In this document: one piece after another, positions 1 to 64,000 of the stretch | Layout: each line of letters opens with the position of its first letter | Position numbering within the stretch: the stretch's first letter is position 1 | Assembly (NCBI GenBank): GCA_965204535.1 | Contig: CBDBEV010000001.1 | Location: 2,656,001-2,720,000, forward strand | DNA length: 64,000 bases | Reading direction: 5' to 3' | Source: a bacterium | GTDB lineage: Bacteria; UBA8248 | Made by a program: the position numbers and the translations under genes | The notes under the pieces: model-generated | What the model saw: the letters and a program-made list of their open reading frames with translations, nothing else | Database searches by the model: none | Told to the model about the DNA's origin: nothing

Positions 1-310
1 GCGCCATGTGTCCCTCATCCTCGAGCCAGAGCGCCAAGCGGTATGAGAGCTTGTTGATCCAGGCTTCGTGCCCGTAATAGCCGAATTCGAGATAACCCAC
101 CGAAGGCCGGGGCGTGGCGTTGCCGAAGGGCATCCGGCGCGCGAAGACGACGACGCTTCTGGCGCCCTTCACCAGGTCTTGGGGCTTGCAGCCGGGGAGC
201 GCTTTCTCGTAGCCCTCGCACGAGGAAATGTTTACGAGGTCCGCGCCGAATTCACGGGCCTGCGCCTTGACGCCGCCTGAGGAAATCGCGGTGCTTGAGC
301 CGTTTTCCAT
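1..310 (-). CDS. QueG/reductive dehalogenase-like Fe-S protein, paralogue of 312..1214 (runs off window start)
   Basis: Translated by hand from ATG at 310: MENGSSTAISSGGVKAQAREFGADLVNISSCE...SVVVFARRMPFGNATPRPSVGYLEFGYY...INKLSYRLALWLEDEG. It aligns with the N-half of the neighbouring gene. Absent from the ORF track because it is truncated. Confidence 0.8.
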   Translation of the reverse strand, partial: MENGSSTAISSGGVKAQAREFGADLVNISSCEGYEKALPGCKPQDLVKGARSVVVFARRMPFGNATPRPSVGYLEFGYYGHEAWINKLSYRLALWLEDEGHMA

Positions 311-311
311 C

Positions 312-1214
312 CTAGGGATTCTCCAGCAGGGCCGGGTCGATGACCTTGAGCGCGTCTTCATCGGTCCAGGATTCGCGGTGAAAGGGATTATCCGCGAAAT
401 CGCGGCCCTGATCCATCGGGCAGAGCGCGATGCAGGTGCTGCATGGGTGCGGCGGGCTATCGGTGTAGGAGAGGCCCTTGGCCGCCATGATCATGGGCTT
501 GCCCCGGAACAGTTCCTTGAAATGGGTGAGGGCCTTTTCCGGCGCGACCAGATCCGGCCGGATGACCATGCAGCGGTAGTGATCCACGGTGCCGTCGCCG
601 GGCAGCGCGTTCGCGGGGCAGGCTTCCACGCAGCGAAAGCCGCATTCACGGCAGAACTCGGGTACCTCGCCGAACTGGTTGGGCGGGTCGGGCTCGAGCT
701 TCGCCTCGGTGAACACCGCGCCCAGGCGGACGCGGGAGCCGTACTCCTGCGTAATGAGGCAGTTGTTGGCGCCGATTTCGCCGAGACCGGCCTTGACCGC
801 CGCGAGACGCAAATCGAAGGAGCCGTGGAGGAAGACCCTGGGTTCGGCGCCTTCTTCTTCCACGCGGAAGTTCGTGATGTCGCGCCCGCACGGGGTGGCG
901 CCCGAGAGCCAGCCCGCGTCTTCGAGATAAAGCGAGAGGCGATAGCAGGCTTCGTTCAGGAAATTCTCGGGGATGTATTCGCCGAATTCCATCGCGCCGA
1001 TGCTCGGGTACGGCGTGGCCGCGGCGAAGGGGACGCGCTTGGCCACCACGATCACGCTGTTCGCCATGTTGAAGAGGTCTCTGGGTCGGCGGCCCGGCTG
1101 CGCTTCCGCGAAATCCTCCGCCGATGCGACCCCCGCGAGGTCGGCGCCCAGCTCACGGGCGAGACGCTTTACCTCTTGCGTATCAATGGGTTTTCGGGCC
1201 TCGGTTCGGTCCAT
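312..1214 (-). CDS. Epoxyqueuosine reductase (QueG)/reductive dehalogenase superfamily 4Fe-4S protein
   Basis: ARELGADLAGVA N-terminus, AAVKAGLGEIGANNCLITQEYGSRVRLGAVFT motif, Cys clusters CRECGFRCVEACP and CSTCIALCP. Start at 1214 chosen by similarity to the paralogue. Confidence 0.75.
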   Translation of the reverse strand: MDRTEARKPIDTQEVKRLARELGADLAGVASAEDFAEAQPGRRPRDLFNMANSVIVVAKRVPFAAATPYPSIGAMEFGEYIPENFLNEACYRLSLYLEDAGWLSGATPCGRDITNFRVEEEGAEPRVFLHGSFDLRLAAVKAGLGEIGANNCLITQEYGSRVRLGAVFTEAKLEPDPPNQFGEVPEFCRECGFRCVEACPANALPGDGTVDHYRCMVIRPDLVAPEKALTHFKELFRGKPMIMAAKGLSYTDSPPHPCSTCIALCPMDQGRDFADNPFHRESWTDEDALKVIDPALLENP

Positions 1215-1488
1215 GGGAACCCTCGGGTTTCCGGTGTCGGCTCCGTTCTGTGACCTGGAACCGCTTGCCCTCTCGCGGCATTCGCTTAAGGCCAAAGTCT
1301 TCATGCGAGAGGATGGATTGAATCTATCACAGCGGCGCGATGAGGCAAAATCGCATCATGCGGGCCGTTCGATGAGCTTTTGTGCGGAATGCGCGCATCT
1401 CCCCGCATTTGCGGTAATAGAGAGACTCAAGGACCATGGCAGAATCCCCCTGCGCTTGGGTGTCCCGGGCGCCATATCCCCGGAAAAT

Positions 1489-1540
1489 AATTTTCAGGAA
1501 TTTATCGAAAAACCTCGTGAATTTATCGATATTTATCGAA
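1489..1540. repeat. AT-rich non-coding element with three TTTATCGA motifs, copy 1
   Basis: 1489-1527 matches 38475-38513 at 36/39 nt, and the similarity extends through a further TTTATCGAA. Confidence 0.75.
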
Positions 1541-1893
1541 TTTTTCAGGAATTATTATTTGCATTTTGCGCCTTCCGCGTCTTGCCCGAGCGGCGGCCCG
1601 ATTTCTGCGGGCAGCACCCCTTCCGCCGCCTGAAAAACCGGAGGCCGACGGACGGGCCTCTCCAGCATACCCCGTCGACGCGAAAGACCCCCGGCGCCAA
1701 ATGCGGGGAATTGCAGGGGTCGCCTCTTCGTTCACCGGAGCCACTCTCTCGCCCGACACGGACGTCGCTCGTCAGGGTGCGCGTCCACTGACCCCGCATT
1801 GACACCGCACCCCCCGCGTGAAAGCATCGCGGAAAACATCACCAACCAAGCGGGCGCTCTTGCCGCCTCCCGCCTCTCGATAAGGAGAGAAAG

Positions 1894-2490
1894 ATGATTC
1901 GGCGTATCGCTCGGTGTGCGGCCGCGGCATGTCTCGCGGTTTTCGCGGCGCTCGCGTTCTTCTCGCATCATGCGCAAGGCATGGAAAAGCAAGTTGTCTT
2001 CATCAAGGCGTTTTATCCCCTGGATGAGCCGAGGTTTCACTGCATCGACATCCCCGGCCACCGCGACCGCGTGAGAACCACAGCCGCCCTCGTCGTGCAT
2101 ACCTGCAAGGAGGGCATCTGGAATCTCGATGGGCAGTTCGACCCCGCCGCTGTAAAGAAGGGCATGCTCCGGATGCCCGAATACGATCTGTGCGTCGCGG
2201 CGGCCTCCCCGACCGACGGCGCGAAGCTCGTGCTCAAAAAATGCGGCGGCGCGGCTCTCCAGAACTGGCGCTTCGAGAACTACCGCCTGAGCTTAAAGGC
2301 GCATCCCGACAAGTGCATCACCATCGGTCCCGAGCCGTCGCGCCTCACGCGGGGCGGGCGCAGGCTGCCGAGCCGGCACATGGCGCGCTCCCTCGCCCTC
2401 GGGACGTGCTCCGAAGAAGCGCTCGAGAGACAGCTCTGGCGGCTGGAGCGGCCCATGCGGCGCACCGGCTCCATCATGCCGTTCAAGTAG
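1894..2490 (+). CDS. Secreted ricin-B (beta-trefoil) lectin-like protein
   Basis: Signal peptide; repeated CID/LCV/KCI motifs and QxW motifs (LQNWRF, RQLWRL). TTGACA at 1799 is a possible -35. Confidence 0.65.
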   Translation: MIRRIARCAAAACLAVFAALAFFSHHAQGMEKQVVFIKAFYPLDEPRFHCIDIPGHRDRVRTTAALVVHTCKEGIWNLDGQFDPAAVKKGMLRMPEYDLCVAAASPTDGAKLVLKKCGGAALQNWRFENYRLSLKAHPDKCITIGPEPSRLTRGGRRLPSRHMARSLALGTCSEEALERQLWRLERPMRRTGSIMPFK

Positions 2491-2508
2491 GGCGAGGCGC
2501 GCCAATTC

Positions 2509-2866
2509 CTCATCCTGAGCAGGCGCGCAAGCGCCGTATCGAAGGATGGGGGGCGCATTTCTCCGGCGGGCGCGAATTTCGCCCTTCGACAGGCTCAGGA
2601 CAGGCCCCTTCGATACGCCGCCTTCGGCGGCTACTCAGGGTGAGGGGCGTCGGGCAACGGCGGAGCCTGTCCCGAGCGAAGTCGAGGGGCCGCTACTCAG
2701 GGTGAGGCGGAGAGGCAGGCCACGCAAAACGGGGGGAGGGTTCGAGGCCGAACCGAATCCTCCCGCATCATCTAAACATGGGTTTGCAACAACCCCGAAG
2801 AGGGAGGAATTGTTCCGAGCGGGGTGGATGATGATTTTGTAGGGACAGGTCGCGACCTGTCCCTAC
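2509..2866. repeat. Intergenic repeat cluster (CCCTTCGACAGGCTCAGG-type hairpins plus GTAG REP palindrome)
   Basis: CCCTTCGACAGGCTCAGG at 2582 and CCGAGCGAAGTCGAGGG at ~2672; GCTACTCAGGGTGAGG twice; perfect 28-bp palindrome GTAGGGACAGGTCGCGACCTGTCCCTAC at 2839-2866. Confidence 0.85.
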
Positions 2867-2929
2867 GATATGATGTGAAGCTCATCATTCGTTTGGTTTT
2901 GCGATGTTACGACGAGGAGGACTTACGCC

Positions 2930-5284
2930 ATGTTTTTCCGCAAGAACATGCCCATGAACAGACTATCCGTTTTCGCCCTGACGGCGCTCCTGGCGCTGGG
3001 GCCTGCGGGATGCGGCGGCGGTGGGGGCGGCGGCCCGACCGTGGGCGCCCCGCCCGCCAAAATGCCGGACCAGCCGCAATCCGGAGGGATCACACGGAGC
3101 CCGATCAACGTACTGCCCCACCCCAGAGGCGTCGGGAACGTCGCCTCGCTCCCTTGGGAGGACGTGCGTCTTCCCACGCGGCAGGGCGTGCGGCAGCGTC
3201 TTCTGCTCGCCAAGGCGGGGAATGCAGGGACCAAGGCCGTGATTCTCTTCATGGGCGGCGCGGGAACGCCGATTACGCGGGAGAGGGACCACAGACTCAG
3301 CGGCAATTTTCTGGTGAGAAGCTCAGCACTTTTCGCCGAGGCGCGCTTCGTCACGGCCATCATCGACGCTCCTTCGGACAGGAGCGAAGGCATAGAATTT
3401 TCATTCAGGTGGTCGAGTCAGCATCATGCGGATGTGCGTGCGGTGGTGGATTTTCTGGTGAGCGAGGGCGCGCGTGAGGTGTACCTAATCGGTACGAGCA
3501 ACGGCTCGATGTCCGTCGCATATCTGGCCTCTGTGATTACGCATCCGAGAGTCGCGGGCTATGTTCTGACCGCAAGCGGGAAGTCGATAGTGTCTTATGC
3601 AAGCGCAATCAGAGACCCCGTCCTGATGGTGCATCACACGGACGACTTGTGCCCCGGTACGCAGTTTTCGGATGCACAGACTACATTCAACGCGATCACG
3701 AACAGCCCGCGCAAGGAGTTCGTCTCCGTGAGCGGAGGGGATCCGCAGAGAAGCCCCAGTGTTTGCCAGGCGCAGACAGCGCACGGGTTCCTGGGCAAGG
3801 AGCGCGAGACGGTGGGGGCCATCGTCGAATGGATGAACACGGGAACGGTGACGAAGATGAACCTGCTCACGGCGGATGACGCGCCCGCGCCGCACAAGGC
3901 GTGGCTCGCGCGCTTCGGGCGGGCGGCGGCGGAGCACGTCACCGGGGCCATCGGCGACAGGATGCGCGGAGCGCCGAACGCTCGCCTGACGCTGGGTGGT
4001 CAGGATATCGATTTGGCAGGCTCCCCCCTCCCTCTGGCGGAGGCTGATGCCGGCGCGCGCCTCGCGGGGGATCTGCTTGAGGAACATAACGGAGACGCCC
4101 TCACGGGGCGCGAGATGTCGATGAGTGAGTTTCTGCTCGCGAGTTCCTTTCATCTGGCCTCTGCGGAGGGGAGTGATTCCGGCGGGGGCTGGTCGTTCTG
4201 GGGTGGCGCGGCGCGCTCGGGCTTCGACGCGAAAGAGGGCGCGCTCGCGCTGGACGGCGACGTCACGACCGCCACGCTGGGCTTCGACTTGGAACGCGAG
4301 CGGTGGCTGGCCGGCGTGGCGCTCTCGCGCAGCGCGGGAGAGGGTGAATTCCGCATCGGTGGAACCTGCGCTTCGGGCTGCGGCGGCGAACTCGAGAGTA
4401 CGCTCACCGGCGCCTATCCCTATGCGCGCTATCGCTTCAGCGAGCGCCTCTCGGCCTGGGGAATACTCGGCCACGGGCGCGGGGAGTTGACGCTCACCAC
4501 GGGGGGAGGGAGTCCCGCCGAGACCGACATCGAGATGAACATGGCGTCTTTAGGTGCGCGCGGCGTGCTGCTGCCCGCCGTGAGCAAGGGAGATTTCGAA
4601 CTTGCGCTTCGCTCGGACGCGCTGATGACGTGGACGAGTTCCGAAGCAACTCAAGACCTCGCCGAGGCCGATACGGAGACGAGCCGCCTTAGGCTCGCGC
4701 TCGAAGCTTCGCGTGAGTTCGGGCTCGCCTCGGGCGCGAGTCTCGCGCCCTCCATCGAGGTGGGCCTTCGCTACGACGGCGGCGACGCCGAGACGGGAGG
4801 CGGCGTCGAGGTCGGCGGCGGGCTTCGCTACGCGGGTTCGGGCTTCACGGTACAGGTGAGCGCCAGAGGACTGCTGGCGCATGCGGATAGCGATTATGAG
4901 GAATGGGGTGTGAGCGGCTCGGTGCGCCTCGCTCCGGGCGAGGGGGGACGCGGGTTGTCCATGCGGCTGGGTTCTTCCTGGGGCGCTCCGGCGGGCGGAG
5001 CGGAACAGCTCTGGGCCGGGCGGGGCGCGGCGGGTTTAATCGGAAACGGAGAATTCGAACCGGGCGCACGCCTGGACGCGGAGGTGGGCTACGGTCTGGA
5101 CGGCATGGGCGGCCTCCTCACCCCCTACGGCGGGGTGTCGCTCTCAGAAAGCGGACAGAACTACCGTGCGGGCGGGCGCTTCCGTCTCGGGGAGAGCCTG
5201 AGCATGAGTCTGGAGGGCGAGCGCCGCGAAGGTGCGAAAGACATCGAACACGGCTTGGCGCTTCGCGGCTCCCTGCGCTGGTAG
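2930..5284 (+). CDS. Lipoprotein-anchored autotransporter with alpha/beta-hydrolase passenger
   Basis: Lipobox-like PAGC followed by poly-Gly; GTSNG nucleophile elbow, DDLC and AHGF; C-terminal beta-barrel (AWLARFGR... ending LRGSLRW). Confidence 0.8.
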   Translation: MFFRKNMPMNRLSVFALTALLALGPAGCGGGGGGGPTVGAPPAKMPDQPQSGGITRSPINVLPHPRGVGNVASLPWEDVRLPTRQGVRQRLLLAKAGNAGTKAVILFMGGAGTPITRERDHRLSGNFLVRSSALFAEARFVTAIIDAPSDRSEGIEFSFRWSSQHHADVRAVVDFLVSEGAREVYLIGTSNGSMSVAYLASVITHPRVAGYVLTASGKSIVSYASAIRDPVLMVHHTDDLCPGTQFSDAQTTFNAITNSPRKEFVSVSGGDPQRSPSVCQAQTAHGFLGKERETVGAIVEWMNTGTVTKMNLLTADDAPAPHKAWLARFGRAAAEHVTGAIGDRMRGAPNARLTLGGQDIDLAGSPLPLAEADAGARLAGDLLEEHNGDALTGREMSMSEFLLASSFHLASAEGSDSGGGWSFWGGAARSGFDAKEGALALDGDVTTATLGFDLERERWLAGVALSRSAGEGEFRIGGTCASGCGGELESTLTGAYPYARYRFSERLSAWGILGHGRGELTLTTGGGSPAETDIEMNMASLGARGVLLPAVSKGDFELALRSDALMTWTSSEATQDLAEADTETSRLRLALEASREFGLASGASLAPSIEVGLRYDGGDAETGGGVEVGGGLRYAGSGFTVQVSARGLLAHADSDYEEWGVSGSVRLAPGEGGRGLSMRLGSSWGAPAGGAEQLWAGRGAAGLIGNGEFEPGARLDAEVGYGLDGMGGLLTPYGGVSLSESGQNYRAGGRFRLGESLSMSLEGERREGAKDIEHGLALRGSLRW

Positions 5285-5381
5285 GTCGATTCCGACTGGG
5301 CAGGGGCTTTTTCAACAATCCCATGCGGCCCTTACAGCGTAATGACGATCTGTAAACGGAATGCGTCCGTGAACGCCCTCC

Positions 5382-6206
5382 CTACCTCTTCTCCGCCGAG
5401 ATGAGCCTCGCCTGCATGGGCACCGCGATGGTTCCGTCGCTCTCGTACTCGCGCAGCATCCCGACCAGCGCTTCGCGTATCTTCTCTCTCGCTTCGGCCG
5501 TCTGGGAGGCGAGGCGAGAGGCCGTGCGCACGGTGGATTTCTCAAAGACCTCGATGATGCGGGCCGGCTCTTGCGCTTCCATGTACAGGGTGAATCCTGC
5601 GATCTCGGGCGCGGAGAAGCCCGCCGCCGTCATGACGCGCGCGCATTTTTCATCGTCTTCCAGGAAGGGATCGGGCGGGCCGGCCACGAGAGGCACGTCC
5701 GGGTCGCCGTGCTCTTTAATCGCCCGCGCCATCAAGGAGCGGTGGCCCGCGTCGTGCGTCCAGGCGGTGAAGGCGAGCTTTCCGCCCGATTTCAAGACGC
5801 GGGCCGTTTCGGCCAGCGCGACTTCCGGGTAGGGGAAGTGCAGGAAGCCGAAGTTGCTTGCCACGGCGTCGAAGCGTTCGTCTTCAAAGGGCATGTCCTC
5901 CGCGTCGCAGTGCCGGAACTCCGCCCCCGGCCAGCGGCGCGCGGCCTCGGCCAGCATGTCGTCGGCGAAATCCGCCCCCACCACCGTGCAGCCGCGCATG
6001 AGCGCCCCCGCGGAGACGACCCCCGTCCCGCAGGCGAGGTCGAGCAGGCGCGTCCCGAAGCGCGCGTCTACGGCGTCCAGCAGCGTGGGAACCGCCTGCG
6101 CCGTGATGACGCCGAAGAGATCGTTGTATTCCCCCGCCGCGCCGTTCCAGCCGGTGCGCTCGAACTCGCGGAAGGCTTCGGGGTCGTACCCGGATGTTTC
6201 ATTCAT
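5382..6206 (-). CDS. Class I SAM-dependent methyltransferase
   Basis: LLDLACGTG motif, DAEDMPFEDERFDAV, ARVLKSGG. Alternative GTG start at 6233. Confidence 0.85.
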   Translation of the reverse strand: MNETSGYDPEAFREFERTGWNGAAGEYNDLFGVITAQAVPTLLDAVDARFGTRLLDLACGTGVVSAGALMRGCTVVGADFADDMLAEAARRWPGAEFRHCDAEDMPFEDERFDAVASNFGFLHFPYPEVALAETARVLKSGGKLAFTAWTHDAGHRSLMARAIKEHGDPDVPLVAGPPDPFLEDDEKCARVMTAAGFSAPEIAGFTLYMEAQEPARIIEVFEKSTVRTASRLASQTAEAREKIREALVGMLREYESDGTIAVPMQARLISAEKR

Positions 6207-6229
6207 GCGATGTCTCCCAGATTCTCGCC

Positions 6230-7633
6230 TCACCGGTCGCCGCGCGCCACCAGGTCCACGCCGTCCGTACCGATGATCTCACACGCGATGATCTCCCCCG
6301 GCTCGGCCTCCGTCTCGTGCAGGAAAACCTCGCCGTCCACTTCCGGGGCCTGGAGCCGCGTCCGCCCGCGCAGGAGACCCTCTCCCGTCAGGCTCTCGAC
6401 GAGCACCTGCGTCTTCTGGCCGATGAGCGCTTCACTCTCCTCGGCCATGATGCGCTCCTGAAGCGCGAGCAGGCGCGCCATGCGCTCGCTCGCGAGTTCG
6501 GCGGGCACCTGATCGGGCAGCCGCGCCGCGATGGAGCGGTCCTCGGGCGAGAAGACGAAGCCGCCCAGCCGCGCGAAGCGCGTCTCCTCGACGAAGTCGA
6601 GCAGGCGTTCGAAATCCGCATCCGTCTCCCCCGGAAAGCCGACGAGCATGGTGGTCCTGAGCGCGCAGCCGGGCACTTTTTCCTTGATGCGCGATACGAG
6701 TTCGCGCGTTCCTTCTTCATCTATGCCCCGCCGCATGGCGTCGAGCACCGGCGTGGCGACGTGCTGGAGCGGCATGTCGATGTACTCGCACACCTTGGGC
6801 AATTCGCGGTAGGCGTCGAGCAGTTCGTCCGTCACCCCGCGCGGGTAGTTGTAGAGCACGCGGATCCACTCGAGGCCATCCACGTCGTTCAACTCCTCCA
6901 GCAGCCTTGCGAGGGAGAAGCCGAGTCCCAAGTCGACGCCGTAGCTCGTTATCTCCTGCGCGAGCAGGTTCACTTCCCGAACGCCCGCCTCGGCCAGCGC
7001 GCCCGCTTCCTCCACCACCAGTTCGAGCGGGCGCGAGCGGAACCTGCCGCGGAACCTGGGGATCACGCAGAAGGTGCAGGGGCGTGAGCAGCCCTCGGCG
7101 ACTTTGAGATACGCGCTCGGCCCCGGCTCCGCGAGGATGCGCGGCAGCCTCCTGCCGTAGTCCATCAGGGTGTCCGAGAACGCCTCGCGCGCGCCGCCGC
7201 GCTCCCCGCCCAGCAGCGCGGGCAACCGGTCGTACTCGCGCGTCCCGATGAACAGGTCCACCTCGGGCAGGCCCTGGGCGAGTTCCCCCCGGTAGCGCTC
7301 GGCCAGGCAGCCGGCCACGACGAGGGTTTCGAGACCGCCCGCAACTTTAAGCTGGGCGACTTCCAGAATCGTGTCGATGGATTCTCGCTTCGCGTCCTCG
7401 ATGAAGCCGCACGTGTTCACGATGGCGACCTGCGCGTCTTCTGCGTCGCTCACGAGCCTGTAGCCCGCGCCCGCGAGGGCGGCGAGCATGATCTCCGAAT
7501 CCACCGTGTTCTTGGCGCAGCCGAGCGATATGAGTGCGGCGCCGGGCGCTTCGGGCCCCAGGGGAACAGGCGCGTCGCGCCGCACGAGGGGCATCTCGGA
7601 GATGGGCTGGATTTGCAGGAGGTTTTCGCTCAT
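6230..7633 (-). CDS. rimO: Ribosomal protein S12 methylthiotransferase RimO
   Basis: SLGCAKNTVDSE, VNTCGFIEDAKRESI, CSRPCTFC radical SAM motif, C-terminal TRAM with QAPEVDG. Confidence 0.93.
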   Translation of the reverse strand: MSENLLQIQPISEMPLVRRDAPVPLGPEAPGAALISLGCAKNTVDSEIMLAALAGAGYRLVSDAEDAQVAIVNTCGFIEDAKRESIDTILEVAQLKVAGGLETLVVAGCLAERYRGELAQGLPEVDLFIGTREYDRLPALLGGERGGAREAFSDTLMDYGRRLPRILAEPGPSAYLKVAEGCSRPCTFCVIPRFRGRFRSRPLELVVEEAGALAEAGVREVNLLAQEITSYGVDLGLGFSLARLLEELNDVDGLEWIRVLYNYPRGVTDELLDAYRELPKVCEYIDMPLQHVATPVLDAMRRGIDEEGTRELVSRIKEKVPGCALRTTMLVGFPGETDADFERLLDFVEETRFARLGGFVFSPEDRSIAARLPDQVPAELASERMARLLALQERIMAEESEALIGQKTQVLVESLTGEGLLRGRTRLQAPEVDGEVFLHETEAEPGEIIACEIIGTDGVDLVARGDR

Positions 7634-8955
7634 CGAGCGGCCCCCGCCTTCGAACCTTTGGGATCGATGTGCCATTCCTCCCTGGGCCGGTTGAAATAGC
7701 GGATGGCCACGCCGGGCAGTTCCTCCCGGTAGACCTCCAGCATACGCGCCATGCCCATCGCCTCGCCCATATCGCCGACCTCGGGCAGGGTGTCGAGATA
7801 GAGCGCGGGGTCGATGCAGAGGTTTTTCATCTGGATCACGTGCAGGCCCGTTCGCGCCGCGAGCGCGAGGGTCGCCTCGACCTCGGCTTCCAGGTCCGTG
7901 ACGCCGGGGAAGACCAGGTAGTTGATCTGCGTGTAAAGCCCTGCGTCGACGGCGGCCTTCACGCAGTCCTCTAAGTCGGAGAAATCATACGTCTCGGGCC
8001 GGTAATAGGCGTGGTGCCACTCGGGCGTCGTGCTGTTCGTGCTGATTCGGATGCTCTCCAGGCCCGCATGGGCCAGGCGCTCCATCCATTCGGGCCGGCT
8101 GCCGTTCGTGTTGAGGTGGAGGGTGCCGCGCTCCGTCCGCTCGCGGATGATTCGGCAGGCGCGCTCGATGACGCCCGCCTGGAGAAGCGGCTCGCCTTCG
8201 CAGCCCTGGCCGAAACTCGCGACGGCCATTTCGGCGCCTTCGAGGTGGGGGAGGGCGATCTCGCAAAGCTCTTCCGGCGTCGGGACGATCTCGATGCGCC
8301 GGTGGCTCGCCGGGAAAAGGTCGTCCGTCTGGAGCGATATGCACCCCCGGCAGTCCGCGTTGCAGAGCGGGGCGATGGGCAGGCCCATCTCCCAGCGGCG
8401 GGCGAAGAAGTTTTTCGCGGCGAAGCAGTGGAACTCCCGCGCGCAGCGCGCGAGGTGGGGGATCATTCGGTTTTCGGGGTGGGCGTCGCGCATCCGCTCG
8501 ATCCGCCCCGATAATCCTGTGTCGTCGTATTCCTCGGGTTCCCAGCGCGGGCAGTCGTCCACGCGTAGGGCGGCGCAGACGAATTCTTCTGTCTCTTCAT
8601 CGAAGCCGAGAGCGGTGTAGGCCCAAAGGGGTAGCACCGCCGCGCCGGGGTCTCTCTCGGCGAAGGGGAGCAGGGTGCGCATCCAGCCGGGGGAGGGAAA
8701 TGTGCAGGCGGCCTGCAACGGGGTTGGCCCGTCGCCCCAGTCGGCTTCTTCCACACTCACGAGCGCGTCCTCTTCCGGGTCGCCGCCGACGGGAACGCTG
8801 TCCGGGATGGTGAAGAACTTGCTCCCCGCCGGCAGGGGGGAGAGTTCAGAGGGATCGGGCGCCACGGGTTCGCTCCCCTGTGCGCCCACCATCTCGAACT
8901 CGGGGTGTTCGAACAGGTTGCCCTCGGCGTCCGCGACCACCATCAATGGCGACAT
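7630..8955 (-). CDS. Radical SAM protein of unknown function, translationally coupled to rimO
   Basis: CNADCRGC motif, SFGQGCEGEPLL, HLNTNG; ATGA overlap with the rimO start. Confidence 0.85.
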   Translation of the reverse strand: MSPLMVVADAEGNLFEHPEFEMVGAQGSEPVAPDPSELSPLPAGSKFFTIPDSVPVGGDPEEDALVSVEEADWGDGPTPLQAACTFPSPGWMRTLLPFAERDPGAAVLPLWAYTALGFDEETEEFVCAALRVDDCPRWEPEEYDDTGLSGRIERMRDAHPENRMIPHLARCAREFHCFAAKNFFARRWEMGLPIAPLCNADCRGCISLQTDDLFPASHRRIEIVPTPEELCEIALPHLEGAEMAVASFGQGCEGEPLLQAGVIERACRIIRERTERGTLHLNTNGSRPEWMERLAHAGLESIRISTNSTTPEWHHAYYRPETYDFSDLEDCVKAAVDAGLYTQINYLVFPGVTDLEAEVEATLALAARTGLHVIQMKNLCIDPALYLDTLPEVGDMGEAMGMARMLEVYREELPGVAIRYFNRPREEWHIDPKGSKAGAAR

Positions 8956-9169
8956 GGGTTTCCGTCTCCTGAAAAGAGGAGGGCTTATGAGAGATTCCGC
9001 CTCCTCGCACCGAGGCCATAACCTAGCAGAACTCGCCCACCCCCCGCCAGCTTGCGGCCCTTGCCAGCGGCCCCTGGTTTCGCAATACTTGGAGCTTCTC
9101 TCCATTCATGGGATGGGGATTTCTTTTTCAAAGACGAACCGCGATCCCGCAAGACGGAGGTGCGCCCAC

Positions 9170-10000
9170 GTGAGTCCCGAAGAACAACTTTCCCGAGTCG
9201 CCCTGGTGAAATCGGAAACCGAGCGCCTCTCGGCCTACTGGCGCGGTTTTTCGGACGCGCGCTGGGAGATGGAGACGTTCTGCCCCGGCTGGCAGGCGCA
9301 GCACGCCGTCTCCCATCTGGCGACGGGGGCGGATTTTTACACGAACTCGATCCGCCGGGCGCTGGAGGGACTGCCGCCCGAACCGCCCTACGGCAGCAAC
9401 GTGAAGGAGTTCTTCGCCATCCGCGCCGCCAAGGGCGAGGAACTCATGGCTTTGCCCCGCGATGAGATGATGGATGCGTTCGACGCCTCGGCCGCCGGGG
9501 TGAACGATGCGCTTGCGGAGGTCACGGCGGAAGACATCGCCAAGCTCGGCTTTCACCCCCGGGGCCTGACGCGGCTGGACGCCTGGATCGGGCTGAGACT
9601 CGTCGAACTCGTGGCGCACGACTGGGACGTCCGCTACGGGGAAGACGCGGAAGCATGCGTCTCCGAAAACGCCCTGGAGGGCATCATGAGCTTCCTCCCC
9701 GCGAGCCAGAACCGCCTGTTCGGCGTCCGCGAGAACCCGCCCTTCGACGGGCGCTTTCTGTTCCGCTCGAAAACGCCGGACCGGGAGTGGACGATCACCG
9801 TCGCCGGTGAGAAGGCGGAGGAATCCGCCCACACGTCCGGTTCGCACGACGCCGTCATCACCGCGGACGGCGAGGCGCATTTTCTTTTGCTCTACGGGCG
9901 CGCGAAGCGCGGCGCCATGGAGGACGCGGGCCGCCTCGAAGTCGAGGGGAACGCGGAGCTGGCGAACGAACTTTTATGCGTTTTATATACGAATTATTGA
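9170..10000 (+). CDS. Maleylpyruvate isomerase (MDMPI/DinB superfamily, TIGR03083-like) protein
   Basis: ETFCPGWQAQHAVSHL and ELVAHDWDV motifs; SCP2-like C-terminus. GTG start inferred after GGAG. Confidence 0.75.
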   Translation: MSPEEQLSRVALVKSETERLSAYWRGFSDARWEMETFCPGWQAQHAVSHLATGADFYTNSIRRALEGLPPEPPYGSNVKEFFAIRAAKGEELMALPRDEMMDAFDASAAGVNDALAEVTAEDIAKLGFHPRGLTRLDAWIGLRLVELVAHDWDVRYGEDAEACVSENALEGIMSFLPASQNRLFGVRENPPFDGRFLFRSKTPDREWTITVAGEKAEESAHTSGSHDAVITADGEAHFLLLYGRAKRGAMEDAGRLEVEGNAELANELLCVLYTNY

Positions 10001-10021
10001 TCCCAAAGGAGCAAACCCTTC

Positions 10022-10915
10022 ATGTCACCGATCACGAAAGTAGACGGGTACGCCTATTATCCGGGCAGCAGGACGCGCATCGACGCCATGCGCTCCGCCG
10101 ATCCGGCCAAAACGCCGTGGACGCCGCTGCCGAAGCCGCTCTCGGAGTGCAAGGTCACGCTCGTCTCCACGGCGGGCATCTTCATGAAAGGTGACGTTTC
10201 CTTCGATTACGAGCGCGAGTGGCGCGAGCCGCACTGGGGGGACCCCACCCACCGCGAGATTCCCAGAACGGCCGCCCAGGATGACTGTGAATACTCGCAC
10301 CTGCACATCAACACCGAGTACCTGAAACAGGACAGGAACGTGTCGTTTCCGGTGGACATTTTTCTGGACTACGAGCGCGAGGGGAAGATCGGCGCGCTCG
10401 CCGACACGCTCTACTCCACCATGGGCTATACGCCCAACTTCCATCCCCTGCTGAAGAAGACGGCTCCCCTGATGGCCGAAAAGATGCACGCGGAGGGTGT
10501 GGACGCGGCGTTTCTCATCCCCGTCTGACCGCTCTGCATGCGGTCCGTGAGCCTGCTGCAGAGAAGACTGGAAGAGTTGGGAATCGCCACCGTCTCGATA
10601 TGCAACCAGCCGGACGTGTCCGAGAAGGTCTGTGTGCCGAGGGCGGTCTTCATCCAGTATCCCTTCGGGCGCATGCTGGGGGACGTGGGCGACAGAGCCG
10701 GCCAGCGCGCGGTGTGCGACGACGTGTGCGCGCATCTGGAAGCCGCAGATGGCCCGAACGCCTACCGCCACCTCACGCACGAGTGGCCCGAACCGCCCGA
10801 AGAGACCCAGTGGAAGCCCCTCACGCCCGCGCCCATGCACGTCCTGCGCAACAACGGCACGGCGCCCAAGGGCCTCGCGCACTACCAGGACGACGAGCGG
10901 CCCGATTTGACGTAA
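10022..10915 (+). CDS. Selenoprotein of PrdB/GrdB (reductase selenoprotein B) family, Sec at TGA 10526-10528
   Basis: ORFs 10022..10528 and 10538..10915 are in frame. Readthrough gives AFLIPV-U-PLCMRSVSLLQRRLEELGIATV (UxxC). N-terminal PWTPLPKPLSECKVTLVSTAG is typical of the family, and a hairpin follows the TGA. Confidence 0.85.
10529..10563 (+). promoter_or_regulatory. Putative bacterial SECIS hairpin
   Basis: CTCTGCA (10532-38) pairs with TGCAGAG (10557-63), with an inner GCGG/CTGC stem, immediately 3' of the in-frame TGA. Confidence 0.6.
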
Positions 10916-10948
10916 GCGCCTCGTCTCGGTTCCGGCGTGGGCGAAATT

Positions 10949-11556
10949 GTAGGGACAGGTCGCGACCTGTCCCTGCGGGAGGACAATCACGGGGGGATGT
11001 CCCTACGACGTTACAGGTCGACCGAGCCGGTGACCTGTAGGGGCCGCATACATGCGGCCCATTCTCTTAGGCCATCAAACCACGGGTCGTATATATGTGT
11101 GGGGCGGCCCCGAGGAGGGGCCGCCACCTACAAACGGGTTCACGATCAAAACAACATGCGGGCGGACACACGGGTCCGCCCTGCGGTAATCCTCCCTCCC
11201 CGGTTGGGGTTCACCCGTAGGGACAACCCCCCGTGGTTGTCCTTTGTCAGGGTGTCGGACAGGCACGGGGGCCTGTCCCTACGGGGCGGTGCCTCCTCGG
11301 TCGGTTGGATTGCCCTCTTACCTGCATGAAAAGCAACCCCCCCTACCCCCCCTTGACAGGGGGGTATAAAAAGGCGACGCCCGCCGCCGGGTTGAGAGGG
11401 GTTTTGCTTTTTCTTGCCCCCCTGACAAGGGGGGGTAGGGGGGGTTGGTTTTGTGCCCTGAGGAGGGGGGACTTTTTCAACAACCCCATATGCGACCCCA
11501 GCAAACGGGTTCACAATCAAAACGACACACGGGCGGACACACGGGTCCGCCCCTAC
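10949..11556. repeat. Mosaic cluster of GTAG REP-like hairpins and a C-rich/G-rich inverted repeat
   Basis: GTAGGGACAGGTCGCGACCTGTCCC at 10949, GTAGGGGCCGCATACATGCGGCCC at 11037, GGGCGGACACACGGGTCCGCCC at 11160 and 11531, CCCCCCCTACCCCCCCTTG paired with CAAGGGGGGGTAGGGGGGG at ~11337-11445, CTTTTTCAACAACCCC at 11472. Confidence 0.88.
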
Positions 11557-11589
11557 GGCGAACTCTCCCTCTCCCCGGTCGAGTTCGAC

Positions 11590-11931
11590 CTAAAACAACC
11601 GCCCGCCCAACACCGCGCCCTTCTCATCCGGCGCGATGAGCACCACCTCGCCCCGCTCATCCGGCACGCCGAGGGTGAGGACTTCGGACATGAAGGGCCC
11701 TATCTGCCTCGGCGGGAAGTTGACCACGGCGAGAACGAGTTTTCCCTGGAGTTCTTCTTTGGAGTAAAGCGCTGTGAGCTGGGCGGATGATTTCCTGACC
11801 CCCAGTTCCTCGCCGAAATCGATCCAGAGCTTATAAGCCGGTTTTCTCGCCTCGGGGAAATCCGCCGCCTCGACCACGCGCCCCAGGCGGATGTCCAGCC
11901 TGTCGAAATCCTCCATCGTCGCCATTTTCAT
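11590..11931 (-). CDS. csaA: tRNA-binding/protein-export chaperone CsaA
   Basis: FPEARKPAYKLWIDFG, KSSAQLT, VVNFPPRQIGPFMSEVLTLG. Confidence 0.92.
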   Translation of the reverse strand: MKMATMEDFDRLDIRLGRVVEAADFPEARKPAYKLWIDFGEELGVRKSSAQLTALYSKEELQGKLVLAVVNFPPRQIGPFMSEVLTLGVPDERGEVVLIAPDEKGAVLGGRLF

Positions 11932-12016
11932 ACTTCTCCCGTTTCATGGGCCGTGCGCGTCCGGTGCGCCGCAGTCCTGACCGGTTTCCCGCCTCACCTG
12001 AACGGGGACGCGTGCC

Positions 12017-12898
12017 TCAGTCTATCGGCTCGCCCTGCGTTCTTTCCATCTCCAGGATATCGGCGCGCAGCCTTGTCGTTACCGGGCCGGGGGCGGGAAT
12101 GGAGCGCCCGTCCACCTCGGCCACGGCGTGCACTCGGCTGAAAGAAGAGGTGAGAAAGCACTCATCCGCCGTGTAGAGATCGTAGAGCGTAAGGTCGGCT
12201 TCTTCCGCCGGAATCCCCTCGCGCTCCGCGATTTGGAGCACGACCTTCCGCGTGATGCCGTCGAGCACGTTATGCGCTTTCGGTGTCTTGAGCGCGCCGT
12301 CCTTCACGACGAAGACGTTCTCCCCCGGCGCCTCCGCGACGAAGCCGCGAATGTCGAGCAGAATCGCCTCGTCGAAGCCCGATTCCACGGCTTCGATTCT
12401 CGCCATCACGTTGTTAAGATAGTTGAGCGATTTCACGCGCGCCTCGAACGATTCGGAAGGCACCTTGCGCACCCCCGCCGTCTTGAGCCGAAGGCCTGCG
12501 CCCTTCGCCTTGTAGCTCGAACCCGTCTCGGCGGGCGGGGCGGGGTCGTGCAGGAGCACGGCGAGCGTCGCTTTATCCGTCACTCTCGGGTCGAGCAGGG
12601 GATAGCCCGCGCCCCGTGATACCACGACGCGAAGATAGACGTCGTCCACGCCGGAGCGACGGACGCATTCCTTGACGACCTCGGCGATTCGCTCGCGCGA
12701 TTCGGGCAGTTCGAGCTTGAGCGCTCGCGCGGAGCGTTCCATGCGGTCGAGGTGTTCGGCGAACTTGAATATCCGCCGGTTCGTTACCGTCATGGACTCG
12801 AACAGGCCGTCCCCGTAGAGAAACCCGTGGTCGAAGGCGGAGACCCTGGCTTCTTCCGCTTTAACGTATTCGCCGTTCACATAGCAGGTATAGGACAC
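12017..12898 (-). CDS. ilvE: Class IV PLP aminotransferase (branched-chain amino acid aminotransferase)
   Basis: DHGFLYGDGLFE, KSLNYLNN, EAPGENVF, LDGITR. Substrate not certain. Confidence 0.8.
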   Translation of the reverse strand: MSYTCYVNGEYVKAEEARVSAFDHGFLYGDGLFESMTVTNRRIFKFAEHLDRMERSARALKLELPESRERIAEVVKECVRRSGVDDVYLRVVVSRGAGYPLLDPRVTDKATLAVLLHDPAPPAETGSSYKAKGAGLRLKTAGVRKVPSESFEARVKSLNYLNNVMARIEAVESGFDEAILLDIRGFVAEAPGENVFVVKDGALKTPKAHNVLDGITRKVVLQIAEREGIPAEEADLTLYDLYTADECFLTSSFSRVHAVAEVDGRSIPAPGPVTTRLRADILEMERTQGEPID

Positions 12899-12901
12899 GC
12901 G

Positions 12902-13798
12902 CTATCCATCCCTTCTCAAGGTTTCCAGAATCGCGGCGGCGAAGGCTTCCGGCTTCTCGCGCTGCGCGAAGTGCCCGGCGCCTTCCACCAGAATCCTTTG
13001 ATAGCCGCCCGTGAAATGCCCCTCCTTGCCCTCGGAACTCTCGGGACGCGACGCCCCGTCCTCGGCGCCTTGCACGAGAACTGTCGGCACGGAGATGTCC
13101 GGCAGACCCGCCATGAAGCTCTCCGCGTCCTCATGTTTTGGGTCGGCCTCCTCATACCCCCACCGGTAGCGGTAGGAGTGCATGACGATATCCACGAAGT
13201 CGGGATTCTGAAATGAGCGCGCGGTGGCCTCGTATTCCGCGTCCGGGAAATCCCAGCCCGGCGACCACGTCCGCCAGAGTTCACGGCAGAAACCGGCGGC
13301 GTCTTCACTTAACGCATCGCGGCCTCTACTGGTGCAGAAGAACCACTGGTACCAGTACGCGCGCACCTGATCGACCGACATCCGCTGCTGGGGGCGTCCC
13401 GTCCCGTAGCCCGCGGGACTCACGACGAGCGCATTCAGCCGCGCAGGCCGCATGGCGGCTATGCAATAGGAAGCCCGCGCGCCCCAGTCGTGGCCCACCA
13501 GCGTGAAGCGCTCGAGTTCCAGCGCGTCGGCGAAGGCCGTGATGTCTGAAGCGATGGCCGTATATTGCGCGCTTCTGGGGGTTGCCGGATCGAGAAAGCG
13601 CGTCGGGCCGTAGCCGCGCACGTAGGGGCAAAGTGTCCTGAGATCTGCGTCGTTCAGGATGGGCGTGACGCGGTCCCACGTTCGCGCGTCGTCCGGGAAG
13701 CCGTGGACGAGAACCACGGGCGGCGCGGCTTCATCGCCCGCCTCCAGATAGCCGATTTCGAGCGCGGGGGTCTGAACCGATTTGAGCGCGCCTGGCAT
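12902..13798 (-). CDS. Alpha/beta hydrolase, epoxide hydrolase-like
   Basis: HGFPD, GHDWGA (Asp nucleophile), GHF. Confidence 0.85.
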   Translation of the reverse strand: MPGALKSVQTPALEIGYLEAGDEAAPPVVLVHGFPDDARTWDRVTPILNDADLRTLCPYVRGYGPTRFLDPATPRSAQYTAIASDITAFADALELERFTLVGHDWGARASYCIAAMRPARLNALVVSPAGYGTGRPQQRMSVDQVRAYWYQWFFCTSRGRDALSEDAAGFCRELWRTWSPGWDFPDAEYEATARSFQNPDFVDIVMHSYRYRWGYEEADPKHEDAESFMAGLPDISVPTVLVQGAEDGASRPESSEGKEGHFTGGYQRILVEGAGHFAQREKPEAFAAAILETLRRDG

Positions 13799-13818
13799 GT
13801 CGGTCGTTCAGCCCGCGA

Positions 13819-14562
13819 TCAGATCGCGCACCAGCCGTCGTCGACGATGAGGTCTAAGCCGTGCACCGCGCTCGCGTCGTCTGACGCCAGGAACACCGCC
13901 GCGCCCGCCATCTCCGCCGTCGTGATGTAGGCCCGGCCCGTGGGCGTGTAGCTCGCCATGAGCTTCACGAACTCGGGGTCGTCTTGCAGGTGCTGGTTGA
14001 GCGGCGTGGCCGTGTTGCCCGGCGAGATGCAGTTCACGTTGATGCCGCACTTCGATATCTCCGCCGCCAGCGCGCGCGTGATCATGTAGACCCCGCCCTT
14101 GCTCGCGCAGTAGGGCACCGCGTTGGGAAAGGCGTGCGTGGCGGCGATGGAGGCCATGAAGATGATCTTCCCGTAGCTCTTCTCCTTCATGATGGGCACG
14201 ATGGCCTGCGAGAGCAGGAAGTTGCCCTTGAGATTAATGTCGATGATGTCGTCCCACTCCTGCTCGGAATAGGCCTCGAGTTCCTTGTTGATCATGATGC
14301 CGTGGTTGCCGACGAGGATGTCCACCGTGCCGAACGCGCTCACCACGTCGGCCACCATGGCGTCCACCGCCGACTTCTTCGATACGTCGCACGGAAACGC
14401 GCGGGCCGCATCGCCGATCTCGGCGGCGAGCGCCTCTCCCGTTTCCGCCGTGCGGTTCACGACCGCGACCTTCGCGCCCTCTTCCGCGAAGCGGCGGCAG
14501 ATGGCCTCCCCGATTCCCTGCGAGCCGCCCGTGACGATGGCGACCTTGTCTTGTAGCTTCAT
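13819..14562 (-). CDS. SDR family oxidoreductase
   Basis: TGGSQGIG and YCASK motifs. Confidence 0.92.
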   Translation of the reverse strand: MKLQDKVAIVTGGSQGIGEAICRRFAEEGAKVAVVNRTAETGEALAAEIGDAARAFPCDVSKKSAVDAMVADVVSAFGTVDILVGNHGIMINKELEAYSEQEWDDIIDINLKGNFLLSQAIVPIMKEKSYGKIIFMASIAATHAFPNAVPYCASKGGVYMITRALAAEISKCGINVNCISPGNTATPLNQHLQDDPEFVKLMASYTPTGRAYITTAEMAGAAVFLASDDASAVHGLDLIVDDGWCAI

Positions 14563-14704
14563 GGGTGTTTCCTCCCTGCGGCGCTCCCGGGCGGCCCCGA
14601 AAGCGAAAAGTCCCCGGTAAAAGATTGCGTCTCGATTTTTGCGGGCATGATACCGCCCTTTGGTTCAAGGGGGAAGGGGAGGGGCATGGTTCCGGTGAGC
14701 GCCT

Positions 14705-14980
14705 GTAGGGGGCGCATATATGCGCCACGTGGTTTGGACGGCAAAAACGAAGGGACGCATGGTATGCGTGGGACGGCCCCGAGGAGGGGTTCGTCCCCTA
14801 CGGTGATATTGCAAGAATTCGTAGGGGCGGACCCGTGTGTCCGCCCGAATGATACGGGAAATCTTCTTGGATCGGTTGTAGGGAGAGGTCGCGACCTGTC
14901 CCTATGGGGCTGGAGGGATCAATCCTGCCCGTCATTCCGGTGTCAGACCCGACCAAGGCGGGAGGGTTTGACGGAATCCA
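14705..14980. repeat. REP-like hairpin cluster
   Basis: GTAGGGGGCGCATATATGCGCC at 14705, GTAGGGGCGGACCCGTGTGTCCGCCC at 14821, GTAGGGAGAGGTCGCGACCTGTCCCTA at 14878, GTCATTCCG...CGGAATCC at 14931-14979. Confidence 0.85.
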
Positions 14981-15254
14981 GAGCAGAGTGGGTGGGCGAA
15001 TGCGTGGTCTTGGCGTCCCATTTTGATTCCCGAAAATGTCCCCAAAGCGGCGAGTTAATGCTGACTTTGAGGGCTATCAAGTAGATTGTCCACTGAAACG
15101 ACCTTATTGGATACATTTATTGGCATTAAAACCATATAAAATCCCTAATAAAAGATATAATAACATCAATATAAGGGCTTAATAGCTCTGTTATATGGGT
15201 ATATATTGAATGTTAGAAGTAAGGACGCAACCATTTACAAATTAGGAGTTCATC

Positions 15255-16208
15255 ATGCGAATAAACCCGGAAACCTTAAAGAAGTTGCGAAAAAGCAAAG
15301 GATTCAGCCAACAGACGTTAGCGGACGAATCGGGCGTTACAAAAAAGACCATTGCGCGTATTGAAGGCGGAAAAGGAGGAGAAACGCGTGGTTCAACCAT
15401 GCGGGATCTCGCCAAAACCTTGCGTGTCAACCTCGAAGTTTTGACTCAGGAGCCTGATTCTGAAGCAGTACATGATGAAGAAGTCCGAAAAAAATATGGG
15501 TGGGGTGTTTTGAAACTTAGGCTACGCTTCGATGGCCATGATATAATTGCCTATGATCTTATTCAGGATCGCTACGGCGTTGGGATGTACGATCTGATCA
15601 AGGTTGCCCCCCTACTGTTCACAATTTTGTCTGAGCGGTCTCTCGCCGAACGCCGCCGCCGTCTTGAGCAAGCGGAAGCAGCATTAGAAAATTTTCCTGA
15701 ACATCTTATACCGCGCAGTTGGCTGGCGCTCGACGCAGAGAGAGCATCTATCGCCGAGAGAGATATTTTTGTGCGCTCCATAGACGAGCATGAGGTCAAC
15801 GATAGTTATTACGGGGACAACCGCAACCCATTTAACGACTTCTTGATCGAACAGGCGAAGAGTTTGGAGCCTGACAATGACGCAATCGATGCCGATGATA
15901 TCCATAATCTCGGCAATTTCGACGATTTGCCGAGTTTCAATCTTTTCGAGTCATACCGGAAAAAAATTACTGGTGGTTCTCGCCGCGCCGACTACGCTTT
16001 GTCTCGTGGCTATGTTCGCATTAGCGAAATTCCGGAAGAACTTCGCGGAGAGGATGAAAGTGTTACTGCCGAGCGCGTGAAGCGGTTGGAGTCGAAGGTC
16101 AAGGATGAGGAGTGGATCGAGTATGAAGAGCGGATGCGGCCACTAAGAGAAGCGGCCGCCAAAGTTATCGATAAATCGTTGAACGAAGGAGATACGGAAA
16201 ATGCCTAA
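15255..16208 (+). CDS. XRE-family HTH protein with long unknown C-terminal domain (low-GC islet)
   Basis: LKKLRKSKGFSQQTLADESGVTKKTIARIE HTH; AGGAG RBS; AT-rich upstream region at 15090-15250; GC visibly lower than flanks. Confidence 0.8.
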   Translation: MRINPETLKKLRKSKGFSQQTLADESGVTKKTIARIEGGKGGETRGSTMRDLAKTLRVNLEVLTQEPDSEAVHDEEVRKKYGWGVLKLRLRFDGHDIIAYDLIQDRYGVGMYDLIKVAPLLFTILSERSLAERRRRLEQAEAALENFPEHLIPRSWLALDAERASIAERDIFVRSIDEHEVNDSYYGDNRNPFNDFLIEQAKSLEPDNDAIDADDIHNLGNFDDLPSFNLFESYRKKITGGSRRADYALSRGYVRISEIPEELRGEDESVTAERVKRLESKVKDEEWIEYEERMRPLREAAAKVIDKSLNEGDTENA

Positions 16209-16560
16209 TTACAAAATCACACCTCACGCCGAGGTGCGCATGAGTCAGCGAGGAGTTCGGTACGAAGACGCAGTAGAGGTGCTGACATGCGGGACGCAGA
16301 GCGGCCCCGTCGAGTGGTTTATGCGAGATTCAGATGTGAAACGTGAGGTGGAAAATCTGAAACGCACGACCCGATGGATTGAGCGTACAGTGAAGGGCGG
16401 GAAGCAACGGCTCGAACGCGCTATTAAGCGAAGGATCCAGTGGCTGGAACGGCTGAGGGGTCTCAAGGTCGTGGTTGATGGCGACACGGTGATTACCAGC
16501 TATTGGCCGAGTGTGGCGCGTCAGCGGCGGGCGCGCCGTAGAACCAGGCCCAGGCGATGA
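16201..16560 (+). CDS. DUF4258-like small basic protein (RelE/BrnT-like fold candidate)
   Basis: TPHAEVRMSQRGV N-terminal motif and VVVDGDTVITSY C-terminal motif; overlaps the XRE stop. Confidence 0.65.
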   Translation: MPNYKITPHAEVRMSQRGVRYEDAVEVLTCGTQSGPVEWFMRDSDVKREVENLKRTTRWIERTVKGGKQRLERAIKRRIQWLERLRGLKVVVDGDTVITSYWPSVARQRRARRRTRPRR

Positions 16561-16568
16561 AATTTGCC

Positions 16569-16854
16569 GTCATTCCGGCGCACGCCGGAATCCAGGGCGG
16601 ACGGGAATGGAGGAAAAATGTGGATGCGGCGATCCGGTGCGGGTGGCGGGATACCCAAAATCCTAGGTTCTCTTATCGGTTCTGGATTCCGGCCTTCGCC
16701 GGAATGACGAACACGCACGAAAAGCGGGCGGACACACGGGTCCGCCCCTACGGAAACCCTGAGAACCGAACGAACCCGTAGCAGGACAACCCTTTGTGGT
16801 TGTCCTGCCCTCCGTGGTTGTCCTTTTTCAGGACAGGTCGCGACCTGTCCCTAC
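16569..16854. repeat. Repeat cluster: GTCATTCCGGC..GCCGGAATCC inverted pair plus GTAG REPs
   Basis: GTCATTCCGGCGCACGCCGGAATCC at 16569 is inverted to GGATTCCGGCCTTCGCCGGAATGAC at 16684; REPs at 16726 and 16830-16854. Confidence 0.85.
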
Positions 16855-18653
16855 TTCTTGCTCAACCGCTTCCGTCTCCGCCTGGTCTTCGCCGTATCCA
16901 CCTCGCCCGCGTCGTCGACCGCGACGCCGTAGACCTTCCAGGCGCGCTCCTTGGTGATCCACTTCTCCTCCACGTCCTCGCGCACCTTCTCGACGGGCCG
17001 CTCGTGCGGCGGGCCGTAGCCGCCCCCGCCCGTGCAGTAGGAAGCCACGTTCTCGCCGGGTTTGAGAATGATGTCCGCGCAGGCGGGGAGATCCTCCAGA
17101 GAGCCGTCCTCGCGCATGAGGAAATTCTTGCACGCCGCTCCGTTCAGCCCTCCGAGCGTTCCCTTCGAGGCGTTTATCGCGCCGTCGGAGACGTAGACGA
17201 CCTCCAGGTCGCCGCCGCCCACGGGGCCGTATTCGCAATAGCCAGAAGGCGCGCCTATCGTCCGGCCTGCGCCCTCGGTGTCGGGCATGAGCCTGCGCGT
17301 CTTGATGTAGATGGGGAAGTGGAGCTCGTCCAGTTCGATGCTGTCCACGAAGCACATGCCGGCGTTGCCCGCGTGTAAAATCGTGAGCCAGGCGTCGGTC
17401 TTGCCCGCGCCCGCCCCGCCCGTGACCATCAGGAACAGGTGGTTCACGAAGGGTTCGTTGTCGTTCCTGGGGTCGAAGCCGGAGATGACGCCCATCGACG
17501 CCGGGAAAATCGGCCCGCATTCCGCCAGGCCGATGCCGTCCTGAATCTTCGAGAACGCGCGCTGCACGGGATTCGTCACGCGGTCGGCGAGGTTGGTGGT
17601 GGCGACGGACATCGAAGTGGGATGCTTGCCCCCGCCCGCGACCGAGCCGTCTCGGATGAGCACGTTGACCCGGCGGAAGCTGCCCGCGTTCGTGGGCACG
17701 ATGTCGTCGATGCTGTTGAACACGCCTATCATGGCGCCCGTGCGCGCGCAGGCCTCGCTCAGGTTCAGGCCGCAGGGCATGGCGTCGGGGTTGTCCCTCA
17801 AATCCACCTCGATGGTGGCCTTTTTATTGTCGATCCGCACGTGCGCGGTGATGGGGATGCCTTCCTCCGGCGTGCCGGGCACGGGGTCGTGCGTACTGTG
17901 GGCCGTGGCCTCGCCCGTGGGGAGTTTCTGGATGGCGGAGACCATGAGCTTCTCGCTGTAGTCGAACCACTCCTTCGAGAAGTCGTGCAGCGTCTCCCAG
18001 CCGTACTCGTCGCCCATGGCGAGCACCTCGCGCTCGCCGATTCTGGCCGCGCCGATCATCGCGAGATAGTCGCCGTACCACTGCTCGGGCACGCGGATGC
18101 GCATCCGGCAAAAGTTGATGAAGTCCTCGTTGTCCTCGTAGTTTGTCTGCACCTTGGTGGGCGGGAAGATGAGCGCGCCTTCTTCATAGACGTCGCGCGC
18201 GTGGCCCATGTAGGTGGTGGGCTGGCTGCAACCGCAGTCCGCCTGGTGGGCTTTCACCCACACGGTGAACTGGTGCTCGCCCCGCTTGTCGATGACGGGC
18301 ACGAGGATGGTGTGGTCCGCCGGGTGCGAGCAGCCGTGGTAGGGCGAGTTGTGCAGATAGGCGTCGCCGCGCTTGAGGTCGGGGTGTAAGTCCATCATCG
18401 AGCGGGCCATCAGGTCCGCCCCGCTCAGGTGGTGGATGGGGAGCGATTCCGCGCCCGTTAAGAGTTCGCACTCGCGCGTTACGACGGAGGTCGAGAAATC
18501 GCGCGCCAGGTTCAGCACGCCCGAGCGGCCCGTGCGCAACAGCGTGTTCGCCATCTTGGTCGTCACGGCGTCGAAGCGCTTGTGCAGCACGGCCAGGGTG
18601 ATGGGGTCGAGTTTCGTCTTTCGCTTCGCGCGTCTGGTTGTTGCTCTCGCCAT
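16851..18653 (-). CDS. Hydantoinase B/oxoprolinase family protein
   Basis: LDPITLAV, RDFSTS, NSPYHGCSHPAD, HQADCG, GGGGYGPP. Confidence 0.92.
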   Translation of the reverse strand: MARATTRRAKRKTKLDPITLAVLHKRFDAVTTKMANTLLRTGRSGVLNLARDFSTSVVTRECELLTGAESLPIHHLSGADLMARSMMDLHPDLKRGDAYLHNSPYHGCSHPADHTILVPVIDKRGEHQFTVWVKAHQADCGCSQPTTYMGHARDVYEEGALIFPPTKVQTNYEDNEDFINFCRMRIRVPEQWYGDYLAMIGAARIGEREVLAMGDEYGWETLHDFSKEWFDYSEKLMVSAIQKLPTGEATAHSTHDPVPGTPEEGIPITAHVRIDNKKATIEVDLRDNPDAMPCGLNLSEACARTGAMIGVFNSIDDIVPTNAGSFRRVNVLIRDGSVAGGGKHPTSMSVATTNLADRVTNPVQRAFSKIQDGIGLAECGPIFPASMGVISGFDPRNDNEPFVNHLFLMVTGGAGAGKTDAWLTILHAGNAGMCFVDSIELDELHFPIYIKTRRLMPDTEGAGRTIGAPSGYCEYGPVGGGDLEVVYVSDGAINASKGTLGGLNGAACKNFLMREDGSLEDLPACADIILKPGENVASYCTGGGGYGPPHERPVEKVREDVEEKWITKERAWKVYGVAVDDAGEVDTAKTRRRRKRLSKK

Positions 18654-18657
18654 ATCC

Positions 18658-20730
18658 TTACTCCTGGAGCGTGATGAAGAGGCTTCCGCTTCTCGTGCGC
18701 TCGGCCCTGGCGCCGGGGTCGATGACCACCGTCGTGAACGGCGACTCGATGATGGCGGGACCTCGCATCGCCTCACCCGGCTTCATGGAATCGAACGCCG
18801 CCACGCGGGCGTTCACGAGTCCCTTACCCGCGAAGTAGGCTTCGCGCCGCTTGGGGAGCGTCGTCTCGTGGATCGCCTCGCGCACGAGCCTGCCGAAGCG
18901 GCCCTTTCTCAGCTTGCACCGCGCCACGGCGCGCCAGCCGACGAACTCGACCTCGGAGGACGGATCGCGGAAGGCGAACACCTCTTCGTGCACCTCGTCG
19001 AACGCCGCCCGCGTGCGCGCCACGTCTTTTTTCGAGCGGAAGCGGTTCATGGGCAGCCCCAGATCGATCTCCCATATCTGGTGCTTGTAGCGCGCCTCGA
19101 CGTAGAACTCCGTCGCGCTCTCGACCGCCCCCTTGCCGGGACCCCTGATGAACGCGCGGCACCTGTCGCCGAGCGATTTCAGCGTCGCGTTCGCCCCCTT
19201 GAAGTCGAAGCGGTCCGTGATGGTGAAGAACATCGAGCGGTAATCGGCGTGCAAGTCGCTCATCATCGCGCCCGCGGCGGAGAGCGCCGCGCCGACTTCG
19301 GGGATCACGAGTCCCTGGCAGCCCAGCCGCTTGGCGATGGCGACCGAGTTCAAGCCCGCCGCGCCGCCTCCGCCTATCAAGACCGCGCCCCTGGGGTCGA
19401 TGCCCTGGTGGATGGTGATCTCCTCGATCGCGCCCACCATGTTCTCCGTCGCGAGGCGCAGGATGGCCGAGGCCGCCTCCTGGAGAGAAAGCCCCAGCGG
19501 TTCGGCCACGTCTTTCGAGATGGCCTTCTCGGCTTCGGAAGTGTTGAGCGTCATCGCGCCGCCGAGGAAATAGTCCGGGTCGATGTGGCCGAGGACCAAA
19601 GATGCGTCCGTGAGCGTGGGGCGCGTTCCGCCCCGGCCGTAGCAGGCGGGTCCGGGTTCCGCGCCCGCGCTCTGGGGGCCGACGTGTAAGAGTCCGCCCT
19701 CGTCCACCCAGGCGATGCTCCCCCCGCCCGCGCCGATGCTCTTCACGTCCACCGAGGGGAAGCCCAGTATGTGGCCCCGGTAGCGCTGGCCGAGCCAGGT
19801 TTCGGGCGACATGGGTATCTCGCCCCGGCGCACGAGGCTCACGTCGTAGGTGGTGCCGCCGGTGTCGGCCACGATCGCCGTCGCGGCCTTCGCGTCGGCG
19901 CGCGAGAAGTGCCTGCCCGCGATGGGCGCCATTGAAGGCCCCGAACCCACCGAGTGGATTGGCGCATCAGCCAGTTCGCCCGCGTCCATCACGCCGCCCT
20001 TCGAGGTGAGCATCAGGAGCCGCCCGGCGAAGCCTGCCGCCTTGAGGCGCTCCTGCAGCCCGCCGATGTAGCGCGACATGAGGGGTTTGAGAGACGCGTC
20101 GATGCAGGTGGAAGACGCCCGGCGGTATTCACGGAGAATCGGGTTGAGGACGTGGGAGAGGGTGTAAGGCACGCCCTTCAAGTGTTTTTTAAGGAGCTTG
20201 CCCACGCCGATCTCATGTTCCGGGTTCACGGTGGACCACAAGAGGGAGACGGCCACCGCCTCCACCCCTTTTTCTTTCAACTCCTCGATGATGGCGACCA
20301 CGCCCGCCTCGTCGAGCGGCTCGTACACGCTGCCGTCGGCGCCGATGCGCTCGGGCACCTCGTAGGTGAGCGCGCGCGGGATGTAGGGCTTGGGAAACGG
20401 CACCAGGAAGTTGAACGGCTCCATGCGCCCCCCCTCGCGCAGCACGAGGATGTCGGGGTGGCCCTTCGTGGTGAGGAAGGCGGTCTTCGCGGTGTTTCCC
20501 GTCACGATGGCGTTGGTGGCATGGGTGGTGCCGTGGATGAAGAGTTCGCCCTGGGCGAGGAGTTCTTCGGTGCTGGTCGAGAGCGCAACGGCTGCAGACT
20601 CGATGGCCGCGAGAATGCCCTCCACCGGGTCCTGGGGCGTCGTGGGGGCCTTGAACATGTGGAGGCGGCCCCGGTTGTCTTCCAGCACCAGGTCGGTGAA
20701 GGTCCCGCCCGTATCGACCGCGAATCGCAT
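18658..20730 (-). CDS. Hydantoinase A/oxoprolinase family protein
   Basis: AVDTGGTFTD, HGTTHATNA, DTGGTTYDV, GAGGGSIA, GPQSAGAEPGPACYGRGG. Confidence 0.93.
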   Translation of the reverse strand: MRFAVDTGGTFTDLVLEDNRGRLHMFKAPTTPQDPVEGILAAIESAAVALSTSTEELLAQGELFIHGTTHATNAIVTGNTAKTAFLTTKGHPDILVLREGGRMEPFNFLVPFPKPYIPRALTYEVPERIGADGSVYEPLDEAGVVAIIEELKEKGVEAVAVSLLWSTVNPEHEIGVGKLLKKHLKGVPYTLSHVLNPILREYRRASSTCIDASLKPLMSRYIGGLQERLKAAGFAGRLLMLTSKGGVMDAGELADAPIHSVGSGPSMAPIAGRHFSRADAKAATAIVADTGGTTYDVSLVRRGEIPMSPETWLGQRYRGHILGFPSVDVKSIGAGGGSIAWVDEGGLLHVGPQSAGAEPGPACYGRGGTRPTLTDASLVLGHIDPDYFLGGAMTLNTSEAEKAISKDVAEPLGLSLQEAASAILRLATENMVGAIEEITIHQGIDPRGAVLIGGGGAAGLNSVAIAKRLGCQGLVIPEVGAALSAAGAMMSDLHADYRSMFFTITDRFDFKGANATLKSLGDRCRAFIRGPGKGAVESATEFYVEARYKHQIWEIDLGLPMNRFRSKKDVARTRAAFDEVHEEVFAFRDPSSEVEFVGWRAVARCKLRKGRFGRLVREAIHETTLPKRREAYFAGKGLVNARVAAFDSMKPGEAMRGPAIIESPFTTVVIDPGARAERTRSGSLFITLQE

Positions 20731-20873
20731 TTCCCGCCTCCCGCGCTCATCCGCGCTCTGACCCTTGCGGATGAGGTTGAACTATCGCTATCTGCGAATG
20801 GATGATGAATTCAGGCGCAATATATCATTCCCTGGGCGGTGGGATGCAAGGAGGCCGCAGGTGAAAATTCGCG

Positions 20874-21581
20874 TCACGCGTCGCGCACGTGCGCGTAGTA
20901 CCGGGCGAGGCGTTCGGCGGAGACGCCCAGGGCGAAGAGGATGCTCAGCCCCCACCAGATGACGAGGCACTTGGGTTTGCCCCATACGTCGATGCGCCGC
21001 CCGCTGGTGACTACGGGCGTCTCGATGACGGCCACCCGACCGAAAGCTCGCATTCTGCGGCTCAGGTCCCAGTCTTCGAACAGGGGCATGTCGGCGTAGC
21101 CGCCCATGCGCTCGAAGGCCTCGCGCCGGATGAAGATGCACTGGTCGCCGAGGAAGCGTTTCGCGATTTTCGCGCGCATGTTGGCGCTGAAGCTGATAAA
21201 GCGGCTGAAGCTATCCTCGCGATCGAAGCTGTGGAGAAAGCCCCCGCCCGCCACGTCGCCTGCACACATGACGTCCTCGATTTCCCGCAACGCCCCCGGC
21301 GGCAGCTTGGTGTCGCAGTGAAGAAACAGGATCGTCTCGCCTTGGGTGTGAGTGGCGCCCGCGTTCATCTGGCGCGCGCGTCCCGGTTCCGATTCGACGA
21401 TCAGGGCGCGCCCGTCCGCCGCGGCGCGCGTGTCGTCCGCGCTGCCCCCATCGGCGAGGATGATCTGCTTTTCCCCCGGCTGGGCGTCGAGCATGTCGAA
21501 CATGGCGGACAGCCTGGGCGCTTCGTTCAGCACGGGCACGACGATGGAGATCATCGCAGAATCCCTCTCTGGAACCGGCAT
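20874..21581 (-). CDS. GT2 glycosyltransferase (TIGR04283-like)
   Basis: ISIVVPVLNE, DGGSAD, GRARQMNAGA, LFLHCD, GDQ, FED motifs. Confidence 0.85.
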   Translation of the reverse strand: MPVPERDSAMISIVVPVLNEAPRLSAMFDMLDAQPGEKQIILADGGSADDTRAAADGRALIVESEPGRARQMNAGATHTQGETILFLHCDTKLPPGALREIEDVMCAGDVAGGGFLHSFDREDSFSRFISFSANMRAKIAKRFLGDQCIFIRREAFERMGGYADMPLFEDWDLSRRMRAFGRVAVIETPVVTSGRRIDVWGKPKCLVIWWGLSILFALGVSAERLARYYAHVRDA

Positions 21582-21663
21582 GACTCTAAAAAGTCCCGGG
21601 GCGATACATTCCCCGGGCTGTGCTATGATGCCCCATGCGAAGCCATCCGATGAACCCTAACCA

Positions 21664-23253
21664 TTGGAACGGCCCATGTCGATAAGGCGCATCCGTATTT
21701 TCCGTCTTCTCCGCTCGCGCGCACCGGGCGTACGGCGCGCGAAGCATCTCACGATATGTCTCACTCTATTGGCTGCGGTGCTCTCCGCGAGCCTCGTCTT
21801 TTCGCTCTCAAGCGATCAGGAAGAGGCCATCGCCCTCCTGTATGAGGTCATGGAGAAAGTGGATCATAGCTACGCGCGCACCCCCGATTTCCGGAAAATG
21901 TACGTCGCGGGCCTGGAGGGCCTCAAGAAAAGCGCGGGCGAGGAGCGCTTCGATTTCGAGGAGAAGGCGGGAGACGAGGTTCTCCTCAAGGCGGGGGAGA
22001 GGGAGTTGCTCGTTCGCCTCCGGGGAGACACCGTCGGCGGGCTGGGCGGGTTCGAGCGCGCCTACCGGTTCGCGGTGGCGAACGCCGGGGATTCGGAGAA
22101 GAAAAAAGGCGGGCTGAGCGTCATGTACGCCGCGCTCACTTCCATGCTGCGTTCTCTCGACCCTTTCAGCACGTTCGTCACGCCCGAGTCCTACAGGCAG
22201 ATGCGGGTGGAGCATACGGGCCGCTACGGCGGGGTGGGCGTCATCATCACGGTGCGGGAGAAGAAGCTCACCATCGTATCGCCCATCGATGACACGCCCG
22301 CGCACCGGGCGGGCCTCAAATCCGAGGACGTGATTCTGGAAATCGACGGCGCCTCCACGGCGGACATGCCGCTCTCAGAGGTCGTGCGCCGCATGAGAGG
22401 GCCCGCGGGCAAGACGGTGGATTTGCTGATTTCGCGCGTGGATTGGCCCGAGCCCCGCAACGTGCCGCTTCGCCGCGCGATCATCAGCATCAAGAGCGTG
22501 AAAACGGAGGTGAAAGAGGGCGGGATCGGCTATCTGCGGGTCACGGCCTTTCATGGCCGCACGACGCGGGAACTGGACGTAGCGCTCAACGATTTGATTC
22601 AAAAGAAAGTGCGGGGGATCGTGCTGGACCTGCGCGACAATCCCGGTGGTTTTCTCCGCCAGTCCGTCCAGGTATCCGAACGGTTTCTGCCAGACGGCAG
22701 CATGGTCGTCTTCACACGTGGGCGGAGGCGCAGCGAGACGGCCTATTTCCGCTCTCGCGGCACCGGCGTTTGGGTGGGGAAGCCTCTGGTCGTGCTGATC
22801 AACAAGGGCAGCGCGAGCGCGTCCGAAATCGTGGCCGGCGCCCTGCAGGATCTGGATCGCGCCCTCATCATCGGCAGGACCAGCTTCGGCAAAGGGTCCG
22901 TTCAGGCCATCATCCCCACGAGGGGCGAGGCGGCGGTCCGGCTGACGACGTCGAAATACTACACCCCGCTCGGCCGCCTGATTCACGAGAAAGGCATTCA
23001 GCCCGACGTCGAGGCGGGGCCTCAGCCGCTCACAAAAAAAGAGATCAGGGAGAGAAGAAGGGAGATGAGGACTTCGCTCTACAAGAAAGAGGAAAAGACG
23101 GAGGAGAAGAAAAAAGACACTGTCCTCGAACTGGCGTTGTCCGTCTTGAGGGACGCCAAGAGCGCGAACGTGGAAGCGCTTCGCCGGGCGGCGCTTGATG
23201 CGCAGCGCCTGATGCGAAGCGTCGAAGCGGTATCCCCCGCGGCTTCTCCCTGA
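21664..23253 (+). CDS. ctpA: Carboxyl-terminal processing protease (S41 family)
   Basis: PDZ domain, LDLRDNPGG, GSASASEIVAGALQD, FGKGSVQ. Start uncertain. Confidence 0.9.
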   Translation: MERPMSIRRIRIFRLLRSRAPGVRRAKHLTICLTLLAAVLSASLVFSLSSDQEEAIALLYEVMEKVDHSYARTPDFRKMYVAGLEGLKKSAGEERFDFEEKAGDEVLLKAGERELLVRLRGDTVGGLGGFERAYRFAVANAGDSEKKKGGLSVMYAALTSMLRSLDPFSTFVTPESYRQMRVEHTGRYGGVGVIITVREKKLTIVSPIDDTPAHRAGLKSEDVILEIDGASTADMPLSEVVRRMRGPAGKTVDLLISRVDWPEPRNVPLRRAIISIKSVKTEVKEGGIGYLRVTAFHGRTTRELDVALNDLIQKKVRGIVLDLRDNPGGFLRQSVQVSERFLPDGSMVVFTRGRRRSETAYFRSRGTGVWVGKPLVVLINKGSASASEIVAGALQDLDRALIIGRTSFGKGSVQAIIPTRGEAAVRLTTSKYYTPLGRLIHEKGIQPDVEAGPQPLTKKEIRERRREMRTSLYKKEEKTEEKKKDTVLELALSVLRDAKSANVEALRRAALDAQRLMRSVEAVSPAASP

Positions 23254-23305
23254 ACTCCCTCGCATCCCCCGCCGGAATAAATAAAGGAATCGTCGGTTTT
23301 TCGCG

Positions 23306-24154
23306 TTATTGTATGAACGCGACGATGGTACCCACCGCGGCGGCCAGCCCCAGAAGCTTTCTCGCAGTCATCTTTTCGGACAGCCGCCAGGTGGCCAGGA
23401 TTGTGGTCACGATGAAGCTCAACTGCACGATCGGCGAGACGATGGTGGCCTCACCCTCCCTGAATGCGGCCAGCAGCGAGGTGTTCCCGAATATGAAGCA
23501 GACGGCGGTCGCGAGTCCGTGCGCCCAGCCTTTTTTCGAGAATTTCGGCCCCCCCTGCACGGCGAACGAGTAGATGTACGCGGTGGTGATGAAGAAAACC
23601 GCCTGGCTGTGCAGAAACATGATCGGCGCCACCCCGCCCGAGACGCCGAGCTTGTAGATGAAGTTCACGAGGCCGACGGCCACCATCGCCACGACGGCCC
23701 ACAGGACGGAGGCGAGCTTGTCGGCGGAGAAACTCCCCCGGTGAAAATCCGAGAACAGGAAAATGGCGCAGCCGGTGAGGATGAGGCCTGCGATTTTCGG
23801 GAGCGTGATGGATTCACTCAGAAACCAGACGGCGAGCATGGCGGTGACGACGAAACTCATCCGGTAGATGGGCGTGCTGGCGCTCGTCTCTCCGAGCTCC
23901 ACGCTTCTCATGAAGCTCCAAAAGCCGATGAATGTAAAAAAAGCGGCGCCGATGCCCAGAAAGGCGGGAGGCGTCCAGACGTAGCTGCCCTCGTAATACG
24001 CCCAGATCCACGTGACGGGAACGACGATGCTCGACTGCGAGGCCGTGATCGTGCCCGGCAAAATCCTGTTCCTGACAGCGCGTCCATATACGTAGTCCGC
24101 CACCCCGATGAGGAACAACGCAAAAAGCGCGAATAGAATGAACCTTGGAAGCAA
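23306..24154 (-). CDS. EamA/DMT family transporter
   Basis: About ten hydrophobic helices in two repeats, each ending WFLSE/WRLSE. TTG start inferred. Confidence 0.8.
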   Translation of the reverse strand: MLPRFILFALFALFLIGVADYVYGRAVRNRILPGTITASQSSIVVPVTWIWAYYEGSYVWTPPAFLGIGAAFFTFIGFWSFMRSVELGETSASTPIYRMSFVVTAMLAVWFLSESITLPKIAGLILTGCAIFLFSDFHRGSFSADKLASVLWAVVAMVAVGLVNFIYKLGVSGGVAPIMFLHSQAVFFITTAYIYSFAVQGGPKFSKKGWAHGLATAVCFIFGNTSLLAAFREGEATIVSPIVQLSFIVTTILATWRLSEKMTARKLLGLAAAVGTIVAFIQ

Positions 24155-24558
24155 CTCGAATTTCTCCCTGGCAAATGCTTCTGGCCGGAATCCGTTTCGG
24201 GCGTCATACCCGTTTTCGGCGGGCGCGTTTCGTCGGTTCAGGAAGATTACGCCGAAACGACCCTCCATTCATAGCGCTGCACCCGCTCGTTTCGCCTGCT
24301 CGCGCATCCTCGCCCGGACCCGCCGTGTGGAGGACAAGGCGCACCGAGCGTGCCCGGGCCTCGTTTTTTTGCTTGTTGTGCAGGCAGGGGGCATCCTGTA
24401 TATTGCGGCTATATATCTCGCCATGTTGCTTACGTGAACCGCACCGGAATCAATCCGGGGGAAGGTTCAATCTTTCTTCTCTTGTACGTGCGGAAACGGG
24501 TAGGTCCCTGCGTCCGCACTCTGAGTCCACGGAATCGGAAGCCAGGGAGGATCATGTA

Positions 24559-25815
24559 ATGGCAACGAGATCGACGGATACCCGAAAGCGATGGTTCAGC
24601 GTTTCTCGTCCGGCGGTGATAATGACGGTGACGGTTTTCGCCCTGATCGCCGCCTTCAGTTCCCCCGCCTTCGCCGCGAAGAAAGACCCCATCAAAATCG
24701 GGGTGCTGTCGTTTCTGAGCGGAAAGCTCAAGCCAATCGGCGATGAGATCACCACGGGCATCCAGACGGCCGTGAAGATGCACGGACCCGTCCTGGGCCG
24801 CTCCATCGAGTTGATCCTCGAGGACAGCCTGGTGAACGCGCAGGTGGCGGTCACCAAGGCGACCAAGCTCGTCCAGAAAAACCAGGTGACGGCGATTCTG
24901 GGAACGAGCACGCTGGAGGCGCTCGCGCTGCTGCCCGTGGCGAATCGCCTGCGCGTGCCCATCATCACCTCGAACAGCGGCTCGGCCGTCATCACGGGCA
25001 GCAAGTGCAACTACTGGGTGTTCCAGACGAACCCCACCCCCCAGATGGCCGTCGTGGCGATGGACTCGCTCATCAACGACACCCCGAAGTTCAAGGCCGC
25101 GAAGTGGTTCACGATGGGCCACGACTACCCCTGGAGCCGCCGCGTGGCGCGCTCGGTCAAGATCGTCAAGGGCGTGAATTACGTCGGTGAGGCGTATGCG
25201 CCGCTCGACACCACGGACTGGGCGCCGTTCATCGCGAAGGTCCGCGCGTCCGGCGCGACCGCGGTGGTCATTCCCGTCACCCTGGGCACGCCGCTCGTGC
25301 AGTTCATCCAGCAGGCCAACGAGTTCGGCCTGACCAAGCAGGCGACCCTGGTGGCGCCCATCGGACTGCCGGACTGGCTCATCGCGAAGCTGGGCGAGTT
25401 GTCGACCCATATCGTCTCGGCGGGCGCGTGGAGCGCGTGGCGTCTTGAGGACACGATACCCGCGACCAAAAAGTTCAACGAACTCTACTACAAGATGCAC
25501 GGCCGCGTAGCCGGGATGCAGGCCATCCAGGCGGGTACGGCGGCCCAGCTTCTGTTCAACGCCATCACGAAAGCGGGCTCGACGGACGGCAAGGCCATCG
25601 TCGCGGCGCTCGAGAAGCTCGACGTGGAGGCTCCCGCGGGTAGGATGCGCTTCCAGAAGGACGGACGCATGGCGGAGGTTGCGCTGATACTCGGACGGAT
25701 CGAGAAGCTCAAGAAGCCGAAGTACGGCGCCATGTATGCGCAGTCGGTCAATGCGCTTCCCGCGTCCAAGACGCTCGAGCCGGCGAAGAAGCTCGGCTGT
25801 AATTTGAAGAAATAG
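24559..25815 (+). CDS. Branched-chain amino acid-type ABC substrate-binding protein
   Basis: Signal peptide, PIKIGVL, LGRSIELILED, YAPLDTTDWAP; GGGAGG RBS. Confidence 0.88.
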   Translation: MATRSTDTRKRWFSVSRPAVIMTVTVFALIAAFSSPAFAAKKDPIKIGVLSFLSGKLKPIGDEITTGIQTAVKMHGPVLGRSIELILEDSLVNAQVAVTKATKLVQKNQVTAILGTSTLEALALLPVANRLRVPIITSNSGSAVITGSKCNYWVFQTNPTPQMAVVAMDSLINDTPKFKAAKWFTMGHDYPWSRRVARSVKIVKGVNYVGEAYAPLDTTDWAPFIAKVRASGATAVVIPVTLGTPLVQFIQQANEFGLTKQATLVAPIGLPDWLIAKLGELSTHIVSAGAWSAWRLEDTIPATKKFNELYYKMHGRVAGMQAIQAGTAAQLLFNAITKAGSTDGKAIVAALEKLDVEAPAGRMRFQKDGRMAEVALILGRIEKLKKPKYGAMYAQSVNALPASKTLEPAKKLGCNLKK

Positions 25816-25823
25816 CGGTTGGA

Positions 25824-26690
25824 ATGGATTGGAATTTCTTGTTCGTCAATTCGCTGAACGGGATCATCTACGGATCGTTCCTGGCGCTGACGAGTCTCGG
25901 CCTGAGCCTGGTGTTCGGCTTGGGCCGAGTCGTCAACTTCGCGCACGGGGTGCTGTACGCCCTGGGGGGATATTTCTTCATCATCCTCCTGCCCTCGCTG
26001 GGCTGGGGGGCGATGGTGTTCGCCCCGCTGGTGGTGGTGCCCCTCGCCATCGCGATGGAATGGCTGACGATCGCCCCCATCCGGAACCGGGATGAAATCT
26101 ACACCCTGCTCGTGACTTTTGGCCTTTCCTTCATGATCACGGGCGCGATTGAATATCTCTGGGGCACCGAGACGACCCTGATCAAGCCGCCCGTCATTTT
26201 CCAGGGGACGGTGGACATCCTCGGCAATCAGTTCCCCATCTACAGGCTCTTCGCGTCGACGCTATCCTTGTTGGTGACGGGGCTGGTCTTCGTCTTCATC
26301 CAGTTCACGCCGGTGGGCCTCAAGATTCGCGCCATCACCGATGACAACGAAATGGCCGAAGCGCTCGGCATCAACACGCGGTGGCTGCTCACGAGCATCT
26401 TCGGGGGCGCGGCCGGGTTCGCGGCGTTCGCCGGCGCGCTGGGCGCTCCCATCTTTTCCGTCGAACCGGAGATGGGAATGGGCATCATCATCGACTCGTT
26501 CCTGGCGGTGATCCTGGGCGGTCTCGGCCATCTGCCGGGGACGGCCGTGGGGGCGTTCATCGTGGCGCTCGCGAAATCCATCGGCGGGGGCTACATCGCG
26601 GAATGGGCCATCGCGGTCTTGTTCCTGGTCGTGGCCGCGATCATGGTGCTTCGGCCCAGAGGAGTTTTCGGTCGTGGCCGCATCGCCTGA
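25824..26690 (+). CDS. livH: ABC permease LivH-like
   Basis: GLSLVFGLGRVVNFAHG; ILGGLG; RPRGVFG. Confidence 0.88.
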   Translation: MDWNFLFVNSLNGIIYGSFLALTSLGLSLVFGLGRVVNFAHGVLYALGGYFFIILLPSLGWGAMVFAPLVVVPLAIAMEWLTIAPIRNRDEIYTLLVTFGLSFMITGAIEYLWGTETTLIKPPVIFQGTVDILGNQFPIYRLFASTLSLLVTGLVFVFIQFTPVGLKIRAITDDNEMAEALGINTRWLLTSIFGGAAGFAAFAGALGAPIFSVEPEMGMGIIIDSFLAVILGGLGHLPGTAVGAFIVALAKSIGGGYIAEWAIAVLFLVVAAIMVLRPRGVFGRGRIA

Positions 26691-27678
26691 GGTGGAAAAC
26701 CTGGTGGAAGACGCCTCCAGGCTCCGTTCGCGGGAAGTGGCGACGCGGGTGCTGCTCGCCGGCTCCGCGATCCTGGTGCTGGCGGTTCCGTTTCTGGGCG
26801 CGAGTCCGTTTTTCATCACCCTGCTCACCGAGGCCCTGATCTTCGGCATCTGGGCGATGAGCCTCGATTTGCTGGTGGGCTACACGGGTCTCGTCTCGTT
26901 CGGCCACGCCGCGAGTTTCGGCTTCGCGACCTATGCCGCGGGCATATTCGCCATGAACATATCCGCGGATTTTTTCCTCTCGACCATCATGGCCATCGTC
27001 GCCGCCGCCGCGGTGGCGTTTCTGACCGGCCTGGTGGTGACGCGCCTCTCGGGAATCGCCTTCGCCATTCTCACGCTCTGCATCTGCCAGGTCCTGTTTC
27101 AGGTATCCGTCGTGTGGCGCTCGTTCACCGGCGGGCTGGACGGCTTGATCGGCGTTCCGCTGCCCACGCTCTTCGGCCGGGAGGTGGAGCCCGGCGAGGA
27201 GTTCTACCTCCTCACCGCGGTTACGCTCATCGTCTGCTATCTTCTGCTGAGGAGGGTGGTGGAGTCTCCCTTCGGGAAAACCCTGCTGGCGATTCGCGCG
27301 AACGAGGACAGGGCGGCGGCCATCGGCATCGACGTGAGACGGCACAAGCTGGTGATTCTCATCCTCTCCTGGATGACGGGCGGCGTAGCGGGAACGCTCT
27401 TCGTCTTCCTGAAAGCGGGCGCGAACCCGATGACGCTCTACTGGATCGAATCGGGCAACATACTGGCTATCACGATTCTAGGCGGCATCGGAACGCTTTT
27501 CGGCCCGATCATCGGGGCGATCGGCTTCATATTCATCCGCGATCAGGTGACGACGATGTACCGGGCGTGGCAGTTTTCCTTCGGGCTCGCCTTCGTGCTC
27601 GCCGTCTTGTTCATGCCCTCGGGAATCGCGGGCATCGCCGAGAGAATCTGGAGACGACTGTGGCCGGCGCGTTCGTAG
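26674..27678 (+). CDS. livM: ABC permease LivM-like
   Basis: LLVGYTGLVSFGHA, SPFGKTLLAIRANE, LGGIGTLFGPIIGA. Confidence 0.88.
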   Translation: MAASPEVENLVEDASRLRSREVATRVLLAGSAILVLAVPFLGASPFFITLLTEALIFGIWAMSLDLLVGYTGLVSFGHAASFGFATYAAGIFAMNISADFFLSTIMAIVAAAAVAFLTGLVVTRLSGIAFAILTLCICQVLFQVSVVWRSFTGGLDGLIGVPLPTLFGREVEPGEEFYLLTAVTLIVCYLLLRRVVESPFGKTLLAIRANEDRAAAIGIDVRRHKLVILILSWMTGGVAGTLFVFLKAGANPMTLYWIESGNILAITILGGIGTLFGPIIGAIGFIFIRDQVTTMYRAWQFSFGLAFVLAVLFMPSGIAGIAERIWRRLWPARS

Positions 27679-28418
27679 TAGAAGGCCTCCACAAGTCCTT
27701 CGGTGCTCTGCACGCCGTGAACGACGTTTCCCTGGATATCGAAGCCGGGCAGGTCCACGCGCTTATCGGCCCGAACGGCGCGGGCAAGACGACGCTGTTC
27801 AACTGCATCACCGGATTTCTTCGTCCCGACGCCGGCAAGGTGTTGTTGAACGGGAGCGACGTTACCCATCTGCCTTCCCACAAGCTGGTGAAGACGGGAA
27901 TCGTCCGCACGTTCCAGATCACCCAGGTCTTCGGCGAATTGAGCGCGCGCGAGAACGTCGAGCTTGCGGCGCGCTCCCGCGAGGGGCTGAATTTCGATTT
28001 CTTCCGAAAGGCGAGCACCTGCCGCGAGGCCCGCGAGGACGCGGAGGAATCGCTGGAGGTGGTCGGGCTGATCGAGAAGGCGCATCTGCGGCCCGAAGAG
28101 CTGGGACACGGGGACAAGCGCGTGCTCGAGGTGGCTATTGGACTTGCGCTCAACCCCGAAGTCTTGTTGCTCGATGAACCGACGGCGGGCATGTCCCGAA
28201 CGGAGACCGAGCGCATCGCCCGCCTGGTGCGGCAAATCGCGGAGCGCACGAGCGTCCTTCTGGTCGAGCACGACACGGAAGTGGTTCTCTCGATCTCGGA
28301 TAAAATCACCGTGATGACGCAGGGCCGGGTGATCGCCCAGGGACCGCCCGAGCAGATCAGCAAGGACCCCCAGGTGCAGGACGCTTACCTGGGCGCCGTC
28401 GAAGTGGAGGAGGATTGA
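27660..28418 (+). CDS. livG: ABC ATP-binding protein LivG-like
   Basis: GPNGAGKTT, RTFQ, LLLDEPTAGM. GTG start inferred. Confidence 0.88.
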   Translation: MAGAFVVEGLHKSFGALHAVNDVSLDIEAGQVHALIGPNGAGKTTLFNCITGFLRPDAGKVLLNGSDVTHLPSHKLVKTGIVRTFQITQVFGELSARENVELAARSREGLNFDFFRKASTCREAREDAEESLEVVGLIEKAHLRPEELGHGDKRVLEVAIGLALNPEVLLLDEPTAGMSRTETERIARLVRQIAERTSVLLVEHDTEVVLSISDKITVMTQGRVIAQGPPEQISKDPQVQDAYLGAVEVEED

Positions 28419-29149
28419 TGCTCAAAGTCTCCTCACTACACGTTCATTACGGGAGCGCCCACGTTCTCCACGGCGTGGATCTTGAGGTGGGCGCAGGCAA
28501 AATCGTCTGTCTCATCGGGCGCAACGGCGCGGGCAAGAGCACGACGCTCAAGTCCATCATGGGTCTCGTGCCCGCCACTTCAGGCGAAATCCTCTTCGAG
28601 GAGCAGCGCATCGAAGCGATGGCGGCCCACCAGGTCGCTCGCATGGGAGTCGCCTACGTGCCCGAGGACAGGCGGCCCTTTGGTTCCTTGAGCGTGGAGG
28701 AGAACATCCGCGTGGCGGCGCAGGCCAGCCCGAACTCCGACGCAAACGGCGTCAGCGAGGCGCTGGCGTTTTTCCCTGTCCTGGAAGAGCGCGCCAGACA
28801 ACTGGCGGGGAGCCTGAGCGGCGGTGAGCAGCAGATGCTCGTGATCGCGCGCGCCCTAGTGGCGCGTCCAAGGCTGATTCTGCTCGATGAGCCGACCGAA
28901 GGGCTCGCGCCCAGCCTCGTCCGCTCCATCAGGGACGGAATCATGAAGACCCGCACGCATGGCCTCTCCATCCTCCTCGTGGAGCAGAACCTCTCCCTGG
29001 CGCTGGAGGTGGGCGATTATTTCTACGTGCTGAGCCGCGGTTTCGTCGCCTTCGAGGGAACGAGCGAAGAGCTCCTTGCGCGGGAGGACGTAATCGCCGA
29101 ACATCTGGGAGTCGGCCGCGTGAAGGAGGCCTTGAGAGCGCGCGAATAA
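28415..29149 (+). CDS. livF: ABC ATP-binding protein LivF-like
   Basis: GRNGAGKST, LSGGEQQML, LLDEPTEGLAP. Confidence 0.9.
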   Translation: MMLKVSSLHVHYGSAHVLHGVDLEVGAGKIVCLIGRNGAGKSTTLKSIMGLVPATSGEILFEEQRIEAMAAHQVARMGVAYVPEDRRPFGSLSVEENIRVAAQASPNSDANGVSEALAFFPVLEERARQLAGSLSGGEQQMLVIARALVARPRLILLDEPTEGLAPSLVRSIRDGIMKTRTHGLSILLVEQNLSLALEVGDYFYVLSRGFVAFEGTSEELLAREDVIAEHLGVGRVKEALRARE

Positions 29150-29220
29150 ATTGCTGCGCCGCGCCGAGAAAATCCCGAACCGCTCCGAGCCGCCCTGAAC
29201 CCCGTAAAAGAGATCACCCG

Positions 29221-30183
29221 TTGCTTGCCTACGTGCTGGAGGAGAACGGCCCCTCTTTGAAAGAGGTGGCACGCCCCGAGCCCCTCGCGGATGAAGCCCT
29301 CATCCGGGTGAGTCTTGCAGGCATTTGCGCCACGGACCTGGAACTCATTCGCGGGTACATGAATTTCCGGGGCGTGCTGGGCCATGAGTTCGTCGGCGTG
29401 GTGGCGGGGCCGGAGGCGCACCCGCTTTTGGGGCGCAGGGTGGTGGGCGAGATTAACTGCGGATGCGGGGATTGCCCCTGGTGTGCCCGCGGTATGGAAC
29501 GACATTGTCCCGAGAGAAGCGTCCTGGGCATTCTCGATCGCCCCGGCGTTTTTGCGGAATACACCTGCCTGCCGAGTCGGAACCTGCACGTTCTTCCCGA
29601 CGCCGTGGAAGATGAGGCGGCCGTTTTCTGTGAGCCTCTGGCCGCCTGTTTCGAGGTGATCGAGCAGTTTCCCGAGATCGTGGAGCGCGAGGTCCTGGTG
29701 ATCGGGGACGGGAGGCTCGGTCTCTTGCTGACCCAGGTGTTGCACGCCGAAGGATCGAGGGTGGGTCTGCTTGGCCGCCACCCGGAAAAAATGGCGCTGC
29801 TCGCTTCACATAAGATTCCCGTTTGGAGCGATCCTGCGCAGGCCGTCTGCTCCGAAGGGGAGAAATGGCCCGTCGTGGTCGAGGCCACAGGCGCTGCGGA
29901 GGGCTTCTCCCTCGCCGTCTCGAAAACGAAGCCCCGAGGCGTGCTGGTGCTCAAGAGCACGGTGGCGTCCGAGGCTCGCCTGAATCTCTCCGCCGTCGTG
30001 GTGGATGAAATCACGGTACTGGGTTCGCGCTGCGGCCTTTTCTCGCCCGCGATTCGAGCGCTCGAGACGGGCGCGGTTCGCACGTCCTCGATGATTCATG
30101 GCCGTTTCTCCCTGCGAAACGCGCCCGAAGCATTTGAAAAAGCGCGCGAAAAGGGCATAATCAAGGTGTTGCTCCGACCCTAG
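29221..30183 (+). CDS. Zinc-dependent MDR alcohol dehydrogenase family protein
   Basis: GICATD, GHEFVG, CGDCPWC...C, GDGRLG. Confidence 0.88.
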   Translation: MLAYVLEENGPSLKEVARPEPLADEALIRVSLAGICATDLELIRGYMNFRGVLGHEFVGVVAGPEAHPLLGRRVVGEINCGCGDCPWCARGMERHCPERSVLGILDRPGVFAEYTCLPSRNLHVLPDAVEDEAAVFCEPLAACFEVIEQFPEIVEREVLVIGDGRLGLLLTQVLHAEGSRVGLLGRHPEKMALLASHKIPVWSDPAQAVCSEGEKWPVVVEATGAAEGFSLAVSKTKPRGVLVLKSTVASEARLNLSAVVVDEITVLGSRCGLFSPAIRALETGAVRTSSMIHGRFSLRNAPEAFEKAREKGIIKVLLRP

Positions 30184-30257
30184 GTATTATTTGTATTTTA
30201 GTGTAGAATGGTAAGTCGATATTGCTACATAGGGTGTTGCTCGTTAAGGAGCATGCG

Positions 30258-31154
30258 ATGAGAGGCCTCATGGGGATGGCCTTGATGGTATGGCTCCTTG
30301 CTTCGGCTTGGAGCATGGAGGCGTTTGCGGCCGCGCCGGAGACCCCCGAGGCGATAGAGCAAAGACGCATTTCCCGCCTCGTCTCCCATCTCAGGCGACT
30401 GGAAAAGCCTAAAGATTGGCTGCTGGTCCGCAAACTCTTCTCCTCGGATTCGAACGTCCAGCTCAACGCCCTGTCGAACTGTCCGCTGCCGGAAAATGAA
30501 TGGCCCTGGTATCTATCCTCCGATCATCTGAAGAATTACGCTTTTTCAGTGGATTTCATCCCGCTCAACATGGATGCGGACAAGCGCCTCGAAACCCTCA
30601 TGGTCATCCAGTCGGATCACGCCAAGGACCACTACATCACCTTTTGCCTGATGGATGACGACAAGAGCGCCCGCAAGCCGCTCGCCTCCTACAGCGACAT
30701 GAGCCGTGGCCGGGAGATCACCTACCAGGTAGCCGATCTGACGGCGGACGGGTCGTATGAGTTGATCGTCAATACCCGCGAGGGTTCGGACGGCCGCTAT
30801 TCCGACGCCGTGCGTGTCATCAAGCCGACTTCGAAGAACCGCTTCGATCTCATGTGGTTCGCACGCCTGCAAGATGAGTTGAAGTGGCCGAAAACGTACG
30901 TGGACGACGCGAGAAGCCGGGCTGTCCAACGGCGTGAAGATCTGCGGGCCAAGGTTCGTTTTCGCTTTAACGGACCGGGAAACCCCGTCACCCTCATTCT
31001 CAAGGGGGAGAGGAAATACGAGGAGCAGATTTCCAGCCTCAAGGGTGGAAAAGATAAAAACAAAATACTAATCGAACGTTTTCCCATCGAGGAATTCTGG
31101 CGGTGGGATAAAGCGAAGCTGCGATTCGTCCGTGTTTTCGACTCCAGACAATAG
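30258..31154 (+). CDS. Secreted hypothetical protein with FG-GAP-like Ca-binding motifs
   Basis: Signal peptide after AAGGAG RBS; NMDADKRLE and DLTADGSYELIV motifs. Confidence 0.6.
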   Translation: MRGLMGMALMVWLLASAWSMEAFAAAPETPEAIEQRRISRLVSHLRRLEKPKDWLLVRKLFSSDSNVQLNALSNCPLPENEWPWYLSSDHLKNYAFSVDFIPLNMDADKRLETLMVIQSDHAKDHYITFCLMDDDKSARKPLASYSDMSRGREITYQVADLTADGSYELIVNTREGSDGRYSDAVRVIKPTSKNRFDLMWFARLQDELKWPKTYVDDARSRAVQRREDLRAKVRFRFNGPGNPVTLILKGERKYEEQISSLKGGKDKNKILIERFPIEEFWRWDKAKLRFVRVFDSRQ

Positions 31155-31186
31155 AAAAAGTATATCCGCTTTTCCGGAAAGGTCGT

Positions 31187-32734
31187 GTGAAGCCGTTGAA
31201 CTACCCTCGCCCCGTCATGCTCATCGTTCTGGACGGATGGGGATTATCCGATGAGCGCACGCACAACGCCGTCGCATTGGCCGATACCCCGACCATGGAT
31301 GCCCTGCTCGCGAGCCGTCCCCACACCCGCCTGGTCACTTCGGGACGCGCCGTGGGGCTTCCCGACGGCCAAATGGGCAATTCCGAGGTGGGTCATCTGA
31401 ACTTAGGCGCGGGCCGTGTGGTGGATCAGGACATCGTTCGCATCGACCGCTCCATCAAGAGCGGTGATTTTTTTGAACTCCCCCCGCTCGTCGATTGCGT
31501 TCAAAAGGCCAAAGAGGGAGGCGGCGCCCTGCACATCGTCGGCCTCGTATCGGACGGCGGCGTGCACAGCCTCCAGGATCACGGGGTGGCGCTGGCGCGG
31601 CTGGGGAGAAAAACCGGCGTCGAGCGCATCTTCGCGCATGCCTTCACCGACGGGAGGGATACGCCGCCGCGCTCGGGACTGGAATTCGTGGGTCGTTACG
31701 AGGAGAGCCTGAGCCGGGAAGCAGGGGCCCGACTCGCCACCGTCATCGGGCGTTACTACGCGATGGACCGGGACAGGCGGTGGGAGAGAAACGAGCGCGC
31801 CTACCGGGCGATGGCCGCAGGAGAAGGCATTCATGCCCCGAGTGCCGCCGAGGCGATAGAGGCTTCCTATGCGCGAGGCGTGACGGATGAGTTCATCGAA
31901 CCGGTGGTGCTCACCGACAGCGGGCGTCCGGTGGGCTTGATTCGAGACGGCGACGCCGTGATCTGCATGAACTTCCGCGCGGACAGGGTGCGGCAAATCA
32001 CCAGCGCCTTCACCGATGAAGGGTTCGACGGCTTCGACGTCTCGGGCGGACCCGCGGTCCATTACGCCTGCATGACGGAATACGACGAGCGCTTCACGCT
32101 GCCCGTCGCGTTTCCGCCCCTGAGGATGAAAGGCCTGTTCCGCCACGCGCTGGCCGACGCGGGGCGGACGTGCCTGAGAGTCGCCGAGACGGAAAAATAT
32201 CCCCACGTCACGTATTTCTTTAACGGCGGCGAGGAGGAGCCTCTCCCCGGTGAGCGGCGGCACATGGTTCCTTCGCCCAAGGTGGCTACTTACGATCTAA
32301 AGCCCGAGATGAGCGCGGGCGAAGTGACGGAGGTGGTACTGGACGCCATCGGGCGGGGCGAGGATGACGCCATCGTCTTGAACTTCGCCAACCCGGACAT
32401 GGTGGGACACACGGGTGTCGAGAGCGCCGCCGTGCGGGCCGCCGGTTTCGTGGACGCCTGTCTCGGGCGCATTCTCGAAGCGCTGGAGCGCGCGGGCGGG
32501 GCGGCGGTGGTGACGGCGGACCACGGGAATTGCGAGACGATGTGGGACGTGGAGAACGATTGTCCGCACACCGCGCACACGCTGAACGAGACGCCCTGCA
32601 TCGTCATCGCCCCCGGATTCGGGGGTCCTCTCAGAGCGGGCGGCGCGCTTTGCGACGTGGCGCCCACCCTGCTGGGGTTGATGGGGGTCACCCCGCCTTC
32701 CCAGATGACGGGTGTGGATTTGAGAATTCTCTAG
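31187..32734 (+). CDS. gpmI: 2,3-bisphosphoglycerate-independent phosphoglycerate mutase
   Basis: LDGWG, GQMGNSEVGH, GRYYAMDRD, NFRADR, AETEKYPHVT, DMVGHTG. Confidence 0.97.
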   Translation: MKPLNYPRPVMLIVLDGWGLSDERTHNAVALADTPTMDALLASRPHTRLVTSGRAVGLPDGQMGNSEVGHLNLGAGRVVDQDIVRIDRSIKSGDFFELPPLVDCVQKAKEGGGALHIVGLVSDGGVHSLQDHGVALARLGRKTGVERIFAHAFTDGRDTPPRSGLEFVGRYEESLSREAGARLATVIGRYYAMDRDRRWERNERAYRAMAAGEGIHAPSAAEAIEASYARGVTDEFIEPVVLTDSGRPVGLIRDGDAVICMNFRADRVRQITSAFTDEGFDGFDVSGGPAVHYACMTEYDERFTLPVAFPPLRMKGLFRHALADAGRTCLRVAETEKYPHVTYFFNGGEEEPLPGERRHMVPSPKVATYDLKPEMSAGEVTEVVLDAIGRGEDDAIVLNFANPDMVGHTGVESAAVRAAGFVDACLGRILEALERAGGAAVVTADHGNCETMWDVENDCPHTAHTLNETPCIVIAPGFGGPLRAGGALCDVAPTLLGLMGVTPPSQMTGVDLRIL

Positions 32735-32836
32735 CGCCCCGGCGTTGCCCCTCTCGCTCCGTTCGGCGAGTATGGAGAGCGGCGGGGAATTCGGCGGTTT
32801 CATGGTGAGGAAACATTCATTCGGGAGGAGACGGGC

Positions 32837-33517
32837 GTGAGCGAAGGAGTCCCCGATTTTCAGGCGTTGCGCGCGATGTATCACCAGGAAGTGGAAGGGC
32901 TGAGCGACGCCCGGCTCGACTGGGAAGACCCGTCAGAGGATTGGTCGCGCTGGAGTATCAGGCGGCAGATAAGCCACGTGGCGCTCGCCTATTTCTTCTG
33001 GTGGGTGAAGATGTGGGGCAAGACGCTCTGGCCGGAGAACCCGCCGGAAGACCCGGTGGATTTCACGAAAGCGGCCCCCAATCAGTACGACCGAAGACTG
33101 GATGAGGAGAAATACTGGCGGCTCGAGGATTTGCTCCCCAAGTTCGATGAGGCGATTCATTTCGCCGAACGCGCCGCCGAGGGAAAGACGAAAGATGAGT
33201 TGAAGTCGCTCTTTATCACCCGCTCGTTCAAGCCAGAGTTGCTGATGGGCGATACGGACCTGCCGGTATACCGGTTCTGGATGCACGTCTCCACGTTTCA
33301 CGACGAGGGCCTCGCACAAGACCCCGAGGATGAGACGAAATTCACCTACACGCTGGCGGGGATGCTCCGGCAGATGTATTGGGAGGCGCTCGTGCACTTG
33401 CGGACGATTCATCGCCTGAAGCTCAAACAGGGGCTCACGCCCGTCGCGCAGATACCGCGCGAGGGCTTGTTGCTCGACCCGTTCTTCTGGGGACCCGAGG
33501 ATGAACCCAAGATGTGA
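32837..33517 (+). CDS. DinB/YfiT-like hypothetical protein
   Basis: WSIRRQISHV and EALVHLRTI resemble DinB metal-binding helices. Confidence 0.55.
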   Translation: MSEGVPDFQALRAMYHQEVEGLSDARLDWEDPSEDWSRWSIRRQISHVALAYFFWWVKMWGKTLWPENPPEDPVDFTKAAPNQYDRRLDEEKYWRLEDLLPKFDEAIHFAERAAEGKTKDELKSLFITRSFKPELLMGDTDLPVYRFWMHVSTFHDEGLAQDPEDETKFTYTLAGMLRQMYWEALVHLRTIHRLKLKQGLTPVAQIPREGLLLDPFFWGPEDEPKM

Positions 33518-33552
33518 GGGCGCGCGCCGCCCACTTTTTTGAGGACCTTCCC

Positions 33553-34356
33553 ATGCCGTTTGTAACGCTTGGTTCAGGCGTAGAGATTTTCTATGAGGCC
33601 CAGGGAGAGGGGCCGCCTCTCCTGCTGGTGAGCGGAACGGGCCATGACCACACTTTCTGGTCGGCGCAGCTTCCCTTGCTGAGCGCGGATTACCGCTGCG
33701 TCGTCTTCGACAACCGGGGGGTGGGCAGGAGCACGGCGCCCCCTCCGGGATATTCCCTGGCGGACATGGCGGATGACGCCGCGGGCGTTCTGGACGCCGC
33801 GGGTGTGGAGCGCGCCCACGTGATGGGTTTTTCCATGGGCGGGCACATCTCCACCGAGCTCACGCTTCGCCACCCCGGGCGCGTCGTGAGCCTGGGGCTC
33901 CACCACACCTGGGCGAGAAACTGCCCGCGCCTGGGTTCATTTCAGCGCGCCCGCATGCGCTTCGCCGAGCGCGGGGAGCGCGAGGCGCTCGTGGAACTGA
34001 GCCTCCTGGGGCTTTATTCCCATGAATTCTACGATCGGAATGCCGAGCTTATGGAGCAGAAAAGGCAGTGGCTCACCGAGCAATCCGGCGTCGACCTGGG
34101 CTGGGAGGGGCAACTGCGCGCCTGCCTGGAGGGGGACACCCTTGAACGGCTTCACCGGATACGAGTTCCCACGCTCGTCACCTGTTCGGATCGCGACTTG
34201 ATCGTCGACACCCACCACGCGAAGGAAATCCACGAGCGCATCGAGGGGTCGAAGCTCATCATCATGGAGGGGACGGGTCACGTGGCGCTCATCGAGCGGC
34301 CAGATGCGTTCGCGCGCATCTGCCATGAGTTTTTGGCCTCTTTGCCGCCGCAATAA
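33553..34356 (+). CDS. Alpha/beta hydrolase
   Basis: FDNRGVGRS, GFSMGG, GHVALIE. Confidence 0.88.
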   Translation: MPFVTLGSGVEIFYEAQGEGPPLLLVSGTGHDHTFWSAQLPLLSADYRCVVFDNRGVGRSTAPPPGYSLADMADDAAGVLDAAGVERAHVMGFSMGGHISTELTLRHPGRVVSLGLHHTWARNCPRLGSFQRARMRFAERGEREALVELSLLGLYSHEFYDRNAELMEQKRQWLTEQSGVDLGWEGQLRACLEGDTLERLHRIRVPTLVTCSDRDLIVDTHHAKEIHERIEGSKLIIMEGTGHVALIERPDAFARICHEFLASLPPQ

Positions 34357-34603
34357 GGGATCAGCCGAGCCGCCTTGCCCGGCTCCCGGAAAGTGCCTGA
34401 AGCCGCCGCCTGTTTGACAAAAGGCCGGGGCTTGAGGCAAGAAAAAACCGGTTTTATCCGCATTACTCATCGAACCGTAAGGCCTTGGTATCCGGAAAGC
34501 GAGGTGCGCCATCCTCAAGAAGATTTTCGGCTGGTTCACGCAAAAGGACGACCCCCCCTCAGGAGGCGGACCTCCCCAAGGTGGCGGCGGCTTCGGTCTG
34601 CCC

Positions 34604-35161
34604 ATGGCGCCGGACCAGGTGGAGCAGGAAGCCCTTTTCGCCGAAAAAATCGAAGCCCATGGCAAGTGGTTGCAAAGTTCGGGCGCGCGCGGGGAGCGCG
34701 CCGATTTCTCGGGCGCGAATCTCGAAATCATCAGCCTTTTCATGGTGAATCTCACCAAAGCGGATCTGCGTGAAGCGCGTCTCGCCGGCGCCAATGCGCA
34801 ATGGGCGAACCTGGACGGGGCGGACCTCGCCGGTGCCAATCTCGAAGGCGCCGATCTGTTCCAGTCCAGCCTCGAGGGCGCGAACCTCACCGGCGCGCGG
34901 ATGGCCGGGGCGAACATGATGTCGGCAGGTCTCAAGTTCGCGGATTTGACGGGCGCCGACTTGAGCGGAGCCGACCTGCGCGGCGCATCGCTTCAGCGGG
35001 CGAAACTCGGCGGCGTGAACCTGGCGGACGCGCTTATCGACGACGCCGATCTGGAGCTCGCCGACATCCGGGGTGTCGACCTCTCGGGCGTGAAGGGCCT
35101 CACCCCCGAGCAGGCCGAAGGCGCGCTCAAGGACGCGGAGACGCTCTTTCCGGATATCTAA
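34604..35161 (+). CDS. Pentapeptide repeat protein
   Basis: Extensive A(D/N)Lxx repeats. Confidence 0.9.
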   Translation: MAPDQVEQEALFAEKIEAHGKWLQSSGARGERADFSGANLEIISLFMVNLTKADLREARLAGANAQWANLDGADLAGANLEGADLFQSSLEGANLTGARMAGANMMSAGLKFADLTGADLSGADLRGASLQRAKLGGVNLADALIDDADLELADIRGVDLSGVKGLTPEQAEGALKDAETLFPDI

Positions 35162-35279
35162 AAATAGATGATTTCAATGACGTTTCGATTTCCTTCTCTC
35201 CCCATCCCGTCTTTTTCTTTTACAAGATTCGGTTTATGATGGGTTTTTCTTGAGATTCAACGAGCAGGAGTGATTCGGC

Positions 35280-36374
35280 ATGCCGCAGACGACGCAAACC
35301 GTGGACCAGGAAGTCGATTTGGTGGAGTACTACTTTGAGGAGGGTTTCTCGGACGGGCTTCCCGTCGTTCCGCCCACGCCGGAGAAGATAGACGCCGCCG
35401 TCTCGGCTCTGGGCGGAGATAAAGACTACATCGAGTGCCGCGTGCCGCCTCGCTGGGGCAACCTCACGAGAGAGGTTCTGGCGATCAACATGGTGATGGC
35501 GGGCTGCAAGGCGGAATACGCGCCCGTCGTCCGCGCGGCGATGTCGGCGCTTTGCGACCCGCACTTCAACCTGAACGGGGTGCAGGCCACCACCCACATG
35601 GCGTGCCCGCTCATCGTGGTGAACGGCCCGGTTCGGAACGAGATCGGCATGAACGCGGGCTGCAACGTGTTCGGCTCGGGCAACCGAGCGAACGCGACGA
35701 TAGGCCGCGCGGTGCGGATGATGCTCTTGAACGTCGGCGGCGCGTGGCCGGGCGATCTGGACAAGAGCACGCTGGGCTGTCCCACCAAATACACCTACTG
35801 CATCGCGGAGAACGAAGAGGCGAGTCCCTGGGCGCCTTATCACGTGGAACAAGGCTACGCGCCCGAGGATTCCACGGTCTTCGCCATCGCGGCCGAGGCG
35901 CCCCACAGCGTGACGAACCACATCTCCGACGACCCCGAGGGGGTCCTCGACAGCATCTGCTCGGCGATGAGCACGATCGCGCACAACAATTCGGTGAGCA
36001 GCGGCTCGTGCGCCGTCGTCATCAGCCCCGAGCACGGGGCGACCATCAGTGCGAAGAACTGGACGCGGAACGACGTGAAGAGCTATCTGTGGATGCACAC
36101 CAGGAACACGTTCGCCGATATCTCGTTCAACCACCGCTACGGAAAAGTCTACAACCGCAATATCCCCAAGTGGTACAGGCGCGAACCGGACGAAAGAATC
36201 CCCATCGTGCCGAGTCCCGAGAACATCCACCTGTTCGTGGCGGGCGGGGATGCGGGCCGTTTTTCCGCCTTCATTCCCGGCTGGGGCCACATGACGAACC
36301 CGGTGCTGCGCGCAATCGACGGCAAGACGCTCGAAGGCGGCCCCGTCTGCGTGGACGGCACCTGTCTGCTTTAG
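35280..36374 (+). CDS. Protein of the family associated with UGSC selenoproteins
   Basis: SDGLPVVPPT, LAINMVMAGC, NRANATIGRA motifs; directly upstream of the UGSC gene; C-terminal CVDGTC. Confidence 0.7.
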   Translation: MPQTTQTVDQEVDLVEYYFEEGFSDGLPVVPPTPEKIDAAVSALGGDKDYIECRVPPRWGNLTREVLAINMVMAGCKAEYAPVVRAAMSALCDPHFNLNGVQATTHMACPLIVVNGPVRNEIGMNAGCNVFGSGNRANATIGRAVRMMLLNVGGAWPGDLDKSTLGCPTKYTYCIAENEEASPWAPYHVEQGYAPEDSTVFAIAAEAPHSVTNHISDDPEGVLDSICSAMSTIAHNNSVSSGSCAVVISPEHGATISAKNWTRNDVKSYLWMHTRNTFADISFNHRYGKVYNRNIPKWYRREPDERIPIVPSPENIHLFVAGGDAGRFSAFIPGWGHMTNPVLRAIDGKTLEGGPVCVDGTCLL

Positions 36375-36402
36375 GGTCTGGAATAGAAAACAGGAGGAAA
36401 CC

Positions 36403-36945
36403 ATGAGTGATGTCATCACCGGCCAGGTCGTCTACGACCCCCGAGGGGTGGTCGAGGCAGCGGCCCAACCCACCGCGCAGCGCGTCCGGGATTTGAAGGG
36501 TCTCAACCTCGGGGTCCTGGACAACACGAAGTGGAACGGGCGCAGGCTGCTCGAAAAAACCACGGCGCTGATGGAGGCGGAAGGCCCCTTCGCCGAGGTG
36601 CGCTACTACAAGAAAGAGAGCTTTTCCAAAAACGCGGCGCCGGAACTGATCGCCCGGATCGCACAGGAGAACGACGTCGTCCTGACGGCGATCGGCGACT
36701 GAGGCTCCTGCACTTCGTGCTGTATGCACGATGCGATCTCCCTGGAAGAAAAAGGGGTGCCCACCGCCGTGGTAGTGACGGAGGTCTTCCTGCACGAAGC
36801 CCACGTGCAAAGGGCGGCCTTGGGCATGAACGACCTCGACCCGGTGGTCATCCAGCACCCCCTGAGCACGCTCTCGGATGAGGAAATCTCCGCGCGCGCG
36901 GGCGATGCGGCTCTCCAGGCGGTGAAGATTCTGCTCGAAGGCTAG
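36403..36945 (+). CDS. UGSC-family selenoprotein, Sec at TGA 36700-36702
   Basis: ORFs 36403..36702 and 36724..36945 are in frame. Readthrough gives DVVLTAIGD-U-GSCTSCCMHDAISLEEKGVP; AGGAGG RBS. Confidence 0.9.
36710..36734 (+). promoter_or_regulatory. Putative bacterial SECIS hairpin
   Basis: TCGTGC-[TGTAT]-GCACGA stem-loop 12 nt after the TGA, extended by GCA/TGC; GU in the apical loop. Confidence 0.7.
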
Positions 36946-36956
36946 TTCGGCTTTTC

Positions 36957-38189
36957 ATGACGAAGCCACTCGCAGGCATCCGCGTCCTCGACCTGACGCA
37001 GTTTCTCTCGGGTCCGCAGGCCACGCTGTTCCTGGCGGGGCTGGGGGCCGAGGTCATCCGTATCGACAATCCGGCCACCGGCGACCCGGTGGCCTACTCG
37101 CCTCCCTACATCGGTGAGAAGGGCGTCTCCTACCATCCCCAGACGGATGAGGACCTGGGAATGGCTTACTTGAAGCGCACGCGCGCGAAAAAGGCGATTA
37201 CCCTCAACATCAAGGACCCCCGGGGTCTCGAGATGTTCTACGGGCTCGTCGATCGCTCCGACATCCTGGTGGAGAATTTCTCCGTCGGCGTCACGAAAAG
37301 GCTCAAGATCGACTACGAGACGCTTCGCGCGAGAAAACCCTCCCTGGTCTACTGCTCCATCACGGGCTACGGCCAGACGGGGCCGGATGCGGGGCTTAAG
37401 GGCTACGACGCCGTCTCCCAGGCGGCCTCGGGCCTCATGAACCTCACGGGATTCCCCGACGGCCCGCCCACCAAGGCGGGCTCCGCGCTCGGCGACAGCG
37501 TGGGCGGCACGTTCGCCTTCGGCGCCATCATGACGGCGCTCTTTCACCGCGAGCGCACCGGGGAGGGCCAGCAGATCGACATTTCGATGATCGACTGCAT
37601 CTTCTCGCTGATCTTCGATGAGCCGATGGATTTTTACGAACAACTCGGCCTCCCGCCGCGCATCGGCAACCGCATCATGCGGCTCGCGCCGTTCAACGCC
37701 TATGAGACGAAAGACGGCTGGGTCGTCATCGCCTCGGGCACCAACGCGCACTGGCACAACATACTGCGCGGCATCGAGCGCGCCGATCTGATCGGTGATG
37801 AGCGATACGAGGACATGAGCCGGCGCGTGAGCAGAGTCGCGGAGGTTGACGCCATCATCACCGAATGGACGAAGCGCCGCGAGGCGAAAGAAGCGGTCTC
37901 CTCCCTGCGCGCGCACGACGTCATCTGCGGGCCGGTGAACACCATCGAGGACATCCTCGCATGGCCCCACATGCGAGAGCGCGGGATGATAGTCGACATC
38001 GAACACCCCACCCTGGGAACCCTCAAGAACGCGAAAGCCCCGGGCTTTCCCTTCAAGTTCAGCGAAATGGAAGGCGGCTACGCCGCCCCCGCCCCGCTCG
38101 TGGGCCAGCACAACGCGGAAATCCTCGGCGGCCTGCTCGGCGTATCGGATGCGGAGTTGAAAGAACTGGGAGATGAGGGTGTGGTCTAG
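36957..38189 (+). CDS. Family III CoA-transferase (CaiB/BaiF)
   Basis: LAGIRVLDLTQFLSGP, LGAEVIRID, SITGYGQTGP, GYDAVSQA, APLVGQHN. Confidence 0.92.
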   Translation: MTKPLAGIRVLDLTQFLSGPQATLFLAGLGAEVIRIDNPATGDPVAYSPPYIGEKGVSYHPQTDEDLGMAYLKRTRAKKAITLNIKDPRGLEMFYGLVDRSDILVENFSVGVTKRLKIDYETLRARKPSLVYCSITGYGQTGPDAGLKGYDAVSQAASGLMNLTGFPDGPPTKAGSALGDSVGGTFAFGAIMTALFHRERTGEGQQIDISMIDCIFSLIFDEPMDFYEQLGLPPRIGNRIMRLAPFNAYETKDGWVVIASGTNAHWHNILRGIERADLIGDERYEDMSRRVSRVAEVDAIITEWTKRREAKEAVSSLRAHDVICGPVNTIEDILAWPHMRERGMIVDIEHPTLGTLKNAKAPGFPFKFSEMEGGYAAPAPLVGQHNAEILGGLLGVSDAELKELGDEGVV

Positions 38190-38474
38190 GGGGTTTATGA
38201 GGCGCGGTGCCTCCGGTTTTTCATCCGCGCGGCATCCTATCTTCATCCTGATGTCGGTTTGTTATCTCTTATCGGGCTGCGCCGGCGGGATTGACCCCGT
38301 AGGAGGAGTCGACCCCAAGACGCTCGACCTGGCCGATGAGGCGAGGCGCGCAAATGCGGGCTGTTGCGGGGAAATGCGCGGGTCCCAACAAACTTTTTTT
38401 ATCGCTATATCTGAGTGCGCAGCGCTCATATTTGAATGATAACTCTTTATATAACAATCATTTAATCGATCAGA

Positions 38475-38526
38475 AATTTTCAGAAATTTATCGAAAAACC
38501 CCGTAAATTTATCTGATTTTATCGAA
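38475..38526. repeat. AT-rich non-coding element with TTTATC(GA) motifs, copy 2
   Basis: 36/39 identity to 1489-1527. Confidence 0.75.
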
Positions 38527-38761
38527 AATATCATTATTTTCATTTCCATGTCGTTCCTGAATCCATTCTCGTATCGTCTCCTCGCCCCGTCTCCCGGTTC
38601 CATGAGAAAGCCTCCTCTCCCTGTGCCTCAATCCGCCGAGAGAGAAACCGCTTCCCCGCGTCGCGCGCACGATACCGCAGCGCCGGATTCCGGGGCGCAC
38701 GGCAATTGCGGGGAAATGCGGACCCGGCCCCGACCGGGGAGGCGGGATAAAACCCCCCTGA

Positions 38762-38956
38762 GGGGGTTGTTGAAAAAGGCCCATCAATCGGGGTTGGCGC
38801 GTAGGGGCGGCCCCCCGTGGCCGCCCGTGTCGGATATGTCCATCTGCGTGGCTGTGCTTCGCAGGGAGAAGCATGGGGGCCATGGACAGGCACAGGGGCC
38901 TGTCCCTACAAACCTTCTATTTGCAGGGTCCTGCGCAGACCTCTTCAACACCCCCC
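38762..38956. mobile_element. MITE-like element with terminal inverted repeats carrying GTAG REP hairpins
   Basis: Left end GGGGGTTGTTGAAAAAGG, right end CCTCTTCAACACCCCC. 38762-38909 is repeated at 39633-39779, and the core recurs inverted at ~61885-61977. Confidence 0.7.
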
Positions 38957-39133
38957 TACGGGTTCGTCTTGATACGCGGGGCGTAGGGACAACCCCCTGC
39001 GCCGGTCCGGGAGCGCGGCCTGTCCTTGCGAGGCGGTGCGGTTTTGTTCGTCGTCCCGGCGTCATCGCCGGCCGATGCGGAAGGTGTTGCGGAGTGACGA
39101 CCGGAGACGAATGCGGTTGCGTCCGCCGCCGGC

Positions 39134-39541
39134 TCAGCCGTCCTGACGCGCGGAGGGCGCGGACGTGCGGCGGATGAGCTCCCGGAGCGCCTCCATGGTC
39201 TCGCGGTGGCGCTCCCTCTGCTCCTCGCGTTCGGCGCGCAGCACGGCCATGGTTTCGCGGTGGCGCTCCTTGTGCTCCTCGCGTTCGGCGCGCAGCGCCT
39301 CCATGGTTTCGCGGTGCATCGCGTCCCGATGCCGCGCGGCCTGGCGCATGATGTAGAGGCCGTAGGCGATCAGTCCGCATTGCGCGGCCCCGACGAGGGC
39401 GGCCACCCACACGGAGGCCCACTGCGCGGCGAGGGCGGCTTCCTGGAGGGCGAGGCTCGCCTTTTGCAGGGCGAGGCTCGATTGCTGTACGACGAGGTTT
39501 GATTGCTGTACGGCGAGGCTTGCGGTTTCGTATTCCGTCAT
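39134..39541 (-). CDS. Small membrane-anchored coiled-coil repeat protein
   Basis: 135 aa: five heptads (SLAxQxx), one TM segment, then ~2.5 copies of an 18-aa repeat (HRETMxxLRAEREExxER; 54-bp DNA tandem repeat ~39187-39317); GGGAG RBS. Confidence 0.7.
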   Translation of the reverse strand: MTEYETASLAVQQSNLVVQQSSLALQKASLALQEAALAAQWASVWVAALVGAAQCGLIAYGLYIMRQAARHRDAMHRETMEALRAEREEHKERHRETMAVLRAEREEQRERHRETMEALRELIRRTSAPSARQDG

Positions 39542-39632
39542 TCGATTTTCTCCCGTGAAGCCTCGTGAGCAGCAAGTCCGGTCAGTTTCGCCCAGGGCGG
39601 TGGAGAAGTCAAAGAGCGAACGCGAGTGAGGA

Positions 39633-39779
39633 GGGGGTGTTGAAAAAGGCCCATCAATCGGGATCGGCGCGTAGGGGCGGCCCCCCGTGGCCGCCCGTAT
39701 CGGATATGTCCATCTGCGTGGCTGTGCTTCGCAGGGACAAGCATGGGGGCCTTGGACAGGCACGGAGGCCTGTCCCTAC
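39633..39779. repeat. Second direct copy of the MITE-like element (no right TIR seen)
   Basis: About 147 bp, near-identical to 38762-38909. Confidence 0.85.
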
Positions 39780-39842
39780 GGGTCGGAGGACGGACAACGC
39801 AAGGAGGCCCTGTTCCCGCGTTTCGTTGCGTTCTCCACACAC

Positions 39843-39871
39843 AAAAAAACCGGGGGGCCGAAGCCCCCCGG
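39843..39871 (-). terminator. Rho-independent terminator of porin A
   Basis: CCGGGGGG-CTTCGG-CCCCCCGG followed by a T7 run on the minus strand. Confidence 0.9.
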
Positions 39872-39913
39872 TCGTCGTCGCGTCAGGTGAGGACGCGAAC
39901 GTCCTTCATGCTG

Positions 39914-41242
39914 CTAGAAGATGTGGCGCAGCGTCCAGCCGACCGCCCAGCCGTCGTCCGGCTCAGGAGCGCCCATGCCTCTGCCGTAGTCGCCGCGCAA
40001 GATAACGGCGCCCACACCGCGAAGCTCGAGGCTCGAGTGAATCTTCCATTTGAAGCCGGCGTTGAGCTCTGTGCCGAATTCCTTCGCGTCCATCGGATTT
40101 GGAACTTTTTTCGTTGGTAGCGCGCTTTCTGCGGCATTATAAAGGGATACGCCGCCGCCCAGCGTCAGGGTCTTGCTGACCTTGAAGTCGGCCAGCCCCT
40201 CGATCACGGTCGCGCCGTTCAAGGCGCCCAAGTGTACGCTTCTGATGCCGTTGCCCAGAGACGTCCAGCGGCGCGAACTCATGATGTGGCCGCCGACGAA
40301 CCAGCCGGAACCGCCTTCCTGAGGCGTCCTGAACCGGCCGTCCTCGGTGGCCTTGGAGCCGTCATCGCCGGAGAGCATCGTGAGGTTGCCGCTAAGCTTC
40401 AGTTTGCCCAGGCTGGTGGAAGTCCTCACCAGAACGGCCCATCCCGAGAGTTCTTTGCCGCTTGAGAGGTCACCTTCCTGGATGACCATAGAACCGTTCA
40501 CGTTGAGGATGCCCACCTTCGTCTTGGCGTTTAGTCCGAGGAAGTTGTAGTCGTAGTCTTTTCCCGGTGTATTTGTTACTACCCTCTCTCCCGTAAGCGT
40601 ACCGTCCGCCTGCACGCCTGTTGTCTTGAACGTGGTCGTTGACGTTGGTTTCGTTTCGCCTCTGGAGTTGGCCACCCATGGCGAGAGCGTGAGATTGGGG
40701 GAGACCTTGATGCTCAGGCTGGCATAAGAATCCGTGTGGTCGTTGTTATCGGGGCTAGTGTCTTCTCTCGCACTGGTCATGAACGCGCTGAGCGAAATGT
40801 TTTTGCTGAGCTTGCCGTAGATCGCAATACCCGGCTCACGATGACGACCGCCGCTGTCGTAGATTTCCTTGTCCGGCGAGAAGTAGTCCGTCCGGCCCAT
40901 ACGCATGCGGAGCGAACTGCCCGGAACCGCGAAGTCGATCACCCAGCGGTTGACGCCGACAGTCTGCCGGCCGGGACCGATGGCGAAGCCGCCGTTCGCG
41001 ATTACGAACTCGGGCTCCCACACGGCCGTGACGGCGCCGCTTTTCGCCGTGAAGCGCGGACGGATGAGCGCGTCCAGGTAATTGCTTTTGTCGTCCATGT
41101 CATCGTTCCCGTCTTTGTTGACGTTTTCGCTGGAGCCGCGTACCCGGAAGAAGCCGGTCATCTTGAAGTCGGCCGCGTACGAGGGCGCTACAAACGTCGC
41201 TACGAGCGCCATCGCAAACAGAGTTAACAGAATTTTCCTCAT
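39914..41242 (-). CDS. Outer-membrane beta-barrel (porin-like) protein, paralogue A
   Basis: Signal peptide MRKILLTLFAMALVATFVAPSYA, amphipathic beta-strands, C-terminal WTLRHIF with terminal Phe; GAGGAG RBS. Confidence 0.8.
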   Translation of the reverse strand: MRKILLTLFAMALVATFVAPSYAADFKMTGFFRVRGSSENVNKDGNDDMDDKSNYLDALIRPRFTAKSGAVTAVWEPEFVIANGGFAIGPGRQTVGVNRWVIDFAVPGSSLRMRMGRTDYFSPDKEIYDSGGRHREPGIAIYGKLSKNISLSAFMTSAREDTSPDNNDHTDSYASLSIKVSPNLTLSPWVANSRGETKPTSTTTFKTTGVQADGTLTGERVVTNTPGKDYDYNFLGLNAKTKVGILNVNGSMVIQEGDLSSGKELSGWAVLVRTSTSLGKLKLSGNLTMLSGDDGSKATEDGRFRTPQEGGSGWFVGGHIMSSRRWTSLGNGIRSVHLGALNGATVIEGLADFKVSKTLTLGGGVSLYNAAESALPTKKVPNPMDAKEFGTELNAGFKWKIHSSLELRGVGAVILRGDYGRGMGAPEPDDGWAVGWTLRHIF

Positions 41243-41498
41243 TGTGCATTTCTCCTCATTGAGGTTTCACAAAAAATGTTGCCGTCTTCCTTCGTGTTCT
41301 GTGTCTGGTTTTATGGGTGCTTCTACATCTGTGCTTCGTCGCCTGTAACAGGGCTTCCCGTTCCCGCATCACCCCCTCTCTTCCATGCCGCCCCGCACGT
41401 CGACAAGGTTCTATCGAGCGAACCGGTTTTTGCCGCTTATGGACAATTCCCTGTCTGAGAAAACAGTCATTCCATTCCCCGTTTCCTCAAAGAATAGA
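41137..41498. repeat. Left arm of ~360-bp imperfect inverted repeat (partner 44571-44941)
   Basis: Its reverse complement matches 44571-44941 over the -10 box, the ~255-nt leader, RBS, signal peptide and ADFKMTGF, apart from one divergent block of ~30 nt. Confidence 0.9.
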
Positions 41499-41650
41499 GG
41501 TAAGATCGACAGGAACCCGTCACTCCGGAAGTGATGCGACTGAACGTGATCATGTAATGTAAAGATTTGTTATTATTTGCTTTAATTCGATATTTTCTTC
41601 GCCGTCGTCTCTTGCGGGCTGGCCGTGTTTTTGCTTGAATACGCTCACAC

Positions 41651-41761
41651 TTGATGCCGCTGACATGCGTTTTGATGACATATCAAGCGAGAGAGACCAC
41701 GCTTATTTCTGCTGAAACGCGCTCTCGATTGATGCCGCTGGTATGCGTTTTGATGACATAT
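41651..41761. repeat. 33-bp direct repeat x2 upstream of integrase 1 (candidate arm-type binding sites)
   Basis: TTGATGCCGCTGACATGCGTTTTGATGACATAT (41651-83) and TTGATGCCGCTGGTATGCGTTTTGATGACATAT (41729-61), 31/33 identical. Each contains two TTGATG(C/A)C motifs 21 bp apart. Confidence 0.85.
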
Positions 41762-42974
41762 GGAAATGATGGGGGTCATGCCCAGGAGAAGTGAGTTCAG
41801 ACTCACCAAACGCGCTGTCGACGCGCTTAAAACCGAAAATCGGGACACCCTCTTCTGGGACCGGGACCTGGCCGGCTTCGGGGTGCGCGTCCACGCTACG
41901 GGCAGGAAAGCCTACGTGGTGCAGTCCAGGGGACCCGGGGGGGTAAAACGCGTGACTTTAGGCCGGCACGGGGCGTTGTCGACCGGGGAGGCGAGGAAGC
42001 AGGCCGCCCTCGTCATAGACCGTATCAAGCGGGGCGAAGACCCTGGACGCAAGCCGCCCGCGGAGGAACTCACCCTGGCGGCGATTGCCGAGCGCTTCAT
42101 GCGCGCTTACGTGGAAAGGCGCCTGAAGCCGCGCACCGTCGTGGAGTACCGCACCATACTGGACAAACATGTCCTGCCGGCCCTGGGCGGGATGACGCTG
42201 GGCCGGATCGGACGGGCGGAAGTCGCCGCGTTTCATCACCGCCTCCGCCATACGCCGAGCCGGGCCAACACGTCGATCCATATCCTCTCCAGGATGTTCA
42301 ACCTGGCCGAGGCGTGGGGCCTGGCCCCGACCGGGCAGAACCCGTGCAGAAGACTGTCGCTCTACAGGACGCGCCCACGCGAGCGGTTCCTGACATTCGA
42401 GGAATACCGCCGCCTGGGCCGGTCGCTCAAAGACGCCGAGGCGGCAGGCTCCATCTGGCCGCCTGCGATCACGGCGATCAGGCTGCTCATGCTGACCGGG
42501 TGCCGGAGGAGCGAGATACTGAACCTCAAATGGGACGACGTGGACCGCACGGCGGGAGACCTCAGGCTCAGGGACGCCAAGGCGGGCCCCCGCATGGTTC
42601 CGCTGACGAATCCCGTGCGGGGGGTTCTCGACAAGCTGTCCCGGCAACCGGACAACCCGTGGGTGATCATCGGCCAGAAGCCGGGAAAGAACCTCACGGA
42701 TCTTCGCCACTACTGGTGGCCTATCCGGGAGCGGGCGGGACTCTCCGACCTGCGGATCCACGACCTCAGACACTCCTATGCGTCGAGGGCTCTGGCGCTC
42801 GGCGAGAGCCTCTACACGATCGGCAAGCTCCTGGGACACTCGACGATAACGACGACGGCGCGCTACACGCACCTGATGCTCAAGGCCGAGAAGGAGGCGG
42901 CCACCCGGGTGGGGGGGAGCATAGGCGCCCACCTGACGAACGGGAACCTCGGGGGAGAACGGCGAAGCCCATGA
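41760..42974 (+). CDS. Tyrosine recombinase/integrase 1 with N-terminal arm-binding (DUF4102-like) domain
   Basis: WDRDLAGFGVRV arm domain; catalytic TGCRRSE, DAKAG, HDLRH, LGH, TARY all intact. Confidence 0.93.
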   Translation: MEMMGVMPRRSEFRLTKRAVDALKTENRDTLFWDRDLAGFGVRVHATGRKAYVVQSRGPGGVKRVTLGRHGALSTGEARKQAALVIDRIKRGEDPGRKPPAEELTLAAIAERFMRAYVERRLKPRTVVEYRTILDKHVLPALGGMTLGRIGRAEVAAFHHRLRHTPSRANTSIHILSRMFNLAEAWGLAPTGQNPCRRLSLYRTRPRERFLTFEEYRRLGRSLKDAEAAGSIWPPAITAIRLLMLTGCRRSEILNLKWDDVDRTAGDLRLRDAKAGPRMVPLTNPVRGVLDKLSRQPDNPWVIIGQKPGKNLTDLRHYWWPIRERAGLSDLRIHDLRHSYASRALALGESLYTIGKLLGHSTITTTARYTHLMLKAEKEAATRVGGSIGAHLTNGNLGGERRSP

Positions 42975-44125
42975 TGAAAACGCTCTCGAACCGGGCGGTC
43001 GAGAAGCTTGCGGTTCAGAAGGATACGGTGTTCTGGGACGGGGATCTCACAGGCTTCGGCGTCAGGGTCTATCCCAGCGGCTCAAAAGTCTACATCGCCC
43101 ATGCGCGGGGTCCGAGAGGGCCCAAGCGGGTGGCGGTGGGCCGCCACGGCGTGATCGGCGCCGATCAGGCGCGCCAAAGGGCGGCGCTCATCATCGCCCG
43201 CATCAAGGCGGGCGAGGAAGCAATCCCGAAGCGGCTGAAGCCCACGAGCGGGCCCAGCGTGGCGGCGCTCGCCGAGCGGTATCTCACCGAATACGTCTCG
43301 GTGCGCTGCAAGCCGAGCACCGCCGCGAAGACCAGGGCGGTGGTGCGAAAGCACATCGTGCCCGCCTTGGGGAAGCTGCCGATCATGGCGCTGGAGCGGG
43401 CGCAGGTGGCGGAACTGCACCAGAGCCTGTGCGAGACGCCCGTTGTGGCGAACCTGGTCGTCCGAATCCTCCATGCGATGTACAGGCTGGCCGAGAACTG
43501 GGGGCTGGCGCCCGAGGGGTGCAACCCCTGCCGCTTGATCGTGAAATACCCCGAGCGCAAGAGGGAGCGGTTCCTGACGGATGAGGAGTTTGCGCGCCTG
43601 GGCGCCGTTCTGGAAGAAATCGAGAATCAGGGCGGGGCGTCCGCGCCCGCTCTGGCCGCCATACGCCTGCTGATGCTGACCGGGTGCCGGAAGTCCGAGA
43701 TACTCACTCTCCGCTGGGAGGACGTGGCGCTGGACGAGGGTGAGCTGAGGCTGCCGGATTCCAAGACGGGCGCGCGGGTGGTCTCGCTTCCGCCGCAGGC
43801 GGTCGCGCTCCTGGCCGCCCTCCCCCGGGTGGAGGGGAATCCCTGGGTCATTCCCGGCAGGAAGCCGGGCGCGCGCCTGGGCAGCCTCGATCACGTCTGG
43901 CGGCCCGTCCGCGCGCGGGCGGGTCTCGATGACGTGCGGCTCCACGACCTTCGCCATTCCTACGCCTCCAGAGCGCTCGCGCTGGGAGAAGGGCTCCCCG
44001 TCATCGCGAAGCTCCTTGGCCACGCCCACGTGCAAACCACGGCGCGTTACGCGCACCTGGCGCGCGATTCCGCGCACGAGGCGGCGGAGCGGGTTGCGGG
44101 GAGCATCGCGGAAGATATACTCTGA
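42971..44125 (+). CDS. Tyrosine recombinase/integrase 2, paralogue of integrase 1
   Basis: ATGA overlap with integrase 1; WDGDLTGFGVRV, TGCRKSE, DSKTG, HDLRH, LGH, TARY intact. Confidence 0.93.
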   Translation: MMKTLSNRAVEKLAVQKDTVFWDGDLTGFGVRVYPSGSKVYIAHARGPRGPKRVAVGRHGVIGADQARQRAALIIARIKAGEEAIPKRLKPTSGPSVAALAERYLTEYVSVRCKPSTAAKTRAVVRKHIVPALGKLPIMALERAQVAELHQSLCETPVVANLVVRILHAMYRLAENWGLAPEGCNPCRLIVKYPERKRERFLTDEEFARLGAVLEEIENQGGASAPALAAIRLLMLTGCRKSEILTLRWEDVALDEGELRLPDSKTGARVVSLPPQAVALLAALPRVEGNPWVIPGRKPGARLGSLDHVWRPVRARAGLDDVRLHDLRHSYASRALALGEGLPVIAKLLGHAHVQTTARYAHLARDSAHEAAERVAGSIAEDIL

Positions 44126-44441
44126 GGAAGCCGGTTGGCGAATTTCCGGCGGCGCGCGGCGGCGGGTTCCGCCCCGTTCGCCGGCGAGAAGAGCCGACCC
44201 TTTTTCTATAAGAATCAGGAATAGATTTTTCCGGCGGCATCCATCGCCCGATGAGTATCCCAATCGGCGGGGCTCGGGAAACGGCGGGTTGCATGAACGG
44301 ATATGGGCCGATTTTGGGGGAGTTGCAAGGCGTATTTCAGAAGCCTTTTCGCCCGGCGAATGAAAATTTTTTTCTCGGGCTGCAAAGACCGGGGCAAGGC
44401 GGTGAATTTCACGTCGTTTTTTCCTGACGCGCAATTTTTCG

Positions 44442-44454
44442 TAAAAGTTTGATT
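44442..44454 (-). promoter_or_regulatory. Candidate IHF-binding site
   Basis: AATCAA-ACTT-TTA matches WATCAANNNNTTR in an AT-rich tract; a second match AATCAA-GATG-TTG lies at 44766-44778 (+). Confidence 0.45.
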
Positions 44455-44549
44455 TTGTTATTGTTAAACCTTTCATTCCATTTCGGAAGAGAGGGGGAAG
44501 TTCGTATTGTAAAGGAAATGGTTTTTTGGATTTCCCTTGGGATTGTTTG

Positions 44550-44578
44550 TTGACAAAGAGGATCATCTTTTCTATTCT
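44550..44578 (+). promoter_or_regulatory. Sigma70-type promoter for porin B, straddling the inverted-repeat boundary
   Basis: TTGACA (44550-55), 17-bp spacer, TATTCT (44573-78); AT-rich upstream sequence. Confidence 0.75.
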
Positions 44579-44941
44579 TTGGAGAAACGGGGAATGGAAT
44601 GATTGTTTTCTCAGACAGGGAATTGTCTACATAAGCGGCAAAAATCGGTTCGCTCGATAGAACCTTGTCGACGTACGGGGCGGCATGGAAGAGAAGAGAG
44701 GGGGTGATGCGGGAACGGGAAGCCCTGTTGCAGACGACGAAGCACGAATGCAGACACATTGACAAAATCAAGATGTTGAACACGAAGGAAGACGGCAACA
44801 TTTTTTTATGAAACCTCGATGAGGAGAAATACACATGAGGAAAATTCTGTTAACTCTATTTGCGCTGGCGCTCTTAGCGACGTTTGTAGCGCCCTCGTAT
44901 GCGGCCGACTTCAAGATGACCGGCTTCTACCGGGTACGCGG
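44571..44941. repeat. Right arm of the inverted repeat (partner 41137-41498)
   Basis: Direct comparison with the reverse complement of the left arm. Confidence 0.9.
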
Positions 44942-46127
44942 TATCGCCGGCAACAACGGCGACCGCAACGACGACGTGGACGACAGCGCCCAGGGCTTCG
45001 ACGCCTTGACGAGGCCGCGCTTCACCGCAAAGGTCGATGGCGGCAAAATCTGGTCCATCTGGGAAATCGACTGGTATGAGGCCCGTACTGAGAATGACAG
45101 GACCCCCAATGACGCGAACGCGAACATCCTGTTCGGCCGCAGCGGCGGCCGCGTCGGCGTGGGCACCAACCGCTGGGTGGTCGACTTCGCGATTCCGGGC
45201 AGCGCGCTCCGCGCCCGCTGGGGCCGGACGGACTACACCTCCCCGGACAAGCAGATTTTCGACAGCGCTGGCGCCACCCGTTGGCCGGGCTTCGCGGTCT
45301 ACGGCAAGCTCAGCAAGAACATGTCGCTCAGCATGTTCATGACCAGGAAGGGTATGAGTGGTAGGGGACGCACCATCGGCCCGGAAGATGAGAACAATGA
45401 CAGCTACTATGCGTCTGTGGGCATCAAGGTCACCCCGGCCATGACGCTGACTCCCTGGGTGGCCCTCTCCCGCGACGGCAAGGGCAGGTCCCTCACCTAC
45501 GCCGCCCTGAACGCCAAGACGAAAGTGGGCATCGTCGGCCTGAACCTCTCGGGCGTTTCGGTGGGTGGAGATGCGAAAGATGGTACGGATGCCTCCGGCT
45601 GGGCGCTTCTGGCAAGCGGCAAGGCCGGCCTGGGCAAACTGACGCTCATCGGCACCGCCATCATGCTCTCCGGCGACGACGATGACGACGACATGGAAGA
45701 GGGCAGATTCTCTCATCTGATGCCCGGCGGCGGTCAGTTCATCTCCGGCGTCATGGTCACCGACCGCAGCACCACAGGCGGCATCACGAGCTTCCGGGCT
45801 CGTTTGCCCAGAGCCGGCGGTACCAGGAATGCCAGGTTCCAGAATCTGAACGGCGCGGTCGTGATCGGCGCAGATGCCGTGTACAAGGTCAGCAAGACTT
45901 TCAAGGTAGCCGCCGGCGTTCACATCTACCAGTCAGCGGAAGACGACGACATGGGCAACACTGACTACGGCACCGAGTTCAACACCAGCTTCGAGTGGAA
46001 GATCTATCCGAAGCTCAGGCTCAGGAGTCAATTCGGGTACTTGGCCACGGGCGACTACGGTTTAGCGGCCGACGATCCGGACGACGACACCTGGACGGCG
46101 ATGTTCTCGCTGGACCACTTCTTCTAG
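44835..46127 (+). CDS. Outer-membrane beta-barrel (porin-like) protein, paralogue B
   Basis: Near-identical signal peptide to paralogue A; shared blocks NRWVxDFAxPGS, GRTDYxSPDK, YGKLSKN, LSGDD, LNGA, GTExN; ends SLDHFF. Confidence 0.8.
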   Translation: MRKILLTLFALALLATFVAPSYAADFKMTGFYRVRGIAGNNGDRNDDVDDSAQGFDALTRPRFTAKVDGGKIWSIWEIDWYEARTENDRTPNDANANILFGRSGGRVGVGTNRWVVDFAIPGSALRARWGRTDYTSPDKQIFDSAGATRWPGFAVYGKLSKNMSLSMFMTRKGMSGRGRTIGPEDENNDSYYASVGIKVTPAMTLTPWVALSRDGKGRSLTYAALNAKTKVGIVGLNLSGVSVGGDAKDGTDASGWALLASGKAGLGKLTLIGTAIMLSGDDDDDDMEEGRFSHLMPGGGQFISGVMVTDRSTTGGITSFRARLPRAGGTRNARFQNLNGAVVIGADAVYKVSKTFKVAAGVHIYQSAEDDDMGNTDYGTEFNTSFEWKIYPKLRLRSQFGYLATGDYGLAADDPDDDTWTAMFSLDHFF

Positions 46128-46169
46128 GAACTTGATGGACGCTCGCGTCCTCATTTGACGCGACGGCGA

Positions 46170-46199
46170 CCGGGGGGCTTCGGCCCCCCGGTTTTTTTT
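46170..46199 (+). terminator. Rho-independent terminator of porin B
   Basis: CCGGGGGG-CTTCGG-CCCCCCGG followed by T8; part of the ~90-bp outer inverted repeat 46122-46212 / 39830-39919. Confidence 0.9.
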
Positions 46200-46273
46200 G
46201 TGTGTGGAGAACACTTTGCCGTGCCTTTTTAACTAACATTTATGGCTTATTTGGTTCGGTATATACGAATTGT

Positions 46274-46414
46274 GTAGGGGACGCATATATGCGTCCCGCG
46301 CAGAGTGGTTTTCGCCATTGATAGTTCCGTCCCGTCTAACGGCGCAATTCCTGGATGGGTTTTACGACGGCTTGACGATCCGACCCGCAAGGGCCGCATA
46401 TATGCGGCCCCTAC
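46274..46414. repeat. Inverted pair of GTAG REP hairpins (REPIN-like)
   Basis: GTAGGGGACGCATATATGCGTCCC ... GGGCCGCATATATGCGGCCCCTAC. Confidence 0.85.
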
Positions 46415-46536
46415 AAACCCCCACGAAAACGGGCGGCATGAACATCGCTTGAGGGGTTCGGCGGGGAGTGGTATATCCTTTGAGGCGTATGGACACGCGT
46501 TCGCCCGCAACGACACACATCGAGGAAACAGCAGAA

Positions 46537-47676
46537 ATGAACAAGCACCACCTCATGGCCCCCGGCCCCACGCCGGTCCCCCACCGGGTGCTCGAAGCCA
46601 TGGCGCGGCCCCTGATCCACCATCGCACCAGGGAGTTCGAGGCGCACTTCGAAGGAGCGCGGCGCGGCCTCGAATGGCTCTTCCAGACGAGCGGCGACGT
46701 CATCACCCTCGCCGCTTCGGGTACGGGCGGCATGGAGGCGGCGGTGGCGAACCTGCTCTCCCCGGGCGATTCGGCGCTCGTCATCGAGGGCGGCAAATTC
46801 GGGGAGCGATGGACGGAGCTTTGCGAGGCTTACGGGGTCGAAGCGGACGTCCTGGAGGTGGAATGGGGCCGTTCGGTCGACTTGGGCGCCCTGGAGGCGC
46901 GCCTGGAGCGCGGAGGGCACAAGGCGCTGCTGATGCAGGCGAGCGAAACCTCCACGGGGTCCAAGCACGACGTGCAGGCCGTCGCGAAGCTGGTGCGTGA
47001 GCGGTCGCCGGAGACGCTCGTGGTGGTGGACGCCATCACCGCCCTGGGCGTGTACGACCTCAAGACCGATGAATGGGACCTGGACGCCGTGATCACGGGG
47101 AGCCAGAAGGCGCTCATGCTCCCGCCGGGGCTGGCCTTCGTCTGGCTGAGCGAGCGGGCACGGCGCGCCGCCGCGGAGTCGACTTCGCCCCGGTATTATT
47201 TCGACCTCGAGATCGAGCGCAAGAGCCAGATGAAGAACACCACCGCCTGGACGCCTGCGATCTCCCTTCTGGCGGGTCTGTCGGTCGCGCTCGACATGAT
47301 GCGCGGGGAGGGACTGGAGAACGTCTTCGCGCGCCATGCGCTTCTGGCGCGGGCGACGGGAGCGGCTGCTGAAGCGATGGGCCTCGCCATATTCCCCCGT
47401 GACTTGAGGAGTGAGGCCGTCACCGCCGTCTGCGTACCCGAGGGCGTGGACGGAAAAGCCGTCCCCGGCAGGATGCAGGATGCGCACGGGGTGACCATCG
47501 CCGGGGGGCAGGGGGGCCTGAGCGGCAAGATTTTCCGGATCGGGCATCTGGGGTACGTCGATTCCTCCGACGTGCTGGCGGCGGTCGGCGCGCTGGAATC
47601 GACCCTGGCCGATCTGGGCTTTTCACTGGACAGAGGGCGCGGCCTCGCCGCAGCGCAAGAGGTGTTCAACGAATGA
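46537..47676 (+). CDS. Class V aminotransferase (serine-pyruvate/alanine-glyoxylate type; likely phosphoserine aminotransferase role)
   Basis: MAPGPTPVP, SGTGGMEA, ETSTG, GSQKALMLPPG, FRIGHLG; coupled to serA. Confidence 0.88.
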   Translation: MNKHHLMAPGPTPVPHRVLEAMARPLIHHRTREFEAHFEGARRGLEWLFQTSGDVITLAASGTGGMEAAVANLLSPGDSALVIEGGKFGERWTELCEAYGVEADVLEVEWGRSVDLGALEARLERGGHKALLMQASETSTGSKHDVQAVAKLVRERSPETLVVVDAITALGVYDLKTDEWDLDAVITGSQKALMLPPGLAFVWLSERARRAAAESTSPRYYFDLEIERKSQMKNTTAWTPAISLLAGLSVALDMMRGEGLENVFARHALLARATGAAAEAMGLAIFPRDLRSEAVTAVCVPEGVDGKAVPGRMQDAHGVTIAGGQGGLSGKIFRIGHLGYVDSSDVLAAVGALESTLADLGFSLDRGRGLAAAQEVFNE

Positions 47677-49273
47677 ACCAGACGTTTCGAGTTCTGATTG
47701 CCGAGCCGATCTCGCCGAGGGCCTATGAGATACTCGAGGAGCAGCAGGGCTTTGAAGTCCTCGACCGCACCGCCTCCTCGCGGAAAGAAATTCTCGAAGC
47801 CGTGAAGACAACCGACGCGCTCATCGTCCGGAGCGGCACGCAGGTGGATGATGAACTCATGGGTGCCGGGGATACGCTCAAGATGGTCGCGCGCGCAGGG
47901 ATTGGCGTGGACAACGTGGACCTCGAAGCCGCCAGCATGCGCGGCATTCTGGTGGTGAACGCGCCCGACGGCAACGTCATCACCACGGCGGAGCACACCA
48001 TCGCCATGATGTTCTCGCTGGCGCGCAAGATTCCCTCGGCCGTCTCCTCCCTCAAGGGAGGGAAATGGGAGCGAAACCGCTTCGTGGGCAGCGAGCTATC
48101 TTCTAAAACACTGGGCGTCGTGGGCATGGGGCGCGTGGGTTCGCAGACGGCGACGTTCGCCCGCAACCTGGGCATGAACGTCCTCGCCTTCGATCCATAC
48201 ATCTCCGCCGAAGTGCTCTCCCAGCGCGGGGTGAATCCGGTGGATTTCGGGGAGCTTCTGGCCAAATCCGACTACATCACCCTGCACGTGCCGAAAAACA
48301 CCGAGACGGGGAACCTGATCGGCGCTGCGGAAATCGCCCAGATGCGCGACGGCGTTCGCATCATCAACTGCGCGCGCGGGGGGCTGATAAACGAGGAGGC
48401 GCTGGCCGAGGCGCTCGACAGCGGGAAGGTCGGAGGCGCGGCGGTGGACGTATACCAACAGGAACCCCCCGACCCGAACGACCCGCTCATCGGCCGCGAC
48501 GACGTCGTCTGCACGCCGCATCTGGGGGCCTCTACCGCGGAAGCCCAGGAAAACGTAGCCATGAGCGTGGCGAAACAGGTCGTGGCGTATCTGACCGAAG
48601 GGGTGGTGGGACACGCCGTGAACCTGCCTTCCCTGAGCCCCGAGATGCTGGAGCAAATCGGCCCCCATCTGGATCTGGCCGATCGCCTGGGAGATTTTCT
48701 GGCCCAACTCGCGGGCGGGGGATTGCAGACCCTCGAGGTCGTCTACGGCGGATCGATCGACATGCCCATGAGGGCGCTGGCCGCCTCGGCCATCAAGGGG
48801 ATGCTGGGGCGTTTCCTCTCGAGCGTCCGCGTGAACATGGTGAACGGCCTCCTGCTCGCGAAAGAGCGCGGCATCGAGGTGAGGACGACGACTCAAACGG
48901 AGAATCTGCTATATACGGACCTGATCGAGCTTCGCGTGAAGACCGACTCGGGCGAGCGCTCCGTGGCGGGGACTTTTCTGCGGAAGAACGACCCCAGAAT
49001 CGTTCGCATAGACGACTATTCGGTCGACGTGGCGCTCAGGGGCTATCTCCTCATATTCCGGAACGAAGACCGGCCCGGCATGATCGGCAAGATCGGCACC
49101 CTGCTGGGGAACCACAACATCAACATCGCCGGCATGCAGTTGGGGCGAGTATGGCAGCACGATATGGCCGTCGCCGTTCTGATACTCGACGACCCGGTGC
49201 CCGAGCCCGTCATGGAAGACGTTCGCGCCATTCCCCACGTCTATGACGCCTGCCTCGTCAGGTTGGGCTTTTC

Positions 49274-49277
<4 letters not shown>
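47673..49277 (+). CDS. serA: D-3-phosphoglycerate dehydrogenase
   Basis: RAGIGVDNVD, INCARGG, TPHLGASTAEAQ, C-terminal ACT domain DRPGMIG. Confidence 0.95.
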
Positions 49278-51882
<2,605 letters not shown>

Positions 51883-52009
51883 TTCGGAATTTCTCCATCC
51901 CGGGAATTTTAGCCCGCCTCTGATTGTCACTGTGATAGGATAGTTTATCTGGATTTGGTGGGAACAACCGCATCACCCGCATGGTCGCCGTCGATCTTGA
52001 TAGAGGAAA

Positions 52010-52909
52010 ATGATGGCCCCGGAAGAAGTGTCCTTGAGTCTGGCTTTCGCGGCGGGGGTGCTGAGTTTCGCCTCCCCGTGCATCCTCCCGCTGGTTCCCA
52101 GTTATCTTTCCTATCTGACGGGCTTGTCCTATGAGGAAATAAGAGAGAGCGGCGAGGCCGTCCGCGTTCGAAGCGTCATCCTGGTGAATTCCCTGTTCTT
52201 CGTGGCGGGGTTTTCGCTCGTCTTCGTCATCCTGGGCGCCAGCGTGTCCTTTGTGGGGAATATCCTGTTTCAATACCAGGATCACATCAGGCTGCTGGGC
52301 GGCATCCTGATCACCATGTTCGGCCTCTACGTCGGCGACAGGGCCTTTGATTTCAGGGGCCAAAGGTTCTTTATCGATAAACCGATCGGCGTGAGCGGCG
52401 CTTTCGCCGCCCTGGTTTTCCTGACGGGCCTGGCGGGTCTGCAAATGGGCTATCCCACATTGGGAGGAGTGCTCGCGGCGGTCGCCCTGTATGTGTTCGT
52501 GGCGGTTTTCGCGCCCGTCCTCTCCTCCGAGAACCGCATCATGCTGAAGAGCAAGCCCGCCGGCTGGCTCGGCAGCATGCTGGTCGGCGTCACCTTCGCC
52601 GCCGGCTGGACGCCCTGCGTCGGCCCGATTCTGGGGAGCATCCTCCTGTTCGCAGGCACGCAGCAAACCGCAGGCCAGGGGGTCGTTCTGCTGGCGAGCT
52701 ATTCCGCAGGTCTGGGCATTCCGTTTCTCTTGAGCGGACTGTGCGTGGGTTTTTTCTTCCGGTTCTATCAGTCGTTTCGGCTCTATTTCCGTGGAGTCGA
52801 AATCGCGAGCAGCGCCATGTTGTTGCTGGTGGGCGTTTTGCTGATCTCGAACTACCTGAACGCCATTTCCTCCTACCTCATCTTCTGGACGGGGTTTGCG
52901 GGCATCTAG
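52010..52909 (+). CDS. ccdA: Cytochrome c biogenesis protein CcdA
   Basis: SFASPCILPLVP and GWTPCVGPILG. Confidence 0.88.
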   Translation: MMAPEEVSLSLAFAAGVLSFASPCILPLVPSYLSYLTGLSYEEIRESGEAVRVRSVILVNSLFFVAGFSLVFVILGASVSFVGNILFQYQDHIRLLGGILITMFGLYVGDRAFDFRGQRFFIDKPIGVSGAFAALVFLTGLAGLQMGYPTLGGVLAAVALYVFVAVFAPVLSSENRIMLKSKPAGWLGSMLVGVTFAAGWTPCVGPILGSILLFAGTQQTAGQGVVLLASYSAGLGIPFLLSGLCVGFFFRFYQSFRLYFRGVEIASSAMLLLVGVLLISNYLNAISSYLIFWTGFAGI

Positions 52910-52911
52910 TT

Positions 52912-53193
52912 TCAGTGCACCTCGAACGTGGTTGGCTTCCCGCAAGGCGTCATCTCTTCTTCGGAAATTTCATGGACTCTCGCCGCCGGCGGTCCCTCCT
53001 TACACCAGGCCTTGAGGGTTTCGAGCGCGGGACTCTCGCCTTCTGCGACCAGTTCCACGCTCCCGTCGCCCAAGTTTCTCACCCATCCGGTGAGGGCGAG
53101 TTCGCGGGCGATCTCCCGGGCGCTGCCCCGGTACCATACGCCCTGCACCCGGCCCCGGATGATGAGGCGAATCCGCCGCGTCTCCTCTTTCAT
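52912..53193 (-). CDS. acyP: Acylphosphatase
   Basis: [28 protein letters not shown]. Confidence 0.93.
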
Positions 53194-53370
53194 AATGAGT
53201 TGGCGCTCATTCGGATGGCGCGCAGGTTTCGGCCGGCGTGGAGATGTCCGGCGCCCAGATGATCCTTGAGGCAGGAGCCGGCTCGGCGCGGGGGATTGGG
53301 GAGTTCAAGAAGGGTTCCTTATCGCGCCTGAGAATGAGGCCGCCTCCTGGAATGGGGTATTCGCAAGAGC

Positions 53371-54138
53371 CTAATCCGCATCATCGTCCTCGTCGTCTTC
53401 CCATTCCTTCTCCCGCTCCTCCTGGCGCTTTTTCTTTCGCCTCATGATGATTTTCGAGACGATGATGCTGATCTCGAACAGCACGATGACGGGGCCTGCG
53501 AGGAACACCTGCGTCACCACGTCGGGCGGCGTGAGCAAAGCGGACATGACGAATGCGCCGACGATGACGTACCCGCGGTTTTTCGAGAGGAAATCAGGCG
53601 TGATGACGCCGATTTGCACGAGCAGAATGGTGACGATCGGCACCTCGAACACCAGGCCGAACGTAAAGATGAGCTTGAAGGCGAAGGAGATGTAAAAGCC
53701 AATCGAAATCTGTGGCGTCAGGGATTCGGTGGCGAAGCTCAGCAGAAAGGCAAGGCCGTAAGGCAGAATCAGGAAGTAGCAGAAAAGGGCGCCCACGATG
53801 AAGCTCAGCGTCGAGAAGAACACGAAGGGCACAATGTAGCGTTTCTCCCGGTCCAGGAGCCCGGGGGCGCAGAAGCGCCAAATCTGAAACAGGATGATGG
53901 GCAGGCTGATGAAGACCGAACAGAAAAACGAGACCTTGATGTGCGCGAAAAAGGCTTCCGTCGGTGAGAGGAAAACGAGTTTCTGATCGGCGATGGGGCG
54001 CTGCATGAAGGTCAGCAGTTCACCCGAAAAATAATAGGCGCCCACGAACACGACGAGAATCGTGCCCAGGATGTAGAGGATTCTGTTGCGCAACTCTGTC
54101 AGGTGCCCGGTGAGGGGCATGGATGATTCGCCGCTCAC
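53371..54138 (-). CDS. tatC: Twin-arginine translocase TatC
   Basis: MPLTGHLTELRNR, QIWRFCAPGL, LTPPDVVTQ. Confidence 0.95.
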   Translation of the reverse strand: MSGESSMPLTGHLTELRNRILYILGTILVVFVGAYYFSGELLTFMQRPIADQKLVFLSPTEAFFAHIKVSFFCSVFISLPIILFQIWRFCAPGLLDREKRYIVPFVFFSTLSFIVGALFCYFLILPYGLAFLLSFATESLTPQISIGFYISFAFKLIFTFGLVFEVPIVTILLVQIGVITPDFLSKNRGYVIVGAFVMSALLTPPDVVTQVFLAGPVIVLFEISIIVSKIIMRRKKKRQEEREKEWEDDEDDDAD

Positions 54139-54569
54139 GTCTGCTTGTCGTCCTCTCGCTCGGCCCCGGCCTTGTCCTCGGCCGCCTCGCTCTCCGTGGC
54201 GGCGGCCTCCACCTCAGGCGCGGCCTCGCCCTCCTCCGGCGTGGGTTCGTCCGTCTCGATCTGGTCCGTTTCGGCGGTTTGCTCCGCCGCGCCGCTCTTT
54301 TCCTCGTCGTGGTCTTCGTCGTCGGCGTCTTCGTCTGATTCCTCGCCGCTCGCTTTTTTATCCTTTTCCTTTGCTTCCTCATCGAGGACGTCGAGATCGT
54401 AGTCGTCTTCCATGCTGAAGCTGTTCTGAAAATCCGACGTCGCGCGCTTGAAATCCCCCAGGGCCTTGCCGAGCGTGCGGGCCAGTTCCGGCAGACGCTT
54501 GGGTCCGATGACGATCAGGGCGACCACCATGATCACGATCAACTCCGTCATTCCGATGCTTCCGAACAA
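54135..54569 (-). CDS. tatB: Twin-arginine translocase TatB/TatA with acidic tail
   Basis: FGSIGMTELIVIMVVALIVIGPKRLPELAR; TTG start after GGAG. Confidence 0.85.
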   Translation of the reverse strand: MFGSIGMTELIVIMVVALIVIGPKRLPELARTLGKALGDFKRATSDFQNSFSMEDDYDLDVLDEEAKEKDKKASGEESDEDADDEDHDEEKSGAAEQTAETDQIETDEPTPEEGEAAPEVEAAATESEAAEDKAGAEREDDKQT

Positions 54570-54690
54570 GACTGTTCTCCTCAGGAAAAGACCATGCCTT
54601 TGGGTTATACCAAAACAGACGCGCATGGTGAACGAGCTGGCGGGTAACGGACTATGATCCTCATGCGCTTTCTGCTACATTCGGGTCATA

Positions 54691-56610
54691 TTGTTCGACT
54701 CACGACCCATGTCTTCACAAAAGCGCGAGTTGATGGCTCAGAAAACGACGCAAGAGAAACGGGTGGCGATTCAAGAATCCGCCGCATATCAATATGTACG
54801 CAACGCCTTGAATCTCAAAGAGATAGATGATTCGGCGGCCTTCGGTATCCTGGGGCCTCTCCTTGAGAAAAGCGCCGGGAACGGAAAGAGCGGCCCTATG
54901 AGCGCGGAAGAGGCCGCCCGATTGCTCTCCCGCCCCTATCTTCCCGATACCACCTTCGCCGTCGTCGATATCGAGACCACGGGCGGACGCCCCCCACAGC
55001 ACCGCATTACGGAGTTGGCCGCCGTCAAGGTTCGCGCAGGTGAAATGGTGGATTCCTGTGACTTCCTGGTCAACCCGGCCCGGGAGATCCCCTGGAACGT
55101 CGTTCGCCTGACGGGCATCACCGACGCCATGGTGGCGGACAAACCGGGACTGATGGAAGCGCTGCCCGGATTTCTGGATTTCATCGACGGGTGCGTATTC
55201 GTCGCCCATTGCGCGACTTTCGACCTCCATTTTCTTCAGTACTACGCGCAAGAGTTCCTGGAGCGCGATTTTTCGCCTCCGGTTCTTTGCACGTTTGAAT
55301 TGGCGAACCGGCTTCTGCCGCGTCAAAAACGCTTCAATCTGGGAGAATTGAGCGCGTCGCTGGGACTTCCCGATACGGAGACGGGAAGGCACCGCGCCCT
55401 GAGCGACGCCGAGGCGACGGCGCAGGTATTGGTCCGCTTTATGCAGATGGGCCGGCTTCTGGGATTGGAGAGCCTTGAATCCTTGCTCGAGTTTCAACAA
55501 CCGGACGAGGGCGTTCCTCCACCGATGGCGGAGGGGATTCGGCTCGACCCGGCGAAGATTGAATCTCTCCCTCGGGAACGCGGCGTTTTTCGTCTGTACG
55601 ACAAGGACGAAAGGCTGGTGTTCGCGGGCAAGGCCAACGACATACGGCGGGCGGTGCGGGATATGTTCTACCCCAAGAACCGCTCCGCGGGCCGGTTCGC
55701 CCTCAGGCTCAAGGGCGTGCGCCGCGTGGAGGCCAAGAGCCTGCGAAGCGAACTGGCCATGAACGTCGAGGCCTTTCGGGCGATGCGAAAAGCGAGTCTC
55801 ATCAACGGGAACCTCTCCGTGGCGGGCGGGGGTTTTTTGAGGCTCTCGGCGGGTGTCGCACGGCCCGGCGTGTCCTTCGTATCCCGTCTCGCTCGCGACG
55901 GCGCGCGCTACTATGGCCCGTTTCGGAAAAAAGCGCAGCTCGCCGATTTACTGGAGGCCATTGGCGCCGCCTTCCCGCTCCCCTGTGAAGCGCCGGAAGG
56001 GAATCGCAACGCCAAAAAGCGCGGCGGGTTCCGGGGCGGCAAAAGACCGCCCCGACTGCCGGATTCGGAATATACGGAGTTGTTCGAGACTTTGATGGAC
56101 ATCCTGGAGGGTCGTCTCCCGAAAGAGGATGAGGGCATATTCTCCCTTCTCAAGAGGGCCTGGGGAGAGGAGGTCCTTTCGCCCGGCAAACTGAGGCGCC
56201 GTATCGCCCGTCTTCATCATCTGGTGAAGATGTACGCCCTCTCGGGACCGTCCGTCGAGAGGAGAAGGCTCATCATCGTCGAACCCGGGCAGACGCGCGA
56301 GGAGAGATACTGTTATTTCATCAAGGATGGGCTCCTCGTTCATGAGATATCCTTCGAGCGGGGCGACCCGCCCGTTCGCGCCCTGGAAGAGAAGATAAAC
56401 GAGATATTCCTGAGCGAGGACTTCGAGCAGGCGAAGGCGAGTCCGGAGGATTTCGACGAGGCGGCGGTGTTCGCCGGCTGGATGAGGCGGGAGTTGATGG
56501 ACGGGTTCATGCTGAATCTCGAGGGCCGCGCCCCCTCGGCCCGCGTGATGGAGGCGCTCACAGGCGCGCTCGACGACCCGCAGGCGGCGGGAACCACGAT
56601 CACCCTTTAG
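54691..56610 (+). CDS. DEDDh exonuclease (DnaQ-like) fused to a degenerate GIY-YIG/Cho-like domain
   Basis: VVDIETTG, AHCATFD, HRALSDA; LPRERGVFRLYD...VFAGKANDIRRAV. Start uncertain. Confidence 0.8.
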   Translation: MFDSRPMSSQKRELMAQKTTQEKRVAIQESAAYQYVRNALNLKEIDDSAAFGILGPLLEKSAGNGKSGPMSAEEAARLLSRPYLPDTTFAVVDIETTGGRPPQHRITELAAVKVRAGEMVDSCDFLVNPAREIPWNVVRLTGITDAMVADKPGLMEALPGFLDFIDGCVFVAHCATFDLHFLQYYAQEFLERDFSPPVLCTFELANRLLPRQKRFNLGELSASLGLPDTETGRHRALSDAEATAQVLVRFMQMGRLLGLESLESLLEFQQPDEGVPPPMAEGIRLDPAKIESLPRERGVFRLYDKDERLVFAGKANDIRRAVRDMFYPKNRSAGRFALRLKGVRRVEAKSLRSELAMNVEAFRAMRKASLINGNLSVAGGGFLRLSAGVARPGVSFVSRLARDGARYYGPFRKKAQLADLLEAIGAAFPLPCEAPEGNRNAKKRGGFRGGKRPPRLPDSEYTELFETLMDILEGRLPKEDEGIFSLLKRAWGEEVLSPGKLRRRIARLHHLVKMYALSGPSVERRRLIIVEPGQTREERYCYFIKDGLLVHEISFERGDPPVRALEEKINEIFLSEDFEQAKASPEDFDEAAVFAGWMRRELMDGFMLNLEGRAPSARVMEALTGALDDPQAAGTTITL

Positions 56611-56801
56611 TTTTTCTCCGCTGCGCTCGGCAGGGCGGTAAAACGAAGTTGTTTTGAAAAACGTATTCTTGCGCGCCATTCTCCGGTATGCTATTTTCTC
56701 CCTTGTCTTTTTCGGGACATTCTTCGTCGAGTCAGGCATCCGGTTCGGGGATGGGGACGGGTTTCCCATGCCCTCGTCTCGCTCAAAAGGGTTTCGCCGT
56801 T

Positions 56802-58130
56802 GTGTCGGGAAACGGGGATTATTGGGACGAGCGCATCGAGCGCATGGCGCGAGATGAACTCGCCTCCCTTCAACTGAAAAGGCTGAAACGCCAGGTTCGC
56901 CGCTGCTACGAGAACTCCGCATTCTATCGGGAGCGCCTCGACGCGGCGGGCGTGGGACCCGATTCGATTCGCAGCCTCGACGACCTGCAGAAAATTCCTT
57001 TCGTCACCAAGCAAGAACTCAGAGACGAGCAGCAAGCGCATCCGCCCTTCGGACGATACGCCGTCGCCGAGCCTTCGGCGTGGGGAGAGCTTCACCCCTC
57101 CACGGGGACTACGGGCGTGCCCGTGAGCACGATCTGGAGCAAGACGGACGTCGAGAACATCGCGGATTTCACGGCGCGCACGATGTGGAGTTTCGGCGTG
57201 CGGCCGGACGACATCGTCCAGAACGCGTTCAGCTACGGCCTGTGGGTGGCCGGGATGAGCGTGCACTACGCCACGCAGAAGATCGGTTGTTTCGTGATCC
57301 CCATCGGCGCCGCCATGACGGAGCGGCAGATACTCTATCTCACCACCATCGGCTCCACGGTGCTCCTGAGCACGCCGAGCTATGGTCTGTACATCGGCGA
57401 AAAACTCACCGAGAGCGGCGTGGACCCCGGTGAAATCCCTTTGAAAATCGGCTCTTTCGGCGGAGAGGCGGGCGCGCAGAACCCCTCAACGCGCGCTCGT
57501 ATCGAAGCCGCCCTCGGCGTCGACGCCTATGATTATTACGGGCTGGGCGAGATCGGGCCGACCTTCGCGAGCGAGTCGGCCGCGAAATCGGGTCTCATAT
57601 GGGCGGAGGATCACCACATCATCGAGGTGGTCGACCCCGAGACGAAAAAACCGACGCCCGAAGGCGAGGTGGGCATTCTCGTCATCACGCATCTCACACG
57701 CGAGGCCACGCCCATGCTGCGCTACTGGACGAATGATTTTGCGCGCGTCGACAGCTCCCCCAGCCCTTGCGGCAGAACGCACCTGCGCTCGCCCGGGGGG
57801 ATTCTCGGGCGGCATGACGATCTCGTCATCTACAAGGGGGCGAAGTTCTACCCCATCCAGGTGGAAGAAGTGGTGCGGAGTTTCGCAGGCCTCAGCAACG
57901 AGTTTCGCGTGGAATTGCACCCGGATGAATCGACGGGGCGGGACCGCTGCGTCGTCGTGGCCGAAGCCGCCGAGGGGGAGGCGAACTCGGGCCTGGGCGA
58001 TAAGTTGCGCGACAGACTCAGGTCTGAACTCCTGGTGACGCCCGAGGTGGAGGTTTTGCCCGCGGGTTCTTTCGAGAGAACGACGTTCAAGGCGAAAAGG
58101 TTCGTGGATTTGCGCGAATCGTGCGTATGA
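56802..58130 (+). CDS. paaK: Phenylacetate-CoA ligase family protein
   Basis: HPSTGTTGVP, YDYYGLGEIG, TREATPMLRY, GRHDD. Substrate may differ from phenylacetate. Confidence 0.8.
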   Translation: MSGNGDYWDERIERMARDELASLQLKRLKRQVRRCYENSAFYRERLDAAGVGPDSIRSLDDLQKIPFVTKQELRDEQQAHPPFGRYAVAEPSAWGELHPSTGTTGVPVSTIWSKTDVENIADFTARTMWSFGVRPDDIVQNAFSYGLWVAGMSVHYATQKIGCFVIPIGAAMTERQILYLTTIGSTVLLSTPSYGLYIGEKLTESGVDPGEIPLKIGSFGGEAGAQNPSTRARIEAALGVDAYDYYGLGEIGPTFASESAAKSGLIWAEDHHIIEVVDPETKKPTPEGEVGILVITHLTREATPMLRYWTNDFARVDSSPSPCGRTHLRSPGGILGRHDDLVIYKGAKFYPIQVEEVVRSFAGLSNEFRVELHPDESTGRDRCVVVAEAAEGEANSGLGDKLRDRLRSELLVTPEVEVLPAGSFERTTFKAKRFVDLRESCV

Positions 58131-58150
58131 ATACGGCGAGGGGGTGAAAA

Positions 58151-59311
58151 GTGCGCGGCGTATCGATCATCGGAGTGGGCATCACGCCTTTTGGGGTGCG
58201 GGCGGAGAGTCTCGTTGCCCTGGGGGCAATCGCCTGCAGGGACGCGCTTGAAGACGCGCGCCTCGGTCCTGAGCGGATCGAGGCGTTTTTTCTGGGAAAT
58301 TTCGCCGGCCAGGCCTTCACCGGGCAGAACCACATCGCGCCCATGGTGGCGCACGCGGCGGGGCTGGGCGCGGTGCCCTGCACCCGTCTCGAGGGCGCTT
58401 GCGCCTCCGGGGGACTCGCCATGCGCCAGGGGGTGCTGGCCGTGGCTTCGGGCCAGGTGGATTTCGCCCTGATCGCGGGTGTGGAGAAGATGACTTGCGC
58501 CGAGACGGACCAGACGGCCTCCATCCTCGCCGCCGCCGGGGACGTGGCGGTGGAGGCGAGCGTGGGCTCCACGTTTCCCGCCCTTTTCGGCCTCATCGCC
58601 CGACGCCACATGCACGAGCACGGGACGACGCGCGAGGAGATCGCCCACGTGGCGGTCAAAAACCACGCCCACGGCAAGCTCAACCCGAACGCCCACATGC
58701 AAAAGGACGTGACGCTCCCCCAGGTCATGGACGCCAAGCCCGTTGCCGAACCGCTCGGGCTTTTTGATTGTTCGCTCATCAGCGACGGGGCGGCGGCCCT
58801 GGTTTTGTGCCCGGCTGAGACGGCCTCTGCGTATCACGAAAAGCCCGTCGGGGTTCTCGCATCGGCGCAGGCTTCTGATTCTCCCGCGCTCTCCGACAAG
58901 CGCGACATCACCTCGTTCCACGCCACGCAAAAGGCGGGGGAGGCGGCCTTCTCCCAGGCGGGGCTGAGTCGCGAGGACGTAGACTTGGCCGAGATTCACG
59001 ATTGTTTCACGATGGCGGAGATCATCGCGCTCGAGGATTTGGGGTTTTTCGCCAAAGGCGAGGGAGGCCGCGGCGCGATCGAGGGAATGACGAAGCTCGG
59101 CGGCGCGATGCCGGTGAACACCAGCGGCGGCCTGAAATCGAAAGGCCACCCGGTAGGGGCGACGGGCGTGGCGCAGATTCATGAACTCACGCTTCAGTTG
59201 CGTGGAGGGGCGGGCGCGCGCCAGGTTCCGGGCGCCGAGGTGGGTCTGGCCCACAATCTGGGAGGTTCGGGCGCCACGTGCGCCGTGCATATTCTGGGTG
59301 CGACCGCCTGA
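58151..59311 (+). CDS. SCP2-type thiolase family protein
   Basis: EGACASG, AEIHDCF, SKGHPVGATG, HNLGG. Confidence 0.9.
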   Translation: MRGVSIIGVGITPFGVRAESLVALGAIACRDALEDARLGPERIEAFFLGNFAGQAFTGQNHIAPMVAHAAGLGAVPCTRLEGACASGGLAMRQGVLAVASGQVDFALIAGVEKMTCAETDQTASILAAAGDVAVEASVGSTFPALFGLIARRHMHEHGTTREEIAHVAVKNHAHGKLNPNAHMQKDVTLPQVMDAKPVAEPLGLFDCSLISDGAAALVLCPAETASAYHEKPVGVLASAQASDSPALSDKRDITSFHATQKAGEAAFSQAGLSREDVDLAEIHDCFTMAEIIALEDLGFFAKGEGGRGAIEGMTKLGGAMPVNTSGGLKSKGHPVGATGVAQIHELTLQLRGGAGARQVPGAEVGLAHNLGGSGATCAVHILGATA

Positions 59312-59336
59312 GGCGGAGAAGGGTGGCTGGTCACGC

Positions 59337-59642
59337 ATGGAGACCTTCGTTTGCGCCGGATGCGGGCGGATTTATCTGGAAAGCGCGGAGCGCTGCGGGC
59401 ATTGCGGCGCACAGATGGAAGAGAGGCGAGCCTCCGGGCGGGGGGTCGTTTACAGCTTCTCATCGGTTCACATGGGAGCCCAGGGGATGCCGACGCCCTA
59501 CCTTCTCGCTTTGGTGGAGTTGGAAGAGGGGGGGCGAGTTCTCGCCCGCCTGGCGGATGATGACGAAAGCGAGCCGTCCATCGGCGATAAAGTGGTTTTT
59601 TCCGGTCTTTCGGATACCGGACCGGTCTTTCGGATATTTTGA
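59337..59642 (+). CDS. Zn-ribbon/OB-fold (DUF35) thiolase partner
   Basis: CAGC...CGHC, GRGVVYSFS, PYLLALVELEEG. Confidence 0.85.
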   Translation: METFVCAGCGRIYLESAERCGHCGAQMEERRASGRGVVYSFSSVHMGAQGMPTPYLLALVELEEGGRVLARLADDDESEPSIGDKVVFSGLSDTGPVFRIF

Positions 59643-59648
59643 GGATAT

Positions 59649-61037
59649 GTGTCGGTGAGCGCAATCAACAACGAATCGATGCGCGCCAAGGCGCTCTTCG
59701 TAGGTCGCCTCACGCCGGCAAGAGAGGGTTTGCTCGGCGGCTTGCGGAACATCGGCATGGAGACACTTTATTTCGAAACGCCCCATAAGGCGCGCGCGCG
59801 CACGAATTGGTGCGATTTCATTCTTTACGGGGCAACCGACCCCGCAGCGGCGGCTCCGATGCGGAGAATCGCGGAGACGGGCAAGCCTTTCGCCGCGGTG
59901 CTGCGCCCCGAGGACAAGGGGTTCACACCCCTGAGCATCAACTCAGGCGCGAGGGCCGTTTTCGTCGACGAGGTGCATCCCGAGGAAGTGTTCCAGTTCT
60001 CACGCGCCTTGAGCGAGGAGGGAAATCTTCGCAGGGAGCTCAGGTGGCTTCGCACCGAGGCGAGGGAAGAGTCCGGCGGCTGGCGGTTCGTGGGAACGAG
60101 CGCGGCGGCGGAGAGGCTGAGGCGCTCGATTCAGCTTGCGGGGCAGAAATACCGCACGATTCTCCTCGAAGGGGAGAAGGGGCTGAATTTCAGGCTCGTC
60201 GCCCGCGCGCTGCATTCCCAGTATCCCGGTGCGAGGCACCCGTTCCTGCACTGGGGGCCGAAAATGCGGCGCGCCTCGGTGCTGGAGAAGGCCATCAGGC
60301 GCATGGAAGAGAAGCGCGGTGAGGAGGGCGACATCCTCGAAAAAGGGGGTACGCTCTTCATCGAGGACGCCCAGCTCATCGGCAGGGATTACCAGAAGGC
60401 GTTGGCCGGGGTGTTGAGGGAAAAAAGTCTCTCGCAGGAGTTCCGCGTGATATTCGGGTGCACGCACGACCCCGAAAGACTGATACAGGACATGATTCTC
60501 AAGCGTCTGTATCGCAAGGAAACGACCCGCTTCATCAAGATTCCCCCGCTGCGCGATCGAAAGAAGGACATTTCGCTCGTGGCCCAGGGGATTCTGGATG
60601 AATTCTCGAGCCGCGTCGGGCAGCCGAGAAGGCGGATCACGCCGGCGGCGATGGATTGGTTCTGCGGGCAAAAGTGGTGGGGAAATGAGTCCGAACTCGA
60701 GATGGCCGTGTGCCGCGCCTTCCTCGTGAGCGAGGGCAACTCGATTTCGCTCGATGATCTAAGCTCCACTCCCCGGGGAAAGGGAGGCAGTGACATCGAG
60801 GGCTTTTTCCGCGACAGGCTCTCCTCGGTGGTCACCGCCCTGGGTGATGGGGAGAGCAGCGACTTCTATGATCACACCATCCGCAGCGTCGAGAAACCCC
60901 TGCTCGAACTGGTGCTCCGCGAAACAAGCGGAAACCAGGTGCAGGCGTCGCGCCTGTTGGGCATGAACCGCAACACGCTGAGAAGAAAACTCCTGGAATT
61001 CGGCCTCACCAAGCCTTCCCCCTCCCGCCGGAGATAA
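59649..61037 (+). CDS. Degenerate sigma54-activator-like regulator with Fis-type HTH
   Basis: IPPLRDRKKDI, WWGNESELE, GNQVQASRLLGMNRNTLRRK. Walker A is altered and no GAFTGA is present. Confidence 0.75.
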   Translation: MSVSAINNESMRAKALFVGRLTPAREGLLGGLRNIGMETLYFETPHKARARTNWCDFILYGATDPAAAAPMRRIAETGKPFAAVLRPEDKGFTPLSINSGARAVFVDEVHPEEVFQFSRALSEEGNLRRELRWLRTEAREESGGWRFVGTSAAAERLRRSIQLAGQKYRTILLEGEKGLNFRLVARALHSQYPGARHPFLHWGPKMRRASVLEKAIRRMEEKRGEEGDILEKGGTLFIEDAQLIGRDYQKALAGVLREKSLSQEFRVIFGCTHDPERLIQDMILKRLYRKETTRFIKIPPLRDRKKDISLVAQGILDEFSSRVGQPRRRITPAAMDWFCGQKWWGNESELEMAVCRAFLVSEGNSISLDDLSSTPRGKGGSDIEGFFRDRLSSVVTALGDGESSDFYDHTIRSVEKPLLELVLRETSGNQVQASRLLGMNRNTLRRKLLEFGLTKPSPSRRR

Positions 61038-61041
61038 ATTT

Positions 61042-61803
61042 TTGGCGCATCGAGGCGATGGATTCGCCGCCGTCATCCTTGCGGCCGGCGAGGGAAAACG
61101 CATGGGGTCCCCGCTGGCGAAGGTTCTGCATCCCGTGGGCGGGGAGCCCATGATCCGCCATGTCGTAACCATCGCGAGAGAGGCGGGCGCCCGGCCCATC
61201 GTCGTCGTCGTGGGCCATCAGGCCCGGGACGTTCAGGAGGCGTTTTCGGCCGATGATGCGGATACCGTCTTCACCGTTCAGGAAGAGCAACTCGGCACGG
61301 GCCATGCCGCCGAGGTCGGCTTGTGCGCCCTTTCGGCCAAGGCGAAACATCTATATCTCCTGTGCGGCGATGCGCCCTTGATACGAACGGCTACTCTAAA
61401 GCAGTTGGCCCGCCTTCATGTTGAGGCGGATGCGGTCGCCACCATGCTCACGGCCATCGCGGGGGAGCCGCACGGGTATGGCCGCGCCCTGCGCGAGGGG
61501 GCGGAACTCATCGGCGTGGTGGAGGAGGCGGACGCGACGGATGCGCAGAAGGAAATTATCGAGATCAACACGGGCGCCTACGCTTTCGAGGCCGCTTTCC
61601 TGCGCGCCGCCCTGCCGAGGATCAGGGCCGAGAACAAGCAGGGGGAGTACTACCTGCCCGACGTTTTCCCTATCGCGCGCGCCGAGGGCCGCGTTATCCA
61701 GGGCCTTGAGCTGGCGTCGCCCGAGGAGGCGCTGGGCGTGAACACGCCGGAGGACCTGCGCCGGGCGCAGGAAATTTACGGGAAGCGCCGGTTCAGGGGC
61801 TGA
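61042..61803 (+). CDS. GlmU N-terminal (uridyltransferase) domain-only protein
   Basis: ILAAGEGKRM, QEEQLGTGHA, GYGR, EINTG, NKQGEYYLPD, GVNT; stops before the hexapeptide domain. Confidence 0.85.
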   Translation: MAHRGDGFAAVILAAGEGKRMGSPLAKVLHPVGGEPMIRHVVTIAREAGARPIVVVVGHQARDVQEAFSADDADTVFTVQEEQLGTGHAAEVGLCALSAKAKHLYLLCGDAPLIRTATLKQLARLHVEADAVATMLTAIAGEPHGYGRALREGAELIGVVEEADATDAQKEIIEINTGAYAFEAAFLRAALPRIRAENKQGEYYLPDVFPIARAEGRVIQGLELASPEEALGVNTPEDLRRAQEIYGKRRFRG

Positions 61804-61825
61804 TGCGCGCAAGCCCTCCCGGTTT

Positions 61826-62287
61826 GGTGCTGTTGAAAAACCTTTGTCAAAGGAGCAACCCCCCCTACCCCCCCTTGTCGGTCTGTAGCAAGGACAGGCC
61901 CCCGTGCCTGTCCTTGCGAAGCGCAACCACGGGGATGGACATATCCGATACGGGCGGCCACAGGGGGCCGCCCCTACGGGTGAATGCGGTTTTGTTCGTC
62001 ATTCCGGCCTTGAGCCGGAATCCATTTGCCTTTCGTTTTTTTACGGGGTTGGTTTTGTAGGGACAGGTCGCGACCTGTCCCTACGGCGATCATGGGGTCT
62101 TCGTAGCTGTCCCACAGACCCGAGTGTCCGCCCGTTTCCATGACGACCGACTCCGAACGGGAGAACACACAGTCGGACATATATGTCCGACCCCTACGAA
62201 ATCCTTCCCCTTGAGAGCCGGGTATCTCCCCCTCCCCGGTCGGTTTCGTTCGCCGAATCACGAAATCGGGGGTTTTTCCACAACCCC
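61826..62287. mobile_element. Larger MITE-like mosaic with TIRs, containing several REP families
   Basis: GGTGCTGTTGAAAAACC ... GGTTTTTCCACAACCCC (14/17 inverted match). Contains the C-rich repeat, an inverted copy of the 38.8-kb core, GTCATTCCGGC..GCCGGAATCC and the 28-bp palindrome (62057-84). Confidence 0.6.
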
Positions 62288-62291
62288 GATT

Positions 62292-62300
62292 TGCTATAAT
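62292..62300 (+). promoter_or_regulatory. Extended -10 promoter for the nucleotidyltransferase-glmS operon
   Basis: TGCTATAAT (TGnTATAAT) about 78 bp upstream of the start. Confidence 0.55.
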
Positions 62301-62377
62301 TTCCCCCGCAAGATAGAAAAAGCGAGTGGAAGCGCCCGTTTCGGGGCGGATTTGTACGAATTTCAGGAAGGTATCTC

Positions 62378-63583
62378 GTGAGAGCACTGATTCTGGCGGC
62401 CGGCCGCGGGGCCGGTTTATATCCGTTTACGAATACCCGGCCCAAGGCGATGCTGCCGATGGCGGGCGAGATGCTCCTGCATTCGGCGCTCAAGAAAATA
62501 CGCGCCGCCGGCGTCAGCGATCTGGTCGTCGTCGTCGGTCACCGCGCCGACAGGATCATCAACGAATTCGGCCAGGGTTCGCGCTACGGGATGACGATTC
62601 AGTACATCCGCCAGGAAGAGCCCACGGGCATCCGGGACGCCATCCGGCTCGCGAACGGCCATTTTCAGGAGGATGAGTCGTTTCTGCTGGTCTACGCGGA
62701 CGTGCTGGCGTCGGAGAACATGTACCGCCAGGTCGTTCAGGCGTTCGGTTCTTTTCACCAGCCCGTGGCGGCGATTTGCCACACCCTCCATGCCCAGAAC
62801 TACGGCACGGTCTATCTCGGCAAGGACATGCAGATAGAGCGCCTGGTGGAAAAACCCGTGGAGCGCGAGGTGGGCAATTACGTGCTGGCCGGCGTGTTCG
62901 TCATGCCCTACCGGCTGTTCGATTTGCTCGAAAATCTCGAGATGGACGAGGCGTTCAACGAACTGTGCGCGGGCGAGGGGATTCGCTCCTCGATCTGGGA
63001 GGAACCCTGGCTGGACGCCCAGCACCCCTGGGATCTGCTCAAGGGAAACCAGATGGTCATGGACACCTGGAGCGAGGCCCGCGTGGACGGCAGCGTGCGC
63101 CTGCGGGGCGCGGTGCAGTTCCGGGGGCCCGTCGTGATCGAGAAAAACGTGGTGATCGAATCGGGCGCCTCCATCTTCGGCCCGTGCTTCATCGGGGAGA
63201 ATACGTTTCTGGGAAACGGGGTTCTGGTGCGCCCCTATACGTCCATCGGCGCGAACGCGACCATCGGCTTCGGCGTGGAACTCAAAAACTGTATCCTCTT
63301 CAACGGCGTCCGGGTGGGGCGCCTCTCCTTCGTGGGCGACAGCGTCGTCGGCGAGGACGCCGTGGTGGGCTCGGGTACGTTGACGCTGATTCAGAATCTC
63401 GACCAGTCCCCCATCATGGTGCCCATGCCGGAGGGTGAGGTCGATTCGGGCCTCGACAAGGTGGGCTCCTTCCTGGGCGACGGGGCGCTGGTCGGCGCCT
63501 CGAATACGCTGGCCTCGGGAACCGTCGTGCCGCCCGGCGAAGTCGTTCCGCATCACCATACCTATCCTCGGGGAGAGAACTAG
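62378..63583 (+). CDS. Bifunctional sugar-1-phosphate nucleotidyltransferase/acetyltransferase (archaeal GlmU-like)
   Basis: ALILAAGRG..PFTNTRPKAML, VEKP, PWDLL, C-terminal hexapeptide repeats; directly upstream of glmS. Confidence 0.8.
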   Translation: MRALILAAGRGAGLYPFTNTRPKAMLPMAGEMLLHSALKKIRAAGVSDLVVVVGHRADRIINEFGQGSRYGMTIQYIRQEEPTGIRDAIRLANGHFQEDESFLLVYADVLASENMYRQVVQAFGSFHQPVAAICHTLHAQNYGTVYLGKDMQIERLVEKPVEREVGNYVLAGVFVMPYRLFDLLENLEMDEAFNELCAGEGIRSSIWEEPWLDAQHPWDLLKGNQMVMDTWSEARVDGSVRLRGAVQFRGPVVIEKNVVIESGASIFGPCFIGENTFLGNGVLVRPYTSIGANATIGFGVELKNCILFNGVRVGRLSFVGDSVVGEDAVVGSGTLTLIQNLDQSPIMVPMPEGEVDSGLDKVGSFLGDGALVGASNTLASGTVVPPGEVVPHHHTYPRGEN

Positions 63584-63584
63584 C

Positions 63585-64000
63585 ATGTGCGGCATCGCGG
63601 GCATGGCGGCGAGCGCGAACGTCTCGCAAAAGCTCCTGCGCTCCATCGCGGCTCTCGAATACCGCGGATACGACTCCTGCGGCATGGCCGTCCAGAGAAA
63701 CGGGGCGATAGACATCCGAAAGAACGTGGGCACGGTGGAGGCGGTGAATTCCCTCGAGCGCTTCACGGACATGAAGGGCCTGGTGGGCATCGCGCATACG
63801 CGCTGGGCGACGCACGGCGGGGTGACGCAGGCGAACGCGCACCCCCACGCGGACAACGAGAGCCGTCTGGCCGTGGTCCACAACGGCATCATCTCGAACT
63901 ACAAGGAGCTCAAGGAGAGGCTCTCGCGCGACGGCGCGGCGTTCCGCTCCGAGACGGATTCGGAAGTCATCGCGCATCTGGTGGCGCAGAAAATCGCGCG
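63585..64000 (+). CDS. glmS: Glutamine-fructose-6-phosphate aminotransferase (runs off window end)
   Basis: Translated by hand: MCGIAG..., LEYRGYDSCG, GIAHTRWATHG, NAHPH, HNGIISNY, SETDSEV. Confidence 0.95.
   Translation, partial: MCGIAGMAASANVSQKLLRSIAALEYRGYDSCGMAVQRNGAIDIRKNVGTVEAVNSLERFTDMKGLVGIAHTRWATHGGVTQANAHPHADNESRLAVVHNGIISNYKELKERLSRDGAAFRSETDSEVIAHLVAQKIA

Follow-up and report, generated by a model that had tools for sequence, protein, structure and literature searches.

A likely one-promoter phase-variation switch among three porin genes of a sponge-associated bacterium

Introduction

How does a bacterium that carries three paralogous outer-membrane pore genes, and one complete promoter only, select the pore that it displays? 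The question is raised by a 64,000-bp stretch of a sponge-associated bacterial chromosome (hereafter the window, to which all unprefixed coordinates refer), where two of the genes, porA and porB, flank a pair of integrase genes; in the assembly, 1.63 Mb separates them from the third gene, porC. A first-pass annotation of the window had proposed that recombination between inverted repeats flips the integrase segment and passes a promoter from one porin to the other. The analysis below shows that a switch is present at the DNA level and that it is larger than the proposed local flip.

Results

Three porin genes share their 5' and 3' ends

As annotated, the window contains two divergent β-barrel paralogs, porA (39914-41242, minus strand; 442 aa) and porB (44835-46127, plus strand; 430 aa), with 45% identity over 472 alignment columns. 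As assembled, porB has a complete promoter upstream, and porA, which lacks a -35 box, is predicted to be silent. A structure model of porB (pLDDT 68) comprises an N-terminal helix and 18 strands, and Foldseek matched it to C. jejuni MOMP (5ldt), P. aeruginosa AlgE and OccK (E 5e-16 to 1e-14, TM-score 0.58-0.66); the folds are alike, although sequence identity is 9-15% only. Predicted signal peptide, 18 strands, C-terminal Phe and modeled barrel fold together point to an 18-stranded outer-membrane β-barrel for porB, and homology extends this assignment to porA and porC. The family profile DESULF_POR1 (NF033939) scored two porins at 59.1 and 61.8 bits (E 3e-16, the value for porA, and 5e-17), below its cut-off of 250, and the porin profile, searched against PDB sequences, returned one match at E 0.25, which is not meaningful.

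The genes also end alike. The porA 3' tail with its intrinsic terminator (39830-39933, minus strand; stem 39848-39873) and that of porB (46108-46212, plus strand; stem 46168-46193) are inverted and 88% identical, and the tail is common to all three genes (88-93%). As porA and porB have this inverted tail in common as well, the duplicated unit amounts to about 1.65 kb. Repeat R (38702-39920, unstranded; 1219 bp) recurs downstream of porC at 99.4% identity.

An 11-bp core splits the only complete promoter

The roughly 360-bp inverted repeat previously seen at the porin 5' regions was recovered. Arm A (41137-41498, minus strand) and arm B (44571-44941, plus strand) each contain a -10 box, the 5' leader and the start of porA or porB, respectively, and are 89.5% identical; arm A is also 98% identical to the porC arm over 340-343 bp. 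The annotated coincidence of the repeat edge with the -10 box is precise, homology ending two bases inside TATTCT. Likewise, TTGACA is present on the right side only (44550-44555, spaced 17 bp from TATTCT at 44573-44578), the equivalent left position reading CGGGTT.

At the inner edge of the arms lies an 11-bp core, TCTATTCTTTG, in inverted orientation at the silent site adjoining int1 (41488-41498, minus strand) and at the promoter site (44571-44581, plus strand) and, as assembled, at C2:1071997, from which the porC arm runs downwards. The core splits the sigma-70-type promoter TTGACA-17-TATTCT (44550-44578, plus strand), so that the invertible element does not hold the whole promoter: the -35 box is inside it, and the -10 box is in the core common to all arms. 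By itself the sigma-70 match is weak (3 found versus 1.6 +/- 1.3 in shuffled sequences), and the weight of the promoter call comes from its conservation in relatives. A tRNA-Val gene of the same genome carries TTGACA-18-TATTCT.

The DNA abutting the two sites differs in kind. Upstream of porB (44126-44570, plus strand) is an ancestral porin upstream region with the -35 box, homologous to the upstream DNA of single porins in relatives. The silent upstream region, U (41499-41777, plus strand), is AT-rich, lacks a -35 box, and is homologous to the DNA upstream of other integrase pairs in the genome (sister pairs; see below) and 79% identical to the porC upstream region. It includes two 56-bp direct repeats with a 78-bp period (41628-41761, plus strand), which are candidate arm-type binding sites. 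Inspection by eye showed no clear inverted core-binding repeats around the 11-mer, and an Rfam search gave three matches (E 0.1-0.69), all far under gathering scores.

Swapped junctions occur in sequencing runs

We used 31-letter words to search contigs of three sequencing runs (X1, X2 and X3) from one study and two samples, possibly including the source of the assembly. Junctions absent from the assembly were present in all three: the promoter joined to an A/C arm in two of the three, and the porC silent upstream region joined to arm B in 3/3. Both reciprocal junctions thus exist, and the crossover maps within the 11-bp core, between the -35 and -10 boxes. In X2, the assembled promoter-arm B junction (depth 55), the promoter-arm A/C junction (2 other letters, depth 77.1) and the porC-upstream-arm B junction (depth 78.4) are each represented over 49 bp; depth among neighboring unique contigs ranges from 33.8 to 118.6, so these values do not give cell shares. 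X3 contains a 2890-bp integrase contig with A/C letters at its end, together with a contig of 394 bp that leads from the porC upstream region into arm B, of which it covers 152 bp. X1 contains both promoter-arm B and porC-upstream-arm B, with arm B at single-copy depth. Flanking contigs of X1 and X2 show 0 other letters relative to the window. Across the junction arm A cannot be told from arm C, and the promoter is assigned to porC by parsimony. For the promoter and the porC upstream region, both states coexist in the population.

Neither new junction has any of its 19 31-mers in the assembly, so the junctions derive from reads. That they are library or assembly chimeras is very improbable: there is no record of the library types, and depth is uneven in one run, but the reciprocal junctions appear at native-like depth across three runs and the joins pass through only 11 bp of identity.

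These observations alter the proposed mechanism in several respects. The proposal that a crossover in the arms inverts the integrase segment is supported insofar as the crossover splits the promoter and junction-swapped DNA is present in the population, but the partner seen is the distant porC. The exchange does not fall anywhere in the 360-bp arms, as had been supposed; it lies in the 11-bp block at their inner edge and not in longer identical blocks of the arm (24-37 bp). The junction expected of the local 3.07-kb flip (41499 side joined to arm B) was found in none of the three runs; contigs drop rare variants, so this non-detection is not absence. Together with the bias of promoter orientation in relatives (below), it suggests that local flipping happens rarely or with a bias.

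Geometry of the porC exchange

As assembled, exchange with porC amounts to a 1.63-Mb inversion, 36% of the chromosome, symmetric about dnaA, whose distances to the porC and promoter sites are 797 kb and 830 kb, respectively. Inverted geometry is seen as assembled and in relatives, and here it hinges on a 1.04-Mb block (C2 about 0.46-1.50 Mb) that is assembled against replichore direction; the contigs do not phase the far ends. Arms B and C are inverted solely because this block is assembled in that direction. If it is mis-joined, they are direct repeats, and one crossover would split the chromosome.

We considered GC skew as an arbiter of the true state (cumulative end +62 as assembled, +2 after inversion) and did not count it, since about equal amounts of wrong-way DNA are present in both states. 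Sister integrase pair I4 was likewise considered as the maker of the 1.04-Mb inversion at its core and rejected as proof, because integration and then a separate break would explain its two half sites (C2:1499131 and 459994) just as well. Both loci are also symmetric about dnaA in G002, which has one porin; the symmetry speaks to tolerance only.

The integrases are intact members of a mobile family

In agreement with the first reading, the inner segment holds only two intact tyrosine recombinases, int1 (41760-42974, plus strand; start probably at 41778 by alignment with relatives) and int2 (42971-44125, plus strand; overlapping int1 by 4 bp). Both are of the arm type, with PF13356 (which we take to be DUF4102), PF14659 and PF00589 above cut-off; the arm-binding domain PF13356 scores 46 and 34 bits (cut-off 27), and PF14659 is the core-binding domain. 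The two proteins are 53% identical and retain intact TGCR, HDLRH, LGH and ARY.H motifs, and catalytic R, H-x-x-R, H and Y motifs are also found in 8/8 and 9/9 porin-linked copies. At 384-404 aa with an arm domain, they fall outside the FimB/FimE-type invertase class (NF007370/NF007371, 13-18 bits versus 221-222), and as two genes, both with arm domains, outside the RIT elements, which have three tandem tyrosine recombinases.

The pair is not unique to this locus. Its family is mobile, with 12 loci in the genome (11 tandem pairs plus a single copy) and many more across other sponge-associated genomes; the ten other tandem pairs and the single copy could act in trans on the porin sites. Layout is similar among sister pairs: four of the 11 other loci place an 11-bp core 216-220 bp upstream of int1; one such core matches an empty site in G002, and the sister pairs' own core is multi-copy (42 copies). 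Porin-linked int1 sequences form one group in the tree (8/8, SH-like 100). Porin-linked int2 sequences do not form a single group (two changes), which counts against the switch explanation.

Membership in a mobile family lends some credit to homologous recombination by RecA within the 360-bp arms, with the integrases as passengers of a mobile element that duplicated the porin. The arms are 88-98% identical, and inverted arms flank only 4 of the 72 loci scanned, three of the four being porin loci. We nonetheless judge this explanation improbable. The crossover sits right where homology ends, in a block of 11 bp, which is too short an identity for RecA, and the same edge is used at 10/10 silent sites. 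Moreover, the porin-locus integrases remain intact, and purifying selection acts on them (dN/dS 0.20-0.44 in 15/15 comparisons).

One porin per locus carries the -35 box in relatives

Each of the eight paired loci in relatives has TTGACA at exactly one porin. In 7/7 loci contained in single contigs, the silent porin stands in inverted orientation to the promoter porin. Paired porin starts are about 3.3-3.6 kb (six loci) or 21 kb (G014) apart, and single-porin, adjacent, 21-kb and megabase stages are all found within one genus. TCTATTCTTT is intact at 19/19 sites in integrase-bearing loci and in 6/11 single-porin loci, a comparison that is descriptive only, as kin are not independent. The flipped arrangement sought in relatives was found in G020, whose inner segment is flipped relative to serC; that of its sister G013 is not. 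The other seven paired loci show no flip, and the promoter faces the serC-side porin in 7/8. None of the relatives examined has a divergent pair without integrases, the arrangement named beforehand as telling against a switch. Metagenome contigs gave three loci, one of them relevant and covering the silent side only, and a porin relative occurred in none of 101 candidate stretches of viral contigs.

A single past rearrangement, surviving as two near-identical co-occurring lineages without ongoing switching, could account for two states in one study and for one orientation in seven of the eight paired loci, and a fixed homology edge would follow from nothing more than integration at the -10 box. 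This account is also improbable: two samples hold both states, with multi-kb flanks showing 0 other letters, G020 has flipped independently at the same base, and silent porins are full-length in 9/9 translated.

A somewhat stronger contender, although still unlikely, is cassette exchange, in which whole porin genes swap between expression and silent slots without a megabase inversion. Two crossovers (in the 11-bp core and the common terminator tail) or gene conversion would have the same expression outcome. The 3' tail common to all three genes favors it, as does the reassortment of porin alleles between slots across species, the porA type occupying the serC slot in most relatives and the silent slot here. 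It needs no particular orientation and thus survives a mis-join of the 1.04-Mb block. The common terminator block is longer than 31-letter words, which puts the second crossover beyond reach of the contigs. However, a swap does not require the inversion seen in all seven single-contig loci, and G011 and G012 keep slot-specific alleles (95% identity far-far, 92% serC-serC, 83-85% across). In addition, the equal depth of the two new X2 junctions argues against one-way conversion.

Discussion

Three paralogs have a common -10 box and leader, and TTGACA is present at one site only. Based on these results, we favor, with somewhat better than even confidence, a one-promoter, several-porin phase-variation switch, in which a single -35 half-promoter is exchanged at the 11-bp site, likely by the adjacent integrase pair and probably by inversion, with one porin predicted to be on and the other off. 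Int1 and Int2 would bind the core and the U-region repeats (attP-like) and recombine the U site with the bare promoter site (attB-like). Both products again carry a promoter site and a U site, so the reaction could run both ways. On the assembly, the porC reaction would invert 1.63 Mb about the origin; the integrase segment would then lie between porC and porA, so that a third state, with porA brought in, could follow from a local flip. Each cell would display one pore version at a time, and changing a surface receptor may be of benefit against phage or host recognition.

More tentatively, and with the balance of probability somewhat against it, domestication may have turned tandem mobile-element integrases into a three-way porin selector, in which a promoter is reassembled from -35 and -10 halves. 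One of the selector's programmed moves would be a reversible, origin-symmetric 1.63-Mb inversion (36% of the chromosome) via an 11-bp site, and sister pairs with the 42-copy core may reshuffle these symbiont chromosomes likewise.

If the switch is real, a main surface pore is phase-variable in an uncultured lineage associated with sponges, and domestication of arm-type integrases has been caught with the parent family still mobile. With the crossover between the -35 and -10 boxes, any gene copy that begins with the -10 box could serve as a silent cassette, however far away it lies; tools seeking short nearby inverted repeats would miss such a distant partner. The 11-bp core and split-promoter read-out are directly testable in E. 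coli and offer a potential genetic switch.

Comparison with known systems

The locus is probably an instance of inversion-based surface phase variation of a known kind, its split-promoter design being the variant part. A literature search of titles and abstract starts returned no matching system; predicted inversion loci are tabulated in the supplements of PMC9881135 and may bear on how new the design is.

In fimS the whole promoter lies within a short invertible element, whereas the porin-locus crossover separates -35 from -10. FimB/FimE-type enzymes comprise about 200 aa and the catalytic domain only, in contrast to Int1 and Int2 with their arm-binding domain. E. coli fimS with FimB/FimE (PMC11868660) and Bacteroides fragilis IVp-I/IVp-II with BF2766/Tsr19, like the Tsr0667 SusC/SusD shufflons (PMC4747536), are invertible-promoter systems run by tyrosine recombinases; they resemble the porin locus in having the recombinase beside the site, and promoter orientation sets a surface structure in them, as is predicted here. 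One enzyme serving near and distant sites would be a further likeness, and two recombinases occur as in fim. The distant Bacteroides sites each invert locally, whereas the porin sites recombine 1.63 Mb apart as assembled.

A second group comprises C. fetus sap, M. bovis pilin, D. nodosus omp1, Mycoplasma vsa/vsp/vpma and Ureaplasma mba/UU172, which likewise use one promoter for divergent surface-protein paralogs with conserved 5' ends and express either/or by inversion. Inversion of Campylobacter fetus sap is RecA-dependent within long 5' homology, Piv of Moraxella bovis is not a tyrosine recombinase, and the mycoplasma systems use Xer-like enzymes and are confined to one cluster. We know of none among these, the ureaplasma systems included, that splits the promoter boxes or uses a porin. 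Moraxella bovis pilin inversion is recorded in PMC11868660, and the inversion-based surface-protein system UU172 of Ureaplasma in PMC3047005.

Large reversible inversions are known from the hsdMS-mediated rearrangement of Staphylococcus aureus (PMC6778178), from CampMu inversions of up to 590 kb in Campylobacter jejuni (PMC1950947) and from the mobile-element tyrosine integrase of Thermococcus pTN3 (PMC5495485). In these systems much of the chromosome inverts, subpopulations coexist, and phenotype or phage sensitivity can change. Their inversions involve long homologous repeats or low sequence specificity, whereas at the porin locus the crossover falls in a fixed 11-bp core of a promoter, where it would choose a gene directly.

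Finally, arm-binding tyrosine recombinases with a DUF4102 domain constitute the IntSXT subgroup, the single integrases of ICEs, islands and phages (PMC8138268). By the domain description in that source, Int1 and Int2 are IntSXT-like (PF13356 arm, SAM-like core-binding and catalytic domains), and the att-like 11-bp core adjoining sister pairs is a corresponding feature. IntSXT enzymes are there described as single integrases, whereas the porin locus has a tandem pair that is kept at one chromosomal locus across species.

Divergent porin genes with a putative split promoter

The window carries two divergent ORFs for paralogous outer-membrane porins, porA (39914-41242, minus strand) and porB (44835-46127, plus strand), which are 45% identical and have a 3' tail including the terminator in common (88%). 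Their arms, each comprising -10 box, leader and gene start (41137-41498 and 44571-44941), are inverted and 89.5% identical, the homology ending two bases into TATTCT. A TTGACA element lies 17 bp upstream on the right side only, that of porB; its left counterpart reads CGGGTT. ORFs, identities and promoter reading thus confirm the layout of the first-pass annotation, i.e. divergent paralogues, inverted arms, two recombinases between the genes (int1, int2) and a one-sided TTGACA. The structure model of porB (18 strands, pLDDT 68) matched MOMP, AlgE and OccK in structure comparison, and the porins matched NF033939 under the cut-off.

A small ORF (39137-39538, minus strand) with 21- and 54-bp internal repeats has an identical copy adjoining a third porin gene, porC, and more than 12 weaker relatives in the genome, with no Pfam match over cut-off. 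A 147-bp REP-like repeat pair occupies 38763-38909 and 39633-39779 (206 genome hits of the unit). The 5' stub of a gene at 38198-38345 marks the entry point of the porin module; this gene is intact between CoA-transferase and FAA-hydrolase genes in four of five relatives and also broken in the congeneric genome G002. Positions 44150-44230 look like a relocated FG-GAP gene 3' end; in relatives this gene precedes the porin, and the segment shows 75-83% identity to their loci. BLAST against the source genome's own FG-GAP copy detected no match.

A third porin gene shares the arm and upstream repeats

The source genome (4.56 Mb, contigs C1 and C2; the window spans C2:2656001-2720000) is represented in runs that include sponge metagenomes, the window being contained with shares of 0.37 and 0.27. 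Its porC (C2:1071741-1070533, minus strand; 402 aa, about 43-55% to porA/porB) has an arm 98% identical to arm A, and the 1219-bp repeat downstream of porA recurs downstream of porC at 99.4%. Upstream, porC and segment 41499-41760 are 79% alike and have the 78-bp-period repeats in common; neither a -35 element nor an integrase was found at porC. The 11-mer TCTATTCTTTG at the inner arm edge, the core, occurs four times in the genome, in the three arms and in a tRNA-Val promoter (TTGACA-18-TATTCT).

Swapped junctions are present in the population

Junctions were read across 44480-44660 in all 13 contig pieces of three of three sequencing runs (X1-X3; one study, two samples, assembled contigs); over the junction, arms A and C are indistinguishable. 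The integrase contig ends at 44600 in X1 and at 44581 in X2, the two places at which new junctions would branch. In X2, where depth is uneven, promoter plus arm B reached depth 55, promoter plus arm A/C 77.1 and porC upstream plus arm B 78.4. In X3, the integrase contig (2890 bp) terminates in A/C letters, and a 394-bp contig spans from porC upstream into arm B. X1 contains both promoter plus arm B and porC upstream plus arm B although its depth over arm B is that of a single copy, so that both states are needed. Neither new junction has any of its 31-mers in the assembly (0/19 each).

A crossover in the arms, as originally proposed, is borne out insofar as junction-swapped DNA exists, but it is confined to the 11-bp core, because the letter directly after the 11-mer already matches the partner arm. 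The junction of the proposed local 3.07-kb flip was seen in the contigs of none of the three runs. As the reading that is more likely than not, we favor a site-specific switch, Int1 and Int2 recombining the U site, composed of core and the repeats of the silent upstream region (41499-41777), with the bare promoter site. The crossover would transfer the -35 half onto another porin gene; Int1 and Int2 would be the acting enzymes, the U-region repeats may serve as arm-type sites, porin expression would change, and evasion is a conceivable function.

Chromosome geometry

Arms B and C are inverted as assembled, and one crossover would invert 1.63 Mb; dnaA lies 797 and 830 kb from the two loci, one on either side. 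The FG-GAP gene flanking porC in the source genome adjoins the porin locus in 14 of 17 genomes, and in 5/5 the CoA-transferase region left of porA is continuous with the FAA-hydrolase gene found here to the right of porC, indicating that the source genome was rearranged between the two loci flanking dnaA. A block of ~1.04 Mb containing porC (C2 about 460000-1499131), ending in mobile DNA, opposes the replichore direction (40 samples of G002, 39 mapped) and is either a real recent inversion or a mis-join. In the case of a mis-join, one crossover would cut the chromosome in two, leaving a cassette swap by two crossovers as the viable reading in place of inversion; the inverted layout in 7/7 single-contig loci argues for inversion. 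The only 16S gene found (C2:1085642) lies in this block, head-on to replication as assembled.

The integrase pair belongs to a dispersed family

Int1 and Int2 (53% identity) each contain arm-binding, SAM-like and catalytic domains, all over Pfam cut-offs, and are distant from FimB/FimE profiles. Their family occupies 12 loci in the source genome (64-74% identity), 11 of them tandem pairs and the other a single copy. It was also matched in 16 of the 22 congeneric genomes and has relatives among MAGs of Alpha- and Gammaproteobacteria; the nearest relatives of int2 bear the labels Nitrospinota, Nitrospinaceae or unclassified. Porin-linked int1 genes form a single group (8/8), porin-linked int2 genes two, and dN/dS is 0.20-0.44 with the source genome as reference. 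Inverted arms surround the integrase in four of 72 integrase loci scanned, three of them porin loci. The U region is alignable to the upstream region of a sister pair, I4. That pair has a separate 11-bp core, which is placed no more than about 15 alignment columns away and has a matching empty site in G002. Upstream of sister pairs I4, I5, I6 and I10 the core is ATTTATCGAAA, present in 42 copies in the genome versus a shuffled mean of 0.5; the repeat family bearing it (27 hits of at least 100 bp, one at window 38345-38730) looks like a multi-copy attB family.

An 8.8-kb element led by a sister pair occurs in three copies (C2:345893, C2:2956530, C1:183476; 94-99.8% identical), and both ends of C2 match C1 near 192-207 kb. 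In a gammaproteobacterial MAG (L088:5574-7481), a single int2 relative lies between 53-bp inverted repeats (87%).

Porin loci in relatives

The porin is present in 22/22 other genomes of the genus. Wide regions were surveyed in 18 of these, plus a short contig of G005, with G004, G009 and G019 outside the wide reading. Six genomes (G011, G012, G013, G014, G016, G020) carry divergent pair and integrases on one contig; the pair is split over two contigs in G021, only one side is seen in G005, and 11 genomes have a single porin with promoter and no adjoining integrase. TTGACA stands at exactly one porin in 8/8 pairs, the source genome included, directed toward the serC-side porin in seven and toward the far porin in G020. 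The sequence TCTATTCTTT is intact at 19/19 sites of integrase-bearing loci versus 6/11 single-porin loci (G003 and G007 included), and 21 kb separates the two sites in G014.

A search of relatives for a flipped arrangement had been put forward as a check. In G020 the inner segment is collinear with its G013 counterpart yet reversed against serC, the serC-side porins being 88% identical; a whole-cassette flip at the terminators would look identical.

G019 (L022; C1:2848518-2851936 and 2441330-2444637) keeps several porins in another manner, as two direct tandem pairs, and lacks a close match to int2. Porin alleles do not follow species boundaries; for example, the far porin of G013 goes with the single porin of G008 (88%) and that of G016 with that of G006 (77%), an allele distribution that suggests transfer and diversifying selection.

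Comparison with known systems

The proposed porin switch would work like the invertible-promoter phase variation of fimS, and it would be similar to the shared-promoter paralogue switch of the C. fetus sap locus. It likewise parallels B. fragilis IVp-I/II (PMC4747536), an invertible-promoter system, and resembles the paralogue switch of Ureaplasma (PMC3047005). By the criteria of FimB/FimE and of RIT, the porin locus falls into neither class; by domains, Int1 and Int2 are IntSXT-like (PMC8138268). Large reversible inversions are known, none passing through a promoter core in the parts of the reports considered (PMC6778178, PMC1950947, PMC5495485), and the word 'porin' occurs 0 times in the main text of a survey of gene-altering inversions (PMC9881135). 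Our literature search, with most subscription papers outside its coverage, found no such system. From the promoter and paralogue switches compared here, the porin switch differs in its split promoter, its tandem arm-type enzymes and its distant partner.
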